Source: an uncultured virus (IMG/VR IMGVR_UViG_3300049445_000078) (Duplodnaviria > Heunggongvirae > Uroviricota > Caudoviricetes). From it: 20,000 bases of DNA. Each line of letters begins with the position of its first letter. Position 1 is the first letter of the stretch. The position numbers were made by a program, and so were the translations under genes. The notes beneath the pieces were generated by a model. It worked only from the letters and a program-made list of their open reading frames with translations. It did not search any database and was not told where the DNA came from. This document shows positions 1 to 20,000 of the stretch, one piece after another. Where the stretch lies: IMG/VR virus record IMGVR_UViG_3300049445_000078. The stretch is one strand, 5' to 3'.

Positions 1-17
1 TGTTTCCTATCCCCGGA

Positions 18-236
18 TTAGAACTCTGTCGGGCTGAGTGGCGAATTATTTCGCAATTCGCGGATAATCGGATCAACGATTGAAGCCTCGCCACCAGCGG
101 CCAGCATGACGCCTGACGGGCTGGCCGGGTCGCGGTGATAAATGTAAGTGACCTCGGCGCGGCACCATGAACGGGTGCGGCTATGGCTATATCGCGGGTC
201 GGTTACTGCGGCGCGTACTTGCTCGATGTTGGTCAT
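18..236 (-). CDS. Hypothetical phage protein (72 aa, MTNIEQ...)
   Basis: ATG at 236 preceded by GAGG. The frame is also open from ATG 509 (GGGGAGAG RBS), so the start is uncertain. Confidence 0.55.
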   Translation of the reverse strand: MTNIEQVRAAVTDPRYSHSRTRSWCRAEVTYIYHRDPASPSGVMLAAGGEASIVDPIIRELRNNSPLSPTEF

Positions 237-246
237 GTGCGGGCCT

Positions 247-447
247 CTATATTGTTTCTGACAGCCTGTTTCTTTCGGCCTCAAGACGCTCTTGATATTT
301 GCGCTCGCGTTCAATCGCATTCTGGCGATCTTGTTCGGAAGGAATTGGTGGGGGCGTCTTGCGGTTGCGGCCACGCCTCCGAAACGTGTTGCCCATTGTG
401 TGTCGTCGGCGTTCGCGCATTTTGTGGCGGCCCCTGTTCTGACCCAA
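247..447 (-). CDS. Possible small basic/charged hypothetical protein
   Basis: Protein-like charged helix (QNAIERERKYQERLEAERNRL) ending just before the RBS of the 236 gene. Start unclear and it overlaps an alternative open frame. Confidence 0.35.
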   Translation of the reverse strand: MGQNRGRHKMRERRRHTMGNTFRRRGRNRKTPPPIPSEQDRQNAIERERKYQERLEAERNRLSETI

Positions 448-541
448 TGCACTCTTGGCAGATGCAGGCTATGGAGTGCATTAGATCGGCGTCCTTTGAC
501 TTTAGTCATCAAACTCTCCCCATTCACATATACCATTGCTA

Positions 542-571
542 TTGACTTGTCCAGACCTGTTTCGCTATTAT
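542..571 (+). promoter_or_regulatory. Sigma70-type promoter, probably giving a leaderless mRNA
   Basis: TTGACT(542-547)-18 nt-TATTAT(566-571), then 6 nt to ATG 578, which has no SD. Confidence 0.55.
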
Positions 572-577
572 GCGGAT

Positions 578-1144
578 ATGAGCAAATATCGTGCTTACAT
601 CAATCCAACGCCCAGCCTTTCGGAAACATTGCAGCGGGCACAAATCAGTCCGCTAGGCACTATTGCCGAATGGTACGTTGAGAGTCGGACGGTGACGCGG
701 GCAGATTTCATTAAGCATCTTCGCCCCGGCGATCTCGCGGTGGTCGCCTATACCGCTTGTCTAGCCGCTGACAGAGGCCGCAAGGATGACCGCCGCTGTG
801 ACCTGATGGATGCTCGGGGCGATATTCACGCTAAGGGCGCGGTGCTGCTTGAGGCCGCAACCGGCCATCGATCCGACAAGGATTGGGTTAAGATGAAGGC
901 CGACGCTCTACCCACGCTCGGGCGGATGGCCCAAGGATCGCGGTCGGCGCTTAATGGTCGCCAAGGCAAGCCGCCGTTGCCCTACACCAATGCAGAGCGC
1001 AAGACGATGATGCGGATAGCGGATAGCAGACGCTATAAGAACTGGAACCAACGGGCGGCAGCAATCAAAGCCGAAGGCATCAAGGTGCCGGGCCGCACAT
1101 GGTTTTACAATCATATCGTATCCACATTAAGTGCGACGATCTAA
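578..1144 (+). CDS. Degenerate small serine recombinase (resolvase/invertase fold plus C-terminal HTH), catalytic motifs lost
   Basis: RAYINPTPS aligns to GYARVST; RADFIKHLRPGDLAVV to RPxLxxLLxxLRxGDxLVV; DLMDARGDIHAKGAVL to DLxxxxxxLxxxGVxF; GRQGKPP linker and GRTWFYNHI HTH-like end. Length 188 aa is typical of the family. Confidence 0.75.
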   Translation: MSKYRAYINPTPSLSETLQRAQISPLGTIAEWYVESRTVTRADFIKHLRPGDLAVVAYTACLAADRGRKDDRRCDLMDARGDIHAKGAVLLEAATGHRSDKDWVKMKADALPTLGRMAQGSRSALNGRQGKPPLPYTNAERKTMMRIADSRRYKNWNQRAAAIKAEGIKVPGRTWFYNHIVSTLSATI

Positions 1145-1154
1145 AGGAGTTCCT

Positions 1155-1316
1155 ATGGGCGACGGTACATCAGAAAGCACAGTCGAAAAGATTGTCAGAC
1201 TCCGCAATGAACTAGCCCGCGCTAAGGCCGACAATCAGGCAATCATAGAAGTAAACAATGGCTTGCGTGACGCCATGCTAAAGATGAAAGATATTATAAA
1301 CGCTACTGTCAAATAA
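1155..1316 (+). CDS. Small coiled-coil hypothetical protein (53 aa)
   Basis: AAGGAG RBS, ATG 1155, heptad pattern. Confidence 0.75.
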   Translation: MGDGTSESTVEKIVRLRNELARAKADNQAIIEVNNGLRDAMLKMKDIINATVK

Positions 1317-1326
1317 GGAGTTTATC

Positions 1327-1476
1327 GTGACGCCAAGTGAGGCCGCCCGCGAAAAGCATCGCTCAAAAATGGCTCAAATCCGGGAGACCATCGCGGCGAT
1401 TTGGATGAACAGTCCGAAAGAAGAAGCCATCCTCGACCAGTGTATGGCTGAGATTGACCGTATACTGTCTCGTTAA
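1327..1476 (+). CDS. Small hypothetical protein (49 aa, MTPSEAAREKHRSKMAQ...DRILSR), absent from the ORF track
   Basis: TAAGGAG RBS, GTG start, fills the gap between neighbouring genes. Confidence 0.7.
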   Translation: MTPSEAAREKHRSKMAQIRETIAAIWMNSPKEEAILDQCMAEIDRILSR

Positions 1477-1478
1477 AT

Positions 1479-1695
1479 AGGAGCGATCCGTGCCGGAAGC
1501 CGAACTTGATGTTGAGAAAGACGCTTCGGCAGATTGTGAAATCTGTAAGGGCCGTGGTTGGCATTGGGGATGGGACGGGCTTGGTGAAGCAGTGATGTTG
1601 CGCTGTCCCTGTGTCGATCTAAATCGAATTAATGCGGCGCGAGATACGCCGTCATCTGCGGCAGATGCTTATCAATAAAGGAGCGATTCGTGCCG
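1479..1695 (+). repeat. 17-bp direct repeat covering RBS and start: AGGAGCGAT(C/T)CGTGCCG at 1479-1495 and 1679-1695
   Basis: 16/17 identical, 200 bp apart, at the starts of two consecutive genes. Confidence 0.85.
1490..1678 (+). CDS. Small zinc-finger-like protein (CxxCxGxG...CxC)
   Basis: CEICKGRGW...RCPC; AGGAG RBS with GTG start. Confidence 0.7.
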   Translation: MPEAELDVEKDASADCEICKGRGWHWGWDGLGEAVMLRCPCVDLNRINAARDTPSSAADAYQ

Positions 1696-1875
1696 TTTGA
1701 ATATGTGCCCGTCAGAGACGCCGTTGGAATGTTATACCAAGAGGCGGCGGTTCGTATGGTGGAACTGCTGCATGCAGGCAAAAAGCATGATGCTGAAATC
1801 TTCGACCAGGCGGCACACGCGATCAAGAAGGCTTGGCCGGAGTTGGTCAAACAATCATTAGAGAAAGTCCCATAG
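1690..1875 (+). CDS. Hypothetical phage protein (61 aa)
   Basis: AAGGAG RBS, GTG start, operon spacing. Confidence 0.7.
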   Translation: MPFEYVPVRDAVGMLYQEAAVRMVELLHAGKKHDAEIFDQAAHAIKKAWPELVKQSLEKVP

Positions 1876-1890
1876 AGAAATAGGGCGGTC

Positions 1891-2073
1891 GTGAAGTATA
1901 GGCACCATAAGCGCGGCGGTGAGTACGAAGTGATCGGAATGGCGCAGGTTCAAGCCGAGGAGCCGCTGACAGACTATGAAGTCGTCACGGTGTACCGTGG
2001 CGTGGATGGTCAACTTTGGATTCGGCGCAAGTCTGAGTTTGAAGATGGCCGATTTATTCAGTTGAAGGAATAG
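1891..2073 (+). CDS. DUF1653-like small phage protein
   Basis: YRHHK-GGEYEVIG...VYR..DGQLWIR...EF..GRF signature. Confidence 0.8.
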   Translation: MKYRHHKRGGEYEVIGMAQVQAEEPLTDYEVVTVYRGVDGQLWIRRKSEFEDGRFIQLKE

Positions 2074-2090
2074 GAGAGACATCACCGCCC

Positions 2091-2264
2091 ATGCTGAAAA
2101 GCTCTGAGGTGAATAGATGGCAAGAAAAACGCCCAATAGGGATATTGGGAGCATGGGTAGCCATCTGCCGCCGTGGCGGTCGTCGGGGGTGTGTGGAACG
2201 CCTCCGTGTAGCCCACGGGCAAAGATCGGACATTCCCGCCGATCATCCACGCTTATCAGAATAG
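2091..2264 (+). CDS. Possible hypothetical protein (57 aa); the alternative frame 2117-2302 competes
   Basis: Its TAG overlaps the next RBS (TAGGAG), but SD spacing is poor. Confidence 0.3.
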   Translation: MLKSSEVNRWQEKRPIGILGAWVAICRRGGRRGCVERLRVAHGQRSDIPADHPRLSE

Positions 2265-2273
2265 GAGCCGACC

Positions 2274-2438
2274 ATGTGGCCCGATGGCTTTATTGGCGAT
2301 GATCCAACGTCAAAGCGCAATGCGCGGTGGCTGGCGCTGTTCTTGCTGCCGTTCGTTCTGATTGCCTTATGTGGCTGCACTACGCCACAGCCATCCGGGC
2401 CTGACCTTTGGAAGATTCCCGGTATTGGATCGAAGTAG
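2274..2438 (+). CDS. Small lipoprotein (54 aa), absent from the ORF track
   Basis: AGGAG RBS; MWPDGFIGDDPTSKRNARWLALFLLPFVLIALCGC-TTPQPSGPDLWKIPGIGSK has a basic n-region, hydrophobic h-region and LCGC lipobox-like motif. Confidence 0.7.
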   Translation: MWPDGFIGDDPTSKRNARWLALFLLPFVLIALCGCTTPQPSGPDLWKIPGIGSK

Positions 2439-2849
2439 TTATAGCCCTGCCATCCGGCCTGCCCATCGAAAGGCTATAGCGCCCCTTACGCTGCGTTCCC
2501 GCTCCCTGACGGCGTGGTTATCATTCCCGCTACGAATGACCCATCCATTTGTAGCCCTAGCTGTTATGAGCCCAACGTGGTGATACCAGACCACAATAGC
2601 GCCTACTGCCGGTCCACCAGCAGAACTGCCAAAATGCGCCCAGTTACGGGCTAAATTATAGGACCTGTCAGCCACGCCTAATTCATGGCGGAGCCACCAG
2701 CCACACCATGCGTGAGGTCTAGGGTCAGAAACAGCGCCTAGGGCATCCTGAGAGGCAATGCGGGCCATTCTATAGTGGTGGTGATGGTGTCTGGCTTGGG
2801 CGGCAGTGGCTATCGTTAAAGCGGCTATCAAGGCGATGAGACGAATCAT
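2439..2849 (-). CDS. Secreted CHAP/NlpC-P60-fold cysteine peptidase (TIGR02594-like)
   Basis: Signal peptide ending AQA; AWCG (Cys), GAIVVW-HHVG (His) and SGN motifs. Confidence 0.75.
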   Translation of the reverse strand: MIRLIALIAALTIATAAQARHHHHHYRMARIASQDALGAVSDPRPHAWCGWWLRHELGVADRSYNLARNWAHFGSSAGGPAVGAIVVWYHHVGLITARATNGWVIRSGNDNHAVRERERSVRGAIAFRWAGRMAGL

Positions 2850-2897
2850 CTGGGTTCCTTTTTCAGTCGTTTTGGGTTAAACGTAGACAACTACCTC

Positions 2898-3143
2898 CTA
2901 AGACTCTGTTATTAAAGTGGAATTCGATGGGTGACAGGATTTAGGTGATTTGTCAAGTTCCATAGCCACGAAGGAGTCGAGAATTGGCCGCAGGAGGGAT
3001 GCCTTACTTTTATTTTGCCGCTTGGCGATAAGGGTAATGGCATCGTAGGTTTTGCTGCTGACTTCGATTAGAATTCCCTTGGATGCTCCATTACAGACGC
3101 CACTGGCTCTAAATCTGTCTTGTGCCACCTTTCGCCGTCCCAT
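2898..3143 (-). CDS. Ribbon-helix-helix DNA-binding protein
   Basis: GILIEVSSKTYDAITLIAKRQNKSKASLLRPILDSFV fits the RHH pattern; GAGGGG RBS; overlaps the upstream gene by 76 nt. Confidence 0.7.
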   Translation of the reverse strand: MGRRKVAQDRFRASGVCNGASKGILIEVSSKTYDAITLIAKRQNKSKASLLRPILDSFVAMELDKSPKSCHPSNSTLITES

Positions 3144-3445
3144 GAATATCCCCTCTTGGCCATATCCGAATCCATCTTAGCAATCCGCTCTTTGCTTCCT
3201 GGGTCTGGTTCGTAATCCAGATACCGCTTTTGATTCAGCCATGTTCTGGCGTGGCAGACGAATTCTGTGCCCAAATGATTCTCGGCCATGACTTCCGCAC
3301 GATAGGCATGGGCGGCATTGACGATGACTTCGGGATTGGTCCCTGACTTTATGGCCGCATCCCACTTGGTTCTCGCAGCAGCTTTGGGGTTTGAACCTTT
3401 GCGCTTTGGGTAGACGAGCCAGAAGTCAAAGAAGGTCAGAGCCAT
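3068..3445 (-). CDS. Stand-alone C-terminal domain of a phage replication initiator / replisome organiser
   Basis: FFDFWLVYPKR...KAAARTKW...HARTWLNQKRYLD motif; no N-terminal HTH. Confidence 0.75.
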   Translation of the reverse strand: MALTFFDFWLVYPKRKGSNPKAAARTKWDAAIKSGTNPEVIVNAAHAYRAEVMAENHLGTEFVCHARTWLNQKRYLDYEPDPGSKERIAKMDSDMAKRGYSWDGERWHKTDLEPVASVMEHPREF

Positions 3446-3777
3446 GTTAACTTCCCCTTCATCGGATATTTATCGAGTGGCAAAACCTGGCACTGCACAT
3501 ATTTTCCATCAATCCATTCCCGATTGTACCAATGGCCGATTCGAGTACAAACGTGACCATGTTCCGTTACCCGGCTTTCATAGATAACCAACTTGTCCGC
3601 TGTTTTATATTCTTCCCAACGATAGTTGATGAAGCGATCACCACCAGCCTTCAGCCACGGAGTAGCAGACAACATTTTGAGGGGAGGCAGAACGGTCTTT
3701 GCCTTTGGCTTTTGTATGCCAAACAAACTCACAAACGGTAGACTAGCCAAGATTGTAAACAGGTTACGTCGATTCAT
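3436..3777 (-). CDS. Hypothetical protein with twin-arginine-like N-terminus (113 aa)
   Basis: AAAGGAG RBS, MNRRNLFTILASLPFVSLFG. Confidence 0.7.
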   Translation of the reverse strand: MNRRNLFTILASLPFVSLFGIQKPKAKTVLPPLKMLSATPWLKAGGDRFINYRWEEYKTADKLVIYESRVTEHGHVCTRIGHWYNREWIDGKYVQCQVLPLDKYPMKGKLTWL

Positions 3778-3790
3778 TAGGATTCTCCTT

Positions 3791-4318
3791 TCACCATTCA
3801 TGTCCGCATTTGGGGCAGTGCTTGATAGGCTTCTTGCGGAAACCAGCTTCGATAGCTGCTGCATTAGCGGATAGTTTTTTGGCAATTACTTTTTCAAACA
3901 AATCTGGGCGCTCCCGCTTAAGCCGGGAAACCGTGTAGGATAGGGAATTGCCGCGACCATCATGGATAGTGACATTGTCACCATCCTCTATCGTATGTTG
4001 ATTGGTTCCCACTGGTCTCTTTATTGCATCACGCCATAAAGCGACTGTCTGTGGATCATCCTTAATAAGAGCCTCAACTTTATTAATTGGCCAGCCACAT
4101 CCTTTGAGCGGAGGAGTGACAATAAAATCAGAGAAGTTTGTAAATTCTATTGGTTCCTTTCCCAACTGAGGAACCTCTCGTTTTTTCCAAGCTTCTGTCT
4201 CAAGCAGTCTCCTAACCAAAGGAGCCACATTCTCAAGACTGCCAGCAGATGTATTTACAGCACTCCAAAGAGCCTGCACCAGATGATGATTCTCAATAAG
4301 ATTGTTAATCACAGCCAA
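3791..4318 (-). CDS. Hypothetical DNA-binding protein with ParB/KorB-like helical C-terminal region and terminal CPKCGHEW
   Basis: GTNQH motif and RLKRERPDLFEKV...LSANAAAIEAGF helical block; overlaps the helicase stop by 10 nt. Confidence 0.7.
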   Translation of the reverse strand: MAVINNLIENHHLVQALWSAVNTSAGSLENVAPLVRRLLETEAWKKREVPQLGKEPIEFTNFSDFIVTPPLKGCGWPINKVEALIKDDPQTVALWRDAIKRPVGTNQHTIEDGDNVTIHDGRGNSLSYTVSRLKRERPDLFEKVIAKKLSANAAAIEAGFRKKPIKHCPKCGHEW

Positions 4319-6189
4319 TCCTGTTCTCTAAGGATTGCTTCCCTTAGTCTATCTATCTTTCTTTGTAGTTGGGATATCGACATTTGCGATTGAGGAACCT
4401 TATCAACCATAAATTCGATATTAACTTCCTTCGTTAACGGTTCCCAAATAGCCCTATTATAAGATTCTCCATGCCCCCGGCGTTTCTGTCTTATCTTTGT
4501 TAACTGGCGCACAAGTTCATTGGCATCTTTTTTCAACCGTTCTTCTTTCTCCCATGGCGGTTCTCTCTCCACATTTTCATTTTCTAGTGGCGGTTCTCCA
4601 GTTTTAAGGCCCTGAGCAAAACTAGGATCACCTAACATCAGTACCGCCGATGTTTCACTTATCCTGTATTTTTTTTTAAGTTGTTCTATTACCGAAACTC
4701 TATCCCCAGTGTAATGTTGTCCATGAATTATATAGCCAACAAATTCTGGTTCTGACCCCCCAACTGTAATTCCCATCTTTGGCAGTGATAAACCGTCGCG
4801 ATTAATGTCATTACTTTTCTTTTTCTTTTCTTCCCAAGCCAACTCCTGCAATCCTTCAATCGTTTGAGCAAACTCAGTAAGTTTTTTTACCTCTGGAATA
4901 AATACATGAGCAGTAGCTTGCTCATCATCTTCATTTTCCATTCTTCTTACACATCTTCCAACCAATTGACGAAAAATTAAGTTTGTTGCCTTGTTCGTTA
5001 AATAGGCCAAAACTTTTAATCGTGGGATATCTACCCCCTCTGAAACTATCTGGACGGACACCAGCCATTTTTTAGCATTATTCTTCGCAAAATCATCAAT
5101 CGCATAAAGAGAATCTTCTTCCTGTTCCGGATCAGAAGTAACAACCGTTGATTTTTGCCCAAGTATTTCAAGTAATCCATAAATTTGTTTTGCATGTCTT
5201 ATATCTTTAGCAACAACCATTGCCGCTGCTGAAATATCTTTCTCCCTTATTTCATCAAGTTTGCGATTTGCATCTCTCAAGATTGAAAGAAGAAATGAAC
5301 TGTTGTCTAAAGCATATCCAAGATATGATTCATCATCACTACAAAGTTGTTTCTTTTCTTTTCCAAACTTCACATCAACAAATTCCATTTTCTCTCGATG
5401 AAATGTAATTTGCCTAACCACATCATCACTTAATGCCCTAGGCCAATCATATGTGAAGTCAGCTACATATGACCCATTGGAAACTTCGATCCATTTTGTT
5501 AATTCACCATCCGAGCGTAATGGTGTTCCAGAAAGAAGAAGTCGGCGCTTTGCTAAACCAAAGGCTTCTTGTAAATCAAATCCAAATTTTGAATCTTCTC
5601 CCTCTGAGGCGTGGTGGATTTCATCACAAATCAACATGACAGAATGATCTGAGCAAAATTTACGAAAAATCATATTCTGACTTTTAAGGGCCTGATAAGT
5701 TGTTGACACTCCGTTATATGGTTCCTTTAGATACCCGTAGAAATTTTCATCAAGTTTAATACCGGCGTCAAACATCTTTGAACGCCAGTGACGCTTTATT
5801 TGTCGCGTAGGACTAACGACAACAACGACACCACCTTTCTCTAACCACAACCGGACAACTCTTATTGAGGCATAAGTCTTTCCACCTCCAGGGAGAGCAC
5901 AAAGGAAAAAATTAGGTTTTGTGTGACTCTGATATTTTTCAATGAATTCATCTTGCCAACTGAATCTATTTTTATTCATCTTATTTCCTTTCAAAATATT
6001 TTCTTTCGGAGTTACCACATCGCAATTTTCAATAGCGGTTTCTCCCCCTCTCGAATATGGAACGCGATGGTCAGCGTGCATTTTAGTGGGGTCCAATGGT
6101 TCCCCACTAATTGCGCTTTTTCCATCTTGGGATAACCAAGCTGCCATTCGCTCACCCTTGTTAAAGCGCCTTCGTTTATCAAGAACCAT
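4309..6189 (-). CDS. HNH nuclease fused to SF2 (ResIII-like DExH) helicase, 626 aa
   Basis: HADHRVPYSRGGET..EN...ENILKG (HNH core); ALPGGGKT, DEIHH, SGTPLRSD, SEGVDIP, QLVGRCVR (motifs I, II, III, V, VI); GGAG RBS before ATG 6189. Confidence 0.9.
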   Translation of the reverse strand: MVLDKRRRFNKGERMAAWLSQDGKSAISGEPLDPTKMHADHRVPYSRGGETAIENCDVVTPKENILKGNKMNKNRFSWQDEFIEKYQSHTKPNFFLCALPGGGKTYASIRVVRLWLEKGGVVVVVSPTRQIKRHWRSKMFDAGIKLDENFYGYLKEPYNGVSTTYQALKSQNMIFRKFCSDHSVMLICDEIHHASEGEDSKFGFDLQEAFGLAKRRLLLSGTPLRSDGELTKWIEVSNGSYVADFTYDWPRALSDDVVRQITFHREKMEFVDVKFGKEKKQLCSDDESYLGYALDNSSFLLSILRDANRKLDEIREKDISAAAMVVAKDIRHAKQIYGLLEILGQKSTVVTSDPEQEEDSLYAIDDFAKNNAKKWLVSVQIVSEGVDIPRLKVLAYLTNKATNLIFRQLVGRCVRRMENEDDEQATAHVFIPEVKKLTEFAQTIEGLQELAWEEKKKKSNDINRDGLSLPKMGITVGGSEPEFVGYIIHGQHYTGDRVSVIEQLKKKYRISETSAVLMLGDPSFAQGLKTGEPPLENENVEREPPWEKEERLKKDANELVRQLTKIRQKRRGHGESYNRAIWEPLTKEVNIEFMVDKVPQSQMSISQLQRKIDRLREAILREQDWL

Positions 6190-6551
6190 AAATTGCTCCG
6201 TAGTACGGCAAATTTTAACGTACAACAAAAAATAGAATAATGCAACTTACTACTTCTAAAGTGTACTTCTTAACCATCTGCTCACTGGTGAACTTGGGTT
6301 CGAGGCCCGAATACCCCCCTACCCCCCAGAATTTATCTGGAAGGTCAGGGGGATAAACGGGCGCTGTCCTGCTCACTGGAGCCACTTTGGGACATTGGCC
6401 CTAGACCGGCCTTTTCCGCAGCCACACATCCGGTCAGGGAACTAAATCCCTCATACCCTGCGTGTGCCCGCTTGCTGCGAGAGCCGATTCGGTGGTTTTG
6501 GGAGGAAAAACTTGGCCTTGACGGAACTGCTGCCTATTGGCATATGTTCTT

Positions 6552-6638
6552 TAGTCAAGGTCTGGTTTTTCTCCCCCAGAGAATCAGCCACCAGATCAGC
6601 CCGCACACCTTGCAACAGGTGAGGCGGGCAAACTTTTT
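6552..6638 (+). ncRNA. Candidate ~85-nt antisense (counter-transcribed) RNA
   Basis: CTTGAC(6517-6522)-17-GCATAT(6540-6545) resembles the rhizobial CTTGAC-N17-CTATAT promoter; ends at a GC hairpin followed by a T-run. Confidence 0.45.
6599..6638 (+). terminator. Intrinsic terminator-like hairpin
   Basis: GCCCGC-a-CACCT-tgcaac-AGGTG-ag-GCGGGC followed by aaacTTTTT. Confidence 0.5.
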
Positions 6639-6670
6639 GTACCACGTTCCATGCGGTTTTCAAGTCCCAT

Positions 6671-7012
6671 CTATGGTAGGGAACAGATAGTAACCACACA
6701 ATCTGTAACCTTGGCCCACTCGACAGACACTCCCCGCATATACTTTTTCTGGTCTCCCTCGATGATTCCGCAGGAAACCAGTAGGTCACAAACCGCCTTA
6801 ATCCGGTTGTCGCAATCCCCGGATCGGGTATCATCAAGTAGGATTTTGAGCTTGAAAGGCCCCTTAATAGGTTGAATCTTATATTGTTTTAACTTCCATC
6901 CAGCCTCGGTTTTCCAAGCTCTATAAAATGTGGATAAGATTCGCCCTTTCCCCCGCTTGTTGAGAAACATCTCGTTCACGGAAGGGGGGAATGGTATTTT
7001 AAGGGTTAGCAA
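6671..7012 (-). CDS. rusA: RusA-family Holliday junction resolvase
   Basis: PFPPSVN...W...GDCDNRIKAVCDLL..CGIIEGD motifs. Confidence 0.88.
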   Translation of the reverse strand: MLTLKIPFPPSVNEMFLNKRGKGRILSTFYRAWKTEAGWKLKQYKIQPIKGPFKLKILLDDTRSGDCDNRIKAVCDLLVSCGIIEGDQKKYMRGVSVEWAKVTDCVVTICSLP

Positions 7013-7442
7013 GGAGGCTGGTCTCTATGGACCGGATGAAGTCAGCGATTTGACCGTTTTGAGCCAAGAGGTTTTCTATTTTCCAAATAGCGTGAAGACA
7101 GGTGGTATGATCTCGGTTCATCCTCGTTCCAATCGTCGTTAAAGTTGTATTGGGAATGATGGTATACATGAAATAGATAGCAATATGCCTTGCCAGAGTG
7201 ACCCTCGGTCTCCGGCTTTTTCCGAGTATATCCTTGATTCCCAAGCGGAAAGCATCGCTTACGGCATTTAGTATTAGGTTACCATTAAGGATTTTGACTG
7301 GTGGTGGGTAGTATTCTTGTACCAGTATCTTTTTCTCCTGGAAGAAGTACCCTCTAGGAAGGCGTTTTAGATCAATACCTATATCGTCAACGGCCTTGGC
7401 TGGGTGGGTGAGGCGACGGTGGATTTCAGCCGCTGTGCTCAT
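6999..7442 (-). CDS. Protein with DnaA C-terminal (domain IV) HTH
   Basis: ILGKSRRPRVTLARHIAIY...IG..MNRDHTTCLHA matches the DnaA domain IV signature; no AAA+ domain. Confidence 0.88.
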   Translation of the reverse strand: MSTAAEIHRRLTHPAKAVDDIGIDLKRLPRGYFFQEKKILVQEYYPPPVKILNGNLILNAVSDAFRLGIKDILGKSRRPRVTLARHIAIYFMYTIIPNTTLTTIGTRMNRDHTTCLHAIWKIENLLAQNGQIADFIRSIETSLLANP

Positions 7443-7444
7443 CG

Positions 7445-7858
7445 CTAGACCCTATAATTGAGGTATTGATTGCAATGGTGGGGGCACCAGGACTGCCCCT
7501 CATGCACTGGAAGTCCGCAGTAACGGACGAGTGAGTAGCGGTCGTCATCCCGGCCTATGACGGCATGGCACTCGTAGGTCCCGATTTTCATGAAGCTGAC
7601 GCCCGAGCTAGTGAATGTGATAGGGGGAACATCCATCGGCGGCTTGATCTCCGCCTTGATCTTAGTCACGGGCTTGCGCGGTTGCCGCCCCTTCTTCTCC
7701 CGCAGGCTCCAAGGATGCTTAGGGAGGCCCAGACGGTTAGCCATGCCCAAGACCGAATTCTTGGTGCGGCCAACGGTGACCCCTATCTCCTTGGCGTGGA
7801 TGCCGTCCGCCCACATAAGCTTGAGGGTGTCCTTGCTCTCCTCGTTCCATTCATTCAT
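7445..7858 (-). CDS. gcrA: GcrA-family cell-cycle regulator homologue
   Basis: W.EE....LK.MWADG..A.EIG....RTKNSVLGMANRLGL N-domain and C..VIG...YCG.P...GQSWCP.H C-domain; ATGA overlap with cro. Confidence 0.88.
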   Translation of the reverse strand: MNEWNEESKDTLKLMWADGIHAKEIGVTVGRTKNSVLGMANRLGLPKHPWSLREKKGRQPRKPVTKIKAEIKPPMDVPPITFTSSGVSFMKIGTYECHAVIGRDDDRYSLVRYCGLPVHEGQSWCPHHCNQYLNYRV

Positions 7859-8040
7859 AGGAACCAATCCCTAATTTTGACTTTTCCACAGGTTTTCTTC
7901 TCAATCTTCTTCAGCATCCGAGGGCGCGGTATCCGCGTACCTTGTCGCCATTTACTTATGGCTGACTGAGATGCGCCGATAGTCTTGGCAAATCTTCGTG
8001 TCGTTATTTTGTTGGCCGACAGCCATTCGCTGATTTTCAT
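7855..8040 (-). CDS. Cro/YdaS-like HTH regulator (61 aa)
   Basis: FAKTIGASQSAISKWRQGTRIPR...IEKKTCGKV..DW; first gene of the leftward operon. Confidence 0.85.
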   Translation of the reverse strand: MKISEWLSANKITTRRFAKTIGASQSAISKWRQGTRIPRPRMLKKIEKKTCGKVKIRDWFL

Positions 8041-8099
8041 GAAAATTTGTATACACCCAAATTGTGCTATTGACAAGGAGGCACAGATTGGGCTATGAA
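8041..8099. promoter_or_regulatory. Back-to-back promoters with overlapping -35 boxes and an inverted operator pair
   Basis: Minus: TTGTCA(8076-8071)-17-TATACA(8053-8048)-7-ATG (leaderless cro). Plus: TTGACA(8070-8075)-18-TATGAA. Inverted repeat CCCAAATTGTGC (8056-8067) / GCACAGATTGGG (8081-8092), 10/12 match. Confidence 0.7.
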
Positions 8100-8124
8100 C
8101 AACGTTGGAACAAAGAGAGTGGTT

Positions 8125-8319
8125 ATGGAGATAGATAGCCTAAGATATATTTACGGAGAGGATGTCACAGCAAATGGTGACGGAACTTTCACCTTAAGTC
8201 TGTCTCCATGGTGTGAGAGACCCATGTGCGGTTTTGTGTCTGAAGAGTTTGCACTTTTGGCCGCTGAAATAGTGCATGAAGCAATGCGGGAATATTGCAG
8301 TGGCATGTATGAAGATTAA
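8125..8319 (+). CDS. Small acidic hypothetical early protein
   Basis: First ORF of the rightward operon; start at 8125 or 8095. Confidence 0.6.
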   Translation: MEIDSLRYIYGEDVTANGDGTFTLSLSPWCERPMCGFVSEEFALLAAEIVHEAMREYCSGMYED

Positions 8320-8331
8320 AGGAACGGACAA

Positions 8332-8610
8332 GTGATAGCCGCCGAAGACGTTGATCATTATTGCCACATGATCGCCAGTCATGTCTGGAGTCTGCACGGT
8401 GTTCTCAGTGACGAGGCTTATGGTTATCTCCCGCGTTTGGAGACAATCATTAACGAGGGCGGCTTTGCTGCGCCGGAAACGGAAGAGATTAACGGATTGA
8501 GGAATGCAGCGGTGGAACTTCGCAAGATGGCAGACAGAATTGATGCTTTGAAAGTTCGGCTCATATTGAATGAGAGAGTGGTTCGCCCTGAAATCATCCG
8601 GAGCCAATAG
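8332..8610 (+). CDS. Hypothetical protein whose 3' end appears replaced by the 8582-9437 insert
   Basis: AAAGGA RBS, GTG start; removing the insert gives the C-terminus ...NERVVRRALQSAT* ending at 9460. Confidence 0.65.
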   Translation: MIAAEDVDHYCHMIASHVWSLHGVLSDEAYGYLPRLETIINEGGFAAPETEEINGLRNAAVELRKMADRIDALKVRLILNERVVRPEIIRSQ

Positions 8611-8959
8611 GCCGGAAGGTCGCGCCTATTGCGCCGCCTTCAATGGCTGGCTTCAAACCCACCATTTCGACATCGAAAAAACAGTCCGTTCTGCGGCGCT
8701 CGATTTAATTGAGAACCTGCCTGCCATCGAGCAATGGCGATCAACGCTGCCGGAGCGCCAGCGTCGAAGGCTAGTTCACCCGCTCAGCGTGACCCGCCGT
8801 TGGCGAACGGCAACAGCGCCGAAAGCAACACCCGATGCCGTGGCAACCGCTGAGGCCGCATGGCGGCGCTTTGTTGCTTGTATGAATTCGCTACCGCCCG
8901 ATCAGGCCGCGCCATTCTGGAAGGCGGCACAGGCGCAAGCGGCTGCCGCTCTAGCGTGA
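8570..8959 (+). CDS. Helical hypothetical protein (GANRPEGRAY...WRSTLPERQRRRLVHPLSV), N-terminus spans the insert junction
   Basis: Long GC-rich ORF. It resembles, from memory, a Rhizobiales hypothetical family; function unknown. Confidence 0.6.
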   Translation: MREWFALKSSGANRPEGRAYCAAFNGWLQTHHFDIEKTVRSAALDLIENLPAIEQWRSTLPERQRRRLVHPLSVTRRWRTATAPKATPDAVATAEAAWRRFVACMNSLPPDQAAPFWKAAQAQAAAALA

Positions 8960-9037
8960 GTCCGATACAAGCCAAAATAGGTCACAAGAAAAATCAAAGT
9001 GAGCCACCGTGGAAAGAGCGGCCTAAGTTATCAACCC

Positions 9038-9050
9038 AATCAATGGCTTG
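9038..9050 (+). promoter_or_regulatory. IHF-binding consensus site
   Basis: AATCAATGGCTTG matches WATCAANNNNTTR exactly, in the only intergenic gap of the insert. Confidence 0.45.
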
Positions 9051-9120
9051 ATATAACCCCTTGCTTTGGAACGAGATTTCGTTCTACACGTTATTAATTC
9101 GTTTACAAACGGGGCAGAAA

Positions 9121-9417
9121 ATGGACGCCGTGAGAGACGGACACCCGATGATAGTAACTGTCCAGCACGCTTTTGCGAATGGCTGGCACGAATTTACTTG
9201 TCCGCAGGTGCCGGGTTTTTGCGTTCTCTCGGAAGCATCCGATCTTGAGTCCGCATATGATCAGGTGCCAACAGCACTCGGCGAGATCGTGGAAGGTGAC
9301 GAAGGTTTTCCCGTCACTGTCACGCTAGAAGACACATATTCGGAATATGTGGCCAAGCTGCCTGAGGGCATGCGGCCGCCCGCAGAGCGGCACTATTCGA
9401 TCAAAAAAGCCGCTTGA
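9121..9417 (+). CDS. HicB-like antitoxin-fold protein (98 aa)
   Basis: WHEFTCPQVPGFCVLSEASDLESAYDQVPTAL aligns to the HicB pattern Y.a.cPdlPG....g.tleeA......al. Confidence 0.6.
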   Translation: MDAVRDGHPMIVTVQHAFANGWHEFTCPQVPGFCVLSEASDLESAYDQVPTALGEIVEGDEGFPVTVTLEDTYSEYVAKLPEGMRPPAERHYSIKKAA

Positions 9418-9426
9418 TCTCGGCGG

Positions 9427-10059
9427 ATGATTTCGCCGCGCTCTCCAATCAGCGACCTAAGAGCGTGTGAGGCATCTCGTTTATGGCGAGCAAATCATTT
9501 AGAACAATGCCGTACTGATGACCGGAAGCGATATTATAAACATCGAGATAAAAATAGGACCCGCATTAATGAATTGTCCCGTGCGCGGTATCATAAAAAT
9601 AAAGACAGACTAAGAGACCATAAAAACGAGGTAAAGTGTAAGTGGAGAGCAAAAAACCCATGTCTCGTTCGCGAGTATTGGAAAAGATATAAAGCAAAAC
9701 ATAAGAAAGAAATAAACGACCGACAGAAGATATGGAGACAAAAAAACGCAGAGCGAGAACGACAGCGCGCACGAGAATATTATGCAAAAAACCCAGAGGA
9801 GTTTCGTAGGCGTGGACGTGATGCGGCGCGCAAGCGAAGAAAAGAAAAGCCAGAACACCATCGAATGGTTAGACAAATATGGGCAGAAAAAAATGCACCA
9901 AGAATTAGATTCTTAGCTCGTGAACGACGCAGAAAAAACAGAATCAGAATACGAAATATGGATAGCACGAGATACAAAATAGCAAGGATGGCTCTTTCTT
10001 TATGCGAAGAGCTTAATCTTCTTGATAAAATCAAGCAGGAGATATCACATGAGGCATGA
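9427..10059 (+). CDS. Highly basic Arg/Lys-rich repeat protein
   Basis: Repeated [W/Y]xxKNxE units about every 15 aa; no nuclease motif; start codon uncertain. Confidence 0.7.
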   Translation: MISPRSPISDLRACEASRLWRANHLEQCRTDDRKRYYKHRDKNRTRINELSRARYHKNKDRLRDHKNEVKCKWRAKNPCLVREYWKRYKAKHKKEINDRQKIWRQKNAERERQRAREYYAKNPEEFRRRGRDAARKRRKEKPEHHRMVRQIWAEKNAPRIRFLARERRRKNRIRIRNMDSTRYKIARMALSLCEELNLLDKIKQEISHEA

Positions 10060-10561
10060 CACTTACGAATCAATCCATGATCTACTCAAGCAGATCATCG
10101 TTGATGATGCTTCTGTATCTGAAGCGTCAGCTAAGGAACAGTTGTGGGAGCAGATTAGGGACTCTCAAGGAATATTCCGGCTTCTATTTGACAACTGGTT
10201 CAATGCCAATTGGTTTCGCTATGAGCCGGAGGTGAAGGAAATCATCACTGAGATTCCTGGTAAGCCTCCTGTCATCGGGCACTCCGTAACAGTTATGAGG
10301 AAGCGTCAAGGCTCGACGCGAGAAACCAAGTTCAAGCGCAAAATCGTCGCTAAGAAAATCATCATGGAAAAAACTCACGTTATCCTGATGAGTTTACCGA
10401 TGCCAAATGGCAAGCAACTACGAGACTGCACAGGGGCGGAATGTATCAAGTTCGGTGGTTGGTTTGCATCAATCGGTAAAAACATCAAGGCTTCAGAGAA
10501 GGTTGGTAAGCAGCTAACAGAAACCGACTTGCAGAATCTCTATATGAGAAATGCCGCTTAG
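10049..10561 (+). CDS. Conserved-looking phage hypothetical protein (170 aa)
   Basis: AGGAG RBS at ATG 10049; MPNGKQLRDCTGAECIKFGGWF block. Confidence 0.75.
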   Translation: MRHDTYESIHDLLKQIIVDDASVSEASAKEQLWEQIRDSQGIFRLLFDNWFNANWFRYEPEVKEIITEIPGKPPVIGHSVTVMRKRQGSTRETKFKRKIVAKKIIMEKTHVILMSLPMPNGKQLRDCTGAECIKFGGWFASIGKNIKASEKVGKQLTETDLQNLYMRNAA

Positions 10562-10573
10562 GGAGAAATAAAG

Positions 10574-10990
10574 ATGAACTTGGGTGGGTATTATGGAATG
10601 GGTGGAATGGTTGTGAGCCCAGAAGTACAGCTTCTAAAGCAAGAGATTGCCAACTTAAAGCATGATCTCATTCGGCACATGGATGCTCTTAATATTTATA
10701 TAGGTGATAAGCAGTTTAAGATAAATATTAGTGACCAATGGAAACCGATAGAGAGTGCGCCAAAGGATGGGACAGTAGTTCTCCTTTTCCTTCCTGATTG
10801 CAATAGGAAAATAAACATTGGCCAGTTTCGCGATACAGGCGATGTTGAGTATGGAAAAGTTATCCGCGAAAGAAAATATTGGATGGTAGACGGATGGTTT
10901 ACGGTCGGGGCTGATCCTGTTCCAACACATTGGATGCCATTACCGGAACCACCGAAGGAGAAAGAAGATGAATCGACGCAATCTCTTTAA
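10574..10990 (+). CDS. DUF551-domain phage protein
   Basis: WKPIESAPKDGT.VLL...PTHWMPLPEPP. Confidence 0.85.
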   Translation: MNLGGYYGMGGMVVSPEVQLLKQEIANLKHDLIRHMDALNIYIGDKQFKINISDQWKPIESAPKDGTVVLLFLPDCNRKINIGQFRDTGDVEYGKVIRERKYWMVDGWFTVGADPVPTHWMPLPEPPKEKEDESTQSL

Positions 10991-11315
10991 GTTTCTTGGC
11001 TCTCTGCCGTTGCTTGGATTGGTGGGGATTGAGGCAAAATCTCATCCATTATTATTGGAAGGCGTTATCAAATATCAGAGAGCCAAATATCGATGGATAG
11101 CCCCCGGTTCTCTTAGGGATGCAGTAGAAAGTGGCATCTATAAGAATTTTCCTGGATTTCCGCGAGATGACCGATACGTGGTGGCTTGTCCAACCACTGA
11201 CGGCAAAACAGCGTGGTATTGCAGAGATAATGAAAAGGCTTGGTGGATTGATGAATCGGATGATTCCATAACAATAGAGTTTGTTAAGGATGAGAAAAAT
11301 GACCATAAAAGATAG
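10968..11315 (+). CDS. Hypothetical protein with twin-arginine-like N-terminus (115 aa)
   Basis: AAGGAG RBS, MNRRNLFKFLGSLPLLGLVG. Confidence 0.7.
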   Translation: MNRRNLFKFLGSLPLLGLVGIEAKSHPLLLEGVIKYQRAKYRWIAPGSLRDAVESGIYKNFPGFPRDDRYVVACPTTDGKTAWYCRDNEKAWWIDESDDSITIEFVKDEKNDHKR

Positions 11316-11475
11316 ATTCTATTTCAATGAAGACCTGACCGATTTGCCTCGCAAGCCAAAATACAGATGGAGTGAGAAGAAGGAAATTGACGGTATTGAC
11401 GGAGATATTTGGATTGATGACGCCACAGGAGAAAAATATTGGTTCCAGAATATCTTTCAGAGCAAGCCTCAATGA
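11299..11475 (+). CDS. Small hypothetical protein (58 aa)
   Basis: ATG 11299; ATGA overlap with the next gene. Confidence 0.55.
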   Translation: MTIKDRFYFNEDLTDLPRKPKYRWSEKKEIDGIDGDIWIDDATGEKYWFQNIFQSKPQ

Positions 11476-12215
11476 CTGAAAGGTATGAGATTGGTGGAAA
11501 CCTACCCCCGTCAATGTCGGTCACAGCCGGAGAGGTCATGCGCGATCTCTCTAGCTGGATGGCTGAGCACCCGATCATAGCGACTGATGAAGAAGCGAGA
11601 GAGAGCAAGGTCTATCTCGACCGCGCCAAACTCTGCATAGCCGACCTAGAGGATGAGCGAGAGAAACTTGTCCGTCCGTTAAACGCGGAAGTCCAAAGAA
11701 TTAATGATGTCTACCGAAGTCCCCGAACTCTTTTAGAGCGAGTGCTCAATGAACTCAAAAACCGAGTCTCAGCGTTCATCCGGCAAGAGGAAGAAAAGAG
11801 ACAAAGGATTGCGGAGGAGGCAAGACGAAAAGCTGAGGCTGCTGAGCTTGCTGCTAGGGAAGCTGAGCGAGTGGAACAGGAACGGATTGCCAACATTTCT
11901 TCTGGCGAACTTGGCGTCGATGTCGCTGCGGCAATTGAGGACGCTGACAAAGCATTTAATGATTACAAGCGTGCCGAAAGGCAGGCGGCGCTCGCGGAAC
12001 GGGAAACCAAGGTAAAGATAGCCGGTGGGTTCGGGAGGGCTATTAGCAACAGGAATAAGGAAACTCTGATAGTTAAGGATGCCGTCAAGGCTGTTACGGC
12101 TATGGCTGACAATGAAGGAATTCATGAGGCAATCATCAAGGCAGCAAGATCGTATCGGTCGCTGCGTAATCAACTGCCTCCAGGCGTAATCTCTGAAACT
12201 GAAAGGAAACTATAA
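11472..12215 (+). CDS. Long coiled-coil phage protein (Gam/Gp157-like architecture, tentative)
   Basis: IGGNLPP N-motif, long charged coiled coil, C-terminal LPPGVI.E; lies in the recombination module. Confidence 0.65.
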   Translation: MTERYEIGGNLPPSMSVTAGEVMRDLSSWMAEHPIIATDEEARESKVYLDRAKLCIADLEDEREKLVRPLNAEVQRINDVYRSPRTLLERVLNELKNRVSAFIRQEEEKRQRIAEEARRKAEAAELAAREAERVEQERIANISSGELGVDVAAAIEDADKAFNDYKRAERQAALAERETKVKIAGGFGRAISNRNKETLIVKDAVKAVTAMADNEGIHEAIIKAARSYRSLRNQLPPGVISETERKL

Positions 12216-12688
12216 TGCCAGAGCAAATCACGGTAGCCAAGGTTGAGCCACCTGCCCCTAATCGCAAGCAGGGAACCATCCACGATACGAAGGGTGCGAG
12301 ATGGAAGGTATGGGCCGATAAGATTCCCAACTACTCTGTAGGTAGCACCTACGAAATCACTTTCAAGACCAATCAATTCAACAATCAGACCTTCAACGTC
12401 ATTGACAGCGCCAAGCCTCTCTCGACTGCCTCACCGCAACAGGCACAAGCCGCTGCCGCAACCTATACTCAGGCCGACGATAAGAAGTCCGAGCAGATTG
12501 CCATTCTTGCTCTTGTTAAGCCGTGGATTGAGAAGATTCCGGTAGGAGATGCTGCGGCTATGGAACATGCCATTCGTGCGGCTAGAACCGCGTGGAGGCA
12601 GGCGTGGAAAAGCCGAGTGGAGTCTAGTCGTCCGCCGCTAGACGATATGGACGGAGACATCATCCCCGACTTCCCAGGAGATCGGTAA
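12215..12688 (+). CDS. Putative single-stranded DNA-binding protein
   Basis: Beta-rich OB-like N-terminus, Q/A linker, acidic tail DDMDGDIIPDF. Confidence 0.55.
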   Translation: MPEQITVAKVEPPAPNRKQGTIHDTKGARWKVWADKIPNYSVGSTYEITFKTNQFNNQTFNVIDSAKPLSTASPQQAQAAAATYTQADDKKSEQIAILALVKPWIEKIPVGDAAAMEHAIRAARTAWRQAWKSRVESSRPPLDDMDGDIIPDFPGDR

Positions 12689-13017
12689 TGGATAATATGT
12701 CCTGGGCCGATAAATATAGAGTCGCTGGGGAAACGTGGTGTGACGCGGAAGCCGCTGCGTCATTGCTCGAAGACATGAAAAGTGTCGTCATGGCTCAGAA
12801 GCAAACTGAGTTGGGCGAGCTGCCCGTGAATAGAGCCGAACAAACCGTAAAGGCTAGTCCGTTTTGGGAGGACTACGTTCGTTCCTGTATTACCGCTCGC
12901 AAGGAAGCCAATCTCGCAAAGGTGAAGGTTGAGGAAATCAGGATTGGCTTTTCAGAATGGCAAAGCTCTCAAGCCAATGAGCGGGCTGAGTTCAGAATGA
13001 CGATGGGAGGGGGGTGA
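12688..13017 (+). CDS. Helical protein, possibly a UvsY-like recombination mediator
   Basis: All-helical 109 aa with AE..VKAS..W..Y and W.S.QANER pattern, next to the SSB-like gene. Confidence 0.45.
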   Translation: MDNMSWADKYRVAGETWCDAEAAASLLEDMKSVVMAQKQTELGELPVNRAEQTVKASPFWEDYVRSCITARKEANLAKVKVEEIRIGFSEWQSSQANERAEFRMTMGGG

Positions 13018-13268
13018 TGCTTTGTCCGTACTGTCGCGCCCCAATCAACCGTAAGATAGAATTCATCCTTATGGTCCCGCGTCATAAGAAGATTGTCGAT
13101 GCCGTTATAGAAGCTGGTCCGGAAGGAATAGAGAGGAAGGAGTTCGAGAAGCAATTCTTCAAGCCCAATCGTTCTCCAACCACAGTGAGAACAACACTCA
13201 ATCGGTTGAATAGCAAGATAAAGCCCTTGAAGTTTTCAACGAGGAACGGCAGGGTAAGGATTGTTTAG
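13014..13268 (+). CDS. CxxC plus winged-helix DNA-binding protein
   Basis: CPYC N-terminus; TTVRTTLNRLNSKIKP recognition helix and terminal beta-wing. Confidence 0.65.
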   Translation: MMLCPYCRAPINRKIEFILMVPRHKKIVDAVIEAGPEGIERKEFEKQFFKPNRSPTTVRTTLNRLNSKIKPLKFSTRNGRVRIV

Positions 13269-13721
13269 TTAATGCTTAAAGGCTACTACGATGCCGATGG
13301 CATAGGAGATTGTCATGACGACGCCGACAATTATTGATCCTATGAGAGCTAGGCCCCTTGTCTTAGTCTGCGCCTCCGTTTCAATTCTTGAAACTCTATT
13401 GGAAATTCCATCAATCTTGTCTTTTAGACTCGTATAAGTGGCTTCATATTCTTTTCGTGATAAGAAATCAGTAGCTTGATCCGATAGCGTTTTTCTGAAT
13501 TCATTAACCCCTTCAAATCTTCGTTCGGTAGCAATTTCTGCCTTGGTAACGGCTTCCTTGGAGGTAGCGAGTGCTGACTTAACGGCTTCATCTTGCGCTA
13601 TTGCACGTTGATTATAGCGCTTATCGCGCTCGTCCATAAGCTGTTCAAATGCAGCGAGTTTGGCCTCCAGCGCGGTTTCGCGGGTGACCAATTCTCCATG
13701 TGAGCATCCATCCTTAGTCAT
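13269..13721 (-). CDS. Coiled-coil protein with C-terminal TM helix (lysis module)
   Basis: Long coiled coil then GLALIGSIIVGVVMTISYAIGIVVAF. Confidence 0.75.
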   Translation of the reverse strand: MTKDGCSHGELVTRETALEAKLAAFEQLMDERDKRYNQRAIAQDEAVKSALATSKEAVTKAEIATERRFEGVNEFRKTLSDQATDFLSRKEYEATYTSLKDKIDGISNRVSRIETEAQTKTRGLALIGSIIVGVVMTISYAIGIVVAFKH

Positions 13722-13988
13722 TTATCCCAACAAATCCTTGTCTGTAGCATCTGCGAAGTTGATCTTGACACTCCCGTTCAATCGAAGTGCCCATCTTTCT
13801 AGGAACATGACGCGCTTTCTGAGAATATCATGCTCGGTTGACCACTGGTCCTCAGTGACGTGACCATTTATTTGTCGTTCTAGCTGAGTGAACTTATTGG
13901 AGAGCCAGAACACAGAACTGATGAGTGCAACACTCCAAGTTAGAAACAGCCCCATAGCCGTGACGATAACCGTACCGTCGATTCCCAT
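13722..13988 (-). CDS. Single-pass membrane protein (lysis module)
   Basis: N-terminal TM VIVTAMGLFLTWSVALISSVFWL. Confidence 0.7.
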   Translation of the reverse strand: MGIDGTVIVTAMGLFLTWSVALISSVFWLSNKFTQLERQINGHVTEDQWSTEHDILRKRVMFLERWALRLNGSVKINFADATDKDLLG

Positions 13989-14016
13989 TTTATGTTCCTG
14001 CCTTGGTTTAACAGAG

Positions 14017-14511
14017 TCATTGGTTTCCCTTTACCGTCTTCAGCGTCTTTAGTTGAGATTCCAGTCTTGACTTGGTATCTTGCTCATCCTGTAGAGATTT
14101 AGCGATCAGTTGTTTCTCAAGAGGCGTTGTCGCCTTGCCTAGCTCGAATTGCCACTTGGCGATATTGTTGTTGCTGGCCGTCAGTTTGCCGTTGGCAATA
14201 TCAATCTGGACATCACGCAAGATACCTTGGTTCTCCGAGCCGATAGAACCAACCTTGGCATCCACCGCACCAACCTTTGCATCCACTACTCCTACTTTCT
14301 TATCAAGAACACCGATCTGGTAATAGACAAAAGGGTGGGTTGCGAGTTGCCAAGTATCGGTTGCTTCATTCAGCCAATCTATGCCTTTCACGGCAGGGTA
14401 GATTGCACCGAAGAATACAAGGACGGCGGTTGCCGCCTTGATCGGATTGTGTTTGATGGCTGCAACGGTCTTGCCGTACAGCGTTCTAGGGCGCGGACGG
14501 CGGCGCGGCAT
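14017..14511 (-). CDS. N-anchored membrane coiled-coil protein (i-spanin-like topology)
   Basis: Basic N-terminus, one TM, long coiled coil. Confidence 0.65.
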   Translation of the reverse strand: MPRRRPRPRTLYGKTVAAIKHNPIKAATAVLVFFGAIYPAVKGIDWLNEATDTWQLATHPFVYYQIGVLDKKVGVVDAKVGAVDAKVGSIGSENQGILRDVQIDIANGKLTASNNNIAKWQFELGKATTPLEKQLIAKSLQDEQDTKSRLESQLKTLKTVKGNQ

Positions 14512-14522
14512 TTCATTCCCCC

Positions 14523-14912
14523 CTAACGCTTGAAAATCCTGGCTACTTTTTCAATCGTGCGACCGCCGAAGTAGCCGGTAAGAACGATCCTCATAGCCCA
14601 ATCTGCTTCTGGTCCGAGTGGATCGGTTGAACCCAATCCGAAACAACCATCCCATACCACAACTTTGCCGAGCCAAATAACGAATATGAAAGCAAGCATT
14701 GGCCGTGGCAGCGCCGTCACCCACCATCCCTGTTCCTGCCTGATGATGGAGGCTTCGGTCTGCCGGTCCTGTATCTCCCCGAGTATCTCGGCCTTGGCTA
14801 AGTCCGCAGCTTGGGCATCGGTGGTGTTGGTTGCGGCAAGCTTCGCCTTATAGGCAGAGATGATGCCGCTGACGATTGGCCCCCCGATAAGATTGAGGAG
14901 AAAGCCCCACAT
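14523..14912 (-). CDS. Putative 3-TM holin (GTA-holin-like)
   Basis: WW...PRP.LAF TM segment and GYFGGRTIEK C-terminal motif. Confidence 0.7.
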   Translation of the reverse strand: MWGFLLNLIGGPIVSGIISAYKAKLAATNTTDAQAADLAKAEILGEIQDRQTEASIIRQEQGWWVTALPRPMLAFIFVIWLGKVVVWDGCFGLGSTDPLGPEADWAMRIVLTGYFGGRTIEKVARIFKR

Positions 14913-15133
14913 TACTTTATATTCCCATCTTTGTCGTACTCGGCGCGTCTACGCCGTAGAACCTCGGTGACAAAGCCATTCAGGATAAGCCACCACGTTA
15001 AATACTTGCCGTTCAGGAGTGGTGAGAGATCGGTCTGTGAGAGTGCATACCATGCCGCTCCGACAGCGACCTGAATCCTCGCCCACCAGATGACTTCCGA
15101 ATCGGCAAACGTCTTCTTGAATTTGTCCCACAT
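14912..15133 (-). CDS. Putative 2-TM holin
   Basis: Two hydrophobic segments, basic tail LRRRR. Confidence 0.65.
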   Translation of the reverse strand: MWDKFKKTFADSEVIWWARIQVAVGAAWYALSQTDLSPLLNGKYLTWWLILNGFVTEVLRRRRAEYDKDGNIK

Positions 15134-15135
15134 GG

Positions 15136-15363
15136 CTAGGCAGCCGGAGGGGGCGGAGTAACGGGGGCAGCAGAGACCGCCGTTGTAATGGCATCGAGCT
15201 TGGCGTGAATTGCAGCTACATCGCCGCTCGGGATGGTGGTGGCCCGGTTAATGGCTGTAGCAGTTGCAACGGCAAGTTGATGCTGGTGGGTGGCGAGATA
15301 ATAACCCCCACCGACGAGAACGACCGCAACGATGGCGACGATGACAACAACGAGAGTATCCAT
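15136..15363 (-). CDS. Small single-pass membrane protein
   Basis: AGGAG RBS; strong N-terminal TM; Ala/Pro-rich tail. Confidence 0.7.
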   Translation of the reverse strand: MDTLVVVIVAIVAVVLVGGGYYLATHQHQLAVATATAINRATTIPSGDVAAIHAKLDAITTAVSAAPVTPPPPAA

Positions 15364-15372
15364 AGCAATCTC

Positions 15373-16110
15373 CTATGTTTTATTGTGAAGAATGAGCCAT
15401 GCGATGATAGCTACAACAACTGCGCCGATAACGATAGCGGCTATAACGGCTGGCGAGGCACCGGCAGCGTGAGCCTGTTGGGCCACTACAACACCTCCGG
15501 CAATGGCACCGCCAGCGGCGACATGCTTGGCTGGAACGGTAACGGTCTTGCCGGTGAAAATGATGGATGAGTCGGTCTGCTGCATAGCCATAAGCAGGCC
15601 AGCACAGCCAAGTTGCCTATCGACTGCATTGGGATCGAACACACCATCGGCAACATACTTTCCCGTGGTGTATTGATCGGTCCCAGCCCAGACATAGGGA
15701 GACGGGAGCCCCTTATTGGCATAGCCTAGACCGTTATACATTTCCAGCAGAGTCAGAGAGCCACCGGCAGACCAGTCATGCCACCGACTGGCATAGGGGC
15801 CACAATTCTCCAGTGCATCATAGGCCCCGTCCTCCCAAGACTTGAATGGCCCGCGACCTGTAGGAATATGAGTGGAAACCCTATCGAGAGGGTCGCCCTG
15901 CCCTAGTTGCGTATTCCAGTTCTGAGAGGCTTCCCGTTCGTGGATGACGGCTATGATAAACCACGGTACTCCAGTCTTGGCAGAGACGGCCTGATATCTG
16001 GACTTGGCGAGACATAGTTTACGAGCGGTCGGCCCAAAGTCAGAGCGTGTCAGCTTTGCCTGTTTCCATCGTGCGGCATTCTTGACAATGAGGGCTGCTG
16101 TATCAGTCAT
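15373..16110 (-). CDS. Endolysin, lysozyme-family (COG5526-like), with hydrophobic C-terminal anchor
   Basis: GVPWF.IAVIH.REAS, GDPL, GRGPF.SWE, YNGLGY, PSPYVWAGT.QY..GKYVADG.FDP..VD.QLGCA motifs; first gene of the lysis cassette. Confidence 0.88.
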   Translation of the reverse strand: MTDTAALIVKNAARWKQAKLTRSDFGPTARKLCLAKSRYQAVSAKTGVPWFIIAVIHEREASQNWNTQLGQGDPLDRVSTHIPTGRGPFKSWEDGAYDALENCGPYASRWHDWSAGGSLTLLEMYNGLGYANKGLPSPYVWAGTDQYTTGKYVADGVFDPNAVDRQLGCAGLLMAMQQTDSSIIFTGKTVTVPAKHVAAGGAIAGGVVVAQQAHAAGASPAVIAAIVIGAVVVAIIAWLILHNKT

Positions 16111-16118
16111 CTTATGTG

Positions 16119-18251
16119 CTAGTTTACCTTGTGATGAAAATTGTCTTTCTGGTTTATGCGACCACCGCGATTCTGCTGGCTTGGTGGCCCTGGAATCTGC
16201 TGTTGATCCTGTTGGGCTGCGCCTATCGATGGCATCTGCATTCCACTCAAGTCAATGCCAACCGCCCGGTATAACCTCATAAGATTGGCCGTGGCTAAAG
16301 CCAGAGCGGCCTGCGATGGTGGCGATGCCGCCTTGTTATAAGCGGCATTTGCTTTATTCCACTTCTTGAGGACATCGGCCATCATGGGCATCTGCTTGGC
16401 AACACCCGCTGCATTAATCCGGTTGGCAATCTTTTGAGCACCGATAGCAGCACCAGCGCCAATGCCTTCACTGACACCGAACGGTAGAATTGGCAGAGCA
16501 GCCCGAGCAAGGGAAGCCCCTACAACCATCCCCAACCAACCACCAAGCCTATGAAACATGGACGCCATGAAGGTTGATGTTTCAGACCTGTTGGCTCCGG
16601 TAGGTGGTACTTCAAGCTGCCGTTGCAGGTCGGCAAAACTTTGCAGCGTCTGCCTTTCCTGTGGGTTAAAGATGGTTTGGGACATCTCTTTTCCGTCACC
16701 ATTCAGAAATCTATTGAGATTCTGGGCTATCTTTCCCGGACCCCACTCCGTCACACCGGGAGCAGGTGCGGTAACTCTAGAAAACAGTCCTTGTTTAACA
16801 GCAGTCCATTCGGGGGACTGTGGGCCCATGATCGTCTTTATTCTATTGGCAACTCCGACATTCAGAGTGTTAGGATTAACTCCAGTCGAGCCGTACATAT
16901 AATCAGCGACATCGTTCGGTATGGCTGAGGGATTGCTCCCCTTTCCAATTATCTTCTCTACGACGCGACCGATAGGGTCATTCTTATTTGCGGTGAAAGT
17001 CTTTCTATAATCAGAATATGATGCTCTAGCGTCATTCCATGCGCTAAGAGCGCGAGGATCACCGTTGAACAATCCAGAATTAACGGCGCGGTCTACATGA
17101 TCGTCAAATGAGTTCAGAACTTCTTGTGTCGCCCTTCCATCAGCGGCATTACCGCTCTGGTAGGCTTGGTTTCTGAATGCTGATAGTCTCTTGCGCCACT
17201 GATCCACGCCAGTCAGATTAACTCCAACAATGTTCTCTTGGTTGGGCTGGCCAAACGGATCGGCGCGATTCTGAATATTGAGATTGGCAACATTGTTTTC
17301 GATGTCTTTGATTGCTCTAGAAGCATATGGTGTCAAAACATCATCAATAATAACTGGTTCTGGTGCTGTGGATAAATCATTCTTTATAGCGTTTCCAACA
17401 CCTTCAAAGGCAGAGGCATGGATTTCTCCTGGATAAGATCGAGACGCAGCAAATTGGTTATTTACGCCAGCCTTGGCGGCGGCTGCTGATCTTTTGAGAG
17501 AATCAGAAATTATGGCTCCGCTTTCTTGCGGGCCTTGAGCTATCTGCTGGCCAAACTGGTCAAAGCCAGATGTAATTGATTGCCTAGCGGCATCGACCTG
17601 TTGTTTTTGCTGTGTGGCAAAGTCTTCTGCATGAGCCTCTGCTTGAGGGCCTAATTGACCTCGTAAAGCCGCTTGTTCTTTCCTGATTAGAGGAAGTTCG
17701 CCCGTCTTCTGCCCTTCGGAAAGAAGAACTCCGAGAGGACCCGTTGGAGGAGGAGGTGGTGGAGCAATAGCAGGAGCCCTCAGGCCACCGCGCCCCGGTG
17801 CAAGCCCTTGGAGTGCAAGATTGGCAACATCTTCACCAGTTGATGGCTTGACACCAGCCTGTGCGAGCTTCTGAGTTTCTTCCGGTGTAAAGCTAGGTGC
17901 AAGAGCATTCCATCCTTTTTCAATGCCGGTAGCCGGGGCAGCCATAAGTGCTGCACCTGGGGCAGAGGCTATGGTCCCAATATCAGAGCCTACCTGTCCA
18001 ACCCTTCTGATCTGCGGCATGATATTAAGAGGACCAGCAGCAGATATATCCTGCATATATTGTTTTTGTGCTTGCTGGGATTCTTCGGAGAACGGATTGA
18101 ATTCTCTCTGTGCAGCAGACAGAGCGGCACTCCCAGCCGCCTTTATCTTTGGCCATACGCCTGTTTCCTGTTCTGGAGCAGGCGAAGTATCAGACGCCCA
18201 ATCAGGTACAGCACTTGGTTTATCAACAGCCCAATCAGGAGCGTCTGCCAT
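16119..18251 (-). CDS. Large internal virion / DNA ejection protein (710 aa)
   Basis: Ala/Gly/Gln-rich helical protein, PDWA N-terminal repeat, hydrophobic segment near the C-terminus, located just before the lysis genes. Confidence 0.7.
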   Translation of the reverse strand: MADAPDWAVDKPSAVPDWASDTSPAPEQETGVWPKIKAAGSAALSAAQREFNPFSEESQQAQKQYMQDISAAGPLNIMPQIRRVGQVGSDIGTIASAPGAALMAAPATGIEKGWNALAPSFTPEETQKLAQAGVKPSTGEDVANLALQGLAPGRGGLRAPAIAPPPPPPTGPLGVLLSEGQKTGELPLIRKEQAALRGQLGPQAEAHAEDFATQQKQQVDAARQSITSGFDQFGQQIAQGPQESGAIISDSLKRSAAAAKAGVNNQFAASRSYPGEIHASAFEGVGNAIKNDLSTAPEPVIIDDVLTPYASRAIKDIENNVANLNIQNRADPFGQPNQENIVGVNLTGVDQWRKRLSAFRNQAYQSGNAADGRATQEVLNSFDDHVDRAVNSGLFNGDPRALSAWNDARASYSDYRKTFTANKNDPIGRVVEKIIGKGSNPSAIPNDVADYMYGSTGVNPNTLNVGVANRIKTIMGPQSPEWTAVKQGLFSRVTAPAPGVTEWGPGKIAQNLNRFLNGDGKEMSQTIFNPQERQTLQSFADLQRQLEVPPTGANRSETSTFMASMFHRLGGWLGMVVGASLARAALPILPFGVSEGIGAGAAIGAQKIANRINAAGVAKQMPMMADVLKKWNKANAAYNKAASPPSQAALALATANLMRLYRAVGIDLSGMQMPSIGAAQQDQQQIPGPPSQQNRGGRINQKDNFHHKVN

Positions 18252-20000
18252 TTACGGCTCCCGGCCAAATCGCTGTATGAATTTATCTTTAACTTCCGGA
18301 TGAGCGCGAACATAATCAATATCAGACTGAGATGGCTGAGCTTGTGATGGCGCATTCCCCTGACTCTGAGAACCAAGTTGCTTGAAATTAGGAGGTATAG
18401 GTTTCTGCGGGTCAAGCTGGTTGGTGGTGTAGTTGATGATCGCTCGTCCTTCAGGACTCAACCATGAAAGAGGATCGCGAGAGTGCATAGGTCCCATCGC
18501 ATCATTATAGCGGTGGCCCGCTGCGGTGATACGACCGGCAAGTAGATTAGCGGCTTCTTGGAAGGCTCTGCGCTGCTCTACAGGGGAACCATTAATGGGA
18601 AAGTTGCTTCTCCATTCAGTGGCTTCTCTTTCACTCGCGCTACCAGAACCACGGAACGATCTCATCAACTCGCTGCCTACCGCATCAATGTCTGTCTTGA
18701 GACCAGTCAATGCGGATTGAACTTGTGTGTTTCCAACATTCCTAGCGAGAGGATTGGCGATGGCGTTGTACATTGGATAGGTAGAGTTATGCAGAGCCTC
18801 AATGTTGGAGAGCCCCGTGCCGATATGTTTGATTGCCATATCGTTTGAGGTAAAGTTTCTGGCCTCCACACCGCTGCCCGTGTAGTTCTTTGCAGCCTGC
18901 GCTCTCATTGGTGCTGTGTAGGTATTGAATGAAGGATCGTATTGAGAGACTGCACCTAGGACGGCTGTTCTATCCCGATATCCGACATTGTTAATTCCAA
19001 CATCGCCATTGGCTATTTGCTTGACTGTGTTAGCTAGACCGGGAGGCAAGGTCTTTAGGTATTCGTCTCCGGATAAGGTTGTCGGATCGGGACCGGAAGT
19101 TTGTCCGCTGATGGTTTTCTGATCGATAGGTTTTTGAGTGATCGGATCAACAAAGGTTCCATCCGGCTGTCTCTGCCCGTAAGTTGCATGGGTGCGACCA
19201 TAGGCATCAACGGTCTGGGCTACAATAACTGGCTTTGCTGCCTCCTGAGCCTGATACGGCGTCATTCTGGTATATTGATCGAGATGCTGCTTGGCTTGCT
19301 GATAAAGCTGCTGAGCTTTTAGATTGACGCCTTCCTCAGTTTGCAAGCTCTTACGTTGTGTATCCAACTCTCCAGCACCGGCAGCCATGCCGTGGGCAAT
19401 TGCTGTTCCTACAGGTCCAGTAGTTGAAGCCATTGCTGCTCCGGCCCTAACAAGGGACATCCAAGGAGAACGGGCGAGGTTCTGGCCCCAATCGCGCTTT
19501 AGAGCATCAGGATAGGGTTGCTGACCTTGCGGCATTTGATATGGATTGGCATCAGACATCGTGCCGGTATCATTTTGCGCGTAGCGAGTATTACCAGAAT
19601 AGCTAACAGGAGTTGCACCACTCGGTAATGTCTCATCACCGTCAGAACCAAGATACTTATTGGCGCGGGCCACTTGGAATTGCTGTGCCGGTTTTAGATA
19701 TCCTTTCACAAACTGAGCCGCCGCCTCTCCCGGCGTTTTGGCATTATTCATTTTGTCCCAGAGATCAGGATAATTGTTCTTCAGATTCCACGCAGTAAAT
19801 TGTCCCTGAAGGGCGGGATCGCGCCAATTACCATTTGGTGCGTTTTGTTTCATCCAACTTTGATAGTTATTCCACTCATCTCCACCTTCCTGAAGCAGTC
19901 CGTGGGCGTAATGAGCCTCGCCACCAAATTTAGGTTGGTCCGGGTGTCTTAAGCTTGAATTCCAACCGCTCTCGTCCGGTACATTCATGAATATACCGCC
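18252..20000 (-). CDS. DNA ejection protein with phage tail-lysozyme-like domain (5'-truncated by the window edge)
   Basis: Frame open to 20000 (GGIFMNVPDESGWN); ES motif, GLLQ, WRDPALQ.QF...L, AKTP.EAA..F..GY.KP pattern of virion lysozymes. Confidence 0.75.
   Translation of the reverse strand, partial: GGIFMNVPDESGWNSSLRHPDQPKFGGEAHYAHGLLQEGGDEWNNYQSWMKQNAPNGNWRDPALQGQFTAWNLKNNYPDLWDKMNNAKTPGEAAAQFVKGYLKPAQQFQVARANKYLGSDGDETLPSGATPVSYSGNTRYAQNDTGTMSDANPYQMPQGQQPYPDALKRDWGQNLARSPWMSLVRAGAAMASTTGPVGTAIAHGMAAGAGELDTQRKSLQTEEGVNLKAQQLYQQAKQHLDQYTRMTPYQAQEAAKPVIVAQTVDAYGRTHATYGQRQPDGTFVDPITQKPIDQKTISGQTSGPDPTTLSGDEYLKTLPPGLANTVKQIANGDVGINNVGYRDRTAVLGAVSQYDPSFNTYTAPMRAQAAKNYTGSGVEARNFTSNDMAIKHIGTGLSNIEALHNSTYPMYNAIANPLARNVGNTQVQSALTGLKTDIDAVGSELMRSFRGSGSASEREATEWRSNFPINGSPVEQRRAFQEAANLLAGRITAAGHRYNDAMGPMHSRDPLSWLSPEGRAIINYTTNQLDPQKPIPPNFKQLGSQSQGNAPSQAQPSQSDIDYVRAHPEVKDKFIQRFGREP

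Follow-up and report, generated by a model that had tools for sequence, protein, structure and literature searches.

An element of approximately 380 bases heads the replication genes of an uncultivated soil phage (IMGVR_UViG_3300049445_000078), and comparison with its homologues supports a layout of two overlapping RNAs, in which the minus strand would give a long, highly structured sense transcript and the plus strand a short antisense one. We take it to be a self-contained control cassette of the replication module. The element was analyzed within a stretch of 20,000 nucleotides of the phage DNA, hereafter the window. Judged from the comparison, the RNA pair is probably real. The further reading, that the pair constitutes a full RNA-based, antisense-controlled origin of replication, draws on the sequence and on analogy with ColE1, and we put it forward tentatively.

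For most uncultivated phages, neither the origin nor the control of replication is known. Few phage systems have been demonstrated to initiate from RNA, and the available parts of the reports on these describe no antisense partner (PMC7157519, PMC7150918). RNA-based phage origins are thus already known, and the element would be a variant among them. If it is an antisense-controlled RNA origin, ColE1-style logic would also have arisen in tailed phages of soil bacteria, and an RNA origin would provide a compact protein-free replicon part for hosts without genetic tools. Even as a regulatory leader only, the element would be a new conserved structured RNA motif without an Rfam family, with a cis-antisense partner that has comparative support and with conservation above that of every neighbouring gene.

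Conservation and extent of the element

Homologues of the element were found in two other uncultivated phages (L111 and L109), in the equivalent place. In blastn comparisons, window positions 6268-6644 matched L111 at 82% and positions 6302-6636 matched L109 at 76%; nothing in the flanks was alignable to either phage by blastn, and the element alone aligned. The nhmmer profile of the element spans 6264-6640, and conservation stops at ~6262-6268. The DNA identity of the element among the three phages is 80-85%, versus 55-64% for the GcrA-like, DnaA_C, rusA, and phrog_270 genes; no other DNA in the region is as well conserved, the neighbouring genes included. The longest invariant runs in the three-way alignment are 38, 15, 14, and 13 nt.

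The element is non-coding: neither strand holds an ORF of at least 20 amino acids common to the three homologues, and the frames are disrupted by indels, whose lengths are not multiples of three. An AUG at CAUAUGCC is common to the elements, and its frames diverge after ~12 codons.

According to nhmmer, the element is present in one copy per genome. Scans of IMG/VR with three different patterns returned the same three contigs each time, and the distinct full-length sequences of the element are the three from the window, L111, and L109. Exact-pattern scans gave no matches, the homologues differing by one base in each pattern. There was no similarity between the element and 50,697 phage records and no blastn match among 72,556 plasmids. 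The element is so far known from one narrow phage group, and soil and rhizosphere metagenome contigs hold several further variants of it, with at least five in the contigs of runs X6, X8, and X9. The metagenome pieces compared were DNA contigs from four runs; the element stretch is contained in 14 listed runs, none of which is on record as RNA. The sequence G001 begins at window position 9265 and does not include the element region.

Features of the element and of its surroundings in the window. Positions are those of the window; the minus strand is the sense strand of the element.
Feature	Position	Strand	Basis
Whole conserved non-coding element	6262..6644	minus (sense), co-oriented with the flanking operon	blastn, nhmmer
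Candidate sense-RNA promoter, CTTGAA/TTGAAA-spacer-TGG-TACAAA	6636..6664	minus	read from sequence
Hairpin and T-run	6599..6638	plus: terminator-like end of antisense RNA; minus: 5'-terminal hairpin of sense RNA	invariant stems
Predicted two-stem-loop antisense RNA, ~87 nt	6552..6638	plus	fold in three homologues
Candidate antisense promoter, CTTGAC-N17-GCATAT	6517..6545	plus	invariant in 3/3
Long-range helix, 6605-6586 with 6497-6476, variable hairpin inside	6476..6605	minus	covariation
38-nt invariant core in three-tier hairpin (6464-6423)	6425..6462	minus	longest invariant alignment run
G-tract hairpin, C/U-rich arm 6362-6340 with GGGGGGUAGGGGGG-UAUUCGGG 6327-6305	6305..6362	minus	homologue comparison
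11-nt direct repeat CCAGUGAGCAG (minus sense), copies at 6369-6379 and 6278-6288	6278..6379	minus	flanks G-tract hairpin
AT-rich 5' UTR of HNH-helicase gene, outside the conserved element	6190..6261	minus	GC
HNH + SF2 helicase gene, GC 0.39, between element and initiator-like gene	4309..6189	minus	profile matches
Initiator-like gene, C-terminal domain only (phrog_270, DnaD-like)	3068..3445	minus	phrog_270 3.4e-20
rusA, upstream of element	6671..7012	minus	Pfam RusA 3.8e-07; phrog_34 1.4e-18

Candidate promoters and the antisense RNA

All components of the ColE1-like layout that the earlier note had proposed (a leftward promoter, a rightward promoter, a hairpin with a T-run, a G-tract, and an AT-rich stretch) are present in the sequence. 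The rightward site consists of CTTGAC (6517-6522), a 17-nt spacer, and GCATAT (6540-6545), with a predicted start at ~6552. All 12 hexamer positions are invariant in the three elements; the spacer measures 17 nt in each, with its central 11 nt variable, a pattern expected of a promoter. The site agrees at 10 of 12 positions with the sigma-70 consensus CTTGAC-N17-CTATAT of S. meliloti (PMC2873474), and its -10 hexamer is weak against the E. coli consensus (3/6).

The RNA predicted from this start folded alike in the three homologues (-34.7, -34.3, and -35.5 kcal/mol, with z values of -4.7, -3.5, and -4.8). The first stem-loop (SL1) has its arms at 6559-6566 and 6590-6597, and the second (SL2) occupies 6599-6629. 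The antisense consensus contains 19 pairs with one compensatory change (U-A to C-G), and a G.U pair of SL1 is retained in all three. In a loose end from run X9, GATCTGG takes the place of the window's GGTCTGG, which would convert the G.U pair to A.U if the contig keeps the CCAGATC partner, the piece having four unlisted differences.

The terminal hairpin is closed by the pairing of GCCCGC (6599-6604) to GCGGGC (6624-6629), inside which CACCT (6606-6610) is paired to AGGTG (6617-6621). The stem is followed by AAAC and then by TTTTT at 6634-6638, the T-run beginning 3-4 nt beyond the stem. The stems are invariant in the three elements, the sole difference being in the loop of L111. Among soil contigs with unlike flanks, five pieces span 6588-6631/6638 and one more (record 16) covers 6589-6618; the three listed continuations beyond the hairpin are CTTTTTG, CTTTTTG, and CTTCTTT. 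The predicted antisense RNA would be perfectly complementary to the 5'-most ~80 nt of the sense transcript.

The leftward site is formed by TTGAAA at 6663-6658 (or CTTGAA at 6664-6659), a 16-nt spacer, and TACAAA at 6641-6636 after TGG. The predicted sense start, ~6629-6631, is at the base of the 5' hairpin. A -10-like hexamer stands in register before the conserved (A)AAG-TTGCCCGCC in all three elements (TACAAA, GATAAA, and TATAAT) and, as assessed by eye, also in two of the three listed soil-contig loose ends (TAGAAT and TAGAAA), the third reading GAGACA. The sense RNA lacks a defined 3' end, as there is neither a terminator nor an evident processing site, and upstream early transcripts can enter it. 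Inspection of the three elements by eye revealed no conserved attenuator (hairpin and U-run) in the sense RNA.

A consensus scan of 5800-8400 flagged neither candidate promoter nor the terminator; it returned one promoter-like site, located elsewhere, versus 3.4 expected. In the single sequence, the promoter and terminator features are thus not beyond chance. What upholds the sense/antisense layout is recurrence, since both promoter-like sites, the predicted short antisense RNA, and the G-tract are found again in all three phages, and on this basis we regard the layout as supported.

Conserved structure

The element folded with z values of -7.6 (minus strand) and -6.3 (plus strand), and none of 100 shuffles was as good on either strand; the consensus fold energies were -108.8 and -106.7 kcal/mol, respectively. 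The whole-element structure has 92 pairs, with 93.8% of the cells paired. Eight pairs are changed on both sides, compared with 3.4 ± 1.4 in shuffled alignments (none of 500 reached eight) and 0-3 in slid controls, although these covariation tests are biased in favour of the structure, which was derived from the same three sequences.

In the long-range structure at 6476-6605, helix 3 contains 19 pairs, three of them with two-sided changes, and helix 4 contains six pairs, two of them with such changes. The long-range helix encloses a variable hairpin, the apex of which carries the antisense promoter, and it competes with SL1 for 6590-6597. The 5' segment of the sense RNA, UUGCCCGC, has two alternative partners, GCGGGC close by (6604-6599) and the distal invariant GCGGGCA (6471-6465). 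The hairpin that holds the 38-nt core shows a compensatory change in its closing pairs (CA..UG to AG..CU), and contigs of runs X8 and X9 carry the same substitutions at 6423/6424. The 11-nt direct repeat has two matches, and at least two were found in 10 of 200 shuffles; both copies are retained in L111 and both are altered in concert in L109, to CCGAA(A)GGGUAAG.

The ratio of G.U to A.C cells was 26:8 when the structure was taken in the minus sense and, as counted by hand, 24:9 when it was taken in the plus sense. The wobble pairs are therefore not decisive as to the strand, and the G-tract hairpin alone clearly favours the minus sense.

The G-tract and the AT-rich flank

The G-tract, GGGGGGUAGGGGGG, lies at 6327-6314 in the minus sense, ~304 nt downstream of the leftward start. 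The G-arm of its hairpin is kept in all three elements (with a one-base insertion in L109), whereas the partner arm is variable. Seven pairs show a one-sided change, six of which are C to U, giving G.U in the minus sense and C.A in the plus sense. The earlier note had regarded the G-tract as a segment promoting an R-loop; the tract is conserved in the three phages, but it is sequestered in a long hairpin.

The AT-rich stretch that the earlier note had placed after the G-tract proved to be specific to the window. The GC content of 6190-6261 is 0.31, against 0.55 for 6262-6640, and that of the equivalent stretches is 0.40 in L111 and 0.47 in L109. The helicase gene had also been given a start at TTG 6228; its start is instead ATG 6189, with GGAG 8 nt upstream.

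Neighbouring genes and other origin signals

In all three phages the element, oriented as the operon is, stands between rusA and the initiator-like gene, although L109 has an HNH gene intervening on the rusA side. In L111 and L109 the initiator-like gene follows the element directly, with no helicase gene between (in L111 an RBS lies within ~25 nt after the element), while in the window a 2.7-kb insertion separates the two. Insertions thus occur on both sides of the element: in L109 the HNH gene lies upstream of it, and in the window the HNH-helicase block lies downstream. Such tolerance fits an autonomous unit. The element is not tied to the neighbouring gene families at large: the RusA relatives L002-L006 do not carry it, and it is absent from 22 metagenome and 80 genome loci of helicase relatives, no such upstream gap being present in 11 metagenome loci inspected.

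The initiator-like gene matches positions 180-265 of the 383-position phrog_270 profile; its orthologues are 53-63% identical and encode 119-141 amino acids in the three phages. Distant relatives have full-length initiators of 275-354 amino acids, and these phages do not carry the element. A protein with DnaA domain IV (DnaA_C, 6999-7442) is encoded by the phage beside the element. In the complete relative G002, 71 of 72 ORFs of at least 100 amino acids were compared with PHROG profiles, and no match to a polymerase, primase, or replicative helicase was found, from which it follows that the phage must recruit host machinery. A small serine recombinase is encoded in G002; neither ParA/ParB nor an integrase was recognizable there. 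As regards the host, GcrA was above the cut-off in none of 41 genomes in one bacterial phylum; PF07750 also matches in the Sulfolobus control, so that an alphaproteobacterial host is only a guess.

An iteron origin elsewhere in the genome had been named in the earlier note as a finding that would speak against an RNA origin. G002 and L115 carry an iteron-like array of GCCTGCYTTG at ~3.2 kb from the element, immediately before the exonuclease gene (seven copies 38-54 bp apart at 71083-71461 in G002, four copies at 686-905 in L115). These arrays are possibly a rival origin in the two relatives and count against the RNA-origin reading; no array of this type was found in the ~46.7 kb available for the window's phage. 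There was likewise no iteron-type array in 2800-9500 or in the whole window. Repeats within 6100-6800 occur in two copies only, apart from one weak three-copy family at 73-80%, and the A-rich repetitive stretch at 9546-9885, considered as an iteron array, encodes a Lys/Arg-rich protein.

DnaA-box-like words numbered 24 versus 32 expected, and no tandem or spaced DnaA-box array was present in 2800-9500; no conventional origin was seen nearby. The cumulative GC-skew minimum of the window falls at 6000-7000 as an effect of the low GC content of the helicase gene, and G002 shows a weak, transcription-like pattern only; the skew thus offers nothing decisive about an origin. Within the element, neither GANTC sites (assessed by eye) nor a boxA-like GCUCUCGCA are conserved.

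Comparison with known RNA families and replication systems

Although the layout resembles that of ColE1, no kinship with ColE1 RNA I or RNA II was found. The window gave no Rfam match at the gathering score, and no ColE1-related family appeared at E values up to 10 (6100-6800) or up to 5 (L111 and L109); the permissive matches were chance miRNA- and CRISPR-like ones only, and the plasmid search described above was also empty. ARAGORN found no tRNA or tmRNA in the window. RNase P, tmRNA, a riboswitch, a group I or II intron, HEARO, ROOL, and GOLLD were rejected as identities of the element, as no Rfam covariance model for these matched. A tRNA-like T-arm at 6296-6312, considered as a possible attP, is not kept in L109.

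In ColE1, RNA II serves as the primer and RNA I as the antisense RNA (PMC7157519). The element shares with ColE1 a long structured RNA predicted to start from its own promoter, with a G-rich segment a few hundred nt on; a short antisense RNA, likewise predicted, complementary to the 5' end and ending at a hairpin like an intrinsic terminator; and the lack of an initiator gene within the element. Unlike in ColE1, the predicted antisense RNA has two stem-loops rather than three, the G-tract is paired and is not followed by a conserved AT-rich or primosome-assembly site, the sense RNA would continue into protein genes, and the element is part of a phage early operon, beside genes for DnaA-domain-IV and DnaD-like C-domain proteins.

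Among phages, the non-RepA cluster A mycobacteriophages, which have no recognizable RepA, offer a precedent: their replication requires a transcribed stretch of 400-500 bp that encodes no protein, and this stretch also suffices for it (Wetzel et al. 2020, PMC7157519). Those origins adjoin parABS and act in the prophage, whereas the element is in an early replication operon and G002 showed no parABS; the sequences are not similar, and the available part of the report describes no antisense partner. In the lactococcal phage c2 (Ceduovirus), the length and structure of the PE1-T transcript are reported to be crucial, and the origin supports plasmid replication without phage proteins (PMC7150918). 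Like the element, the c2 origin is non-coding and follows an early promoter, but it is located between divergent early and late modules and not inside a replication operon, its sequence is unrelated, and no antisense RNA is described for it in the available text.

Plasmid copy-control systems offer another comparison. In R1 (CopA/CopT), ColE2 (RNA I), and pT181, a structured antisense RNA of ~60-150 nt targets the rep leader and acts via duplex cleavage or refolding of the leader. Two stem-loops, of which the second would be the terminator, are likewise predicted for the antisense RNA here. The leader, on the other hand, greatly exceeds in length and conservation what such control requires, neither a leader peptide nor an attenuator was found in it, and the downstream gene differs among the three phages. 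The oop RNA of phage lambda, also short and antisense, ends at an intrinsic terminator; it lies just upstream of the replication initiator gene and opposes the early operon. The predicted RNA is similarly short and terminator-ended and points against the early operon, but oop overlaps the 3' end of the upstream gene cII, whereas here the T-run stops at 6638, short of the rusA stop codon (6671-6673), and the antisense RNA would target non-coding RNA only.

Possible functions

The observed conservation, fold, covariation, and recurrence of the motifs would be accommodated by the following sequence of events, in which the production of the two RNAs, their interaction, and every priming step are inferred. 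The promoter at ~6664-6636 would start a long structured minus-strand RNA with a stable 5' hairpin, which would run for ~370 nt through the conserved helices and then into the replication genes. The internal plus-strand promoter would yield the two-hairpin antisense RNA, ending at the 6599-6638 hairpin and T-run, and its pairing would refold the sense RNA. The sense RNA would start replication in cis and the antisense RNA would throttle it, making this an RNA-based origin comparable to those of ColE1, phage c2, and the non-RepA mycobacteriophage prophages. The G-tract, once freed from its hairpin, may stabilize an RNA-DNA hybrid.

The element could also be an antisense-regulated leader only, with the antisense RNA lowering the expression of the replication genes and the origin residing elsewhere, for example in an iteron-like array such as those of G002 and L115. 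This explanation, although somewhat unlikely in itself, is nearly equal in likelihood to that of an RNA-primed origin, the origin leading. It would account for the element being directly ahead of the initiator-like gene in two of the three phages, for a sense RNA that has no 3' end of its own and enters genes, and for an antisense RNA that matches the plasmid copy-control RNAs in size and shape. It leaves superfluous ~290 nt of conserved structure beyond the antisense target, including the 38-nt run and the G-tract, and it is weakened by the lack of a conserved attenuator, as judged by eye, by the loss of adjacency both in the window, through the 2.7-kb insertion, and upstream in L109, by the fact that transcription reading through from the early promoter also reaches the downstream genes, and by the absence of the array from ~46.7 kb of the window's phage.

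An unlikely explanation is that the element acts as DNA, as an origin or protein-binding region in cis whose hairpins form in unwound DNA, with no functional RNA; the promoter-like motifs would then be binding sites or parts of stems. The invariant runs of 38 nt and less would suit recognition by a protein, the DnaA domain-IV protein of the phage needs a site, both strands fold almost equally well, and the wobble count picks neither of them. However, the element contains no binding motif in at least three copies and no DnaA-box cluster, the G.U-type changes in the G-tract hairpin (six cells) and the retained G.U of SL1 point to pairing in RNA, and the fixed 17-nt gap with a variable middle between invariant hexamers has the look of a promoter.

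If anything slightly less probable is another kind of structured non-coding RNA made from the early transcript (a host-factor sponge, an anti-defence RNA, a processive antitermination RNA, or a stabilizer), with the antisense RNA as its regulator. Such an RNA could well be large, ornate, and conserved without belonging to an Rfam family, be present once per genome, and occur as several variants in soil and rhizosphere contigs, but its strict placement in the replication module in all three phages would be unexplained, its 3' end has neither a terminator nor an evident processing site, and it would so far be confined to one narrow phage group (the same three IMG/VR contigs).

Remnant or selfish DNA is very improbable: a decayed N-terminal half of the initiator, suggested by the distant relatives with initiators of 275-354 amino acids where this group has the element and a C-domain gene, would hardly be more conserved than functional neighbour genes; a mobile element with inverted ends, suggested by a 15-nt imperfect inverted repeat (6217-6231/6634-6648) bracketing the region, is at odds with the single copy, the fixed place, and a left arm outside the conserved part; and a type I toxin-antitoxin system, whose hok/sok layout the element resembles, would call for a conserved small ORF, which is found on neither strand.

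Returning to the RNA-based origin, there is a small chance that the structured RNA replaces the missing origin-recognition half of the initiator, the two together forming a split ribonucleoprotein initiator. The RNA would then mark the origin via an R-loop at the G-tract, the C-domain protein would bring the host helicase loader, and the antisense RNA would set the firing rate. In L111 and L109, the 380-nt element sits exactly where the N-terminal coding half of the initiator would be.

The fold in the gap of the early operon

The window comes from a phage of soil or rhizosphere that has not been cultivated, and the stretch occurs, at least in part, in 14 metagenome runs, none of them listed as RNA. 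Its early operon runs on the minus strand, and the layout described in the earlier note falls within the 481-nt gap of this operon. All the features that had been named were found in the sequence where they had been placed. Alone, the two promoter-like sites and the terminator-like site do not go beyond chance; none of the three was picked up by a consensus scan of 5800-8400. The outstanding feature of the single sequence is the fold: 6229-6670 gave −186 kcal/mol on the minus strand (z −7.6) and −173 kcal/mol on the plus strand (z −6.3), with 0/100 shuffles as good in either case. The GC content of the element is 0.55 versus 0.31 to 0.46 in its surroundings, and no Rfam family, tRNA or tmRNA was found at it.

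Alignment of homologues placed the helicase start at the ATG at 6189, with GGAG upstream. The HNH-helicase fusion (GC 0.39, GC skew strongly negative) has the appearance of inserted DNA separating the element from the initiator-like gene. Other HNH genes occur beside or near the element in the relatives (1961-2314 in L109; 2376-2843, a weak match, in L111), a pattern compatible with homing endonucleases that settle next to conserved DNA. An alphaproteobacterial host, suggested by the GcrA-like gene, is only a guess, as PF07750 also matches in a Sulfolobus control.

Features of the window and of related loci
Sequence	Feature	Coordinates	Strand	Remark
Window	cro-like HTH	7855-8076	-	
Window	GcrA-like	7445-7867	-	
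Window	DnaA domain-IV HTH protein	6999-7442	-	
Window	RusA	6671-7012	-	
Window	481-nt gap			between RusA and HNH plus SF2 helicase
Window	HNH plus SF2 helicase	4309-6189	-	after the gap
Window	two unknown ORFs		-	between HNH-helicase and phrog_270 C-domain gene
Window	125-aa initiator-like protein	3068-3445	-	matches C-terminal part only of PHROG 270 'replication initiation protein'
L111	initiator-like gene	1996-2355		
L109	initiator-like gene	2755-3180		
G002	iteron-like array	71083-71461 (L127 11083-11461)		7 copies of GCCTGCC(T/A/G)TGAC, 38-54 bp apart
L115	iteron-like array	686-905		4 copies of GCCTGCTTTG; three at 49-bp steps, fourth 64 bp on

Conservation of the element

The element was absent from the relatives found through RusA (five viral loci) and through the helicase (22 metagenome loci and 80 genome loci). 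A 20-nt core taken from its second block (6387-6470) retrieved three IMG/VR loci representing two distinct phages, namely L111, which belongs to the 73,120-bp record G002 (rated 100% complete), and the 99.95% identical contigs L109 and L110; two further patterns drawn from other blocks retrieved the same three contigs. By blastn, window 6268-6644 aligned with L111 at 82% and 6302-6636 with L109 at 76%, and nothing in the flanks aligned beyond the element. Pairwise DNA identity among the three phages is 80-85% in the element, present once per genome, and 55-64% in the four flanking genes (protein identity 32-62%). Soil contigs with unlike flanks match only blocks 6302-6327, 6387-6470 and 6588-6638, between which they carry replacement stretches of similar length (75 for 69, and 113 for 118).

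By its sequence, the element is non-coding: its indels do not come in multiples of three, and the three copies share no ORF of 20 aa or more. At the sequence level the original observation is confirmed, and the comparison made it stronger.

The predicted antisense RNA

The candidate antisense promoter, on the plus strand, has the hexamers CTTGAC and GCATAT unchanged in all three phages, and the 17-nt spacer is fixed in length with its central 11 nt different in each; variable stems nearby do contain indels. The sigma-70 consensus of Sinorhizobium meliloti is reported as CTTGAC-N17-CTATAT (PMC2873474). The candidate matches it at 10 of 12 positions, and GCATAT matches the Escherichia coli TATAAT at three of six in the best register.

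Counted from about 7 nt beyond the −10 as far as the T-run, the predicted RNA measures 83-92 nt and folds as two stem-loops in each phage (z −4.7, −3.5 and −4.8), with 19 pairs in the consensus structure. The first stem-loop, SL1, retains a G.U in all three phages, and in L109 one of its U-A pairs is replaced by C-G, a compensatory change; the terminator-like SL2 is invariant. The L109 change, although compensated in SL1, disrupts a long-range sense-RNA helix that competes with this stem-loop. SL2 is followed by AAAC or AAC and then by CTTTTTG, CTTTTTT or CTTTATT in the three phages; three soil contigs continue past it with CTTTTTG, CTTTTTG and CTTCTTT before their flanks diverge.

The predicted sense RNA

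In all three phages, the conserved start (A)AAG-TTGCCCGCC is closely preceded, in the same register, by a −10-like hexamer (TACAAA, GATAAA or TATAAT) within flanks that are otherwise unrelated. By eye, the loose ends of two of three soil contigs have TAGAAT and TAGAAA at this position, and the third has GAGACA. The candidate −35 sites are moderate: CTTGAA, CTTTAC and TGGACG (19-nt spacing). Transcription starting some 7 nt beyond the −10 would yield an RNA whose 5' end coincides with the foot of the 5' hairpin. The sense −10 and the T-run of the candidate antisense terminator consist of the same bases and so do not count as independent evidence.

RNAalifold on the three sequences gave 92 pairs in 12 helices, and 93.8% of the cells pair. 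Two-sided pair changes numbered 8 versus 3.4 ± 1.4 in shuffles (0/500 reached 8) and 0-3 in slid controls. The clearest, CA..UG to AG..CU, closes the core hairpin, and matching substitutions at 6423/6424 recur in contigs from the soil metagenome runs X8 and X9. Invariant columns make up 223 of the 395 in the alignment, the longest runs being 38 nt (6462-6425), 15, 14, 13, 12 and 11 nt.

The arm with the G-tract is conserved and paired, and its C/U-rich partner varies from C to U in six cells, keeping G.U in the minus sense and giving C.A in the plus sense. The wobble count over the whole structure does not choose the strand (26 G.U to 8 A.C in the minus-sense model versus 24 to 9, counted by hand, in the plus-sense model), and the consensus energies are alike (−108.8 and −106.7).

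The 5' segment UUGCCCGC pairs with a local GCGGGC in the window MFE fold and with the distal GCGGGCA (6471-6465) in the consensus fold; since both partners are invariant, the comparison cannot choose between the folds. Antisense binding may switch the sense RNA between these two pairings. An 11-nt direct repeat (6278-6288 and 6369-6379) flanks the G-tract hairpin, and both of its copies are altered together in L109, which would fit two sites for one partner; no such partner was found. A sense/antisense pair is probably the best account of the conserved motifs.

Gene context and possible origin function

The element sense is co-directional with the operon in all three phages. L111 has the order GcrA-like, DnaA_C, an 80-aa ORF, RusA, element and phrog_270 C-domain gene, and L109 has cro-like, GcrA-like, DnaA_C, RusA, HNH endonuclease, element and phrog_270 C-domain gene; in the window, the lower-GC HNH-helicase block separates the last two. 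In L109 a short ORF of about 15 codons (2709-2756), with two Cys-x-x-Cys-like pairs and without a counterpart in the other two phages, lies between them.

The leading single mechanism, held tentatively, is an RNA-primed or RNA-activated origin. The element lies in the replication module, is the most conserved part of the region and tolerates insertions on both sides, and the early region of the window has neither an iteron array nor a DnaA-box cluster. In G002, no PHROG match to a polymerase, primase or replicative helicase was obtained for 71 of the 72 ORFs of at least 100 aa, the one omitted lying inside the element. The initiator-like protein of this group consists of the PHROG 270 C-terminal domain only (119-141 aa), whereas the same domain ends full-length proteins of 275-354 aa in distant relatives lacking the element (L118 and L120); at that position L002, a phage related through RusA, encodes an initiator of 315 aa and a primase-helicase.

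Against an origin, the G-tract is paired, and the AT-rich stretch that the earlier note placed after it is confined to the window among the phages compared. Furthermore, G002 and L115 carry iteron-like arrays about 3.2 kb from the element, each in a non-coding gap just upstream of an exonuclease gene (phrog_10477). The equivalent gap in the window (11315-11439) is free of repeats, and no such array was found in the window or in G001, the record extending it (about 46.7 kb in total for this phage). Such an array may serve as origin, centromere or operator array; since an origin is essential and the element also occurs without the array, the case for the array as origin is not clear either. An antisense-regulated leader is almost as likely as an RNA-based origin. 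In the window, the A-rich repeats of ORF 9427-10059, which encodes a repetitive Lys/Arg-rich protein without a family match, mimic a DNA repeat array.

Membership of the ColE1 family, in which RNA II is described as primer and RNA I as modulator (PMC7157519), fails on homology, so that the claim is limited to 'works like' ColE1. An RNA-based phage origin is of an already known kind. Most extrachromosomal cluster A mycobacteriophage prophages are described as lacking RepA, those without it needing a transcribed non-coding region, about 400-500 bp in size, which also suffices for their replication (PMC7157519). Lactococcal c2-type origins are reported to be non-coding regions after promoter PE1, with a crucial transcript, PE1-T, and to support plasmid replication without phage proteins (PMC7150918). 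If the element is an origin, its novelty would lie in the conserved antisense partner, in the location within an early replication operon next to genes for DnaA-domain-IV and DnaD-like C-domain proteins, and in the unrelated fold. No description of the element was found in a literature search that was not aimed at ruling one out.

The terminal repeat of G002 is 127 bp, the length of a common assembler k-mer, so its 'direct terminal repeat' may only mean circular assembly. Just after its small terminase gene, three copies of GCGCGTAGTTC occur within 75 bp (15009-15093, locus L124) and may be a packaging site.
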